Below, piece after piece: positions 1 to 64,000 of a DNA stretch of 64,000 bases (positions are counted from its first letter, which is position 1; each line of letters opens with the position of its first letter). Under the pieces are notes generated by a model that worked only from the letters and a program-made list of their open reading frames with translations, made no database searches and was not told where the DNA came from. Location of the stretch: assembly GCA_964587725.1 (NCBI GenBank), contig CAZPLO010000001.1:108471-172470 (forward strand), read 5' to 3'. This DNA is from an uncultured archaeon. Its GTDB lineage: Archaea > Altiarchaeota > Altiarchaeia > IMC4 > SCGC-AAA252-I15. The translations under genes were made by a program, and so were the position numbers.

Positions 1-324
1 AGCAACCGAGCGTATATTGAGGCGGGCGTCGACATACTCGCTCACCCCGGCGCGTTGACTGTTGAGGATGCGGGGTTGGCTGCTGAAAACGCTGTGTTTC
101 TGGAGCTGACTTCCAGGAGGGGGCACATGGAAGGCAACCGGGCGGTTGCGGAGGCTGCGTTGGATGCGGGCGCTTTGCTGTTGGTTGACACAGACGCCCA
201 TTCGCCGGATGATTTGATTACGCAGGAGCAGGCGTACCAGGTTGCTTTGGATGCGGGACTAGACGACAAGGACGCGTTGACGGCTGTTAGAGACAACTGC
301 GACAGACTGTTGGAGCGGCTATAG
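1..324 (+). CDS. PHP-domain (histidinol-phosphate phosphatase-like) protein, 5'-partial
   Basis: Frame is open from base 1 (SNRAYIEAGVDILAHPG...FLELTSRRGH...VDTDAH), with the typical archaeal PHP motifs DILAHPG and DTDAH. Confidence 0.75.
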   Translation, partial: SNRAYIEAGVDILAHPGALTVEDAGLAAENAVFLELTSRRGHMEGNRAVAEAALDAGALLLVDTDAHSPDDLITQEQAYQVALDAGLDDKDALTAVRDNCDRLLERL

Positions 325-1581
325 GCGTTTCTCCACGCTTTTCCTGTGTTCGGTCAGGCCTTCGGTTTCAGCAAGTATAGATATTGTAGTGCCTAACTTT
401 TCCAGTCCTTCCCGGGTTATCTTCTGCACGCTCATGGACTTCAGGTATTCCCTCACCGACAGCTGGCTGCTGAATCGCGCCGCACCGCCGGTGGGGAGCA
501 CGTGGTTTCCGCCCGACGCGTAGTCTCCCGCCGCCACTGGACTGTATGGCCCGATGAATAGTGCGCCAGCATTACGGATTTTCTTAGAGTCCTTCTCCGC
601 GTTCTTCGTCATAATCTCAATGTGTTCGGGGGCGTAGTCGTTCGCGAACGCCAGAGACTCATCCACGGATTTAGTTTTAATTATTGTAAAATTTTCAAGG
701 CTTTTTGAAATTATTTCAATTTTCTTTGAAATTCCGGCTTCCTTTTTCACTTCCTCCGTCACGGAGCCCGTGAGCTCGGCAGAATCCGTAACCAGCACGC
801 ACTGCGCGCTGGGATCGTGCTCCGCCTGCGCAAGCACGTCGGCGGCTATGAACTCCTGGTCGGCCGAGTCGTCCGCGACTATGAGTACTTCACTGGGGCC
901 GGCGGGCATGTCCACGTCCACTGTCCCGTACACGAGCATCTTGGCGACAGTCACGTACTTGTTCCCCGGCCCCACAATCTTGTGAACAGGTTTTATTGAT
1001 TCCGTCCCGTATGCGAGTGCGGCAACCGCTTGGGCGCCGCCCACGGAATATATTTCATCCACACCAGCTATCTTGCACGCTGCCAGAACTGAATCTTTTA
1101 CCTCCGGCGGCGACACCACCACAACCCGTTCCACACCCGCTATCTTGGCCGGGGCCACGGTCATCAACACCGTTGAGGGGTATGCGGCGCGGCCTCCAGG
1201 GACGTAGCAGCCTACGCTCTCCAGGGGCATAATCCGCTCGCCCACCGTCACACCTTCTTCCACCATGTACTCCCACTCGTCTTCCATGCCCTGCAACTGC
1301 ATCTCATGGAAGGATTTGACGTTGGAGTGAGCGTGCTTCAACGCCTTCACCACGGCGTCGTCGGTGCGGGAATATGCCTCCTCCACCTGCTTAGTCGATA
1401 CCTGAAGTTTTTTCAATTCAACGCCGTCGAATTTGAGGGTGTACTCAAACAACGCCCTGTCGCCGCGGGAGCGGACGCCTTCGACTATCTCTTTGACGTC
1501 GTCGAGTATGGCGGCGTAGTCGACGGCCGAACGCTCCAGAACCGGCTTTAAATCGTCTCCGCCGTATTCCAGAACCCTCAT
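319..1581 (-). CDS. hisD: Histidinol dehydrogenase
   Basis: Motifs [49 protein letters not shown] and [13 protein letters not shown]. Confidence 0.97.
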
Positions 1582-1603
1582 CGAGTAAGTATTCCCCGAC
1601 AGC

Positions 1604-2380
1604 CTATTTAACTCTCACCAGCATGTAAGCGAGGGGGTTGGCCACCGTCACGTACGTGTAGACCACCGCCTGGATAATGCGGAGGACTATGAACAGTACC
1701 ACAGACCCTGCAGACATGGTGCCGGAGACTTCAGTGATAAAAGCAAGCAACAGGGTGGCTGAAACGAGGAACAAGAAAAACAGGTTCAGTTTGAACAGTC
1801 CCCCGGCGTGCGCCAACCCCAGCTGCAGGCTTTTCCTGAAGCTCTCCGAGACGCCTGCCCCGTCCAACACAGCCGACGGTATTATGAAGAACGCGGCCAC
1901 CGAAAAAGCTAGAGCCAAAGCCACAGCAAATGCGGCTGCCAGAAGAGTGAACAACCAATTGCCGGTGACGTACGTCATATACTGTAGGATGCCGGCCGTC
2001 GAAGCCGCCAGCACCAGCGCCGCGAACGCCGCCAGCCCCAAAGCCACAACAACCCTCCAGGCCCGCAGCGCATCCGCCAACGCCTTCCGGAGACTCACCT
2101 TTCCCGTGGAACGGAGGTCGAATACCATGCGCGGATACATGGCGTACGACAGTATGTCAATGAAGTACAGGAGCGGCAGAGCAGACACCAAGAACGCCGA
2201 CTTCCACACGAGTGCTGACACCTCCGCCGGCGACCCCATTGACAGAGACTCAGCCGCCAAACCGACAGCATATAGGGTTAATACGGAGTAGAGTGCCGTG
2301 GTCGCGAGACGGGGGAGGAATATTCGGGGCTCCCCCAGCAGAAGACTGAACGCGCCGGAAAGCACTCTACCGGAGTCCAC
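1604..2380 (-). CDS. Multi-pass membrane protein of unknown function
   Basis: 258-aa ORF with about 6 hydrophobic segments and GC-rich codon usage like the neighbouring genes. Confidence 0.7.
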   Translation of the reverse strand: MDSGRVLSGAFSLLLGEPRIFLPRLATTALYSVLTLYAVGLAAESLSMGSPAEVSALVWKSAFLVSALPLLYFIDILSYAMYPRMVFDLRSTGKVSLRKALADALRAWRVVVALGLAAFAALVLAASTAGILQYMTYVTGNWLFTLLAAAFAVALALAFSVAAFFIIPSAVLDGAGVSESFRKSLQLGLAHAGGLFKLNLFFLFLVSATLLLAFITEVSGTMSAGSVVLFIVLRIIQAVVYTYVTVANPLAYMLVRVK

Positions 2381-2424
2381 ACCAGTGTATTGGGTTTTAT
2401 AAGGTTTTAATCGAATGCGTATAT

Positions 2425-2700
2425 ATGGAACAGGGGGAAACCACCCTCGACCTAGTGTTCGGCATAGGCTTCAAGATAGGCTTCTTGGTGATTATCGTCG
2501 GCCTTCTGATGTTCTACATGCCCTTGATAGACCATACTGTCATGAAGGCGATGGACTACACGGGACTGTGGGACGCGTTCAGAACCCTCCCGGTAGCCAT
2601 AAAAGTCATACTAGCAGGCACTGCTTTAGCGAGTGTCGCCGTAATCATGGCAAGCCTCAAGGTCCTGGTCGAGGACCTGGTCGACGGCCTGCTAGGTTGA
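2425..2700 (+). CDS. Small membrane protein, tandem paralogue 1
   Basis: 91 aa with two hydrophobic helices; shares FGIGFKIGFLV...YMPL with the next ORF. Confidence 0.7.
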   Translation: MEQGETTLDLVFGIGFKIGFLVIIVGLLMFYMPLIDHTVMKAMDYTGLWDAFRTLPVAIKVILAGTALASVAVIMASLKVLVEDLVDGLLG

Positions 2701-2710
2701 GGTGTATAAT

Positions 2711-3010
2711 ATGGGCAGATGGGGGAAAGCATTCAACCTATTGTTTGGGATAGGCTTCAAGATAGGGTTCCTAGTGGCTGTGGTAGGCCTTATCATGACG
2801 TACATGCCGTTGATGGAGGAGGCGGCCAAACCGTTTCTGCAGTACATAAGTTTCTACGAGGTGATGGATTCCAATCCCCTGTGGGTGAGGGTGTTCGCCA
2901 CCGGAGTGATGCTAATGGTCGCGGCAGCCGGAATCTCCGTAGTCAAAGGCTGGGTGGAGGAGATGGCGGACATACTGTTCGTCGAACGGGAGGACTCAAA
3001 ACCCAAATAG
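2711..3010 (+). CDS. Small membrane protein, tandem paralogue 2
   Basis: ATG at 2711 (MGRWGKAF...); shares FGIGFKIGFLV...YMPL with the upstream ORF. Confidence 0.7.
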   Translation: MGRWGKAFNLLFGIGFKIGFLVAVVGLIMTYMPLMEEAAKPFLQYISFYEVMDSNPLWVRVFATGVMLMVAAAGISVVKGWVEEMADILFVEREDSKPK

Positions 3011-3484
3011 TTCACTGTATGTTTCGGTCGTGGCGGCGTCTTTAACCCCTAGTTTATCCAGCAGTTCAAGTATTCTATCGTGGTCTTCTGGGTTTCTGGA
3101 CTCCACCTCCACATACTCGCCTAATCCCTTCACGTCGTCACAGCATACGGTGAGCCCGTCCAGAGCATAGGTTTCCCTGGTCTTCTCTATGGTGAACGCC
3201 TCCCCAAAGCCGAGCCTCTGCAGAAGATTGAATGCGTCCTCCGGCACCGGAAACTCGATTTCCTCCCGCACCTTCAGGTCGGAAGACTGCTTCGGACCCT
3301 TGTATGTGATAAGAAGCCGGTCTGTTCGGCGGAGGCGCAACGCCTCATCCGACTCCTTCAAATCCCTGCAGGGGTGGGTGAAGTACGTGTCCGCATGGTA
3401 TTCGGATTTAACGTGCTCGGCGCCCAACGCCTCAACCTTCTCCAACGCCCCCGAGCAGGGCGCCTTCAACTCCACCTCGAACAT
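2996..3484 (-). CDS. cyaB: CYTH-domain protein (class IV adenylate cyclase, CyaB family)
   Basis: N-terminal EVELK (ExExK), DTYF, ALRLR, ITYKGPK, REEIE, IEKTRETY and LGEYVEVE. Confidence 0.9.
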   Translation of the reverse strand: MFEVELKAPCSGALEKVEALGAEHVKSEYHADTYFTHPCRDLKESDEALRLRRTDRLLITYKGPKQSSDLKVREEIEFPVPEDAFNLLQRLGFGEAFTIEKTRETYALDGLTVCCDDVKGLGEYVEVESRNPEDHDRILELLDKLGVKDAATTETYSELFGF

Positions 3485-4125
3485 TATTTCGCCTTCACGT
3501 TCACGAGAACATGGTCTTCCTCGTACGGGGCGAGGTCGACTTCCTGGAGAACACTGAACCTTTCCTTCAGCCTATCCACCTCCCGTCTGAACACCTTCTT
3601 CGGATCCCGTGAAGAATCTATGCTCCGCGCCTTAATCGACAGCATAGCGTTCTTGAACCGGAAGGTGTCGTGGTTGTTCAACAATATGCCGGCCTGGTCT
3701 GGCTGCGCAACATCCTGTATAAGCACGTCCACTCCCCCGACTGAGCCGTCGTACTCCCAAGGGTGCCGGGCATCCGCCAGCACAGGCACCATATTCCCCT
3801 TATGCCGGCATACTGTGAGGAGCTCCCGCATCATACGTCTGCTGAACTCCACACAATAGACTGTGCCGGCTATGTCGGCTATGTGGCTGGCTGTGGTGCC
3901 GGATGACGCACCCAAGTAGAGCACGGATGATCCCGGTTTCACCGGGAAATCCTTCAACCCCTTCTTAAGGGCGGCGGCGACCTTGCTCCTGTACGGATCC
4001 CATATCCTGTACTCCCCCCCCTTCTGCCGTACAACCTTCTCGCTGTATACGCGGTAGCCGGGGGTGGAGTTTAGCGTAGCCAGTTTTCCTTTCACCAGAT
4101 ACACGCCCGGGAACATCTCCTTCAT
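3484..4125 (-). CDS. flpA: Fibrillarin-like rRNA/tRNA 2'-O-methyltransferase
   Basis: YRIWDPYRSKVAAA, VLYLGASSGTTASH, DVAQPDQA and LAPYEEDH; start moved to the ATG at 4125 (MKEMFPGVY). Confidence 0.95.
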   Translation of the reverse strand: MKEMFPGVYLVKGKLATLNSTPGYRVYSEKVVRQKGGEYRIWDPYRSKVAAALKKGLKDFPVKPGSSVLYLGASSGTTASHIADIAGTVYCVEFSRRMMRELLTVCRHKGNMVPVLADARHPWEYDGSVGGVDVLIQDVAQPDQAGILLNNHDTFRFKNAMLSIKARSIDSSRDPKKVFRREVDRLKERFSVLQEVDLAPYEEDHVLVNVKAK

Positions 4126-4162
4126 GGAGTGTATATATTGTTGGGGGAATAAATAGGTTCTG

Positions 4163-5071
4163 ATGAGGGGGCTGACGTACGCGCTTCTGAGCTGCATGTT
4201 CCTGGGGCTGCAGCCCATATTCAGCAAAGTCCTCCTCAACTACATGCCACCCATCGTGTTGACAGCGTTAACGTCCTCCATTGCCGCTGTGCTGCTTATA
4301 GTAATATTGGAGGTGAAGGACAAGGTCGAGGAGATGGAGGACCTTGGCAAGAGAAGGTTTCTGGCCCTTCTGGCTGTGGGATTAGTAAGCGGCGTCCTCG
4401 CCCAGCTATTGTACGTTACGGGGCTGATGCAGTCCACCGCAACCAATGCGGTGCTGCTGACGAGGATGAATTCGCTGCTGATAGCGCTGATGGGGGTGGT
4501 GTTTCTGAGGGAGAAGTTCACGCCCCATCAGCTGGCAGGCTCCGTGGTCATGGTCGCCGGCGTCGTAATAATCGCCACCAAAAACTTCACCGTCTCCGTG
4601 CAGCCGACCTACGGGGACGGGCTGCTGCTGCTGGCGTCGCTGTGCTGGGCGTCCGCCAACATCATAGTGAAGAAGTATCTGTGCAGCCTGCCACCGGAGG
4701 TCATCGTCATAGGCCGTCACGGATTCGCCGGCCTGGTCTTGCTTATGCTAACCGTCGGCCAGGTACCCGATGTCATGAACCCTGAAGTCCTCGCATACCT
4801 GGCTGGGCTGGCGGTACTGGTCATCGTGGTCGGCCAGTGGCTGTGGTACTACGCCCTCGAGCACGTTGACGTGAGCAGCGTCGGCCTCACCTCCCTGACC
4901 ATACCGTTGTTCGGGGTCGTGTACGCGGTAACCCTTCTGGGGGAGGAACTTCTGCCGTATCAGATGCTCGGAGGCTCTCTGATCATCCTGGGGCTGGCGG
5001 CCATAGAATTCCACTTCACCACGTTGAAGAACATCGAATGCAGGATACGCGGCATCAAACCCCATCACTGA
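4163..5071 (+). CDS. DMT/EamA family transporter
   Basis: About 10 transmembrane segments in two EamA-like repeats (STATNAVLL...REKF; VGLTSLTIPLFGV...LLGEEL). Confidence 0.9.
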   Translation: MRGLTYALLSCMFLGLQPIFSKVLLNYMPPIVLTALTSSIAAVLLIVILEVKDKVEEMEDLGKRRFLALLAVGLVSGVLAQLLYVTGLMQSTATNAVLLTRMNSLLIALMGVVFLREKFTPHQLAGSVVMVAGVVIIATKNFTVSVQPTYGDGLLLLASLCWASANIIVKKYLCSLPPEVIVIGRHGFAGLVLLMLTVGQVPDVMNPEVLAYLAGLAVLVIVVGQWLWYYALEHVDVSSVGLTSLTIPLFGVVYAVTLLGEELLPYQMLGGSLIILGLAAIEFHFTTLKNIECRIRGIKPHH

Positions 5072-6720
5072 CGGAGCATCGACTCCACCCGCTGAAGCGT
5101 GTCCGCTTCCTCGGGGCCCTTGTCTTCGCGCACCCTCACCAGCCGGGGGAAACGCAGCGCATACCCTGACGCATACGTGGGGCTTTTCTGTATCTCCTCG
5201 TACGCGACCTCGAACACATACTTCGGAGTGAACTCCATCACCCGGCCCTCTTGCCGGGTAATCAACGGCTGGAACATGTCTGTGAGCTCCTGCAGTTGCT
5301 GGTCCGTCAGCCCAGTGGCCATCCGCCCGATTTCCAGGAACACTCCGGAGCCGGGGTCGTACACTGAAAGAAGGTAGCTGCCAATCCATTTTGCGCGGCG
5401 GCCCTCCCCCCATGTGCCGCCTGTTACAACGAGGTCGAGTGACTCCATCACCGGCTTCACCTTGTACATGTATCCTACGCGGCTGCCGGGCTGATACGGG
5501 GCGTCCAGGTTCTTAACCATCACCCCCTCATGGCCCATCGCCAACGCCCTGCGGTAGAACTTCTCCGCCTCCTTCACATCTGAGGTTACGAGATTATCCG
5601 CCAGACGGAACCGGCCCGACTCCCTCACGACATCGGACATCAGTTTTCTCCGAGCCCTGAACGTTTCGGAAAGCCTCATCTCGCCGTTGAGGTAGAGCAG
5701 GTCGAACAAATTGACTTCCACCGGAATCTCATCCGCCATCCTCTTGATGTCGTATTTTCTTTTTATCCGCCTGCTAAGGTTCTGGAACGGAAGAGGCTTC
5801 CTGGTTTCCAAGTCGACGGCCACCACCTCACCCTCCAGGACCGCTGACTCCGCCTTCACCGACTCGGACGCCCACTCCACCACCTCCGGAAACTGCCGTG
5901 TGACTTTCTCCAATCGGCGGGTGAATAGCTCGATGACATCGTCTTTCTTGTGTATCTGCAGGCGGGCGCCGTCGTATTTCACCTCGAACTCCGCCTCACC
6001 AAGCTCTTTAAGAGCCTGCTCCAGCCCATCAGCCTTTTGCGCGAGCATCACCTTCACCGGACTCCCCACCTCCACGGCGTACTCCGACAGACCCGGTTCA
6101 CCCTCGCCTTTGGCTGTCAACGCCACGTCACCCCAGTCGGGTCGGAGGTTGTAGGCGTGCTCCACCAGAGAGGATTCGACTTCATATGCCTTAGCGACGG
6201 CGTCGCGTATGGTGCCGTCTCCGACGCCCAGACGCAGCTGCCCCAGTATGAGGCGGACTATGTAACGCGAATCCCGGGGGGACGCGTTCGACAGCAGCTC
6301 CGTCAAATACGCGAGTTTTTTGTCCTGGCTGCCCTTGCCGGTGAGGGACGCCATCCGGCCTATGTTTTCTTTTACCTTCTCAACAGTCAAAGTAGATGAA
6401 ACCAGCGTGGTCTGTGGCTTATTCACCAGTATCTTCTCCGCCACAGAGCCTATGTCGCCGGTCTCCCGTATGAGGTCGTTGACCTCGGATTCCGTGACGC
6501 CGGACACGGATGCGAGGGCCTTCACCATCAGCTTGTCAGCTATCCCCAGCTCCATGCTGCTCCACGGCGGAAACGGCGTGCCGCGCATGAACAACAACAC
6601 AGTAGACAGAATGCCGTCCGGGACCTCCGAAATAAACTCCGCCACCGCGTCGGTCATCTCCAGGCGTCCGGACATGCCATCCAGGCGGGTGTAGACTTCC
6701 GTCAGACGCGAGAACTCCAT
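5065..6720 (-). CDS. lig: ATP-dependent DNA ligase
   Basis: Motif I EVKYDGARLQIH, EGVMVK, YQPGSRVGYMYKVK and ALRFPRLVRVREDK; start at the ATG at 6720 (MEFSRL). Confidence 0.97.
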   Translation of the reverse strand: MEFSRLTEVYTRLDGMSGRLEMTDAVAEFISEVPDGILSTVLLFMRGTPFPPWSSMELGIADKLMVKALASVSGVTESEVNDLIRETGDIGSVAEKILVNKPQTTLVSSTLTVEKVKENIGRMASLTGKGSQDKKLAYLTELLSNASPRDSRYIVRLILGQLRLGVGDGTIRDAVAKAYEVESSLVEHAYNLRPDWGDVALTAKGEGEPGLSEYAVEVGSPVKVMLAQKADGLEQALKELGEAEFEVKYDGARLQIHKKDDVIELFTRRLEKVTRQFPEVVEWASESVKAESAVLEGEVVAVDLETRKPLPFQNLSRRIKRKYDIKRMADEIPVEVNLFDLLYLNGEMRLSETFRARRKLMSDVVRESGRFRLADNLVTSDVKEAEKFYRRALAMGHEGVMVKNLDAPYQPGSRVGYMYKVKPVMESLDLVVTGGTWGEGRRAKWIGSYLLSVYDPGSGVFLEIGRMATGLTDQQLQELTDMFQPLITRQEGRVMEFTPKYVFEVAYEEIQKSPTYASGYALRFPRLVRVREDKGPEEADTLQRVESMLRQ

Positions 6721-6750
6721 CGTAAAATATTTACCACACCATATAGTTAT

Positions 6751-7158
6751 ATGAAGGTTGTGGTTGAGACGCCGAAGTGGAGCCTCAGCAAATACCACCA
6801 CATGGGCGGCGTCTTCGAAGTGGAGTATAAGACTCCGTTTCCGTGCCTGTTCAACTACGGCTACGTGAAACACACCGTCGGCGACGACGGAAGCCCCATG
6901 GACGCGGTGGTGTTAGGAAATAGGGTGTCTCAGGGAACGGAGGTCGAGGCCGTTGAAGCGGGGACGGTGCACTTCATAGACGACGGACTAGTGGACGACA
7001 AAACCGTGGTATCGTCCGACGGCCGGGTGGGGCTGCTGGACATAATCAAGATACACGTTTTCTTCACAGCATACATGGTGTTCAAGACAATACACTACTA
7101 CTTGGATGAGGACCGCCTGGCCCGGTGCAGATACCTGGGGTTCACTCGGGCTCTATGA
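6751..7158 (+). CDS. Family I inorganic pyrophosphatase-like protein (short, divergent active site)
   Basis: VETPKWSLSKY, FNYGY, DGSPMDAVVLG and DDGLVDDK match the PPase fold, but several catalytic positions are substituted. Confidence 0.7.
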   Translation: MKVVVETPKWSLSKYHHMGGVFEVEYKTPFPCLFNYGYVKHTVGDDGSPMDAVVLGNRVSQGTEVEAVEAGTVHFIDDGLVDDKTVVSSDGRVGLLDIIKIHVFFTAYMVFKTIHYYLDEDRLARCRYLGFTRAL

Positions 7159-8665
7159 AGAAGTCCACCATCCGCTGCCACATGCTCCGCCCCTTAGGCG
7201 GGGCGGGGCCGCGCCTCCTGACCGGACGGGGTTTCTGGGCGGGCTCCGGCTGCTTTACCCTACCTTTGTCGTCGTATTTCGGCTTCGCGCCATGCTTGGT
7301 CTCCCTCACCCGTATGTCCACGGTGATGGGCTGCTTCAGCGCCTCCGTCACTATTAAAGCCTGGCCGATGTTCAGCTGCTGAATCTCCTCCTCCATGCCA
7401 GAGGTGAATCCTTCGATACTCTGCCTTATCGCCTTCAAGTCGTTGGGGTTCGTCACCTTCAGTATAATCTGTGTGGTGCATTGGCTCAGCACGTTCTTGT
7501 CTATCCTAGCCGGCCGCTGGCTGACCACGCACAGGTGGAAGCCGAACTTCCGGCCCTCTCCCGCCACGGTCCTCATGATTGTTGAACTCATGACGTCCCC
7601 GAACCCGCGTTCGGGGCAGAAGTTGTGGGACTCCTCCACCAGGTAGAACAGCTCCGGAATCCTCCCCACCGTGCGGAGGTTGAACAATTCCTTGGTGAGG
7701 CGTGCCACCACCAGCTGCTGTATGGCAGGCGGCGTGCCCTTGAGGTTGAGTATGCTGCACTGCCCCTCAGACACCAGCCGCTCATACGGCGTCGGCTTGC
7801 CGTCGAACACCCCAGACTTCTGAAGGTCGGACAGCCCGTCCAGCACCTTCCACTTGAACTTCGTCGGCTCCTCCTCAATCCTCTGTATCAGGTCCTGGAG
7901 GGTGTAGTTGTCGGGCATGTCCTGCAACGCAGTGTACAAAACACTCTTCTGCTTGTCCGTCAAACGGATGGGTATGAGGTCCAACAGCTCCTCCATGGTG
8001 AAGTCCGGCCGCAGCACGAACTTTTTCGCGTGGGGGTTGATTTCCGAGTCCGTGGTGTATTCGACCACCTGGTCGGCGTAGCTGTGCACCTGCACGTTGT
8101 ATTTCAGCATCGCGTCGTATTCGTCGTTTTCCACGCACAAACTGCTGTATTCCCCGTGAGGGTCGATGGCCACTATGGGGAGTTTCTCCTTCATCATCTC
8201 CTCCAACACCACGGCGACGGTGTAGCTTTTACCAGCCCCCGTCTTAGCCAACACGCTCATGTGCTTGCCTATGGCGGACTTGATGTCCAGGTACACGGGT
8301 ATGTCGCTGCCCTCCAAATAGCCCATGTAGAGGCTGTTCTTCCGCCTGCTGCCCAGGCCGAGGACATCCGATATTATTTTCTTGTCGGCGAGAAACACCT
8401 TCTCCGACGGCTTGAACGGCGTCTTAGGGGAATGCACCTGCCCCCCCTCCACGTACCCGATGGTGTGCGCATGGGCCTGGGTCTCGTCCTCGTCGAAGTC
8501 GTCCAAGTAGGTTTTCAGAGAATCTATTCTGGAGAGAACCCACCCGTAGACGGGATGCTTGACCTTGATGAACGTGCCCTTCCCCACCTCCCGGTTGGTG
8601 AGCTTCATGTTGAACTCCGACGTCTTAACGCTCCCCGTCAAAACACCTATTTCCTCGCCGGCCAT
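7142..8665 (-). CDS. HerA/FtsK-like ATPase (DUF87 family)
   Basis: Walker A HMSVLAKTGAGKSYT, IDPHGEY, Walker B VEESHNF, EGRKFG and SQRPARIDKNVLSQC. Confidence 0.9.
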   Translation of the reverse strand: MAGEEIGVLTGSVKTSEFNMKLTNREVGKGTFIKVKHPVYGWVLSRIDSLKTYLDDFDEDETQAHAHTIGYVEGGQVHSPKTPFKPSEKVFLADKKIISDVLGLGSRRKNSLYMGYLEGSDIPVYLDIKSAIGKHMSVLAKTGAGKSYTVAVVLEEMMKEKLPIVAIDPHGEYSSLCVENDEYDAMLKYNVQVHSYADQVVEYTTDSEINPHAKKFVLRPDFTMEELLDLIPIRLTDKQKSVLYTALQDMPDNYTLQDLIQRIEEEPTKFKWKVLDGLSDLQKSGVFDGKPTPYERLVSEGQCSILNLKGTPPAIQQLVVARLTKELFNLRTVGRIPELFYLVEESHNFCPERGFGDVMSSTIMRTVAGEGRKFGFHLCVVSQRPARIDKNVLSQCTTQIILKVTNPNDLKAIRQSIEGFTSGMEEEIQQLNIGQALIVTEALKQPITVDIRVRETKHGAKPKYDDKGRVKQPEPAQKPRPVRRRGPAPPKGRSMWQRMVDFFIEPE

Positions 8666-8693
8666 CGCTTAATTATTGGTTTATACGTAATTA

Positions 8694-9398
8694 ATGGAGA
8701 TGGATTTTCACGTGATACTGGTGGAGCCCCGGTACGACGGCAACATAGGGAGTGTCGCGAGGGCGATGAAGAACTTCGGATTCAAAGACCTTATTTTAGT
8801 GAACCCGCCGGAGATAGGGTCGGAGGGCCGCCGGAACAGCATGCATGCGAGGGATATCCTGGAGAACGCGAGGAGCGTCGACTCCTTCGACGACGTCGTG
8901 GGGGAATATGATTTCCTCGTCGGCACCACCGCACAGGTGGCGGGCGACGGCAACCCCCTCAGGAATCCCGTTTTCCCGGACGGCCTCGCCAACGCCGTCG
9001 AATCCGAGGGTAAAATAGGGCTGTGTTTCGGCCGCGAAGACTACGGACTGTTGAACGACGAAATAGACCGCTGCGACGTCCTCGTAACCATACCCACGAA
9101 CCGGGAGTACCCCACGTTGAACCTCTCCCACGCCGTCTGCGTCATACTGTATGCGCTGAACCGTGAAGCCAACCGGAAGAGGATGAAGCTGAACAAATTC
9201 CGTGAACTCGACGGTGAAAGGAAGCGGGTGATGCTCGAATACTACGACGGAATCGTCGACAGAGTATACGACAGAGACTATGAAAACGGCCTGGCCAAGA
9301 AAACCTTCCGCCACCTAATAGGCAGGGCGTTCATATCAGGCAACGAAGCCCAGACACTCATAGGCCTGCTCCGGCACGTCAGGGAGCGGCTTGGTTAG
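8694..9398 (+). CDS. trmJ: tRNA (cytidine/uridine-2'-O)-methyltransferase, TrmJ/TrmH SPOUT family
   Basis: ILVEPRYDGNIGSVARAMKNFG, FGREDYGLLNDE and YPTLNLSHAV. Confidence 0.9.
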   Translation: MEMDFHVILVEPRYDGNIGSVARAMKNFGFKDLILVNPPEIGSEGRRNSMHARDILENARSVDSFDDVVGEYDFLVGTTAQVAGDGNPLRNPVFPDGLANAVESEGKIGLCFGREDYGLLNDEIDRCDVLVTIPTNREYPTLNLSHAVCVILYALNREANRKRMKLNKFRELDGERKRVMLEYYDGIVDRVYDRDYENGLAKKTFRHLIGRAFISGNEAQTLIGLLRHVRERLG

Positions 9399-16394: not shown

Positions 16395-19300
16395 TCAAAA
16401 CCGTATGGTGCAGCACACGGTTTCGTCGTCGTATTGGAAGGATTTGCCGTCTTCTAAACCCTCAACCAGGCGTATGGAGTCTGCGCGTACCTCGTTCAAT
16501 ACTGTGTCTTTGAACTCCTTCAGCATCGCCTCCACCTTCGGGTTCGATGAGACCTCGACTTTGATGCGCTGCAGCTCTCCCAGGCCGTTTTCCTTCCGCA
16601 GCTCCTGTATGTGCCGTATCAGGTCCCTCGCCAGAGCCTCGTTCAACAGGCTTTGGTTGCGTTCCGTCTCTATCAACACGACGCCGTGGGCCGGGCCTTC
16701 GCTGAAGTCGGCGGCAGCGTGCTTCTCCGACACCAGCAGCCTGATGTCTGATATCATCTCCGGCGTCACCTCAAAATTTTCGAGTTTGCTGCTTTTCCCC
16801 GTCTCCTTTATGAACTTTGAGTTGAGGGGGTTGGAGCGTATAAGCTCCGCCACCCGGTTGGCGTTTTTCCCGTGGACGGGGCCTATGACACTGTAGTCGG
16901 GCGACGCCTCATACCTCACATCCGGCAGTTTGTCCACGAACTCCACCCTCTTGCAGTTCAACTGCTTCACGACGACGTCTCCCAAGCTTTCCACTGCCGA
17001 GCGTACGCGGTCGCCGCCTGAAACGGTCACCTTCTCTATTGGGTGGCGGAGTTTGATGCCCGCCTCCTGCCTGCAGCGGCTGCCCGCCTCGAAAATCCTG
17101 CGCACCACATTCATGTTGGCAAGCAGTTCCTCATCCACTTTCCCAGGCATCGGCCACGGCACATGGTGTATGCTCGCCGCATCCTCCCTCAGGAGGTTCA
17201 AGTATATTTCCTCCGAAATGAACGGCGCCAACGGCGCCAACGCCGTGCACAGCCGTTCGAAAACCGTTGACAGCGTTACATACGCGGCCTTCTTGGACGG
17301 GTTGATGCTTCCGCCCCGGTCCTCCAGCCACATGCGGTCCCGTATCAGCTTGATGTACCATCTGCTGAAGTCCTCCACTATGAAGTCGTAGAGGGCAGAC
17401 ACAGTGTGGTGGTATTCGTTTGCTGCGAGCGACCTCTTAACCGACTCTGTCATGGAATCCGCGGCGGACAGAATCCACTGGTCCTCCGCCTCCAAATCCT
17501 TTTCGTCTATTTCACGGTCGCGGGGGTCGAAGCCGTCCAGCAGCATGTAGCGGACGGTGAAGGAGTAGCAGTTCCACAGCGTCCGCAGCATCGGTATCAC
17601 GGATTCGTTGAGGCTGTCGACTCCGAAGCGCTTCGCGTTCCACGGCGCCGTCGAACACATCTGCAGGCGCACCGCGTCCGCGCCTACGGTGTCGAACAGC
17701 TTCCACGGATCTATGATGTTCTGGTTGCTCTTGCTCATCTTCTCCCCCTTGTCGTCTAATAAGAGTCCGCCTACGACGCAGCTCTTGTACGCCGGCTTCT
17801 TGAACAGTACGGTGCTTAAGACGAGGAGGGTGTAGAACCACCCGCGGGTCTGGTCCATCGCCTCCGAAATGAAGTCGTGGGGGAAGGTTTTCTCGAACAG
17901 TTCCTTGTTTTCGAAGGGGTAGTGGAATTGGGCGAACGTTGCGGAGCCGCTGTCGTACCAGCAGTCTATCACGTATTCGACGCGTTCCATCTCCCGCCCA
18001 CACCTGCATTTGAGTTTGACTTTGTCCACGTAGGGGCGGTGCAGGTCCAAATCCTCTGGAACCTCCGAAACAGCGTTTTCACGCAGCTCCTTCCGGGAGC
18101 CCACCGCCTTGACCCCCCCGCATTCGCACCTCCATATGGGAAGGGGTGTGCCCCAGAACCGGTTCCTGCTGAGGCTCCAGTCGCGGGCGTTCTCCAGCCA
18201 GTTCCCAAACCGGCCTGACCCTATGGTCTCAGGATACCATTTTATCCTATTATTCTGTTCGATGAGGTCCGGCACCACCTCGGACACGCGGATGAACCAC
18301 GACTTCATCGCATAATAGAGTAGCGGGGTCTTGCAGCGCCAGCAGAACGGGTAATCGTGTTCATACGGGTGCTTGACTATCAGCACGCCCATCTCGTCAA
18401 GCCATCCTATTATCTTGGAGTCCGCATCCTTGGCGAACAACCCATCCAGCTCCGGAATCTCCGAAGTGAATTTGCCGTCCAAGTCTATGGGGTTCACCAG
18501 CGGCAGGTCGTTTTCCACACCCACATTGTAGTCGTCTTCGCCGAACGCAGGAGCGATGTGGACTATGCCTGTTCCCTCTTCGGTTGACACGAAGTCTCCT
18601 TTTATGACGCGCCACGCAGGCTTCTCCAGTTTGTTTACGAAGTGGCTGAACAGCGGGTGGTATTCCAGGCCGACGAGGTCGGAGCCCTTCACCTCCTCGA
18701 CTATGTCGGCCTCCGGAAACCTGGTTTCAGCCAGCTCCTTCGCCAGCACGTATTTCTCGCCCCTGTATTTAATAACCGCGTATGTTATGTCAGGACCCAC
18801 AGCCAAGGCGAGGTTGCTCAGCAGCGTCCACGGCGTCGTAGTCCAAGCCAGGAAACTGTAGTCTTTCTCCTTAGCCCGGAATGCGACGATGACTGTGTCC
18901 TCCTTCACCGACTTGTAGCCGAGGGAGACTTCATGGGATGACAGCGGCGTGCCGCATCGGGGGCAGAACGGCACCACCCGGTGGCCCTCGTACAGCAGCT
19001 TCTTCTCCCAAAGCTGTTTGAGACTCCACCACACACTCTCTATGTAATTATTGTCCATGGTGACGTACGGGTCCTTCAGGTCTATCCAGTACGCCATCCT
19101 CTCCGTCAGCGCATCCCACTCCTTGATGTGGCTGAACACGCTGTCCCTGCATTTCTCCACGAAACGGTCGACGCCGTATTTGAGTATGTCTTTTTTGCTG
19201 TTCAAATCAAGCTCCTTCTCAACCTGCACCTCCACCGGCAGGCCGTGGCAGTCCCATCCCGCCTTACGGGGGACGCTGCTGCCGAGCATGTAGTGGAACC

Positions 19301-19505
19301 GGTTCACGACATCCTTGAAGGTGCGCATCTCCACGTGGTGCAACGCCGGCGGAGCGTTGGCCGTGGGAGGTCCTTCGAGGAAGGAGAACAGTTCGCTGTC
19401 GCGTGGCTTCAGCGTCTCCTCCATCACCTTGCTGTCGCGCCAGTACGCCAGGATGCGTTCCTCCAGCTCCTTAGGATTATAGTCCCCCACCGATTCCACT
19501 GCCAT
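16395..19505 (-). CDS. ileS: Isoleucyl-tRNA synthetase (IleRS2/archaeal-eukaryal type, ALHH signature)
   Basis: EGPPTAN, GWDCHGLPVE, AWTTTPWTL, EEGTGIVHIAPAFG, DWSLSRNRFWGTP, DQTRGWF and KMSKS. Confidence 0.97.
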   Translation of the reverse strand: MAVESVGDYNPKELEERILAYWRDSKVMEETLKPRDSELFSFLEGPPTANAPPALHHVEMRTFKDVVNRFHYMLGSSVPRKAGWDCHGLPVEVQVEKELDLNSKKDILKYGVDRFVEKCRDSVFSHIKEWDALTERMAYWIDLKDPYVTMDNNYIESVWWSLKQLWEKKLLYEGHRVVPFCPRCGTPLSSHEVSLGYKSVKEDTVIVAFRAKEKDYSFLAWTTTPWTLLSNLALAVGPDITYAVIKYRGEKYVLAKELAETRFPEADIVEEVKGSDLVGLEYHPLFSHFVNKLEKPAWRVIKGDFVSTEEGTGIVHIAPAFGEDDYNVGVENDLPLVNPIDLDGKFTSEIPELDGLFAKDADSKIIGWLDEMGVLIVKHPYEHDYPFCWRCKTPLLYYAMKSWFIRVSEVVPDLIEQNNRIKWYPETIGSGRFGNWLENARDWSLSRNRFWGTPLPIWRCECGGVKAVGSRKELRENAVSEVPEDLDLHRPYVDKVKLKCRCGREMERVEYVIDCWYDSGSATFAQFHYPFENKELFEKTFPHDFISEAMDQTRGWFYTLLVLSTVLFKKPAYKSCVVGGLLLDDKGEKMSKSNQNIIDPWKLFDTVGADAVRLQMCSTAPWNAKRFGVDSLNESVIPMLRTLWNCYSFTVRYMLLDGFDPRDREIDEKDLEAEDQWILSAADSMTESVKRSLAANEYHHTVSALYDFIVEDFSRWYIKLIRDRMWLEDRGGSINPSKKAAYVTLSTVFERLCTALAPLAPFISEEIYLNLLREDAASIHHVPWPMPGKVDEELLANMNVVRRIFEAGSRCRQEAGIKLRHPIEKVTVSGGDRVRSAVESLGDVVVKQLNCKRVEFVDKLPDVRYEASPDYSVIGPVHGKNANRVAELIRSNPLNSKFIKETGKSSKLENFEVTPEMISDIRLLVSEKHAAADFSEGPAHGVVLIETERNQSLLNEALARDLIRHIQELRKENGLGELQRIKVEVSSNPKVEAMLKEFKDTVLNEVRADSIRLVEGLEDGKSFQYDDETVCCTIRF

Positions 19506-19546
19506 CTTTTAAGAGAAAGGATTTCAGAATAAAAAGATAAAATGCG

Positions 19547-20137
19547 TCAGTCGTTCAGCGGCCACAGCTCCATGTTCCGCGGGTAAATCCTCGCCGGAAT
19601 CTCCATCTTCAACTCCGTCGGCAGCCCGTGAGACGGTATGATGGTGAAGCGGGAGTCCATGTCCTCCACACTTCCTACGAGGTTAGCTCCGGTGAAACGC
19701 AGTTCCGCCAGGTCTCCCGCGTGGAGGTATCCCCGCTCCCATTCGGAACCCATGCGGACGTATGTTATCGTGTACTCACAGCCGGCTAGGGCGTCGGGGC
19801 CGTAGTCAAGGGAGGTGCAGTTAACGACTGCCGAGTCGCAGAGGAACACGGTGCGGTTGAAGTTTATTGGGTCGTCTCCCCAGTGTAGGCGTACCACGAA
19901 CGCGAGGCGGTCTATGATGGTGTCCCTGTCCTCGTCCCATCCCTTGGCCATCTCCACTATTATTGGGTGCTGTATGCTCTCCGTCTTCTCCCGCTGGGTC
20001 TGCTCGTCACGCCGCACAAGAGACTGGGTGGTGGTTATTATCGCCAACGCCGCGACAGACACAGCCAAGAGTATGGCTATCAGCATTATGAGGGCGCCCA
20101 TGCCGGTCAATCCTCTTTTACCGAGTCTAGAACCCAT
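19547..20137 (-). CDS. Archaellin/type IV pilin-like protein
   Basis: Class III signal peptide KRG/LTGMGALIMLIAILLAVSVAA and a FlaB-like C-terminus (GDLAEL...IIPSHGLPT). Confidence 0.75.
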   Translation of the reverse strand: MGSRLGKRGLTGMGALIMLIAILLAVSVAALAIITTTQSLVRRDEQTQREKTESIQHPIIVEMAKGWDEDRDTIIDRLAFVVRLHWGDDPINFNRTVFLCDSAVVNCTSLDYGPDALAGCEYTITYVRMGSEWERGYLHAGDLAELRFTGANLVGSVEDMDSRFTIIPSHGLPTELKMEIPARIYPRNMELWPLND

Positions 20138-20205
20138 TGTTAACTATGTTATAAACAGTTTAAAAAGAGTGTTTTTAATCGATGTATTCAATATAAGTGG
20201 GTAGG

Positions 20206-21144
20206 ATGGAGCTGCCTTGGACCGAAAAATACCGGCCCGTGAAGTTGGAGGAGATGGTGGGGCAGGATGCAATAGTCGACCGGCTGAAAGCATACGTGGA
20301 AGCTGAGAGTATGCCCCATCTGTTGTTCGCGGGGCCTGCGGGGGTGGGGAAGACCACGGCGGCCATGTGCATAGCCAACGAACTCTTCGGCGACATCACC
20401 CACGACTTCCTCGAACTCAACGCATCTGATGAGCGCGGCATAGACGTGGTGAGGAGCAAGATAAAGGATTTCGCCCGCACCAAACCGTTGAACGGCGACT
20501 TTAAGATAATATTCTTGGATGAATCAGACTCCCTCACCAACGACGCCCAGAACGCGTTGAGGAGGACTATGGAGAAGTACACCGGCAGCTGCAGGTTCAT
20601 CTTATCGTGCAACTACTCCAGCAAAATCATAGAGCCCATACAGAGCAGATGCGCTGTATTCAGGTTCACCCGGCTGCCGAAGGATGCGGTGAAAGAGTAC
20701 TTGGAGAAGATACTCCGGGAGGAGGGGGTGAAATACGACGCGGCCGGTTTGGACGCTATACTCTACGTTAGCGAAGGCGACATGAGGAAGGCCATCAACG
20801 TACTGCAGAGTGCAGCCGCCCTGGGGGAGGCATATGAGGAGAACGTGTACTCGATAACCACCAGGGCGCGGCCGGAGGACATCCGCGACCTCCTGAATCT
20901 GGCGCTGTCCGGCAAGTTCATCGACGCAAGGAACCTGCTTGACAGGCTCATGCTCACGGTGGGGTTGAGTGGGGAGGACATTCTGTTGCAGATGAACAGG
21001 GAGGCGATGAACCTTGACGCGGACGACAAGGTGAAGGTGAGGATAATAGACTACGTGGGCGAGGCGAACTTTACTTTGGTTGAGGGAGCCAACGAACGCA
21101 TACAGTTGGAGGCGCTGCTCGCCCGACTAGCCCTACTCAAGTAA
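20206..21144 (+). CDS. rfcS: Replication factor C small subunit
   Basis: PWTEKYRP, GPAGVGKTT, ELNASDERGID, DESD, AQNALRRTME and SRC; no intein. Confidence 0.97.
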   Translation: MELPWTEKYRPVKLEEMVGQDAIVDRLKAYVEAESMPHLLFAGPAGVGKTTAAMCIANELFGDITHDFLELNASDERGIDVVRSKIKDFARTKPLNGDFKIIFLDESDSLTNDAQNALRRTMEKYTGSCRFILSCNYSSKIIEPIQSRCAVFRFTRLPKDAVKEYLEKILREEGVKYDAAGLDAILYVSEGDMRKAINVLQSAAALGEAYEENVYSITTRARPEDIRDLLNLALSGKFIDARNLLDRLMLTVGLSGEDILLQMNREAMNLDADDKVKVRIIDYVGEANFTLVEGANERIQLEALLARLALLK

Positions 21145-21148
21145 AGCT

Positions 21149-22417
21149 ATGACGCGGTTGTTCGGCACTTCAGGGATACGGCGGAGGGTGGATGAGCTGT
21201 CAGACGAGTTCGCGGTCAAGCTCGGCCGCGCATTCGGCTCCTGCTTCGACCCCGACATAGCGGTGGGCCGTGATACGCGAAAGAGCGGCCCCCGGCTGGA
21301 GAGCGCATTCAACGCCGGGCTGCTTTCAACCGGCACCGACGTCACGGAACTTGGGGTCGTTCCAACCCCGACCGTCGGCGTCGCAACCGCTGAAATAGGT
21401 TTGGGGGCGGTGGTCACCGCATCCCATAACCCCCCGGAATACAACGGGTTCAAGTTCTTCGACGAACAGGGGGCGTTCAGACCAGACGAGGAGGACAGGG
21501 TCCAGGAGAAAATGGAGTCCGGGTCTTTCCGTGACGGAGCCGGCTCACTCACCGACGCAGACTACGTAAGCAGACACATACAGCTGATAGTGGATGCCAT
21601 AGGTGAAGCGGAGGGTGTGAAAGTCTTTCTGGACTGCGCCGGCGGAGCAGGCAGCGTCGTAACCCCGCTGCTGTTGCGCGAACTGGGGTGTGAAGTCGAT
21701 GTGGTGAACGACAACCTCGACGGCGTATTCCCCCACCCCCTGGAGCCGACAGCCGAAAATTTGTCTGACACACTTAAGCAGGCCGCCAAATCAGGTTGTG
21801 ACGTGGCGTTCGCCCACGACGGCGACGCAGACCGCACCTGCGCCATAGACGACAAGGGGGGGATGATAGAGTGGGACACGTTCCTCACCGCGTTAGCTTC
21901 CCAGTCCAAGAAGGTGGTGACGACTGTGGACGCGTCCATGAGGGTGGAGGAGTACTGCAGGAAAGTCTACCGGGTTCCCGTAGGCGACGTGGCGGTCGCA
22001 GAAGGCATACGCAGACACAACGCCGGGTTCGGAGGCGAACCCAGCGGAACGTATATTTTCCCGGACGTGCACATGTACCCCGACGGAGTCGCAACCGTCG
22101 CCAAAACAGTGAAGATGGTGGCAGACGGCTTATTCTACGACCTAGTGAAAGAAATTCCGTCGTATCCAATGGAGCGTGTGAAGATGCCGTGCAAGGCCCA
22201 TGAGAAGGGAAAAATCATGGATAATTTGATAAAAAACCTCAAGGGTTTGGATTTCACGGACGTCGACGGAGTCCGCCTGGAAGAAGACTACGGATGGGTT
22301 CTGATTCGGCCGTCAGGCACGGAAGACTACATCCGCGTGACCGCGGAAGCTAAGACGCGGGAGAAACTAGACGAACTCGTCAAAAAAGGGAAACATTGGG
22401 TCAACGGCGCATGTTAG
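21149..22417 (+). CDS. Phosphohexomutase (phosphoglucosamine/phosphomannomutase family)
   Basis: LFGTSGIR, TASHNPPEYNG (phospho-Ser), DGDADR, GGEPSG and IRPSGTE. Confidence 0.92.
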   Translation: MTRLFGTSGIRRRVDELSDEFAVKLGRAFGSCFDPDIAVGRDTRKSGPRLESAFNAGLLSTGTDVTELGVVPTPTVGVATAEIGLGAVVTASHNPPEYNGFKFFDEQGAFRPDEEDRVQEKMESGSFRDGAGSLTDADYVSRHIQLIVDAIGEAEGVKVFLDCAGGAGSVVTPLLLRELGCEVDVVNDNLDGVFPHPLEPTAENLSDTLKQAAKSGCDVAFAHDGDADRTCAIDDKGGMIEWDTFLTALASQSKKVVTTVDASMRVEEYCRKVYRVPVGDVAVAEGIRRHNAGFGGEPSGTYIFPDVHMYPDGVATVAKTVKMVADGLFYDLVKEIPSYPMERVKMPCKAHEKGKIMDNLIKNLKGLDFTDVDGVRLEEDYGWVLIRPSGTEDYIRVTAEAKTREKLDELVKKGKHWVNGAC

Positions 22418-22833
22418 GTGTCGCAGATTACTTCTATAACCCATCCCCCACCTCTTTCCTCCGCAACCAGTTCATGGTATGTCACGGCCTTCACCTCCTT
22501 CACCATCTCGTGTCGTTTGGGGTCGTATTTCTCGCCCCTCACCTTGGCGTGGAGGCGGTATCCCATAGCCTCCTTCACTTCGAGGTCGAATTCAGTGAAC
22601 AACAGATTTTCTGTGGCGAACAAGTACACCAGCTCCTGCAGGAAGTCCCTGGCCAGAATCTGCGGCTTATGGATGGTTATGGTGAACTCTCGTTCCACCT
22701 TCGGCTCTATGACGCTGTCGCCGGCCATCGCCTCCGTCAACGCACGGGCGGCCTCAGCCAACACCCCCTCCAACGTGGAGGCGGAGGCCCGGAACTTCAG
22801 ATCGGCTGTGTGCTCCAGGAACTCGTAAGCCAT
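22414..22833 (-). CDS. Archease
   Basis: YEFLEHTADL and VKAVTYH...VICDT; start at the ATG at 22833. Confidence 0.92.
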   Translation of the reverse strand: MAYEFLEHTADLKFRASASTLEGVLAEAARALTEAMAGDSVIEPKVEREFTITIHKPQILARDFLQELVYLFATENLLFTEFDLEVKEAMGYRLHAKVRGEKYDPKRHEMVKEVKAVTYHELVAEERGGGWVIEVICDT

Positions 22834-22834
22834 C

Positions 22835-23023
22835 TTAAATGTCCTTGTCGATGACATCCAGTATCTGCGTCTTGACCGTTGTCTTGCCACCTGTGGACTC
22901 CGCCAGCGGCTTCTCGCACACCAGGCACTTCAGCTTTTTGGTTGCGGCTGCGCCGAATATTACCTGCTCGTTGCCGCAGTCGTTGCACCTCACCTTAAGA
23001 AACCTGCTTTTAGTGCCAGACAT
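22835..23023 (-). CDS. rps27e: 30S ribosomal protein S27e
   Basis: [18 protein letters not shown]...CLVC...TGGK. Confidence 0.95.
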
Positions 23024-23304
23024 CACCCAACCTCCGGAGTCTTCTTCGTCCGCGCCGAATACAGCTTCTGATGTTTCTTCTTGCAGTCGTTGCACTGCAG
23101 CACCAGCAGAACCCTCTTGCCCACCTTGTAGTTGGGTTTCTTCGGAGTCCGCGGGCTCCCGCCGTATCCTTTCTTCACTTCCTCGTACTTTCGGCGGCCG
23201 CGGTTCATGCTCCGCTCCTTACCCTTCCTGTTCAACCTCACCATATGCACGGTGTGTTTGTTGCAGCTGGGGCAGTGGGTTCTGATTTTATCCGGGATTT
23301 TCAC
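23023..23304 (-). CDS. rpl44e: 50S ribosomal protein L44e
   Basis: [21 protein letters not shown] and CNDCKK; GTG start at 23304. Confidence 0.95.
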
Positions 23305-23343
23305 GGTAGCAATATAATATGATGTCATGCTTTAAAAGCGGTT

Positions 23344-23835
23344 TCAGGCTTTTTCAGCCGCATCCCTCTGAATAAGGAGGTTTGCACTGTCCTCCGGCAG
23401 CTCCACCACGTCGTCGACGCGGAAAGGCCCGTACTCCTTCGAATTGGATGCGACGATGGCGGGCAGCGCCTGCTTCATGCGCACCTTCAACGTCGGCTTA
23501 GACACGTCCTCCACCTCAACCACCTTGTCCAGGACGCTTTTACGATTTTCGGAGACTGCAGCGAGAACGCTCCTATACAACTCCATCTCCTCAGGCAACG
23601 CGTTCTCAGGCGGCTTAGTGGAGGAACCGGCGCGGCCGGCGTAGTGGATTACCTTGTTAGCGCGGAGATAATATAGTTTCTCCAGGTACTCTTTCACCGT
23701 GTCCTCGTATTCGCCTACTTCGGGGCTGGCTGCTAGCTTCCTCGCGTCCGCATAAAAGTCTTTCGGCAGCTTCTGGAGTACGGGGCTGGCGCGCTCCATA
23801 CGGTAGGCCTTCTCCAGGTCGGCGTAGGACATCAT
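23344..23835 (-). CDS. GINS complex subunit (Gins51-like)
   Basis: LQKLPKDFY, YLRANKVI and a C-terminal B-domain (GPFRVDDVVELPEDSANLLI); lies upstream of rpl44e. Confidence 0.75.
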   Translation of the reverse strand: MMSYADLEKAYRMERASPVLQKLPKDFYADARKLAASPEVGEYEDTVKEYLEKLYYLRANKVIHYAGRAGSSTKPPENALPEEMELYRSVLAAVSENRKSVLDKVVEVEDVSKPTLKVRMKQALPAIVASNSKEYGPFRVDDVVELPEDSANLLIQRDAAEKA

Positions 23836-23837
23836 CT

Positions 23838-25232
23838 TCACAAATAGCTGGAACCCATCTTCCCGTATTCGGGGTTGATTATCTGGTCTTTCTCGATGCC
23901 CTTCCACACGCTCCCGTAGCGTTCCTGCAGCTGATACTCTATGGGCTTGGACTCGTCTATCGCCGCCTGTATGTGCTCCACCTCGATGAGTTCGGAGCCC
24001 TCGTCCTTCGCCAGGTCGCCTGCCAGGCGGATGACGCCACCCAAGTCCCTTAACCTGAGCGTCAGCGAGTTCCGTTTGTCGTCTATCACCTTGGCCCGCT
24101 TCGCAGCCTCCTCTATCACCGCCTCGACTGCGTCGCGGGTGGCGTGCGGTATCTTCCCGTCCTTCACAACCTCCTGCGCAACGAACTGCGCCATGTAAGC
24201 GCGGTTGACTTCGTTGTCGTCCATGGCCGTCTCCAACAGTATCTCGTATCCGTTCCCCAGAATCCTAGAGCGCAACGGCGGCAAGATGTCCTGGACATCC
24301 TTTATGTTGCAGGCGCCCACGAACAAAAAATCGCATGGGACGTCCTCCACCTTGATGGATGCGCCGCCGGACTGAGGGTTCCTGCCCGTCACCGGAAACC
24401 GCTTCTCCTGCATCGCCGTGAGAATATAATTCTGGAGGTCGGAGAGGTGCGGCAGCTCGTCTATGAACAACACACCCTCATGGGCTTCGTGTATCGCGCC
24501 GGGTATGACACGCAGGTACGCAGGCGTCCCGATTTCAGGGTGCATTCCGTACGGGTCGTGCCGGACATCCCCCAACAACTCAACCTCGCTGGCTCCGGTG
24601 GCGTGGACGAAGTTTTTCCTGCTCAACGGCACAAGCGTATGCCGCTTCACCTTGCCTTTGACGGCCGACGACGGATCCTGTCCAGTGACCTTTATGTTGG
24701 AGCCCTTTCGCCTATAGGTTACGGTGTGTTCGGTGCCATCCGCTCCATAATATGAGGCGTTGATTTCATCCCGCTTGGTGATGCGCTCGAATTTGTCTGC
24801 CCCGCATCTCCCACATTTCCGGGAACCCCTTTTGTCGACTGCCCCGCAGACCGGGCACTTGAAGCCCAGCTGCTCCGCCACGTACGCTGGAACGTCTTCG
24901 GGGCCTAATGTCTCAACACTGCTCTGGCGTTTCACCACCTCCACGTACGGCTTCTGCGGGTTCTGGGGGTTGTGGACTACGTTCACCTGCTCCGTGGGCT
25001 TCGACAAATGGTTGGCGAGCGCCTGCGCCAGCATGCTCTTCCCCACCCCCGGCGGCCCCACCAGCAGTAGGTGGCGGCGCTGCTTGATTGCCAGATGGAC
25101 TTTTCTGACCGCGTTAGGCTGCCCTATAACCTGGTCCAGAATGTCCTTGGGTATGGGTATGTCCTTGGTTATTTCGACGTCCTTAAGCGGCTTCGGGCCT
25201 TCAGATTTTTTCCCCTTCTTCTTCGCCATCAA
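23838..25232 (-). CDS. Lon-related AAA+ ATPase lacking the protease domain, with a Zn-ribbon insertion
   Basis: DQVIGQ, GPPGVGKS, LLGDVRHDP, GAIHEAHEGVLFIDE, LRSRI and LTLRLRDLGG; ends without the Ser-Lys domain; contains a CPVC...CGRC insert. Confidence 0.85.
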   Translation of the reverse strand: MMAKKKGKKSEGPKPLKDVEITKDIPIPKDILDQVIGQPNAVRKVHLAIKQRRHLLLVGPPGVGKSMLAQALANHLSKPTEQVNVVHNPQNPQKPYVEVVKRQSSVETLGPEDVPAYVAEQLGFKCPVCGAVDKRGSRKCGRCGADKFERITKRDEINASYYGADGTEHTVTYRRKGSNIKVTGQDPSSAVKGKVKRHTLVPLSRKNFVHATGASEVELLGDVRHDPYGMHPEIGTPAYLRVIPGAIHEAHEGVLFIDELPHLSDLQNYILTAMQEKRFPVTGRNPQSGGASIKVEDVPCDFLFVGACNIKDVQDILPPLRSRILGNGYEILLETAMDDNEVNRAYMAQFVAQEVVKDGKIPHATRDAVEAVIEEAAKRAKVIDDKRNSLTLRLRDLGGVIRLAGDLAKDEGSELIEVEHIQAAIDESKPIEYQLQERYGSVWKGIEKDQIINPEYGKMGSSYL

Positions 25233-25255
25233 TTACATAATAGGTGTGCGCTGCG

Positions 25256-25792
25256 TTATATACTGGATAGCAGGATACCCACTGCCTCCAGAAGGTCGGC
25301 GGCCCTGTAGTCCGGTTCCACGTCGTATAATCCGTCGCCGCCACCGTATCCCGTGGAAACCAGTACGGTCTTGCAGCCGGCGGCGGAGCCGGTGAGAATG
25401 TCTTTGGTGTTGTCCCCTATCATCCACGACTCCTTGAGGTTTAGGCCGTATGTTTCGGCGGCGAGATCCAGCATCCCCGTCTCCGGCTTTCGGCAGCCGC
25501 AGCCGTCGCTGGGGCGGTGGGTGCACACGTAAACGGCATCCAGTCTCCCGCCTGCGACCTCTACTTCGGCGAGCATGCGTTCGTTGATTTCCTCCAGGGC
25601 CCCAGCATCCAATACGCCGCGGCCGACGCCGCTCTGGTTTGTTACAACGATAATCCTGTAGTCGGATTCGGCGAGCTTCCTGAACGCCTCCAACACGTTG
25701 GGTAGGAAACGGAACGTGCTCCACGACTTCACGTATCCGCCGGTGTGGTCGTTGATGGTTCCGTCGCGGTCTATGAACACGGCCCGGTTCAT
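25256..25792 (-). CDS. gmhB: D,D-heptose 1,7-bisphosphate phosphatase (HAD)
   Basis: FIDRDGTIN, VTNQSG, CTH...CGCRKP and MIGD; start at the ATG at 25792. Confidence 0.9.
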   Translation of the reverse strand: MNRAVFIDRDGTINDHTGGYVKSWSTFRFLPNVLEAFRKLAESDYRIIVVTNQSGVGRGVLDAGALEEINERMLAEVEVAGGRLDAVYVCTHRPSDGCGCRKPETGMLDLAAETYGLNLKESWMIGDNTKDILTGSAAGCKTVLVSTGYGGGDGLYDVEPDYRAADLLEAVGILLSSI

Positions 25793-26352
25793 TCTCCAAA
25801 CAGTTCTTCCTCCACCAGCCCGCAGACCACGTGGGCCGCAGTTATGTGGCCCTCCTGTATGCGGGGCGTGTCTTCGGAGTCGACCATAATACATACGTCA
25901 GACAAGCCGGCCAGCTTCTTGCCCTTAGAGCCTGTGAAGCCTATGACCATCATGCCCTTCTTCTTGGCGGACTCCACCGCCTTCAGCACGTTAGGTGATG
26001 TGCCGCTGGTGGAGAACGCCAGCAGCACGTCTCCTTCCACACCCAACGCCTCCACCTGACGCGAGAATATTACGCCGCCACCGTAGTCGTTGGCCAACGC
26101 GGTCAGTATGGACGTGTCGGTCGTCAACGCTACCGCATGGAGGGCGTTGCGCTCCATCTTGTAGCGGCCGACGAACTCCGCCGCGATATGCTGGCAGTCC
26201 GCCGCGCTGCCTCCGTTCCCACACAACAAAACCTTCCCGCCGGAACGGAACGTTTCCACGATGAGTTCGGCGGCGGCCACGATGTCGTCGGCCGACAACT
26301 TTTCCAGCGCCTCAACACTGTCTGCCACGAGTTTCACCGCTTTTTCCTTCAT
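25789..26352 (-). CDS. gmhA: Phosphoheptose isomerase (SIS domain)
   Basis: CGNGGSAADCQH, LTALANDYG, FSRQVEA, STSGTS and RIQEGH. Confidence 0.93.
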   Translation of the reverse strand: MKEKAVKLVADSVEALEKLSADDIVAAAELIVETFRSGGKVLLCGNGGSAADCQHIAAEFVGRYKMERNALHAVALTTDTSILTALANDYGGGVIFSRQVEALGVEGDVLLAFSTSGTSPNVLKAVESAKKKGMMVIGFTGSKGKKLAGLSDVCIMVDSEDTPRIQEGHITAAHVVCGLVEEELFGE

Positions 26353-26401
26353 CGAGTCCACGGAGGTTATATTGGATACTTTTTATTAAATAACCCATAA
26401 A

Positions 26402-27079
26402 ATGCAGGCCTCGGTTGTGGTGCCCACATACAATGAACGAGAAAATCTGAAAACGCTGGTGGAGAGAATATTCTCCGCAGCCGACGTAGAAGTCGTGGTG
26501 GTGGACGACGGAAGTCCCGACGGCACCGGCGAGTTAGCCGACCGGCTGGCTGAAGCATACAACATGAATGTCTTGCATCGGACCGGCAAACTGGGGCTGG
26601 CGTCCGCCATGCTCGCTGGACTGGAAGCGTCATCCAATGAGGTTGTCGGGTTCATCGACGCGGACTTGAGCCATCCGCCGGAGCTTATGCCAAAGCTCCT
26701 GAAGGAAGTGGATGACGGGGCCGACGTCGTGTTCGCCAGCAGGTACGCGGGGGCAGGCGGCGTCGAACACTGGCCGTGGCACCGGCGCATGATATCATGG
26801 GGCGCTACGATGCTGGCGCGGCCGCTGGCTCCCGTGAAAGACCCTATGTCCGGCTACTTCTTCATCAAAAAGAACGTGGTGGGGGGCGTGGAACTCGACC
26901 CCATAGGGTACAAGCTGGGGTTGGAGATACTGGTGAAGGGACACTACAGTAAAGTGGTGGAGGTGCCGTTCATGTTCCGGGATCGCGCAGCCGGAAAAAC
27001 AAAACTCAACCTCTCGGAGCACTTCAACTATTTGAAGCATCTGATGCGCTTGTACGCTTACAGGGTGGGGTTGAAATGA
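26402..27079 (+). CDS. Polyprenol-phosphate glycosyltransferase (GT2, DPM-synthase-like)
   Basis: VVPTYNEREN, VDDGSPDGT, DADLSHPP, ASRY, DPMSGYF and EVPFMFRDR. Confidence 0.92.
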   Translation: MQASVVVPTYNERENLKTLVERIFSAADVEVVVVDDGSPDGTGELADRLAEAYNMNVLHRTGKLGLASAMLAGLEASSNEVVGFIDADLSHPPELMPKLLKEVDDGADVVFASRYAGAGGVEHWPWHRRMISWGATMLARPLAPVKDPMSGYFFIKKNVVGGVELDPIGYKLGLEILVKGHYSKVVEVPFMFRDRAAGKTKLNLSEHFNYLKHLMRLYAYRVGLK

Positions 27080-27447
27080 AGACTGCGAAGTGGGCTATGG
27101 GGTTGGTGCTGTTGAGCACGTTGTCGGCGGCTTCTGGGCAGATACTCATCAAGACCGGCGTGAACACGTTGCAGGTGGATTTGCCGTCGCTTCTCACCAA
27201 CTACCCCCTCATCGGCGGATACCTGCTGTATGCGTTGAGCGCCGCCATGCTGGTTGCGGCGCTGAAATACGGGGAACTGTCCGTGCTTTATCCCATATAC
27301 GCGATGAACTACATCTGGGTGTCATTGGCGTCTCCTGTTTTCTTCCCGTCAGACAGCATGAACCTGGTTAAGTGGGTGGGGGTGGCGGCGATTGTCGCCG
27401 GGGTTGCGGTGATAGGCTTCGGAAGCAAAGGGGGTGAACATGGCTGA
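27076..27447 (+). CDS. Small EamA/SMR-type membrane protein 1
   Basis: 4 transmembrane helices; GQILIK and ELSVLYPIYAMNYIWV. Confidence 0.8.
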   Translation: MKTAKWAMGLVLLSTLSAASGQILIKTGVNTLQVDLPSLLTNYPLIGGYLLYALSAAMLVAALKYGELSVLYPIYAMNYIWVSLASPVFFPSDSMNLVKWVGVAAIVAGVAVIGFGSKGGEHG

Positions 27448-27787
27448 ACTGTGGTCTGGTCTGCTGGTATTGCTCGCCGCGTTGATAGGCGCGTTCGGGT
27501 CAATGTACTTCAAAAAAGGCGCCGACAGACTAGAACTAACCGTTCAGGGACTGCTGCGTAACAGCGACCTCATCAAAGGCGTCATAGTGTATGGGACGTC
27601 CACGGTGTTCTACGTCATCGGACTTCGAGGCGGGGAGCTGTCGGTGCTGTTCCCGCTGGTGTCCACAGGCTACGTGTGGGTTAGCCTGTTGTCCGTGAAG
27701 TACCTGGGGGAGCGGATGAACGCGATGAAGTGGGCGGGCATAGGGTTCATCATAGTGGGGGTCACGTTGATAGGTCTCGGCAGCTGA
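27440..27787 (+). CDS. Small EamA/SMR-type membrane protein 2
   Basis: 4 transmembrane helices; ELSVLFPLVSTGYVWV and LGERM; paralogue of the upstream ORF. Confidence 0.8.
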   Translation: MAELWSGLLVLLAALIGAFGSMYFKKGADRLELTVQGLLRNSDLIKGVIVYGTSTVFYVIGLRGGELSVLFPLVSTGYVWVSLLSVKYLGERMNAMKWAGIGFIIVGVTLIGLGS

Positions 27788-27817
27788 ACGTCTTTTTAGC
27801 GGATAGTTTCAGTATAT

Positions 27818-29932
27818 TTGACGACGACCATGAACTTAGCCGCATCCACCCTGCTGCTGGCGCTGTCTGCGTTGAGCGGCACAGTGTATATCCTGCTGCC
27901 GGGCCTGCTGGTATTGAACCGGCTGAAACTAGTCGACGGAAAAAACAGCCTCACCGAAATCCTGGCGTCGTCTGTAGCATGCGGCACCCTCATAGCAGTC
28001 CACATCACATTGGGGCTGACTTTTTCGGGACTGTTCACACAGGCGGCGGTGCTGGCGTACGGAATCCTCATACTGCTGGCGTTGGCTGTGGAACGCCCGA
28101 GACTTTCGTGGGTAAAGATGCCGCGGGTGAAATCCACCGGCCTGTCATTAGTGTTGATACTGTATCTACTGCCTGTCTTCACCTACCAGATGATATCGCC
28201 GGTGGTGGAGAAGGATGTGAGGGAGCTCACCCCCGTCCAGCACCTCATAGAAACAGGCCGTTACACTGAGGTGAGCAACCTAGGGCAGGCCATGTACATC
28301 ACCGTGTTGGCGCTGGTGAACGCGCCCGCCGACTGGATACCGGCCTACAATTTCGCGTCGGGATTCAACCCCTGGATTGCATTGATAACGTTGGTAGGCG
28401 TGTACCTACTGGTTAAAGAGGTATTCAACAGGGACGTTGCGCTGGCTGCAACAGCACTGTATTACGTGTTCCCCGTGTACAGCAGGGTCATCGACATGCG
28501 GCAGAGCATCATGGCCGTCCCGTTCCTCGCATTTTCCCTGTATTATTTCACCCGCTACATGAAGACCGGTGATAGGAAGCTACTGGCCCACTCCGCCATC
28601 CACCTGGCTGTGTGCTTCGGCGGCCTCACCACATTCATCGCGGGAGTGCTGACCTACATTGCGTTGGCGTTTCTGCTGATGCTGTCTGGCAGAGAATGGG
28701 AATCAGTTTCTGAAACGTTCTTCCTCACCAACGCCCTGCTGCTGTTCATCGCCCCGTTCGCGATTGAGACGCAGTTCCACACCACATGGGTTAAGGGGTT
28801 CATGCTGGCCTTGGCTTCGGCGATTGCGTTGTTGGCTGTCAGGAAGACGGGATTCCGTTTATCCGCGAGGGCGGCGAAGAAACACGCCGCCGCGATTTTG
28901 CTCGTTCTCTCCGTCCTGTCGCTTGCATTATTCCATCTGCAGGACGAGAGATTAAGCGGGTGGCCGCTGGACGGCAGCGCATCCTTCATAGGCTACAACC
29001 TCGGAGCATACCACGTGTTCAGCCTCCTGGCGTTAGCGGGCGTGATAGTGTTTTTCATGGACGGCTTCAAGGTGGATGCGGGAGTCGCAATGGTTACAGC
29101 CTACCTGACACTGCAGGTGATGTTCCTGGCGTACGCTGTGGCCGGGGTGGAGGTAATACCAGTCCAACACCTGTGGGACGTGGCCAAGGACGCCCTCCTC
29201 TATTTCGCGCCCCTAATCTACTGCATGTACGCGGCAAACGGGTTGAATGCTATTTTGGAGGCCGTTAACAGGAGGCGTGCGTTGTTCGCCGCAGCCCTGG
29301 TTTTGGTCTTAGTCCCGCATCAGCCGTGGACTTACGCGTGGGCGCTGGAGCATCCGTTCCAGATTCCTTCACGGGAGTACGTGCACGGCAAAACCCCGTA
29401 CCCCGGGGGCATACCCCCCGGCACATACTCTCTGCCGGAGAAGTACGCGTACATGAGCCTCCGCTACAGAAACACATTCAGCCCCGATGGAAGCAGCTTC
29501 CCCGTCACCATCTACGGCCAACAGGAGGCTGAGGTTTTGAATGCGTTGATGGAAGAAGACAGGGGACTGAAGAACCTGTTCTACGCGGAGGCGTACTCCA
29601 GCCGGCTGCCGGAAGGCAAAGGCTTCCTGAGGGACGCGTACGGCGTCGAAAACGATTTCACGCTGTTCTCGGCTATTGAGAAATACACGGGGATACTGCC
29701 TTCCAACATCAGCTTCGCCGGGCTGGAAAAAACATACGACGGAACACCGGAGGAGAGAACGGCGGTTGTCGACGAGAACAGCATCGGGTGGGTGGTCCAC
29801 GGCCCCCTGGAGGAGCGCGTGTTCCCCGGCAGCCGGCGGAAACTGGAATCCGACGACAGCCTGAATGCGGTGGTTGAAACAGAAGACTACGTCGTGTACA
29901 GGACGCAGGTATTATATGGTGTTTCACAGTAG
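27818..29932 (+). CDS. Large polytopic membrane protein, possible GT-C-fold glycosyltransferase
   Basis: 704 aa, more than 12 hydrophobic segments and a soluble C-terminal domain; lies within the glycosylation cluster. The family call is an inference. Confidence 0.6.
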
Positions 29933-29938
29933 GTTAAG

Positions 29939-30862
29939 ATGAAGGTTCTCGTGACAGGCGGCGCAGGATTTATAGGCAGCCACGTATGCGAACGGTTGCT
30001 TGAAGACGGACACTCCGTAACCTGCCTGGACAACTTCGACGACTACTACAGCCCCGACGTCAAAAGAGGTAACGTGGCCGACCTAGACGTCGAAGTCGTC
30101 GACTCGGATTTGAGGGACGCCGTAGTGGTGAAGGCCACGGTGGACGACGCGGCACCGGATTACATAATACACGAGGCTGCGCAGGCAGGCGTCAGGGCGT
30201 CGGTGAAGGACCCCGTTAAAACAGCGGACGTTAACGTCGGCGGAACAGTGAATCTGCTGGAGGCCGCGAAAAACTCGGGGGCGAAGAAGATTGTGTTCGC
30301 GTCGTCTTCTTCCGTTTACGGAAAAATCGAGTATCTGCCGTTCGACGAAAAACACCCCCTGAAGCCGATTTCGCCGTACGGGGTCAGCAAGGCTGCGGTT
30401 GAAGACTATTTCAGGGTTTACCGCGAACTCTACGGGATGGAATACGTGGGACTCCGTTACTTCACAGTCTACGGACCCAGAATAAGGCCTGACCTGGCGA
30501 TGGCGAAGTTCACGCGAGCAGCAGCCGCAGACAAAACCCTGGAAGTCTACGGAGACGGCAGCAAGAGCAGAGACTTCACCTACGTGTCGGACGCGGTGGA
30601 CGCGACCGTGAAGGCCCTGGAAAAAGGCAACGGCATATACAATATTGGAGGGGGCAGCCGGCTGACTGTTAAGGAGCTGGCTGAGAAGATAATATCCGAG
30701 GTAGGGTCGGGGAGGATAGAGTACGTCGAAGACCAGCGCGGGGACGTCCAACATACGGAATCGGACACGTCGAAGGCGCGGAAGGAACTGGGGTGGAAGC
30801 CCCGGACGGGATTCGACGAAGGCCTTAAGGAGACTGTGGATTGGGTGCTGAATCACTTGTAG
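29939..30862 (+). CDS. NAD-dependent nucleotide-sugar epimerase/dehydratase
   Basis: [24 protein letters not shown] (YxxxK) and LRYFTVYGP. Confidence 0.93.
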
Positions 30863-31863
30863 GTCATGAACCCGCCCTTGAATACGCGGTAAAGCAGGTT
30901 CTCCATGAAGCCTGCGGAGAATACAAGGTGCTCCACCAACGTCACAGCCACGAACACCGGATAGATTACGCACTCATCCCGTTTCAGAATCTTCAACCCC
31001 AGGAGGAAGCGGAACACCAGGGGCGCAGACAGGAAGGCCGCGGCCAAGACGCTGAATGGGAGGGTAGACAGAGCCGCCGGCATCAGCAGCGGGAACAGCT
31101 TCAACGCGTGAACCGGCCTCTTCAGGTTAAACCACACACTCCTCCCGTAATAACGCTGCTGTTTGAGCCGTCGGACGAATGTGGCGTACATCCCCCAATG
31201 GTATATGAAGTCGGGGTCGTATACGAGCTTGTAGTCTCTCTCCATTATCAGCTTGGACGCAATCTTTTCGAAGCGGTGCTCCTCCCCCACACCCAGGTCG
31301 ACTGGGGGGTTCACCTCCAGGTAGAATCTTTTACGCATCAGCGCGTGGCTCCAGGGAACCACATTCACATCCGACGAGTCCCTTGAAAACACGGTCACAT
31401 TCTGAGACTGCTCCCCTATTCTGGTGCGGAAGAACAAATCGTGTGTGTATACCGCCAGGCGGTCGTGTATCCTCTGAATCCTGGACATAAGGTTGTCGCC
31501 TTCCAACACTATGCGGGGCACCACCTGCACGACCTTTGGGTCTCTGAAGTAGTGGAGGAACGGCTGGGAGTCTTCAACCCACGAGTCCGCGCCCACCAGC
31601 TGGATAAACTCTCCCTTGGCTTCGCGTGCTCCGCGGTCCCACGACGAAGCGGCGCCCCTGGCCTCGTCGTTCCTGTACACTGTCACCGGCAGCTTGGACA
31701 GTATCTCCGGCGTCCCATCTGTGGATGCGTCGTCCACCACCACCAACTCTATGTTTGGGGAATGAGGCATCCTGGATATGCAGCCCCGGATGTCCTCTTC
31801 CTCGTTGCGCGCCGCAACAACAACAGACACGTCAACGCTGTTTGAATCTTTTTCGCGCTTCAT
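30853..31863 (-). CDS. Glycosyltransferase family 2 with C-terminal transmembrane helices
   Basis: VVVAARNEEEDI, VDDASTDGT and GAD. Confidence 0.85.
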   Translation of the reverse strand: MKREKDSNSVDVSVVVAARNEEEDIRGCISRMPHSPNIELVVVDDASTDGTPEILSKLPVTVYRNDEARGAASSWDRGAREAKGEFIQLVGADSWVEDSQPFLHYFRDPKVVQVVPRIVLEGDNLMSRIQRIHDRLAVYTHDLFFRTRIGEQSQNVTVFSRDSSDVNVVPWSHALMRKRFYLEVNPPVDLGVGEEHRFEKIASKLIMERDYKLVYDPDFIYHWGMYATFVRRLKQQRYYGRSVWFNLKRPVHALKLFPLLMPAALSTLPFSVLAAAFLSAPLVFRFLLGLKILKRDECVIYPVFVAVTLVEHLVFSAGFMENLLYRVFKGGFMTYK

Positions 31864-33016
31864 CGTATAGGGATAAGATATTGTCTATGTGCGTGTCCAT
31901 GCCGTATCTCTCCTCCGCCCGCAGCCGCGCAGCATGTGACATCTCGTTCAACCTGCCTGGGTCCAACAGCAGATTATTCAATGCGTCAGCCAATGCCGCA
32001 GGGTCGCCGGGCGGAACCAGCAACCCTGTGACGCCGTCTTCAACCAAATCCGGTATGCCTCCGACCTTCGACGCCACCACCGGCCTGGCGGACGCCATCG
32101 CCTCATAGACCACCATGGGCGAGTTCTCTGGTATTAGCGACGGCACGCACACTATGTCGGAGGAACGATACAGTTCCTTCAGTTCCCGGGGAAACTGCTG
32201 CCCCAGAAACCCCATCCCCTCCACCCCCGCAGCCTTATCCTTCAGCGCCTGTTCGTCCGGGCCGGCGCCCGCCACCAGCAGCCCCACTCCATGCATGCTA
32301 CTCACAGCCTCGATGAGACAACCCAAACCCTTGTTCAACATCAGCCGGCCCGCATACAACACACGTCTGTTTTGGGGTGGCGGCGTACGCGCGTACCCTT
32401 CAAGAGATATACCGTGGGGCACATACTCTGCGCCCACACCCAAAGACGAATCAAGAAGGTCTTTCATGAACGTGCTCGGCGCAACCAACGCATCCACCAA
32501 CGGCATGTTGGCTCTGGCCGCATAATTCCTCAGCTTCTGGTACGCGAACATCCACGGGCTGACGCATCCTCCGGCGGCGCATGCGAACGAGTACTTGCGT
32601 TCCGGCGGACACGGCACCATTCCCTTGGCTAGTTTGCCTTGGCTGCATTCGAAGCGGCAGTCGTGGACGGTCATCACCGTCGGAACCCTGCCTGCGGCGC
32701 CCCTCAGCGCGGCGGTGGACAGGCGGGAGAACACGCTGTTGAAGTGCACCACATCCGGTTCCTCCGACACCACCAGCTTTTTTATCGCGCGCCCGGCCCG
32801 TATGCTCCACAGCCTGGACAGCGCGAACCTGAAGTCCAGGGGATACGGGTCGATGAACGTGTGGTGCCAGGGAAGGTTCTCCGCACCTCTGCCGTCGGAG
32901 CTGCCCGCAGACAACACCTCCACCCCCCGTTTCAGCAGGTGGCTGCAGAGGTTGAGTGTGTAGGATTCTGCGCCGCCGACGGCGTGGAAGTGGTCGTTGA
33001 CTACCAGGACCTTCAT
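31832..33016 (-). CDS. Glycosyltransferase family 4
   Basis: GGAE, LYAGRLMLNKG, ENSPMVVYEAMASARPVVASKVGGIPD. Confidence 0.9.
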   Translation of the reverse strand: MKVLVVNDHFHAVGGAESYTLNLCSHLLKRGVEVLSAGSSDGRGAENLPWHHTFIDPYPLDFRFALSRLWSIRAGRAIKKLVVSEEPDVVHFNSVFSRLSTAALRGAAGRVPTVMTVHDCRFECSQGKLAKGMVPCPPERKYSFACAAGGCVSPWMFAYQKLRNYAARANMPLVDALVAPSTFMKDLLDSSLGVGAEYVPHGISLEGYARTPPPQNRRVLYAGRLMLNKGLGCLIEAVSSMHGVGLLVAGAGPDEQALKDKAAGVEGMGFLGQQFPRELKELYRSSDIVCVPSLIPENSPMVVYEAMASARPVVASKVGGIPDLVEDGVTGLLVPPGDPAALADALNNLLLDPGRLNEMSHAARLRAEERYGMDTHIDNILSLYDEARKRFKQR

Positions 33017-33018
33017 TT

Positions 33019-34029
33019 TCAGGCTTCCCAGGTCTGCAACCCCTCCATGTCGAAGCTGAAGCTGCGGACGTGAGCCCCCATCTCACGGACTTGGTCGGCG
33101 ACAGCCTCTTCTTTGCCGGACTCGCAGTAGAGTATCATGTGGCCTCCTCCGCCGGCGCCGCTGATTTTACCTCCCAATGCGCCATTCTTCCTCGCCGCCG
33201 CATACACCTTGTCTATGTATTCGTTGCTCATCAACGGGCTGAACTTCTTCTTCTCAACCCACCCCTCGTGCAGCAGTTCGCCGAAGCGGTTGAGGTCTCC
33301 TTTCCGGAGTGCGCTGTTGGTCTCCTCAGTCAGCGCCTTCACCTTATGCAGGGCCTCCACCACCTTTTTCTCGCCATCCACATACGATTTCACCTGGTCT
33401 GTGATGATGTCGCCTGACTGGCTGCGGTCCATCACGTGCACCAGCAGCAGATTCTTCTCCAACTCCAACAAGCTGTTCTTCCTAAGCCGGAGAGTGTTGA
33501 CGCGGACGAAGTCGTCTCCGCGGAACTCGATGAAGTTTAGGCCTCCGAAGACGGACGCGTACTGGTCCTGGCGGCCGCCCTTGTTGCCGAGTTCCTCACG
33601 CTCCAGTTTGAACGCGAGCTCCGCGATCTCGTAGTCGGTCATCCTGTTCTCACGTCTCAGAAAATTGAAGACGCCAATCAGGGAGACGAACGCCGACGCC
33701 GACGAACCCAGGCCGCTGCGCGGCGGAATGTCGCCGCGTAACGTAAGTTTCACGCCCTTGCCGTTGGAGTGCATCTCCTTCACCACCGCAGACAGCAAAT
33801 CCATTGGGCCGCCGTATTTTATCTTTCCGACGCTGTCGAAGGTGACGGGGCCGCCGTGGCTGTCCTTCAGCCACACTTTCCCGTCGTCGCGCATCTCCAG
33901 GGACGCCCACGCATACTTGTTTATCGTGGCAGACACAACACATCCCCCATGCTCTTCAGTGTACGGTGACACGTCCGTGCCGCCTCCGGCGAAACTAATC
34001 CTCACCGGCGCCCTGCTCCGCACAACCAT
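33019..34029 (-). CDS. hddA: GHMP sugar kinase, D-glycero-alpha-D-manno-heptose-7-phosphate kinase (HddA-like)
   Basis: APVRISFAGGGTDV, PPRSGLGSS, GGRQDQYASVFGG and GGKISGAGGGG. Confidence 0.85.
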   Translation of the reverse strand: MVVRSRAPVRISFAGGGTDVSPYTEEHGGCVVSATINKYAWASLEMRDDGKVWLKDSHGGPVTFDSVGKIKYGGPMDLLSAVVKEMHSNGKGVKLTLRGDIPPRSGLGSSASAFVSLIGVFNFLRRENRMTDYEIAELAFKLEREELGNKGGRQDQYASVFGGLNFIEFRGDDFVRVNTLRLRKNSLLELEKNLLLVHVMDRSQSGDIITDQVKSYVDGEKKVVEALHKVKALTEETNSALRKGDLNRFGELLHEGWVEKKKFSPLMSNEYIDKVYAAARKNGALGGKISGAGGGGHMILYCESGKEEAVADQVREMGAHVRSFSFDMEGLQTWEA

Positions 34030-34037
34030 GGTAATGT

Positions 34038-35135
34038 TTAGGATGCAGCCGACTTATATACTTCCAGTAGACGCGAGCACACCACATCCCTGGTGAACAG
34101 TTCGGACACCCGCTTCCTCGCCCTGGCGGACAGTTCAGCCGCCAATTCACTGTCATACAGTATCTTCTCCAACGCCTCCCGCAGGGCGTCGGGATCGCGG
34201 GGCTCCACCAATAACCCTGCGTCGCCGACCACATAAGGCATGCCGGAGAAATTGGTTGAGATAACGGGTTTCCCGGACGCCATCGCCTCCACCAGCACCA
34301 GCCCGAACGCCTCCTGCCGGGTCACAGACGGCAGCGCAAACACGTCACACGCGGCATAGTACTCGGGCAGCCGCTCATCCGACACCCGGCCTGCAAAGAC
34401 TACGTTAGACGATGCCATAGACTCCAGCCCAGCCTTCAACGGGCCGTCGCCGACTATAACCAACGTGACATCCTTCAACCCCTCGCACGCCCTAATCAGG
34501 TACTCCAAACCCTTGTAGGGTACGAGGCGGCCGACGAACAACACCATCTTCCCCGACAGAGCCAGTTTCTTCCGCAGCCCAGAGCCATCCACCCCCGAAT
34601 ACCTTCGGGGGTCGACGAAGCTGGAGGCCACAATCACTTTGTCCATGAAATATTTCAGCACCGGCGACGACTCCGCGTAGTTCGGCGAAGTCACGAAAAC
34701 CTTCACAGCCCGTCTCAGGGTAAGCCAGAGGAAAGGGTAATAGAGCAGCTTGAACACATACTGCAGCAAACCCTCCTTCACAATGTCGGCATGGTATGTG
34801 ACAAACAAGGGTTTTCTACGGAGCATTGAAGCCGCGCACGCGAATATGCCGCTGACCGGGTCCGGCAGGTTAACGTCTATGACATCGTATCTTTCACTGA
34901 ACAGTTGCATCAATATTCCGGGAGCCAGCAACGCGTTGAACAGAGTCAGCCAAACGCTGGAACGCCGCACCTCAACGCCGTCGACAACCTCCTCATCCAA
35001 TGTGTTTTCTTCATGGGAGGTGAGCACCACCACCTCCTCTCCGTGACCGACCAGCCACCTTCCCAGCTCGAGAACCCGAGCCTCCAACCCGCCGGCGTAG
35101 GGGTGGAAGTGCTTCGACACCATGCACAGACGCAT
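34038..35135 (-). CDS. Glycosyltransferase family 4
   Basis: GGLE, FVGRLVPYKG and EAFGLVLVEAMASGKPVI. Confidence 0.92.
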   Translation of the reverse strand: MRLCMVSKHFHPYAGGLEARVLELGRWLVGHGEEVVVLTSHEENTLDEEVVDGVEVRRSSVWLTLFNALLAPGILMQLFSERYDVIDVNLPDPVSGIFACAASMLRRKPLFVTYHADIVKEGLLQYVFKLLYYPFLWLTLRRAVKVFVTSPNYAESSPVLKYFMDKVIVASSFVDPRRYSGVDGSGLRKKLALSGKMVLFVGRLVPYKGLEYLIRACEGLKDVTLVIVGDGPLKAGLESMASSNVVFAGRVSDERLPEYYAACDVFALPSVTRQEAFGLVLVEAMASGKPVISTNFSGMPYVVGDAGLLVEPRDPDALREALEKILYDSELAAELSARARKRVSELFTRDVVCSRLLEVYKSAAS

Positions 35136-36119
35136 CTAGACCACCAAAACATTGGAGACGGAGTAGAGGGCCAGCAGCGCGAACAAAACCTCCAACAGTA
35201 TTATAGTAGACACTAGTTTCCGCTCGGACACTCCGCTGTACATGTTCATCACCAGCCGGCCCAAACCGAACACATCCCGTCTGTCGTCGCACACCAGCCT
35301 GCCTTCTTTGAGGCCGCACCAGGAATCCGCCTTGAACCCGCTGCGGGCCTTCAGGAACAGCTCGACAAAGAAGGGGGCAATCAGTATCACACCCACCTTC
35401 TCGATGTTCCCCACTATTACGGAAGAAGCCACCACAGCCCCCACGGTGAGGGTGCCGACGTCCCCTATCAACACCTTAGCCGGAAACCAGTTGTATTTCA
35501 GGAACGCGAGTAATGCGCCGAGCATAGCCAGGACTACTACGGCAGCCTCCACGTTTCCTGTGGCGTAGGCGACCACAGCCACTGTAGAACACATCACCGC
35601 ACCCAACCCGGCCTCCAAACCGTTGAAGCCCGCGAGCATGTTGGTGGCGTTCGACGCTCCCGTAATAGCCAGCGGCACCAGCACCAGAGCATAGAATACT
35701 CCGAAGTCCACCGGCCCCAACAGGGGAACCTCCATGGTGGTGACACCAGCCTTAACCGCCACCAACGGCAGAGCCGCGAACACCGGAAGCAACGCCTTAA
35801 CCCGCTGGCTCATCAGGAACAAATCATCTATGATGCCGACCAACGCCATCACAACCACAGTCGACAGACACGCCAGCAACAGCGTTAGATTCATCTCAAC
35901 ATGCACGACGTCGAAGGTCGTCAACGCGATAGCCAACAGCACACCCACTATGAAGCCGCCCACCACAGCCAACCCACCCATCTCCGGCAACACCACCTCC
36001 CCAGGCTTGTTCATGTCCCGGCCCACAATACCCGCAGCCCTCAGCCTGCCCATAAGCCACGGAGTAACCGCATAAGTAAAGGCGAACGACGACGCCAACA
36101 CCCAAAGCAAACCCAACAT
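35136..36119 (-). CDS. Polyprenyl-phosphate GlcNAc-1-phosphate transferase (MraY/AglH/GPT family)
   Basis: GRDMNK, PEMGG, GIIDD, NATNMLAGFNGLE and YNWFPAKVLIGDVGT; start at the ATG at 36119. Confidence 0.9.
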   Translation of the reverse strand: MLGLLWVLASSFAFTYAVTPWLMGRLRAAGIVGRDMNKPGEVVLPEMGGLAVVGGFIVGVLLAIALTTFDVVHVEMNLTLLLACLSTVVVMALVGIIDDLFLMSQRVKALLPVFAALPLVAVKAGVTTMEVPLLGPVDFGVFYALVLVPLAITGASNATNMLAGFNGLEAGLGAVMCSTVAVVAYATGNVEAAVVVLAMLGALLAFLKYNWFPAKVLIGDVGTLTVGAVVASSVIVGNIEKVGVILIAPFFVELFLKARSGFKADSWCGLKEGRLVCDDRRDVFGLGRLVMNMYSGVSERKLVSTIILLEVLFALLALYSVSNVLVV

Positions 36120-36242
36120 CACACACCACTCAAAAAAACATATTATATTCAATAGTTAAATCACCCAACGAAGCAACATATATAAAGAAGGCAGGCCCTA
36201 TACATATCCCAGAACGGCTCGCTCCGTTCACACGCGCTGCGA

Positions 36243-36748
36243 GTGCCCCCTAACGGGGGCACGCACATGAACCTCCCGAAGAGGGGATACAAAAAAATAC
36301 ACACATACAACACGCGGCCGTAGTGTAGGCACGGCTTGCTCCGTGCACACGCACGGCGCACATCAGCCCTCATGGGCTGAGTGCACCACAAAAAGGCCGC
36401 GCACACAAACACAAACCAATGAAACCCGAACAAACAGGTGGATAAAAAAAACACATACAAAACGCGGCCGTAGTGTAGCCTGGTTATCACTCGAGGTTGC
36501 CAATCTTGCGACACGGGTTCGAATCCCGTCGGCCGCAAACTGTCACGCCCAGTTTACATGCGCAGCGGGTGCCCCCCCACGGGGGCACGCACTAGAGACA
36601 CGACTCCCGTCAAACACCGACGGGATAAGCAAGCCCCAGAGGCAATCAGAATCCCGTCGGCCGCATCAGCTCACATCGAAGCAACATCCTGTCACAAACA
36701 AGACGGGGTAAGCGAGTCCGCAGGACGAGCGGAATCCCGTCGGCCGCA
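36243..36748 (+). repeat. tRNA-Gly fragment repeats and repeated hairpins around the intact tRNA
   Basis: 36301-36328 matches 36451-36478 at 27/28 positions (upstream flank plus 15 nt of the tRNA 5' end). The 17-nt tRNA 3' end gaatcccgtcggccgca recurs at 36649 and 36732. The gtgcccc...gggggcacgcac hairpin occurs at 36243 and 36569. Confidence 0.9.
36464..36537 (+). tRNA. tRNA-Gly (GCC)
   Basis: Acceptor stem gcggccg/cggccgc, anticodon loop tt-GCC-aa, T arm acggg-ttcgaat-cccgt; CCA not encoded. Confidence 0.9.
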
Positions 36749-36807
36749 TCCTATCTTTTTTTCGATGACAGTGTCTTTTTATACTGTGGTTCCAGTAGTT
36801 TGGTACG

Positions 36808-37647
36808 ATGAAGACGTTTTGGAAGGTTGCGCTGACGTTCGCGGTTTTGGCGGTTTTCGTGCTAGTTATCGCGTTCGTTGTGGGTGCGCTGATGAGCGGA
36901 TTCAATCTCCCGTCAATGGGCGGGGGGGATGTGAAGGTCGTGCCAGTTCACGGCCAGATAACGTTGGGGGGATGCCCCAGCGGACTGCTAACCATTCAGC
37001 AGTGCGCGCAGGTCGAGGTCATAAAAGATGAGTTGAGGAAGGCCGATAAAGACCCGCAGGTGAAGGCGATTGTGTTGGACGTGTACTCCGGGGGCGGGAA
37101 CATCGTGGCGAGCAGGGAGTTGATGCGGGCCGTCCGCGACACCAAAAAGCCGGTTGTATCTTGGATAGGTGAGGTCGGAGCATCCGGTGCGTATTATGTT
37201 GCGTCCGCATCCGACAGGATAGTTGCGGACGAAAACAGCATAACCGGAAGCATCGGAGTCATCATGTTCATACAACATTACTATGAACTGTTCGACGAAA
37301 TCGGGATAAACGTGACCGTGCTGACGGCCGGGGAGACAAAAGACATAGGAAGCCCCTACCGTCCCATGACCGACGAGGAGCGGCAGGAGCTGCAGGACAT
37401 GATAAACAAGGTCTACTACACGTTCATGCGGGATGTCGCAGAAAACAGGGGCCTTGACATGGAGTACGTGAGAAACATTTCGGAGGGGAACATATACCTG
37501 GGCAGCGAAGCCGCGGAAATCGGTTTGGTTGACGAAGTCGGAGGCTTCGACCACGCAGTCGACGTCGCCGCGGAACTCGGCGGCATAACGGGGGAGCCGG
37601 GCGTGAGGATGCCGGAGCGCAGGCTCAGGTGGACCGACCTCCTGTAG
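36808..37647 (+). CDS. sppA: Signal peptide peptidase SppA (S49)
   Basis: N-terminal transmembrane helix; SGGG, ASGAYYVAS, TGSIGV and GLVDEVG. Confidence 0.92.
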   Translation: MKTFWKVALTFAVLAVFVLVIAFVVGALMSGFNLPSMGGGDVKVVPVHGQITLGGCPSGLLTIQQCAQVEVIKDELRKADKDPQVKAIVLDVYSGGGNIVASRELMRAVRDTKKPVVSWIGEVGASGAYYVASASDRIVADENSITGSIGVIMFIQHYYELFDEIGINVTVLTAGETKDIGSPYRPMTDEERQELQDMINKVYYTFMRDVAENRGLDMEYVRNISEGNIYLGSEAAEIGLVDEVGGFDHAVDVAAELGGITGEPGVRMPERRLRWTDLL

Positions 37648-37680
37648 TTTTTAAACGGCCACTGCCTTATGGTAAGAACA

Positions 37681-37881
37681 ATGGGTAGGATTAAGCAGAC
37701 GTACTTGAAGCGGGTTGCGGAGAAGCTGGTGAAAGAGTATCCGGACACCTTCACCACCGACTTCCAGGACAACAAGAGAAAGGTGCAGAGCCACACCGAC
37801 ATAACCAGCAAGAGCATCCGCAACAAAATAGCGGGTTATTTGACCAAGAAGATGAAGCAGAAGGCTAAGGAAGCCTCCTAG
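37681..37881 (+). CDS. rps17e: 30S ribosomal protein S17e
   Basis: MGRIKQTYLKR, FQDNK and SKSIRNKIAGYLT. Confidence 0.95.
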   Translation: MGRIKQTYLKRVAEKLVKEYPDTFTTDFQDNKRKVQSHTDITSKSIRNKIAGYLTKKMKQKAKEAS

Positions 37882-38657
37882 GTTCTATAGCATTCCTCTT
37901 TGAGGACACAGCCCCCGCACTTCTGCGGGATACCGTGGGGGCATACGTCGGGGACCACCCCATCCAGGATTTCCTTCACCGAGTCGCGGGCGTATATCAC
38001 CTGCCTACGGAGTTTCTCCGTGAACAACACCGGCTTCCTCTCGGCCGCGCGCGTGTATTCTATGAAACCGTGCGGTATCCTTTCACCGAACCGTTCCTCC
38101 AACAGCATCCCGTATCCGCACAGTTGCACCCGGTCGCCGTCCCAACCGAAGTCGTGTGGGACGCCTGTCTTGATTTCAACCGGCTCCAGAGAGTCGCGGC
38201 GCATAATCTTGTCCACACGACCCTTCAACCCCAGTTCCTCCGACTTGACTGAATACTCAGTACGCCACGGCGTAACATATTCAAGCGCTTTTTCGAAGCC
38301 CATGTCCGACACCATAGCATCCAGTTCCATGCGGAGACAGTCCAGCTCACGCATCATCTCACCCCTGACAGAAGATATGAATTCACCGTAGGATTCACTC
38401 CACCGTTCCGCAAAAATGTAGGGGAGGTCCTGGAGAACCGCATCCAACTCCGTCTTCATCATGGAGTCGACGTCTTCCACAGACTTCATCTTATTCAGGA
38501 GGCGGGCCTGCCGCATAGACAGCTCCCGCCGGACGGCGTGGCCTACGACGCCGCGGCCCTGCTCCGGCGACTCCGGAACCCTTACCTTCAGGACGTTGGA
38601 CAGGTAGATGCTGCGGGGACAGTAGACGTACCTGTTGAGGTCTGAAACGCGAATCAC
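37878..38657 (-). CDS. Stand-alone Cas4-like PD-(D/E)xK nuclease with Fe-S cysteines
   Basis: YVYCPR, GRVDKI, VEIKTG, QLCGY and C-terminal C...CGGC...C; no cas1 or array in the window. Confidence 0.85.
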   Translation of the reverse strand: MIRVSDLNRYVYCPRSIYLSNVLKVRVPESPEQGRGVVGHAVRRELSMRQARLLNKMKSVEDVDSMMKTELDAVLQDLPYIFAERWSESYGEFISSVRGEMMRELDCLRMELDAMVSDMGFEKALEYVTPWRTEYSVKSEELGLKGRVDKIMRRDSLEPVEIKTGVPHDFGWDGDRVQLCGYGMLLEERFGERIPHGFIEYTRAAERKPVLFTEKLRRQVIYARDSVKEILDGVVPDVCPHGIPQKCGGCVLKEECYRT

Positions 38658-39022
38658 TTCACCACCACGTTCCCCGGCTTCTCCACAACCAACTCCAGCC
38701 GTCCATTGTAGAGTTGCACCACACCCAACACCTCCACGGTCCGGTTCACCAGCTCATCCTCACCCAGTGAGGCGGCTACGTCATACGGCAGGTACACATC
38801 CATTGACGCGTCATCGTCTGATAGTGTCATCATCACGCTGCCGCCGGTGAAGGTGTGAAGCCGGGACACCGTGCCCTCAACCCTCACCGCCTTCTCCAAT
38901 GAAGAACCGGTCACATCCCGCAGCTGTGATAGAGGGGGGCGGATGGACGGTGAAACAAACGCTATCAACAGTATCCCCGCTATGGAAACCACGCACGCGA
39001 GATACAACATCCGGTCAGCCAA
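38654..39022 (-). CDS. Membrane-anchored OB-fold protein
   Basis: N-terminal transmembrane helix, then VRVEGTV...VEVLGVVQLYNGRLELVV. Confidence 0.7.
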   Translation of the reverse strand: MADRMLYLACVVSIAGILLIAFVSPSIRPPLSQLRDVTGSSLEKAVRVEGTVSRLHTFTGGSVMMTLSDDDASMDVYLPYDVAASLGEDELVNRTVEVLGVVQLYNGRLELVVEKPGNVVVK

Positions 39023-39065
39023 GATGAACCACCCCGTAAAAGTGGTTACGTATAGGAACAGGTAT

Positions 39066-39221
39066 TTAAGCGGTTGAGATAGCCTTCTTACGGCTCTTCC
39101 GGCGTATCCTGCCGACTTTACCGCATTTCCTGCAGCGCGTCGCCTTCAACGGGTTCTTCGCGTTGCAGCTCATGCACACGCCCTTGAACAGCCGCCGCTC
39201 AGCCTCCTTAAACTTAGCCAT
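39066..39221 (-). CDS. rpl40e: 50S ribosomal protein L40e
   Basis: Read by hand (below the ORF-track cutoff): [34 protein letters not shown]... Confidence 0.9.
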
Positions 39222-39293
39222 CGCCAGCCAATATATAGGGGAAAAGCATATAAAAGTACGCTATATAAACGAGGAAAACATAAAACCTTAGAC

Positions 39294-39422
39294 AGCGGGG
39301 TTGAGCAGCCAGGAGTGCTCGTCGGGCTCATATGCAAAACCCTCAGGTTTTGATACACCAAAAACCTGTTAGGTTTTTGCTGTGTAACCCGAAGGCCAGT
39401 GGTTCAAATCCACTCCCCGCTA
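39294..39422 (+). tRNA. Initiator tRNA-Met (CAT) with a 54-nt intron at 37/38 (39333-39386)
   Basis: A1-U72 acceptor stem agcgggg/ccccgct, three G-C pairs at the base of the anticodon stem, T arm ggttcaaatcc; removing 39333-39386 restores ct-CAT-aa. Confidence 0.9.
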
Positions 39423-39436
39423 ACCTTTCTTCTTTC

Positions 39437-39535
39437 TCAGGGTATCGCTATTTGGTTGACGTAGATGGACATGAACAGTAGCAGGAGTACCGCGAACAAT
39501 ATGGCGGCGGCAATCTCGAAGAAGGGGTTCTTCAT
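39437..39535 (-). CDS. Putative 32-aa single-pass membrane microprotein
   Basis: Read by hand: MKNPFFEIAAAILFAVLLLLFMSIYVNQIAIP, with GC-ending codons. Confidence 0.5.
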   Translation of the reverse strand: MKNPFFEIAAAILFAVLLLLFMSIYVNQIAIP

Positions 39536-39536
39536 C

Positions 39537-39595
39537 GTTTAAACTATTTGAACTTTTGTTTAAATTGTTTTGAATTTTGTTTAAACAGTTTAAAA
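39537..39595. repeat. AT-rich ~20-bp tandem unit with periodic TTTAAA, copy 2
   Basis: 39551-39570 matches 11671-11690 at 19/20 positions; 39573-39594 matches 11651-11672 at 21/22. Confidence 0.8.
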
Positions 39596-40402
39596 TCCGA
39601 GTATGGCGGCCGACATCAGGTATCCGATGAGGAGGCCGATGGATATTGGTGGTAGGGCGGGTAGGGCTGCTTTCTCCTTGCTCTGGAGGTAGTAGTATAA
39701 TGCTATGAGGCCGAGTAGGCCGCCGAATGCGGTGGGTATTGCGTGGCCTGTGCCGTGGGTCGCGAGCACGGAGACAGTGAACGCCAGCGGCAGGGCTAGG
39801 TCGCCGGCGCCCAAACCCATGACGCGGTCCCCCAAGGGTATGAGGAACATGAGGGCGAATTTGCCTTTACTTTCCTCCGCTATCTTCACCATGTGTTTGG
39901 TGACGAACACCGCCACCACATCGTAGACTGACATCAGCAGCAACAGTATTAAGGCTGGCGTGAAGCCTAGGGATGCGCCAAGGACGGAGCCGACGCCGGA
40001 TATGGTCAGCACCAGTACTATGTTGACTGTGTTGGGGTCGCTGCGCCGCCAGAACGCGTAAGCGAGAATCAGTATCGTGAGTATGAGTGAGTAGTCTCCG
40101 ACGAACGCGGACGTGGTGAACAGGATGCCCATGAAAAAGGATAGCATCAGGGCTCCGCGGATGATGAAACCCCACTTCTTCTTCATGATGAACAGGAGGG
40201 CGGCGGTGGCGACGAGGATGTAGAGGAAGATGTGTATCGACGACGCCGGGTCCTCCGGGTTGGAGACAACAGGCTGAATAACCTGCTCCTGACCCTCCGG
40301 CGGATACATGAGGGGGAGGATGAAGGATGCGGTGTTCAAGCCCAACAGTATGGTTGTGAGGTAGATGGAACACAGTAGTACAAGGTTGCGGTAGTCCCTC
40401 AT
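39590..40402 (-). CDS. Presenilin/signal-peptide-peptidase-like intramembrane aspartyl protease (A22)
   Basis: YD motif (SVYDVVAV), GLGAGD (GxGD) and PALPP (PAL). Confidence 0.9.
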   Translation of the reverse strand: MRDYRNLVLLCSIYLTTILLGLNTASFILPLMYPPEGQEQVIQPVVSNPEDPASSIHIFLYILVATAALLFIMKKKWGFIIRGALMLSFFMGILFTTSAFVGDYSLILTILILAYAFWRRSDPNTVNIVLVLTISGVGSVLGASLGFTPALILLLLMSVYDVVAVFVTKHMVKIAEESKGKFALMFLIPLGDRVMGLGAGDLALPLAFTVSVLATHGTGHAIPTAFGGLLGLIALYYYLQSKEKAALPALPPISIGLLIGYLMSAAILGF

Positions 40403-40441
40403 GTAAAGGTAAAGGAAAAATAAGGAGAAAAAGAGGAGGGT

Positions 40442-42400
40442 TTATTTGTTTCTCTCCTCTATCAGCTTCTCCACCACCGTCGGGTCAGCCAAGGTGGTGG
40501 TGTCGCCTATGTCCTTAACGCCCTCCGCGATTTTCCGGAGTATCCGGCGCATGATTTTGCCGCTCCGGGTCTTCGGAAGGGCGTCCGCGAACTGCACCCT
40601 TTCGGGTTTCGCGATGGGACCGATTTCGGTGCCGACGAACGCGCGAAGCTCCTTCGCCAGTTCCTCGGTTTTGTCGACGCCCTGGTTGAGGGTTACGAAC
40701 GCATACAGTGCCTGCCCCTTCACCTCATGGGGTATTGGAACAACCGCTGCTTCCGCCACAACCTTGTGGAGTACCAACGCACTCTCAACCTCCGCCGTTC
40801 CTATGCGGTGTCCGCTGACGTTTATGACGTCGTCTATCCGGCCCATCAGCCAGTAGTCGCCGTCCTCGTCTATGCGGGCACCGTCACCGGTCAGGTAGAT
40901 GCCGGGGTACTGGCTGAAATAGGTTTTCCTGAAACGGTCCGGGTCTCCGTATACTGTGCGGAGCATGCTCGGCCACGGCTGCTCGATAACCAAGAACCCG
41001 CCTTCGTTGACTGCCGCTTTTTCGTTGGCGTCCTTCTTCAGTATCTTCGGCTTCACGCCGAAAAATGGTCTGCTGGCGGAGCCGGGCTTCAGCGTGAACG
41101 CTCCGGGCAGCGGCGTAATCAGTATTCCGCCGGTCTCCGTCTGCCACCACGTATCCACAATCGGGCACTCTCCGCGTCCGATTACGTTGTAGTACCAAAG
41201 CCACGCCTCCGGGTTAATGGGCTCGCCGACGGAACCGAGCAGCTGTAGGCTGCTTAGGTCGTGTTTCTTCGGCCACTCGTCCCCGTATTTCGCGACCGCG
41301 CGGATGGCGGTAGGGGCGGTGTAGAATATGTTCACCTTGTGTTTCTCCACGATGTCCCAGAACCGGTCCGCCTCCGGGTAGAAGGGGGTTCCTTCGAACA
41401 TCACGGTTATGGCTCCGTTGCCCAGCGGGCCGTAGATGATGTAGCTGTGGCCGGTAATCCATCCTATGTCTGCGGTGCAGAAGTACACGTCGCCGTCGTG
41501 GTAGTCGAACACGTACTTGTGTGTCAGCTGCGTGTACACCATGTAGCCTCCGGTGGTGTGCAACACACCCTTCGGCTTGCCGGTGGTTCCGGACGTGTAG
41601 AGTATGAACAATGGGTCCTCCGCGTCCATCTCCTCACAAACGCACTCTGCAGATGCGCCGCTCATCTCGTCGGCCCATACCGTGTCGCGGTCGAGTTTCT
41701 CGTAGTCGTCGTCTGTTCTTTCCACGACGATGACTTTCTCAACGCAGTCGCAGTCTTCCACGGCGTCGTTGGCGGCCTTCTTCAACGGAATAGCCCTGCC
41801 GCCGCGCATGCTGACGTTGCTCGTTATGAGTATTTTCGCCTCCGAATCCAGAATACGCTGCTTCAGGGATTCAGCGCTGAATCCGCCGAACACGATGCTG
41901 TGTATGGCTCCGATGCGCGCGCATGCCAGCATGGAATAAGCCAGTTCGGGTATCATGGGCAGGTATATGCAGACCCTGTCGCCCTTGGATACTCCGTGCT
42001 TCTTCAACACGTTCGCGAACCTGCAGACCTGCTCGTGCAGCTGTTTGTATGTTATCTTCTGGACGTCCGAGGGGTCGTCTCCCTCCCAGATGATTGCGAC
42101 CTGGCCGCCGCGGTCTTCCAGGTGGCGGTCGACGCAGTTGTAGCATGCGTTCAGCTTGGCGCCATCAAACCACTTACACTCGAGGGATTCTGGATTCCAC
42201 TGGTATACTTTGTCCCATTTCTTGAACCAGGTGGTGTTCTCGGCCATCTCAGCCCAGAAGCCGTCCGGGTCTTCAAGAGACCGCTTGTACATCTCCTCGT
42301 ATTGTTCGACGCTTTTGATATGTGCTTTCTCTTTGAACCAATTCGGCGATTCAATCTTCTTTCCTTCACCCATCATGGATTCGATGCTGTCTTCAGCCAT
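40442..42400 (-). CDS. acs: Acetyl-CoA synthetase (AMP-forming)
   Basis: [39 protein letters not shown] and [11 protein letters not shown]. Confidence 0.97.
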
Positions 42401-42452
42401 TTCAGTTTACCTCTGTTTTATCGTAAAAACGCGGATTCTGCCGCGGAGTATA

Positions 42453-42956
42453 TTACTTTGAAAGGTTGTTTAAAAAGTCCTGGAGGATGGGGAGGAGCTG
42501 CCGGGTTTCGGGAATGAATTCCTCCGTCTCAATCTTCTTCAGGGCCTCCTCCAGTGTCATGAACTCCCCGTACTCTATCTCGTCTTCAAGAAGGTCGGGT
42601 TTCTGGGATGTCTTGAAGCCATACACCGTGACGTTTTCAGACTCCTCCGGCAGCCGCTTCCTGAAGTAACCCATCCTGAAGGGTTTCGAACGTAGGTCCG
42701 CCTCCTCCAGTCCTTCACGGACTACGGCGTCGTCGTAGCTTTCGCCCGAGGGGACGTGCCCGCCCAAGACGATGCTCCACCGGCCTCCGAAGAACTCCTT
42801 GTCCGATGCGCGTCTGTTGACTAGAATCCGCCAAGCAGGATCGAACACAAAAAACATCACACTGCGGTGCAACAGATTCTGTTCGTGGCATTCGTCCCTG
42901 CTGGCCTTCCCCAACACGGTGTCGTCTTCGTCCACTAAGTCCAAATACTCGGTCAT
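42453..42956 (-). CDS. NUDIX hydrolase (IDI-like subgroup)
   Basis: LVDEDD, LHRSV and GGHVPSGESYDDAVVREGLEE. Confidence 0.85.
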   Translation of the reverse strand: MTEYLDLVDEDDTVLGKASRDECHEQNLLHRSVMFFVFDPAWRILVNRRASDKEFFGGRWSIVLGGHVPSGESYDDAVVREGLEEADLRSKPFRMGYFRKRLPEESENVTVYGFKTSQKPDLLEDEIEYGEFMTLEEALKKIETEEFIPETRQLLPILQDFLNNLSK

Positions 42957-44959
42957 CTCTCCTCGGTGAACATGAATTTTCCGTGGCGGGGCTCGTAAAT
43001 TTCCCCTTTCTTCTTCAACTCGCTGATTATCTGGTCGACGGTGAACTTGTCTATGTTCTTCTCCGACATCGCTTCCCTGATTCCATCCAGCGACGCCATG
43101 CCGTCGGGGCTCGACTCTATGATCTCCCTTATCGTTTCCTCCACGGTGCGGATTCTGTCCCTCATGCTCTTCGGGTGGTCTGTTACGATGCGGTCTATGT
43201 CGAATTCCCCTGTTTCGGCGTCGTATGCTATCTCCTTCAAAACGAAGTCTGTGAGTTTGATTGCTCTTTCAACGTCTCCGACCGAGACCTCGTCGCTGAG
43301 CCTCAGTTTCGCAGACGCCTCCGACAGTCTTACCAATGCCTCCAGCTGACGTGGTGTGGCTGCGGCTGCGCCTCCGCGGCCCCGCGCACGCAACGCAACA
43401 TAGTATTCCCGTATCTTCTCCACCGTGTCCTGGGTGAGCTCCGGCCGGATGTTCCGGCGGGCGTAGGCTATGTATTTCCGGAACAATGCGGCGTCGACGG
43501 GCGGCCTTATCTCCTCCAGGCTCTCGCTGCGGTGCATCTTCAGCATGTGCTCGGCGATGCTCCGGTCCGTTTCTCTGTCCAACACGTCCCTTATCGGGAA
43601 TATGAGGTCGAAACGCGAAATGAGGGTGGGAGGTATGTCAAACTGTTCCGCCAGCGGCTTGTAGTTGTCGAAGCGGCTGAACTTAGGATTAGAGGCTGCC
43701 AGTATGCTGGTGTTGGCCTTGAACTTGGTTATGATGCCGGCTTTGGCGACGGATATTGTCTGCTGTTCCATGGCCTCGTGCATGGCGCTCCGGTCCTCCT
43801 TGTCCATTTTGTCGAATTCGTCTATTGCGGCGATGCCGCCGCCGGCCAGCACGAGCGCCCCCGCCTTCAGGGTCCACGCGCCGTCGGCGAGCTCGTCCTT
43901 TTCAGCGGTCGCCGTCAGTCCGGCTCCGGTGGTGCCTTTGCCTGTGACGTATATGCTCTTCGGGGCTATCTGGTCCACGTACTGGAGGACGCGGGATTTC
44001 GCCACGCCCGGGTCTCCGATGAGCAGCAGGTGTATGTCTCCGCGGGCTTTGGTGCCGTCCGGCAGAACCTTTCCCTGGCGGCCGCCGAACAGTTGCAGGG
44101 CTATTGCCTCCTTCACCTCCCGGTAGCCGTAGATGGATGGTGCGATGCAGTCGACTATTTTGTCGTGCAACCGCGGGTCCTTCGCAAGCTCCTGAATCTC
44201 CTTCTCTTCTTCGTCTGTTATCTCGAACTCCTCGAACTCGCGCTCCACCGCCTCCATGTGGTTTACTTCCAGGAATTTCCCGTATACGGAGCCCTTAGCC
44301 TTCTGAGGCTTCAGCCGGACTATTCCGGTGATGATGACCTTGTCGCCTGCGGTGACGACGTCGGTCATGTCCTCCTCCGCCCAGAGTTCTATGCGACGTG
44401 CTTGTTCGCCGCCGACGAGCATCTCCAGAGGCTCCTGTATCTCGAGGCGCTGGACGTCAGTCCACTCGCTCTCCTCCAGTATGAAGCGGAAGTCGCTTTT
44501 CCCGCAGCTCCTGCAGCGGCCAGGTTCAATGAGCATCCGCTTGTCCTGAACGATCCAGTTGTGTTCGTCACAGCGGCTGCACACAAACAATGCCTTGCTG
44601 ACCTTCGGCAGCACGTCGCTGATTCTGTTTACCACGCCTTCCACGGAGATGAACTTGCCTATGAAGTCCGACGTTATGTCTCTGACTGGGACGGTGTAGC
44701 CGCGTTCCTTCGGCACGTTTCTGAACCGGGCGTTGAATTTTGGGTTCTCTACGACTGTGAGGATGCCCATGTTGTTTAGGACTTCGTTGAAGTCCGCCAG
44801 CACTTCGTCGGGGGTGTGGCGCAGGCGGTCGGCGAGGTCTCTGTCGTGGCGTTCCAGCTCCTCGAAATCCAGAACCAGGCTTTTTTTCTCGGGGTACTTC
44901 TCCCCCAGCCTGCGGAGCTGCTCCTTCTGCTTCCCCATGAAGGACTCAATCTTCTTCAA
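42953..44959 (-). CDS. mcm: MCM replicative helicase
   Basis: Zn finger CSRC...CRSC, GDPGVAKS, IDEFDKM, MEQQTIS, SRFDL and TPRQLE; no intein. Confidence 0.97.
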   Translation of the reverse strand: MKKIESFMGKQKEQLRRLGEKYPEKKSLVLDFEELERHDRDLADRLRHTPDEVLADFNEVLNNMGILTVVENPKFNARFRNVPKERGYTVPVRDITSDFIGKFISVEGVVNRISDVLPKVSKALFVCSRCDEHNWIVQDKRMLIEPGRCRSCGKSDFRFILEESEWTDVQRLEIQEPLEMLVGGEQARRIELWAEEDMTDVVTAGDKVIITGIVRLKPQKAKGSVYGKFLEVNHMEAVEREFEEFEITDEEEKEIQELAKDPRLHDKIVDCIAPSIYGYREVKEAIALQLFGGRQGKVLPDGTKARGDIHLLLIGDPGVAKSRVLQYVDQIAPKSIYVTGKGTTGAGLTATAEKDELADGAWTLKAGALVLAGGGIAAIDEFDKMDKEDRSAMHEAMEQQTISVAKAGIITKFKANTSILAASNPKFSRFDNYKPLAEQFDIPPTLISRFDLIFPIRDVLDRETDRSIAEHMLKMHRSESLEEIRPPVDAALFRKYIAYARRNIRPELTQDTVEKIREYYVALRARGRGGAAAATPRQLEALVRLSEASAKLRLSDEVSVGDVERAIKLTDFVLKEIAYDAETGEFDIDRIVTDHPKSMRDRIRTVEETIREIIESSPDGMASLDGIREAMSEKNIDKFTVDQIISELKKKGEIYEPRHGKFMFTEER

Positions 44960-45021
44960 GCCAACGCACCTCAGAAAAAGAGGGTTAAGGTATAGGGAGT
45001 CGGTTAAATAAAAAACCTATT

Positions 45022-45058
45022 TCGTCGTTTGTCGAACACGTTTTCGACGATTTTTAAA
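45022..45058 (+). promoter_or_regulatory. Inverted repeat plus TATA box upstream of the HTH-regulator/mevalonate operon
   Basis: tcgtcg (45022-45027)/cgacga (45045-45050), nested tcgaa/ttcga, and TTTAAA at 45053-45058 about 26 bp before the ATG at 45084. Confidence 0.45.
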
Positions 45059-45083
45059 TGATTGTCTACATAGTATTGATGGT

Positions 45084-45788
45084 ATGCTGAACGCGAGAGA
45101 GAGCGTGGCCAAGAACATCGCAGGAGAGATAACCCTGTCGGACCGCTGCTGCACCACCATGAGAAAGTGGAGGGAGATATTCGGTGTGAAGCAGACGGAC
45201 CTCGCCAGGGAGCTGCGTGTGTCTCCGTCGGTCATATCAGACTACGAGTCCGGACGGCGGAATTCGCCGGGCACTCACTTCGTGAAGAAGTACGTGGAGT
45301 CCCTGGTTGACATAGACGACCGCAACGGCGGGATGGTGCTGAGCAAGTTCATGGTGGAGCGACCCGAAGCCATAATGGAGCTGCATGAGTTCAGCAACCC
45401 CGTGAAGGCCTCCCGTTTCGTGAAACTCATAGAGGGGGAAGTCATAGCCAACAAGCGGCTCATAGGCAACAGGGAATTGCGCGGCTACACCGTCATAGAC
45501 AGCATCCAGGCCATACTGAACCTGAGCGAGCGCGAGTTCAGGAGCATCTACGGCTCCAGCACCGAACGGGCGCTGGTGTTCACGAAGGTGAAGATGGGGC
45601 GCTCGCCCATGATAGCGGTGAAGGTAACGCAGCCGAAGCCGGGGATGATAGTGTTGCACGGGGTAACCCCCAAGAAAGTCGACCGGCTCGCAACCCACAT
45701 AGCGGAGAAGGAGAGGATACCGCTGGTGGTCTCCAAGGTGAAGACGGAGGAGGAGTTAATTGGGCGGGTGCGGAGGAATTTGACATGA
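45084..45788 (+). CDS. HTH (XRE-like) transcriptional regulator, COG1709-like
   Basis: [28 protein letters not shown] and [10 protein letters not shown]; conserved upstream of archaeal HMG-CoA synthase. Confidence 0.85.
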
Positions 45789-46837
45789 CGGGAATAGTAG
45801 GGTACGGGGCGTATGTGCCCCGGTACAGGATAACCCCCCACGAGATAAGCAAGGTGTGGGGCGGCGACGGAGAAAGGTGGAGCAAGGGATTGAATGTTAG
45901 GGAGAAGAGCGTGCCGGCCATGGACGAAGACGTGGTCACAATAGCCACCGAGGCCGCGCGGCTGGCGCTGAAGCACTCCCAGGTTAATCCGAGAGACATC
46001 GAAGCAGTGTATGTTGGTTCCGAGTCGCATCCTTACGCGGTGAAGCCGACCGCCACCATCGTGGCGGAGGCGATTGAGGCGACGCCGGACATGACCGCTG
46101 CAGACTACGAGTTCGCGTGCAAGGCGGGGACCGCCGCCATCCAGACCTGCCTGGGGCTGGTTAAGTCCAAGATTGTGAAATACGGCCTCGCCATAGGCGC
46201 CGACACAAGCCAGGGCCGTCCCGGAGACGCCCTCGAATACACGGCATCCGCCGGCGGAGCGGCCTACGTGATAGGTGAAAGGAAGACTATAGCGGACATC
46301 AGAGACACGTACTCCTTCACCACCGACACGCCGGACTTCTGGAGGAGGGAGGGACAGGATTATCCCATGCACGGCAGCCGCTTCACAGGAGAGCCGGCGT
46401 ACTTCAAACACGTCATATCCGCGTCCACCAGGATAATGGAACGCAATAACATGAAACCAGAAGACTTCAGGTATGCGGTGTTCCACCAGCCCAACGGCAA
46501 GTTCCCGCTGGCCGCCGCCAAGAAGCTTGGTTTCAAGAAGGAACAGGTCGAAACTGGATTGCTGACTCCGGTTATAGGAAACACCTACTCCGGTGCGACG
46601 CCGCTGGCGTTGAGCGCGGTGTTGGACGAGGCCGAAGCCGGCGACATGATACTCGCAACCTCGTACGGTTCAGGGGCGGGAAGCGACGCCTTTATCATAA
46701 AGGCTACAGATCGCATATCGAAGAACAGGAACCCGAAACCTGTTCGGGAGCAGATAAAGGACCGCATATACATCGAATACAGCACCTACGCGAAATTCAA
46801 GGGCAAGATAAAGGGTGTGGGTCTGCAGAAGGGGTGA
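45785..46837 (+). CDS. hmgS: Hydroxymethylglutaryl-CoA synthase
   Basis: [19 protein letters not shown] (catalytic Cys), [14 protein letters not shown] and SYGSGAGSD. Confidence 0.95.
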
Positions 46838-48006
46838 ATGAAGTGAACGTAGCAGTAATAGGGGTGGGTTTGACCAGGTTCGGAGAGTTCTGGGAGAAAA
46901 GCTACCGCGACCTCATAACGGAGGCCGGCGTGCACGCCATAAAGGACGCGGGCATAGACGGCGTCGAAGTCGACGCACTGTATGTGGGCTCGATGACGCC
47001 CGGACTGTTCATACAGCAGGAGCACATCGGTGCGCTTGTTGCGGACAACTCCGGGCTGCTTGGGGTGCCGGCCACGCGAGTGGAGTCGGCCTGCGCGTCC
47101 GGGGGGGTTGCGCTGCGGCAGGCTTACCTCGCAATCAAAGCCGGCGTGGCGGACATTGTCGTCGCAGGCGGCGTGGAGAAGATGACCGACGTCAGCACCG
47201 AACACGCCACCGTCGCGTTGGCTGGGGCGGGCGACCAGGAGTGGGAGGCCTTCCACGGCGTGACGTTCCCGGCCATATACGCGCTGATGGCCCGCCGACA
47301 CATGATAGAGTACGGGACCACGGAGGAGCAGATGGCGATGGTGTCCGTGAAAAACCACCACAACGGCTCGTTGAACCCGAACGCACAGTACAGGAAAAAG
47401 TTCACGTTGGAGGACGTCATGGACTCGGCTCCCATAGCCGACCCGCTGAAGCTGCTCGACTGCTCTCCCATAACAGACGGGGCGGCGGCTGTGATACTGG
47501 CGAGCGAAGAAAAGGCGAAAGAGCTGTCAGACAAACCCGTATGGATTACCGGCAGCGGGCAGGCGTCCGACTCACTGGCATTGCACGACAGGAAGAGCAT
47601 GTGCAGGATCGATGCGGCCGTGAAGGCGTCGAAGACCGCTTACAAGATGGCGGGTGTTACGCCGAACGACATAGACTTCGCGGAAGTCCACGACTGCTTC
47701 ACCATAGCGGAGATAATGGCTGTTGAAAGCCTGGGGTTCTGCGAGCTCGGTTCCGGAGGAAGATTCACTGAAGACGGCGAGACCGCTTTGTACGGGAGCA
47801 AACCCGTCAACACCTCCGGAGGGCTGAAGGCGAAAGGCCACCCCGTCGGCGCCACCGGCATAGCGCAGGCCGTGGAGACGGTGCTGCAGCTGCGCGGGGA
47901 AGCGGACAAGAGACAGATAAAGGGTGCGAAGACCGGGTTGACGCATAACGTGGGGGGCAGCGGAGCTTCGTGCGTGGTTCACGTATTCCAGAAGGAGGTG
48001 GCATGA
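46834..48006 (+). CDS. Acetoacetyl-CoA thiolase
   Basis: [14 protein letters not shown] and [13 protein letters not shown]. Confidence 0.95.
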
Positions 48007-48407
48007 TGAGCGAAGGACTTGCGTTGCATTGGAGGCTGATCCCCCCCAGGTATAATCTCAGGGGGAGCGAGTGCAAGAACTGCGGACAACGGTTTTTTCC
48101 GCCCAGAAACATCTGCCCCGGCTGCAGGAGACGCAGCAGGATGGAGGCGTTCAAGTTCAGCGGGGAAGGGGAAGTTTTCAGCTACACGGTAGTGTATGCT
48201 GCGCCCACTGGATTCGAGTACCAGAAGCCGTATGTGGTGGCTGTGGTGAAACTGGATGAAGGCACTATGTGCACCGCCCAGGTGGTGGACTGCGAGTCCG
48301 GCGAGGTTAAAGTTGGCAGCAGGGTGGAGGCCGTGTTCAGGAAGATAATGGCGGACAAGGACTCAGGGATAATACGCTACGGATACAAGTTCAAACTGAA
48401 GAAATAA
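48003..48407 (+). CDS. DUF35 Zn-ribbon/OB-fold scaffold protein
   Basis: CKNC...FFPPRNICPGC, GEVFSYTVV and YGYKF; third gene of the HMGS-thiolase operon. Confidence 0.92.
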   Translation: MMSEGLALHWRLIPPRYNLRGSECKNCGQRFFPPRNICPGCRRRSRMEAFKFSGEGEVFSYTVVYAAPTGFEYQKPYVVAVVKLDEGTMCTAQVVDCESGEVKVGSRVEAVFRKIMADKDSGIIRYGYKFKLKK

Positions 48408-48464
48408 TTTACATATTTACATGCATAATTATGTACAATGTATGAATAATTTACATATGTAAAT
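48403..48464. repeat. AT-rich palindrome cluster between convergent genes
   Basis: 16-bp perfect palindrome atttacatatgtaaat (48449-48464), 10-bp palindrome cataattatg (48424-48433), and a 14-bp direct repeat at 48403 and 48445. Confidence 0.7.
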
Positions 48465-48473
48465 AAACAGATA

Positions 48474-48923
48474 TTAGTATTTTATTTCGTGCTGCACATG
48501 CTCCCTGGCCTTCTGTATCGGATGTCCCTTGGCTAGTATGACCATAGTCACCAACGCAACGACAAAGGACATGACGAAATAGCCGAGGCCGACAGACAAA
48601 CCGACCGCCGCCGAAACCCAGATGGCGGCGGCGGTGGTTATGCCGTGTATGATGTCGCCCTGCTGACGCCATATGACGCCGGCGCCGATGAAGCCCACGC
48701 CGGTCACAATCTGAGCCGCCACCCTCGAAGGCTCGCTGCCGACAGGGAAACCCAGAACCGACAACACCGTGAACAACGCAGAACCCATGCAGATGAGGCT
48801 GAATGTGCGCATGCCCGCGCCCTTTTCACCGCCCTTACGTTCTACGCCAATCATAAGCCCGAGGATAGCCGCGAACAAAACCCTCGCCAGCATCCCCAGC
48901 TCGACGTTCAAAGACTCCAGCAT
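48474..48923 (-). CDS. MgtC/SapB family membrane protein
   Basis: IGVER...AGMRTF, SRVAAQIVTGVGFIGAGVI and GITTAAAIWVSAAVG. Confidence 0.92.
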   Translation of the reverse strand: MLESLNVELGMLARVLFAAILGLMIGVERKGGEKGAGMRTFSLICMGSALFTVLSVLGFPVGSEPSRVAAQIVTGVGFIGAGVIWRQQGDIIHGITTAAAIWVSAAVGLSVGLGYFVMSFVVALVTMVILAKGHPIQKAREHVQHEIKY

Positions 48924-48955
48924 CCTGAATAACAAAGGGGAGGGAGGGTATAAAA

Positions 48956-50128
48956 CTAGAATGTCTGGGCCTTGCCCTCCAAGCACTTCCTGGTCATCTC
49001 GGTGACGTTCTCCAGCCAGTAGTCCGCTATCTCGACCGCCTTCTTCTCCAGCTTCTTCGGCCCCACCAGCTGCACGTCCGCCACCATCGGCTGGTCTATG
49101 GGATGGCCTATCTGGCTCAAAATCCGGACGTAAACCTGGTCCGCACCCTCGTCAGCTATGTCGCGGGCAATCTCCTTAGACAGCAGGTTATAGAGTTTGC
49201 CCACGTGGTTGACCGGGTTCTTCCCCGACGTCGCTTCCATACTCATGGGCCTGTACGGAGTGATTAGCCCGTTGGCTCGGTTGCCCCTGCCCACGGAGCC
49301 GTCGTCTCCCTGCTCCGCACTCGTGCCGGTGACGGTCAAGAACACGCTCTCGTTTTCTATGTCGTCGCCGGTGTTGATTTCCACCTTCACATCCTGGTCG
49401 GTGATGCCGGCGATGAAGTCCTTAGCCAGCCCTGTCATCTCCTCGATGATGCCCTCGTAGTCGCCGATGTTTTTGATGTGGCGGGACACCATGGCGTTGC
49501 AGATGGTCAGCACGATTTCATCCTTATGGCGTTCGCCCATCACCTTGATGTCCTCGCCGGACGCCTTCACCTTCTTCTTCATGGGACCGTTCATGTAGCG
49601 CTCCACTTCGTAGGTGAGCTGCTCGGTGATGGTGAACGGCGCGAACCCCACTCCGAACGACGTGTCGTTGGCCTTGGGTATGCCCTTCCGCTGGAACACC
49701 GAACGCAGGTCAGATGAGCCCAGGCCTATCTTCTGGTCCAACACCACCTCGTTGTCGATGTCCAGGTGGGGGAAATGCTTCTTCAGGTAGTTTCTGGCTG
49801 CCTCGACAGCCACTTCGCCGACGGGAACCGGGTCACCGTCGACCTCGGTTGTTGCTCGGCCGGACAGAAGAATGTATACGGGGGTGGCTATTTCACCCGC
49901 ACCCCACACGGGGTTGCTTCTTCCCCCAACCAACTCGACCTGGTCGGTGTTGTGGTGCATGATGTGCCCGAAACGCTTCATGTACTCGTTGGACAACGCC
50001 CAGCTCACTGTCTCGGCCAGGCCGTCGCATATGCTGTCCGGGTGCCCTATCCCCTTACGCTCAACCAGCTCAACATCCTGTTCAGCCAGCGGCTTCTCAT
50101 GGGGGGACTCAACATAAATGTTCCTCAT
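48956..50128 (-). CDS. mat: Archaeal-type S-adenosylmethionine synthetase
   Basis: [36 protein letters not shown] and [13 protein letters not shown]. Confidence 0.95.
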
Positions 50129-50133
50129 TGTAA

Positions 50134-51075
50134 TCACTTGGATTTAGCGTCAGACAGACCGTCCGTGGATATCTCGAAAACGCACTCGGCGTCGGGCATG
50201 CTCGGAGAATCAATCAACGAGGCAATGCGCTTGCTGCCCTTGCTCTTCTTCAGGTAAACACGGAAGGTGCTGTGATGGCCGACTATGTGGCCTCCGATGG
50301 GTGTGGTGGGGTCTCCGAACATTATGTCCGGGCGGGCCATCACCTGATTAGTCACTATCACAGCAACGTTGTGCAGGTCGGCCATCTTCCGCTGGAGGGT
50401 GTGCATGTGGCGGTTCAATTTCTGCTGGCGTGAGGCCAGAGTGCCCCTCCCAACGTATTCGGCGCGGAAGTGCGCGGTCAACGAATCCACTATCACGATT
50501 TTGATGTCCTTCTCCTTCACAATCTCGGCTGCTTTCTCGGCCAAAAGCATCTGGTGGTCGCTGTTGTATGCGCGCGCCACCATGATGTTGGCGAGGGCGT
50601 CCTCCGGTTTTATCTTGGCGGCCTTGGCCATCTGCTGGATTCTCTCAGGCCTGAAAGTGTTTTCTGTGTCGATGTATATTGCACCGCCTTCCAGGCCGCC
50701 CTTAGACTTGGGGAGCTGGGCGTTGACAGCCAGCTGGTGCGCCACCTGTGTTTTACCGGAGCCGAATTTTCCGAACAATTCGGTGATGGCCTGCGTCTCT
50801 ATTCCGCCTCCGAAGAGTTTGTCGAATTCCTTGCTGCCGGTTGTGAGTTTACCCACCAAGTCCCGCTTCGCAAGAACGTCCAAGCCGGATTCGAATCCCA
50901 TCTTCAGGGATTCGCGCGCGGCGCCGATGATTTTCACCGCCGTGGCCTCGCCTATGCCGACGTCCTTCAGCTCGCCGGTGGATGCTGTTGCCACAGCCTC
51001 CACGCTCGTGTAGCCCGACTCCTTGAGTTTCTCGGCGATGGTTGCGCCAACACCCGTCAAATCCTCCAATTCCAT
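50134..51075 (-). CDS. radA: DNA repair and recombination protein RadA
   Basis: [30 protein letters not shown] and GGHIVGH; no intein. Confidence 0.97.
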
Positions 51076-51141
51076 CGTAGAAGCCTTAGTTTATTGTAGT
51101 CCGGTTTATTAAATAGCTGGTCGTGAGTGCTGCGGAAAAGT

Positions 51142-53049
51142 TTAACTGTCCACTATTTTGTCGAGCTTCTTCACCAGCGGACCGCCCTTCACCAGCGAGT
51201 GCTTAAGCACGTCCACCAGCGTCTTTGCGGAAGCGACCTCTATCTGACCCTCATACTTCTTCTCCAACAGCACGTCTTTCACGTTGCTCTCGGGGATGAT
51301 GACCCTCTTCAATCCCGCTTCGACTGCGGCCTCTATCTTCTGGGTGACGCCGCCCACCGGCAGCACTTCGCCGCGCACGGTGAGGGAGCCGGTCATTGCC
51401 ACATCCTGCCGGACCGCAACCTTCTCCAACGCAGACATTACCGCCACCGCCACACTCACTGACGCGCTGTCGCCCTCCACACCCTCGTAGGTCTGGAGGA
51501 ACTGGATGTGTATGTCGTGGTTGCTTATGTGCTTGCCGGATATCTTCTTGATTAATGCGGACACGTTTGTTACAGCCTCCTTAGCAATCTCCCCCAGCTT
51601 GCCGGTGGCGACTATCTGCCCGCTCTTCTGGCTGTGCGCAGGCGCAACCTCCGCCACAATCGGGAGTACGGTGCCGCCGTCGCCCATCACCGCCAGACCG
51701 TTCACCCTCCCTATCTTGCTGCCTTCGGTCACGAGTATCTCGTACTCCTTCTTCCTTTCGAGGTAGACGTCGCCGACCTGCTGCTCCAACGTCCGCGCGC
51801 TCTTCTTGCCTTCGAGAACATCGTCTGCAGTGACGTATTTGTGTTTTCTCTCGTTGGCTATGTCCCCAGCCGCCCTTATCAGGCCGCCGAGCTCTCTGAA
51901 GCGGAGGGTGAGTTTGTCCCTGGTTCCGGCGCGGCGCTTAGCCTCCCGTATGATCTCCTCCACCGCCTCCACAGTAAAATGCGGTATCTTCCCGTCCTTA
52001 ACAATCTCCTGAGTCACGAACTGCACCATCTTCCTGCGGTTCTCGTCGCTGTCTTCTATGTGTTCTTTCATGAACACCTCGTAGCCGTAACCCCGTATCC
52101 TCGACCGCAGCGCAGGATGCATCTGCTCTATCACCTGTATGTTCCCTGAAGCAACCAGTATGAAGTCGCATGGGACCGGGTCGGTCATCACCATCGCGCC
52201 GCTGCTCATCTCACTCCTCCCGGTTATTGGAAGCTGTTTCTCCTGTATCGCGGTCAGCAGGTCCAGCTGGGAGTTGCCCAAAGTTCCTATTTCGTCGATG
52301 AACAACACGCCCTTGTGGGCTTTGTGTATCAGGCCTGCTACCACACGGAGGTGGGCGGGCGTCCCCAACCCCCCGGACTGCAGGGGGTCGTGCTTGATGT
52401 CGCCGAGCAATGCGCCGGCGTGCGCGCCGGTGCCCTCGTAGAACGGCGCTGTCTCGTGTTCGGCGTTGTCCACTATAAGGCGGGGGGCGTTGGTCTTCTG
52501 CGGCCCCATCATAAAACGTATGTTGACCCCGAACAATAGGAAAAACACTATCCCGAACGCCATCATCGCCGCAATGATTATGCCGTCTGTTACGACGCCG
52601 AATATGTATAATGCGAGCGGCAGGAGGAAGAACACGAACAACAGCAATGGAATCCTGGACCCCCCTCCCTTCGAGGAGGCGGACTCCTGCTCCCTGGATG
52701 CCTTGACAATCTTCCGGCCTTCTCCTGCGGGAACCACCTTGATTTTGGGGTTGTTTTCGTCGTCGGGGTTGGCGACCGCCAGCATGTCAACCAACACCTC
52801 GCTGGGTAGCAGTTCCGCCATAGCGTTGGCGAGCATGCTCTTCCCCGTACCCGGCTCCCCAATCAAAAGAAGGTGTCTCCGCTGCTTCGCAGCCTTTTTT
52901 ATGATATCGACGGCCTTCTCCTGGCCTATGACCTGGTCTATCAGCTTCTCAGGGACCTTGACTTCGTCGGTTGTCTTGAAGTCGTCCCACGACTTCATGT
53001 CGGCGGCGTCCTTCCCCGGCTTCTCCGGTTTAACGTCTTCTTCAGGCAT
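51142..53049 (-). CDS. lonB: Archaeal membrane-anchored Lon protease (LonB)
   Basis: GEPGTGKS, two transmembrane helices inserted in the AAA domain, EGDSAS (Ser) and GGVTQK (Lys). Confidence 0.95.
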
Positions 53050-53091
53050 TTGAGAACAAGTATCTCTAGCAAACCACCGCTTAAATACGTT

Positions 53092-54063
53092 TCACCACGT
53101 GACCTCTATGCTGTCGGTCCGCTGGCTGCTGTCGACCACCGATTCCGCCAGACCCATTCTCACACCCGCAGAGTGCATCTTCTGCGCAGTCAACCCTATC
53201 ATGACGCCGTTGTCGCCCATGTACTCCGCAGGAAGGTCGAATCGGGCACCGTGTTCTTCAGACACGAGGCGGAGCATCTCCTGAAGGCGTTTGTTGTATC
53301 CTACCCCTCCCGCCAACAGTACTTCATCGGCTTTCAAGTGGGCTAACGCCCTTTCAGTGACCTCGCACAGCATGGCGAACGCCGTCTCCTGAAGCGAGAA
53401 ACAAATGTCTTCCAGTGGAACGCCTTTACCGTGTTTCTGGAGTGCGGCGGTTAGTATGCCCGAAAAGCTCATGTCAGTGCCCTTGACTACGTAGGGGAGT
53501 TCAACATACTCGGCGCCTTCTCTGGCCAGCTCCTCAATCTTCGGCCCAGCAGGATGCTGTAACCCTACTTCGCGGCCGAACTTGTCCAGCATGTTGCCGA
53601 CGCCCACGTCCAAGGTCTCGCCGAACACCCTGTAGCGGCCGTCCTTGAGCTTGATTACCTGGCTGTTGGCGCCGCTGACGTAGAGGACGAGTGGGTCCGT
53701 GAATCCGCTGAATACTTTGCCGACTTCGATGTGGGCTACGCAGTGGTTGACACCCAGCAAAGGTTTACTGTGGTAGAGTGAGAGGGTTCTTGCTGCGGTT
53801 GCCACCGTCCTCAAACACGGTCCGAGGCCAGGGCCCTGGCTGAACGACACCAACCCCGCGTCCTCCATCCGGATGCCGGCTTCGCCCAACGCCCTGTAGA
53901 CCGCGTCTTTCATCACCGCACCCATATGCTGGGACGCGTCCCTCGGATGTATGCCGCCCTCCTCCGGCTTATAGGTTTCGCGGACGTCCGCCAACACCTC
54001 AAACCCGTCGACCACGCCGACACCCAAGGTGTGGGCGGTGCCCTCCAAACCCAAGACGATCAT
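53092..54063 (-). CDS. kae1: KEOPS t6A synthase Kae1 (not fused to Bud32)
   Basis: LEGTAH, GPGLGPCL, VNHCVAHIE, ETLDVGVGNMLDKF and DNGVMI. Confidence 0.95.
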   Translation of the reverse strand: MIVLGLEGTAHTLGVGVVDGFEVLADVRETYKPEEGGIHPRDASQHMGAVMKDAVYRALGEAGIRMEDAGLVSFSQGPGLGPCLRTVATAARTLSLYHSKPLLGVNHCVAHIEVGKVFSGFTDPLVLYVSGANSQVIKLKDGRYRVFGETLDVGVGNMLDKFGREVGLQHPAGPKIEELAREGAEYVELPYVVKGTDMSFSGILTAALQKHGKGVPLEDICFSLQETAFAMLCEVTERALAHLKADEVLLAGGVGYNKRLQEMLRLVSEEHGARFDLPAEYMGDNGVMIGLTAQKMHSAGVRMGLAESVVDSSQRTDSIEVTW

Positions 54064-54148
54064 GGAATAACATGAGGAGGCATAGTATTATTAATATGAT
54101 GTTGAGGAGATGTTCGAAGGTTTCAGTAGGCTGGGTGAACGCAACTAG

Positions 54149-54646
54149 TCACTTCAAATCGTTCGTCAGCTTCGGCTTGAACAGTTTCCTGAAAAGATCG
54201 GGGCCCTTAGACCCTATGTCGTCCTTGGCTATGAAGGCGTCCGCCTTGAGGAGGCGGGCGTCGTCCTCGTATCCCCGCTGGTCGGATTCGAGGACCACCG
54301 GCACCCCTGGGACAATCCTCTTCGCCTCCCCTATCATCCGCAGGCCGCACCGTTCGGTGTCGTCGTGTTTGCCCGGCTGCGGCAGGTCGGGGTAGTAGTT
54401 CACGTCGGTAACTACCCCGCAGACCCTGTGCGCGTTTTTCCTGAGTATGTCGACCGCCACAGAGTATGTGTCAGTGGCTTCCACGTCGATTGCAGCCTTG
54501 AATGCCTTGCGTAATGCAGCAACGATAATCTCCTGGTGGGGTGTGCTGTCTTCAGCCACGACCACTAGCGGTTTAGGGGAGCCCATAATCTGCCCGTTGA
54601 ATGAGTCGGACTTTTCACGCTGTCCGCCGGCTGTGGCCTGCATCAT
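54149..54646 (-). CDS. Stand-alone response-regulator receiver domain
   Basis: VVVAED, VTD (phospho-acceptor position), LES and FIAK. Confidence 0.7.
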   Translation of the reverse strand: MMQATAGGQREKSDSFNGQIMGSPKPLVVVAEDSTPHQEIIVAALRKAFKAAIDVEATDTYSVAVDILRKNAHRVCGVVTDVNYYPDLPQPGKHDDTERCGLRMIGEAKRIVPGVPVVLESDQRGYEDDARLLKADAFIAKDDIGSKGPDLFRKLFKPKLTNDLK

Positions 54647-54683
54647 TTAAAATATTAAGGCCTGAAGCCGTATTATATCCACG

Positions 54684-55196
54684 ATGGCGTACGGCATACT
54701 GTCTGGGATGAAGGTGTTGGTGGGGGACTCTGACTTGAAGAGCCAGTTGAAGGACCGCGGCTTCGGCGAAATCAAGGGGAAGGCGCTGGTGCTGTCGCTG
54801 ATAGAGGCAGCGTATCTGGCAGAGTCGGAGAAACTGGAGGTGGTTAAGGGCAAGAAGACGCTGACGTTTGAGGATATAGTGAATGTCGGCGGCAAGAAGG
54901 AGGAGGAGTTCTTGAACAAATACCTCGTCTATAAGGACCTCCGGGAACGCGGCATGCTGGTGCGCACGGGACTGAAGTTCGGCACTGATTTCAGACTATA
55001 CGACCGCGGCAGCAAACTCGGGAAATCCCACAGCAAATACCTGGTGCATGTGGTGCCCGAGGAATACACGTGCAGCTTCCCCGAGATGGCACGCGCCCTG
55101 CGGCTCGCGAAAAACGTGAACAAGGACATGATATACGCGATAGTCGACGAAGAAGGAGACATCACCTACTACCTCGTCGACAGGATGAAACTGTGA
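54684..55196 (+). CDS. endA: tRNA-splicing endonuclease (catalytic alpha subunit)
   Basis: LSLIEAAYL, VYKDLRERG, GLKFGTDFRLY, HS and K triad, and AIVDEEGDITYY. Confidence 0.93.
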   Translation: MAYGILSGMKVLVGDSDLKSQLKDRGFGEIKGKALVLSLIEAAYLAESEKLEVVKGKKTLTFEDIVNVGGKKEEEFLNKYLVYKDLRERGMLVRTGLKFGTDFRLYDRGSKLGKSHSKYLVHVVPEEYTCSFPEMARALRLAKNVNKDMIYAIVDEEGDITYYLVDRMKL

Positions 55197-55198
55197 AT

Positions 55199-55840
55199 TT
55201 AGTAGATTGTCCTGTGGTCCACGTCTATGAAGCTTTGGCTCATATTGGCTACTGTCCCCCGGACGTCAATCGGCGCGTCCGGTTTGGAGAGGATTCCAAT
55301 CAACGGCGAAGACACCAGGGTAGTGGTTTGGCATCTCTCCCTTAAGGCAGGGTCGGTTTTAAGGTAGGATGGAGAAGCCCCCGGTATGTTCGTGTCCACG
55401 CGTTCCTTGATGCGCACATAATATGTGTCTCTAACGCCCGCCGAATCAGGCTCCGAGAATGCTAGTATGGAGCCGGATTCAGTCAATGCGATGACGGCTG
55501 CGCTGGTGTCTTTGTCCACGTAGTCCATCTGCTTCAAACCAGCTTCCACGCCGATTTCAGTGAACACCGCCCGCTTGGTCAGCCAGTTCAACGCCATAGC
55601 CTCCCGGAAATCCTCCCGCGACCTGCCCGCACCCTTGAGGGGGTAGGCTTCGTCGGCCATACCACGAACCCGCATCCGATAGTCCTCAGGAACCATGCCC
55701 AGGAAGGTTTCTCCAGCACCCTTGCGCCTAGTCAAATCATCCATAACCCTCTGAACCCGCACCTCAGAGCCTCTGTACAGCCCCGGCAGGTTCCGGTCAG
55801 GGCCCTGCCCCCTCTTCGGAGCCGGGGAACGCGCAATCAC
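55199..55840 (-). CDS. Hypothetical protein
   Basis: 213-aa ORF filling the gap between endA and the transglutaminase gene; no motif recognised. Confidence 0.6.
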   Translation of the reverse strand: MIARSPAPKRGQGPDRNLPGLYRGSEVRVQRVMDDLTRRKGAGETFLGMVPEDYRMRVRGMADEAYPLKGAGRSREDFREAMALNWLTKRAVFTEIGVEAGLKQMDYVDKDTSAAVIALTESGSILAFSEPDSAGVRDTYYVRIKERVDTNIPGASPSYLKTDPALRERCQTTTLVSSPLIGILSKPDAPIDVRGTVANMSQSFIDVDHRTIY

Positions 55841-55871
55841 ATTACTATACGGGAGCGGACGGGTAATAAAT

Positions 55872-57500
55872 TCAACTCAGATATATCTTCTCCTCGACAG
55901 TAATTTCCGGTTTCTGTTTGCCGTGTGTGTAGGTGTATGTTAAACCGCAGTGGTAGGCTGTTTCACCGACGCATGCGGTGATGTGTTTGTTGTCTGAGGC
56001 GTGGGGTTGGTTGGGTTTCTTGGCGGACGGGTCTATGTAAGTCCATGAGCCGTCGTAGTATTCCGCCCAGGCGTGGCCGCGGAGGTCGCTGGCGTTTACG
56101 AGGGAGCCGGATACTCTCCTCGCTGGTATGCCGGCGCACCGGGCCATTGCTATGAACAGGTCGGCGTGTTCGTCGCATGCTCCGCGGCGGTTGATGAAAC
56201 AGTGTTCGGCGCCGAGTTCCTGGCTGTTGTATTCGTACTCGATGTTGTTTCGTATCCAACCCTGTATGCGGCTGACAACTGTGGAGGTGTCGGTGCGGTT
56301 GCCCTTCAGTATGCCGGCGCGGTAGCAGATGTCGTCTGTTGTCGGGCTGAAGTCGTTCTCCAGCAGGTACAGGGAGGTGAAGTAGTCCTGCTCCGCCTTC
56401 ACCGGAGGCGGCATGCGGTGGAGTTCGATTTCATGCGTCACAGAAAATTCCTTAACTCCGTAGGCGGGCATGGGGAAACTGTAAATGTAGAAGACGCCCC
56501 CCACCGTGGTGTGCACCTCATCCGGTTCAGGGTCGAATGAAGAGGAGAGAAGACGCTGCTGGGGCTGATAATCTATGACAGGAGAGCTGACATTCAATGT
56601 GACTGAGGCTTCGCCGCCCTCGTTCCTGACCACCACCTGCTTCGTCACGTTCAAACTTATCGCGCAGGGGCGGCGGCATATGCTTCCGCAGTCCACGGAC
56701 TCCTCGCCCTCGTCGACCACATGGTTTACGCAGTTGTACTGTATGGTGTTGTATCTGTCGACCGCCGAATTGTATGTTACAACGAAGGAGCGGTCCATGT
56801 CCCCGGCGTCCGCGAACAGCCGGTTGGCTGTGAGCCGGTAGCCGTCGACTCCTGTGTTGGCGTACAACACCATGTTGTGCACCGCCTCCAAGTATGTGCC
56901 GAGGGTGTCGTTGAAATCCCGCTTCAGATAACCGAGGGATTGTGGGGGGTCGGCCGCCGCCAGCCGCACCCGCAACTGCTCAGACAACCCGTAGGTGTCC
57001 AAGGCCGCGGCCTTCAGCGCGGTGGTGTCCTGGTCGCTGTTGTATGCGCGGATGGCTTCAGTGTATTCCGCAGAGGACTCCTCCCACTCCTTCCGCATGC
57101 TGCTCACACGGGTGAGGTAGGTGAGTTCAGGTGACTCGCAAGGCGTGCACGGGCCTCCGCAGTCCACGTCGTCTTCGCCCTGGTTCCGTACGCCGTCGAC
57201 GCAGGAGGGGGTGCAGTCCCTAGGGCAGGAGGGGTGGTTTTCACCCTCCTCGCAGACTCCGTTGCCGCAGCAGCCCTGCAGGCGCTGGGGCAGACACTCA
57301 CCTGAGAAGCACGCGTACTCCATGCAGCCTCCCCGGCCGAAGCATCCGTCGACGGGGCCCGAAAGCGGCCGATGCTGGCAGACGCCGTCGACGCAGGAGT
57401 CGAAGGTGCAGGGATTAGAGTCGTCGCAGCCCATGCAGGAGAGCTGGGTGCACCCTGAAAACAGGACCAGAAAAAAGATGAAGTATTTCCTCACCGTCAC
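55872..57500 (-). CDS. Secreted/lipoprotein transglutaminase-like protein with Cys-rich repeats
   Basis: FLVLFSGC leader; CDDSNPCTFDSC and DGVRNQGEDDVDCGGPC repeats; catalytic triad GACDEH, GHAWAE and YIDP. Confidence 0.85.
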   Translation of the reverse strand: MTVRKYFIFFLVLFSGCTQLSCMGCDDSNPCTFDSCVDGVCQHRPLSGPVDGCFGRGGCMEYACFSGECLPQRLQGCCGNGVCEEGENHPSCPRDCTPSCVDGVRNQGEDDVDCGGPCTPCESPELTYLTRVSSMRKEWEESSAEYTEAIRAYNSDQDTTALKAAALDTYGLSEQLRVRLAAADPPQSLGYLKRDFNDTLGTYLEAVHNMVLYANTGVDGYRLTANRLFADAGDMDRSFVVTYNSAVDRYNTIQYNCVNHVVDEGEESVDCGSICRRPCAISLNVTKQVVVRNEGGEASVTLNVSSPVIDYQPQQRLLSSSFDPEPDEVHTTVGGVFYIYSFPMPAYGVKEFSVTHEIELHRMPPPVKAEQDYFTSLYLLENDFSPTTDDICYRAGILKGNRTDTSTVVSRIQGWIRNNIEYEYNSQELGAEHCFINRRGACDEHADLFIAMARCAGIPARRVSGSLVNASDLRGHAWAEYYDGSWTYIDPSAKKPNQPHASDNKHITACVGETAYHCGLTYTYTHGKQKPEITVEEKIYLS

Positions 57501-57910
57501 TCCCCCTCGTCTGCAGGCTGCCGGGGGTCAATGAAGTCCTTAACGTATTTCTTCGCCACCTCAGGGTCAGCCTCCTCCTTCGTGGACGGGAGGTTGAGGT
57601 CCTGCAAATCCGACTCCACGGAAGACAACGCCTCCATCAGCCGGGTGAACTCCTCCGACTCCCCCGACGGGAGAGCGTATTCTGCAATGCATGTGACGCA
57701 TTCGACGGTGGGTTTAACGTGCAGTCGGTGGGTTGACGTCAACACGCCGTCGGCTTCCCGGACGAAACCCACCTTCAGAAGAAGCTCCTTCACGGCGCCA
57801 GCTGAGTCCCCCGCCACTTCAGCGAGCTTATCCTCCCGCAGCTCACCCTCACGCCTAAGCCTCTCCACCACCTCATAGAGGACGGCGGAGCGGGTTGCCC
57901 CGGACGCCAC
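57497..57910 (-). CDS. Hypothetical protein
   Basis: 137-aa ORF whose stop codon overlaps the start codon of the downstream gene. Confidence 0.6.
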   Translation of the reverse strand: MASGATRSAVLYEVVERLRREGELREDKLAEVAGDSAGAVKELLLKVGFVREADGVLTSTHRLHVKPTVECVTCIAEYALPSGESEEFTRLMEALSSVESDLQDLNLPSTKEEADPEVAKKYVKDFIDPRQPADEGE

Positions 57911-57968
57911 ATAAGAATATCCACTGCAGAGTTAAATAAAAAGAAATAAAGGTAAAGGATTTTACGGT

Positions 57969-64000: not shown

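Follow-up and report, generated by a model that had tools for sequence, protein, structure and literature searches.

How archaeal tRNA genes gain introns, become split and shed fragments is a long-standing question that has been argued from few loci and from the similarity of introns. The window analysed here, a stretch of 64,000 nucleotides from an uncultured archaeon of the Altiarchaeota, raises the question at a single gene, a tRNA-Gly that lies among displaced copies of its own 5′ and 3′ ends. What placed spare gene ends on both sides of a complete gene, and how did that gene survive? The initial annotation offered three readings: stacked att scars left by repeated integration and excision, a miniature tRNA-targeting element, or tRNA-mimic RNAs.

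All parts of the locus are oriented as the tRNA-Gly and lie between a single TATA-like box and a single T-run (Table 1). The TATA-like box ATATATAAAG and the next ~25 nt are conserved upstream of tRNA-Gly in a genome of the same genus (G001), and by its sequence the box is the probable native promoter of the whole tRNA-Gly unit. Oligo-T tracts terminate archaeal transcription, and the seven-T run is probably the terminator of the unit. A scan of the locus for bacterial promoters and terminators was uninformative, the host being archaeal. The genes flanking the locus encode a GT4 glycosyltransferase and an S49 SppA peptidase, in agreement with the earlier statement that no integrase is present. 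At permissive thresholds, the tRNA was the sole Rfam 15 match in this locus and in 12 metagenome loci. A split-tRNA reading was considered and dropped: tRNA-Gly(GCC) is complete in one piece and the fragments are unique to this locus. The fragments of split or permuted tRNA genes are needed for the mature tRNA, whereas these merely duplicate a whole gene, and a BHB-type intron lies inside a tRNA gene, whereas this one is uninterrupted.

Table 1. Features of the tRNA-Gly locus, with positions counted from the first letter of the window.
Feature	Position	Strand	Evidence
TATA-like box ATATATAAAG	36178-36187	+	read directly from sequence
E1: hairpin 1 (36212-36229), ACACGCG linker, hairpin 2 (36243-36262), small hairpin 3 (~36272-36287), A/C-rich tail	36212-36313	+	covariance model R1
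Displaced copy of tRNA-Gly positions 1-15, ending in D-loop	36314-36328	+	exact 15-mer
E2: hairpin 1 (36329-36346), variant hairpin 2 (36358-36384), GGCCGCG (36395-36401), A/C-rich tail	36329-36463	+	R1 match, 38.2 bits
tRNA-Gly(GCC), intact, intron-less, CCA not encoded	36464-36537	+	ARAGORN; Rfam RF00005, 61.2 bits
E3: variant hairpin 1 (loop UCACGCC; 36537-36555), ACATGCG linker, hairpin 2 (36569-36588)	36537-36595	+	R1 match, 61.3 bits
Degenerate T-loop + T-stem 3′ strand piece CGACTCCCGTC	36601-36611	+	10/11 identical to 36520-36530
Unit 1: 10-nt arm complementary to next 3′ fragment, conserved insert (UAAGCRAG, small hairpin)	36617-36648	+	inverted repeat 10/10
Displaced tRNA-Gly 3′ end, copy 1, T-loop position ~57 to discriminator 73	36649-36665	+	exact 17-mer
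Unit 2: spacer, 8-nt arm GACGGGGT, conserved insert of unit 1	36666-36731	+	78% identical to unit 1 over 49 nt
Displaced tRNA-Gly 3′ end, copy 2, adjoining native trailer	36732-36748	+	exact 17-mer
Seven-T run	36756-36762	+	read directly; only oligo-T tract on this strand from 36190 to sppA

The 5′ fragment starts 150 bp upstream of the start of tRNA-Gly; its 15-mer has just two copies in the genome, and together with its flank it forms a 35-nt repeat of 91% identity. The 17-mer GAATCCCGTCGGCCGCA of the 3′ end occurs at 36521, 36649 and 36732 (spacing 128 and 211 bp) and is absent elsewhere in the 1.56-Mb genome. By shuffling, 0.00 and 0.01 chance matches are expected for these displaced ends. 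The initial description of one 5′ fragment with its flank and two perfect 17-nt 3′ ends was therefore accurate, and the piece at 36601-36611 adds a fourth T-arm piece to it. In the fold of 36538-36648 this piece pairs with 36619-36624, as an alternative partner of the unit 1 arm. For each spare end of the tRNA-Gly a complementary stretch lies nearby, 36395-36401 in the case of the 5′ fragment and the unit arms in that of the 3′ fragments, and genomes G001, G002 and G017 each have a matching tRNA-Gly 5′ fragment. The flank repeated alongside the 5′ fragment belongs to an element, as its A/C-rich tail, and is no obvious promoter. We also considered the sequence just before E1 as a homologue of the 5′ fragment (9/15 matches) and judged it to be native leader, because G001 shares this sequence.

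The short REP-like hairpins noticed at first proved to be three copies (36212-36266, 36329-36386 and 36537-36592) of one structured element of ~55 nt, with a shared design of hairpin 1, ACAYGCG and hairpin 2. E1 is the top match to covariance model R1 (87.4 bits; fold z = -4.0), and the orthologous G001 locus lacks it. The E2 tail abuts tRNA position 1, its GGCCGCG is complementary to the 5′ fragment, and fragment and element together form a closed three-way fold (-49.1 kcal/mol, z = -4.3); G002 has an orthologous E2-like element after its 5′ fragment. In E3, which is also absent at the tRNA-Gly locus of G001, the outermost pair of hairpin 1 uses the discriminator A of tRNA-Gly, and many genomes of the order have its 25-mer at 96% identity. 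Modules of this type also occur as canonical introns at the anticodon loop, in tRNA-Arg(UCU) of this genome and in tRNA-Thr(UGU) of the sister-genus genomes G008 and G019. E3 can be aligned over its first 38 nt with the beginning of the tRNA-Arg(UCU) intron, and E2 hairpin 2 recurs within the tRNA-Thr(UGU) intron.

Downstream of E3, the two units are related beyond their tRNA part, as had been claimed, and the proposed gacggg/cccgtc pairing that mimics a T-stem forms in unit 1 a 10-bp stem of -23.7 kcal/mol (z = -4.3). Copies of the unit 1 module also lie behind tRNA-Val and on contigs C8 and C23, and the genomes G001, G018 and G003 have it too. These units are hairpins with a conserved T-loop insert, and they are retained behind tRNA-Gly in four genera: G001 has the unit 2 orthologue directly 3′ of its tRNA-Gly, where the unit arm pairs incompletely with its fragment, and G018 has a compensatory change (GTCGGGAT/ATCCCGAC in place of GACGGGAT/ATCCCGTC). 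Across loci, arms match their own fragments at 8.2/9 positions versus 6.2/9 in cross pairs; the excess is modest, since G/C-richness is common to all T-stems. In 5/13 loci there is a stretch of at least 6 nt complementary to the acceptor strand, versus 3% in cross-comparisons. As candidates for the insert, a K-turn and a bulge-helix-bulge were rejected by eye in favour of a symmetric tandem G-A loop; that of unit 2 is a 3x3 internal loop with tandem G-A pairs, unlike the canonical bulge-helix-bulge. The T-arm-like hairpins are explicable without a tRNA-like function.

Unit 2 and the 17-mer that follows it make up an 83-bp unit, which has been amplified in tandem in the source population. In Logan contigs from four DNA metagenome runs of one study, the k-mer depth of this unit (36660-36741) is 1.7-4.4x that of its flanks, and an 83-bp back-joint with matching loose ends is present in the four runs. 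The unit is therefore under-counted in the assembly, by a local collapse and not a spurious repeat. Tandem Repeats Finder reported no array in the assembled sequence, because the assembly has just one full 83-bp unit. Loci of this kind collapse when assembled from short reads, and they make tRNA gene calls too numerous or ambiguous.

Is this a peculiarity of one gene? Covariance model R1 has 8 significant copies in this genome and 1-8 copies in each of 20 of the 49 genomes of the order, the comparison genomes being mostly incomplete MAGs and this genome 92% complete; no copy was found in the class's other orders (12 genomes). Few sites are common to sister species. This genome and G001 have 7-8 R1 sites each and only the trpE/trpG copy in common; tRNA-Glu and tRNA-Phe carry R1 in G001 and none here, and the tRNA-Gly of G001 lacks unit 1 and has a different element after its 5′ fragment. 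In G033, G019 and G008 the tRNA-Gly has no fragments, and the G033 site is empty. Relatives with similar units or insertions, which the initial annotation had treated as decisive, thus do exist, and presence and absence vary (G001, G002, G017, G018 and G003 versus G033).

The family is closely tied to tRNA genes, and nearly all copies adjoin either a tRNA loop or end or the boundary of another gene. A tRNA 5′ fragment, 3′ end or 3′ fragment adjoins 28 of the 33 genomic R1 copies inspected. The suggested search of other tRNA loci showed copies of a gene's own end of at least 12 nt (5′ upstream or 3′ downstream) at 14 of the 26 tRNA genes of this genome, compared with 0/26 in reversed-polarity controls. 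Ends or fragments of tRNA-Gly, -Asp, -Met, -Glu, -Thr, -Val, -Asn, -Arg, -Trp, -Ser, -Phe, -Ile, -Pro and -Ala precede R1, and so do several protein genes, beside which copies occur in either orientation. Elements are joined to tRNAs in the D-, anticodon- or T-loop, or else at an end (position 1, or following position 73). The direct repeats (12-68 nt, around inserts of 60-150 nt) begin 0-3 nt from tRNA position 1 or stop at 73, and at protein genes they do so at the start or stop codon.

Toxin-antitoxin and other cassettes in this genome are likewise bounded by repeats of 26-48 nt at gene ends. Many repeat pairs are identical, and at five loci the coding-end pairs differ at 24 synonymous versus 5 non-synonymous codons. 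The displaced trpE tail has 67% identity to the resident one and is as diverged as the G001 orthologue. As judged from these sequences, import of the displaced coding-end copies would fit better than duplication in place. The synonymous-only pattern could reflect a constraint on the displaced copy, such as a 15-codon mini-frame that keeps trpG translationally coupled. This pattern is a testable clue that the duplicated end may be imported and not copied in place.

One account of such an array is classical integration. Tyrosine-integrase elements like those of SSV or pNOB8 would have entered tRNA-Gly repeatedly, brought replacement ends and later eroded to 60-150 nt, and the hairpins would be integrase arm or core sites. 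The direct repeats do reconstitute the target gene and end at its boundary, stopping exactly at tRNA position 1 or 73 like the identity blocks of integrative elements (PMC3293823). The 3′ units resemble attR, in which an element-derived T-stem 5′ strand is followed by the host 3′ end, and displaced gene ends resemble copies from other lineages. This genome also has one PF00589 match, on another contig (C27), and that integrase lies 1.2 kb from a tRNA with a 27-nt 5′ repeat. However, this single integrase in a 92%-complete genome would face at least 20 insertions, and no integrase lies beside any copy examined. Instead of using few sites, one family is found in either orientation, at over 12 tRNA species as well as at protein-gene boundaries. 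The repeats vary from 12-17 nt to ~60 nt, and part of the array is simple tandem amplification. In IMG/VR (2.9 million viral contigs) neither end module had an exact match, and the high-GC variant had none among the PLSDB plasmids.

Other enzymes fared no better. No recombinase ORF lies between the repeats in ~90 inspected copies, and neither RVT_1 (PF00078) nor the IS200/IS605 Y1 transposase (PF01797) was found in the 92%-complete genome. A small GIY-YIG nuclease was tried as mobiliser and rejected: its 80-aa gene occurs in 11 of the 49 genomes, 3 of them R1-positive, and 17 R1-positive genomes are without it; no GIY-YIG-like ORF lies near 40 metagenome copies. Nor does any of the copies examined contain or adjoin a nuclease gene, and this genome has a single small GIY-YIG gene. 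No integrase, reverse transcriptase or Y1 transposase explains the elements, so the mechanism given below is one that we infer. We regard integrase-made scars as improbable. The att-scar reading was right in form, because each repeated event left a displaced tRNA end; that these are classical integrase att sites is argued against by more than 12 tRNA species, protein-gene boundaries, 12-68-nt repeats, 60-150-nt inserts, a lone integrase elsewhere and the 83-bp tandem amplification.

Could the hairpins and T-arm-like units instead be functional RNA modules, selected in the pre-tRNA transcript as processing or stability signals, as decoys that sequester spare ends, or as regulatory or tRNA-mimic RNAs? 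Their structure speaks for this. Covariation in 14 genomic copies supports both R1 hairpins (0/500 shuffles), and across 40 independent metagenome copies pairing holds in 98% of cells, with compensatory changes in 11 of the 15 pairs. Even contigs of 65-73% GC keep the apical hairpin and the ACACGCG linker unchanged. The retention of the unit behind tRNA-Gly in four genera, the compensatory change in G018, the local complement of every spare end, the excess of acceptor-strand complements and the common orientation of all parts between one TATA box and one T-run point the same way. That compensatory changes preserve the hairpins and that the T-arm-like unit has been retained could indeed mean an RNA function. 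As an explanation of the locus, though, selected RNA modules are unlikely. The family is patchy across the 49 genomes, sister species have almost entirely different sites, copies beside protein genes take either orientation, the G001 arm is not fully paired with its fragment, and Rfam 15 has no match; single-stranded DNA during mobility could equally require hairpins.

A third account starts from RNA: intron-type RNAs would have been ligated, for instance by the splicing ligase, to pieces of tRNA severed within loops or at the mature ends, copied into DNA and recombined into the gene. The junctions do fall on RNA landmarks, at the mature ends (positions 1 and 73) and in three loops (D, anticodon and T), and modules of the same kind are bona fide introns. 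But reverse transcriptase was not detected in the 92%-complete genome, position 73 is never followed by CCA at any junction inspected, and both orientations occur beside protein genes, which together make an RNA-mediated origin very unlikely. That short-read mis-joining created the repeats is scarcely credible: the assembly does have 100-N scaffold gaps flanked by identical 55-mers elsewhere and does mis-count the 83-bp unit, but every repeat here is shorter than the assembly k-mer, independent Logan contigs from the same four runs agree with 36000-36678 to within 0-1 differences, the architecture is shared by orthologous loci of genomes that were assembled independently, and the error, contrary to the misassembly named at the outset as a refutation, is a collapse and not an invention.

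The reading that we consider likely is that tRNA-Gly is an intact gene and a repeated landing site for gene-free, hairpin-rich elements of ~60-150 nt that belong to a modular superfamily. Among the three initial readings, this supports the miniature tRNA-targeting element, as a repeated, patchy and structurally constrained family most of whose copies are joined to tRNA sequence. On the 5′ side, E2 would have come to lie between the displaced positions 1-15 and the complete gene, and E1 in the leader. On the 3′ side, E3 would have entered right after discriminator 73, followed by partial T-arms with a looped-in conserved insert, each ending in a displaced ~57-73. Insertion would have proceeded without a cis-encoded integrase or transposase and with a duplicated or imported gene end. 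Each event would have left one complete tRNA gene, because two copies exist of the gene end beside the insert. Direct repeats, once a pair of them is in place, may recombine unequally and so expand the array. A single transcript probably covers the locus, beginning at the TATA box (36178) and ending at the T-run (36756). The tRNA would be excised from it by RNase P and tRNase Z, so the extra parts would be harmless passengers. The repeat boundaries hit position 1, position 73 and start or stop codons more exactly than random staggered cuts and selection predict, an observation that counts against this explanation.

A broader idea is possible, although we hold it tentatively and think it on balance doubtful. 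One modular family of ~100-nt hairpins would comprise tRNA introns, the inserts that create fragments and the cassettes at protein-gene boundaries, and would spread without an enzyme of its own by an undescribed route through loops and helix ends, the incoming DNA carrying the end of the target gene or copying it by template switching. If this is true, the locus is a live example of the origin of archaeal tRNA introns, tRNA fragments and split tRNA genes, and the invariant hairpin-ACACGCG module, shared by Altiarchaeota and high-GC soil organisms, marks a cross-phylum mobile system. Insertion products, fresh or old, accompany over half of the tRNA genes in this lineage, sister species differ at nearly every site, and three states of the same modules are visible: intron, flanking insert with duplicated tRNA end, and intergenic cassette. 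The process is therefore open to comparative and population genomics. The elements lie beside more than half of the tRNA genes and are also tRNA introns, so the locus may show how broken and intron-bearing tRNA genes arise.

Several known systems resemble parts of this picture. Archaeal tRNA introns were reportedly transposed among tRNA genes in Thermoproteales, in work attributed to Fujishima et al. in 2010. As there, related short sequences occur here at different positions of different tRNA genes, the loop positions are those of non-canonical introns, and a mobile-DNA origin has been the idea behind introns, split tRNAs and fragments alike. Unlike those introns, the modules here also lie outside the tRNA: upstream in the leader, downstream of position 73, and in the spaces between protein genes. 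To our knowledge, the duplicated gene ends that accompany the modules here have not been described in the papers on intron transposition.

Miniature elements are a second comparison, and Ca. Altiarchaeum hamiconexum is reported to have the highest density of conserved MITEs among archaea (PMC11602168). Like MITEs and REP repeats, the elements are small, multi-copy, non-autonomous, hairpin-forming and intergenic. Unlike MITEs, they have no terminal inverted repeats joining their ends and no target duplication of fixed short length (12-68 nt here); they consist of one conserved hairpin end module with interchangeable second modules and a variable A/C-rich tail, and they are sited at tRNA ends.

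Archaeal integrative elements of the SSV1 and pNOB8 types leave partial tRNA duplications as attL and attR, and a related model has been given for tRNA-Thr fragments in Caldiarchaeum (Sugahara et al. 2012, PMC3293823). Common to these and to our locus are an intact reconstituted tRNA, a displaced 5′ or 3′ fragment in direct orientation and boundaries at the tRNA ends; the Caldiarchaeum model also proposed that insertion, tRNA fragments and intron gain are linked (PMC3293823). The att duplications differ in that the inserts here are gene-less and of 60-150 nt, with no adjoining integrase in the copies examined, that one element occurs at many tRNAs and protein-gene ends with repeats down to 12-17 nt, and that several events are stacked in 650 bp.

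The last comparison is insertion with long target duplication, known from kilobase restriction-modification cassettes of bacteria and mechanistically unexplained (Nobusato et al. 2000; Furuta et al. 2010, PMC2853133). In both cases foreign DNA is enclosed by direct repeats, tens of bp long, which extend over gene ends, without a transposase or integrase, and later amplification occurs, as described for such insertions via their flanking long repeats (PMC2853133). Of the related genomes, G001 lacks E1, E3 and unit 1 and G033, G019 and G008 have a tRNA-Gly free of fragments, the repeats vary from 12 to 68 nt with neither RVT_1 nor Y1_Tnp at hand, and the toxin-antitoxin cassettes of this genome follow the same pattern. 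In contrast to the restriction-modification cassettes, the host here is an archaeon, the passengers are mostly structured and non-coding, of ~100 nt, with a strong preference for tRNA loops and ends, and the two copies of a repeat can show only synonymous differences. This mode of insertion would thus be extended to archaea and to tiny non-coding passengers.

The single intact tRNA-Gly(GCC) gene lies between a minus-strand GT4 glycosyltransferase gene and a plus-strand gene for the signal-peptide peptidase SppA, and it is surrounded by displaced copies of its own ends. The locus is on contig C1 of a 48-contig, 1.56-Mb metagenome-assembled archaeal genome (G000, 92% complete). The initial annotation had described a 5′ fragment 150 bp upstream and two perfect 17-nt 3′ ends downstream, with no integrase nearby. 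All were recovered: the 15-nt and 17-nt words occur nowhere else in G000 and none are expected from shuffled sequence, and inspection of the flanking genes revealed no integrase. The proposed kinship of the two downstream units also held, as units 1 and 2 match at 78% over 49 nt and an arm in each pairs with the next 3′ fragment.

Coordinates of features (bare positions refer to the window, others to contigs of G000)
Feature	Position	Remark
TATA box	36178	
Copy of tRNA-Gly nt 1-15	36314-36328	exact; 150 bp upstream of gene
tRNA-Gly(GCC)	36464-36537	ARAGORN and Rfam
Degenerate T-arm piece	36601-36611	additional
Two copies of last 17 nt of tRNA-Gly	starting 36649 and 36732	exact; downstream
83-bp unit	36660-36741	
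T-run	36756	
Cas4/Csa1-like nuclease gene	37878-38657 (-)	PD-(D/E)XK; stand-alone
tRNA-Met(CAT)	39294-39422 (+)	~52-nt intron in anticodon loop
tRNA-Arg(UCU)	C1:253148-253327	L079; Rfam 56.3 bits
Element between trpE and trpG	C7:25915-26085	L053
Tyrosine integrase	within C27:12572-15529 (-)	502-aa frame
Repeat-bounded cassettes	C3:26240-26954, C37:5374-6150, C5:54192-54795, C11:156-1695	
GIY-YIG gene	C1:3950-4192	L046; 80 aa, YhbQ/COG2827-like
CRISPR-like array	C5:44152-46470	~66-nt period
Runs of exactly 100 N	C4:82229, C1:215153, C28:4648, C22:about 2736-2835	between identical 55-mers

From the TATA box onward, the order is hairpin element E1 (in the leader), the 5′ fragment, element E2, the tRNA, element E3, the degenerate T-arm piece, unit 1 and a 3′ fragment, and then unit 2 with a 3′ fragment, repeated at least twice, before the T-run. 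Because all components share one orientation and no other oligo-T tract interrupts them, we infer that a single precursor transcript likely spans the locus. For every spare tRNA end, a complementary stretch lies nearby (36395-36401 for the 5′ fragment, the unit arms for the 3′ fragments). These complements are either relics of whole tRNA arms or a guard against misfolding of the real tRNA. The Cas4/Csa1-like gene lies 1.1 kb downstream of the array. The tRNA-Met(CAT) gene has no own-end fragments nearby; it is missed by default ARAGORN and mis-called as Thr(tgt) in intron mode.

We checked the assembly against Logan contigs from four DNA runs, all from one microbial-mat study. Local misassembly, named in the initial annotation as grounds for refutation, does not apply to 36000-36678, which was recovered in all four runs with at most one difference. 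It applies only as a collapse farther on. The assembly graph branches from 36649 onward, the depth of the 83-bp unit exceeds that of its flanks by factors of 2.4, 4.4, 3.6 and 1.7 (one value per run), one contig contains a back-joint from 36731 to 36649, and loose ends show the unit succeeding itself. Thus, the assembled sequence is a collapsed tandem array of unit 2 plus the 3′ fragment, and the copy number of the unit is apparently variable. The 100-N runs between identical 55-mers are assembler scaffolding marks and were left out of the analysis; a second copy of the element seen on C22 may be a scaffolding artefact.

Own-end copies are not confined to tRNA-Gly. For 14 of the 26 tRNA genes of G000 predicted by ARAGORN, 12 nt or more from one of the gene's own ends are exactly repeated nearby: the 5′ end upstream (six genes, sought within 400 nt), the 3′ end downstream (11 genes), or both. 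Reversed-polarity controls gave 0 of 26 in each case. The 3′ side has a recurrent order: intact tRNA, linker or E-type element, copy or mimic of the T-stem 5′ strand, T-loop insert, displaced 3′ end and native trailer. The inserts fall into several conserved types. Units 1 and 2 of tRNA-Gly belong to a UAAGCRAG-hairpin type, which is also found behind tRNA-Val, on two other G000 contigs, and behind tRNA-Gly(GCC) in the same-genus relative G001 and in G018 and G003. Arm and fragment have each changed in G018 with pairing preserved, and in G001 there is one mismatch; across loci, the contrast in arm-fragment complementarity is only modest.

The REP-like hairpins noted initially proved to be E1, E2 and E3, three copies of one ~55-nt element. 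It consists of a 6-bp hairpin, the linker ACAYGCG, a second hairpin of variable sequence and GCAC. The upper stem and loop of hairpin 1 are invariant (ACGG-CTCGCT-CCGT); E1 and E2 continue with a small third hairpin and an A/C-rich tail, and E3 has a variant hairpin 1 with the loop TCACGCC. Both hairpins show compensatory changes among 14 genomic copies, with the observed score reached in 0 of 500 shuffles and collapsing in slid controls. The covariance model of the family (R1) has eight significant matches in G000. Copies occur in 20 of the 49 genomes of the order, one to eight in each (14 of 20 genomes from the family of G000, 4 of 22 from the largest of the other families), and in none of the 12 genomes from the other orders of the class. 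The other G000 copies are behind 5′ fragments of tRNA-Asp, tRNA-Met and an intron-containing tRNA on C22, and between trpE and trpG. Relatives contributed another 25 copies, of which 21 adjoin tRNA pieces. Some come immediately after a 5′ fragment truncated in the D- or anticodon loop, and the full tRNA lies 60-200 nt farther downstream; others start 0-5 nt past discriminator position 73 or lie behind a displaced 3′ fragment. The remaining four are at protein-gene boundaries, flanked by 28-63-nt direct repeats. The E3-type hairpin occupies the same contexts in 18 loci of 12 genomes, combined with other second modules, and the elements are therefore modular.

The same modules occur inside tRNA genes. 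The tRNA-Arg(UCU) of G000 has a ~105-nt anticodon-loop intron made of an E3-type element, whose nucleotides 1-38 align with E3 (hairpin loop identical, linker nearly so). Downstream of this gene, part of the T-arm recurs, interrupted by a T-loop insert, together with a displaced 3′ end of 15 nt. In G008 and G019, hairpin 2 of E2 recurs at ~90% identity within an 82-nt intron in the anticodon loop of tRNA-Thr(UGU); this intron has the hairpin-linker-hairpin layout of the element. An A/T-rich hairpin module is found in introns of the C22 tRNA, tRNA-Glu (G001) and tRNA-Asn (G002), between a tRNA-Val 5′ fragment and the tRNA-Val gene, and behind tRNA-Ser(GGA).

Occupancy varies among relatives within the conserved synteny of glycosyltransferase, tRNA-Gly and sppA. 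The tRNA is bare in G033; in G019 and G008 the leader holds other modules, with no fragments; in G001 the 5′ fragment precedes an element unlike that of G000, and there is a single 3′ unit; and G002 has two stacked 5′ fragments, with an E2-like element behind the first. Between G000 and G001, whose trpE genes are about 76% identical, only one R1 site is common of the seven to eight in each.

A metagenome search with an exact word (hairpin 1 plus ACACGCG) returned 40 copies on 38 contigs, all R1 matches (26-88 bits), of which about 21 were tRNA-linked by inspection. In these copies 98% of pair cells are paired and 11 of 15 pairs are compensatory, in an alignment that is model-fitted and has its inner stem set by the search word. 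Six contigs of 65-73% GC (L103, L111, L117, L120, L122 and L123), presumably from soil or rhizosphere samples judging by their names, carry the element at protein-gene ends, with an invariant hairpin-ACACGCG module, a G/C-rich second hairpin and repeats of ~25 nt on either side. In one case it comes after an enoyl-CoA hydratase gene and is accompanied by a 25-nt repeat; L122 carries the element twice in tandem. As the hosts of these contigs are unlikely to be Altiarchaeota, the end module probably extends beyond this phylum. No copies of the element were found in IMG/VR (exact matches to either end module) or in PLSDB (high-GC variant). The repeat census of G000 also contained the CRISPR-like array, with repeat ends GTAGGATTGAAAT and GTTAGAAACAGAC.

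The protein-gene sites bear on how the duplicated ends arose. In G000 and G001 (L023) the element sits between the overlapping trpE and trpG genes, where a duplication covers the trpE terminus from an internal ATG codon through the stop codon (48 nt). The spare tail forms a 15-codon mini-frame that retains the overlap with the trpG start. In G001 it is identical to the resident tail, but in G000 the two differ at 10 positions, all synonymous. At five loci, differences between the two copies were mostly at synonymous sites (synonymous/non-synonymous codon differences: trpE tail 7/0, a G013 gene 10/1, enoyl-CoA hydratase tail 2/0, L091 1/0 and L128 4/4). The displaced trpE tail of G000 is 67% identical to the resident tail, which is 69% identical to the G001 orthologue; displaced and G001 tails share 84%. 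Since the displaced tail is as distant from the resident one as is the G001 orthologue, and the differences are biased to synonymous sites, the pattern is unexpected for a freely decaying in-place duplicate and fits an imported gene end or strong constraint.

End duplication is also found without the element. Four G000 loci hold either a toxin-antitoxin cassette (resembling ParDE, HicAB or RelE when the translations are inspected) or an ATPase gene. Each of these inserts sits between perfect direct repeats of 26-48 nt located at the ends of host genes, and none contains a recombinase or a hairpin-1 module. Thus, the duplication seems to be a property of the DNA insertion mode in these archaea rather than of one element. 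The edges of the repeats match functional boundaries: within 0-3 nt of tRNA position 1, at tRNA position 73, at the start codon of hisF or at the stop codon of trpE; this coincidence and the synonymous differences go beyond a simple staggered-cut model. A homologous gene end could have been imported if a small circle, or a fragment in ends-in configuration, recombined with the gene; alternatively, the displaced copy could be under strong constraint. More speculatively, junctions at loops and helix ends with 1-2-nt overlaps would be consistent with template switching during replication where single-stranded tRNA DNA is folded. The only tyrosine integrase of G000 is 1.2 kb from an intron-containing tRNA with a 27-nt 5′ repeat, on a contig that stops short of a possible second att site. 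Neither RVT_1 nor Y1 transposase was found in this 92% complete genome. The small GIY-YIG gene was rejected as a partner: its presence, in 11 of the order's 49 genomes, shows no correlation with that of the element, and the single one of G000 stands alone among unrelated genes.

No description of the element family or of its triple role was found in the literature searched. In form, the tRNA-Gly locus agrees with insertion with long target duplication, a process of unknown mechanism in which the repeats then mediate amplification (PMC2853133), and it resembles the model proposed for Caldiarchaeum tRNA-Thr (PMC3293823). Stacked att scars of integrative elements, suggested in the initial annotation, are similar in form; however, such scars are defined by an integrase and site specificity, both lacking here. 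The family is not a MITE in the strict sense; among archaea, Ca. Altiarchaeum is reported to be the richest in conserved MITEs (PMC11602168).
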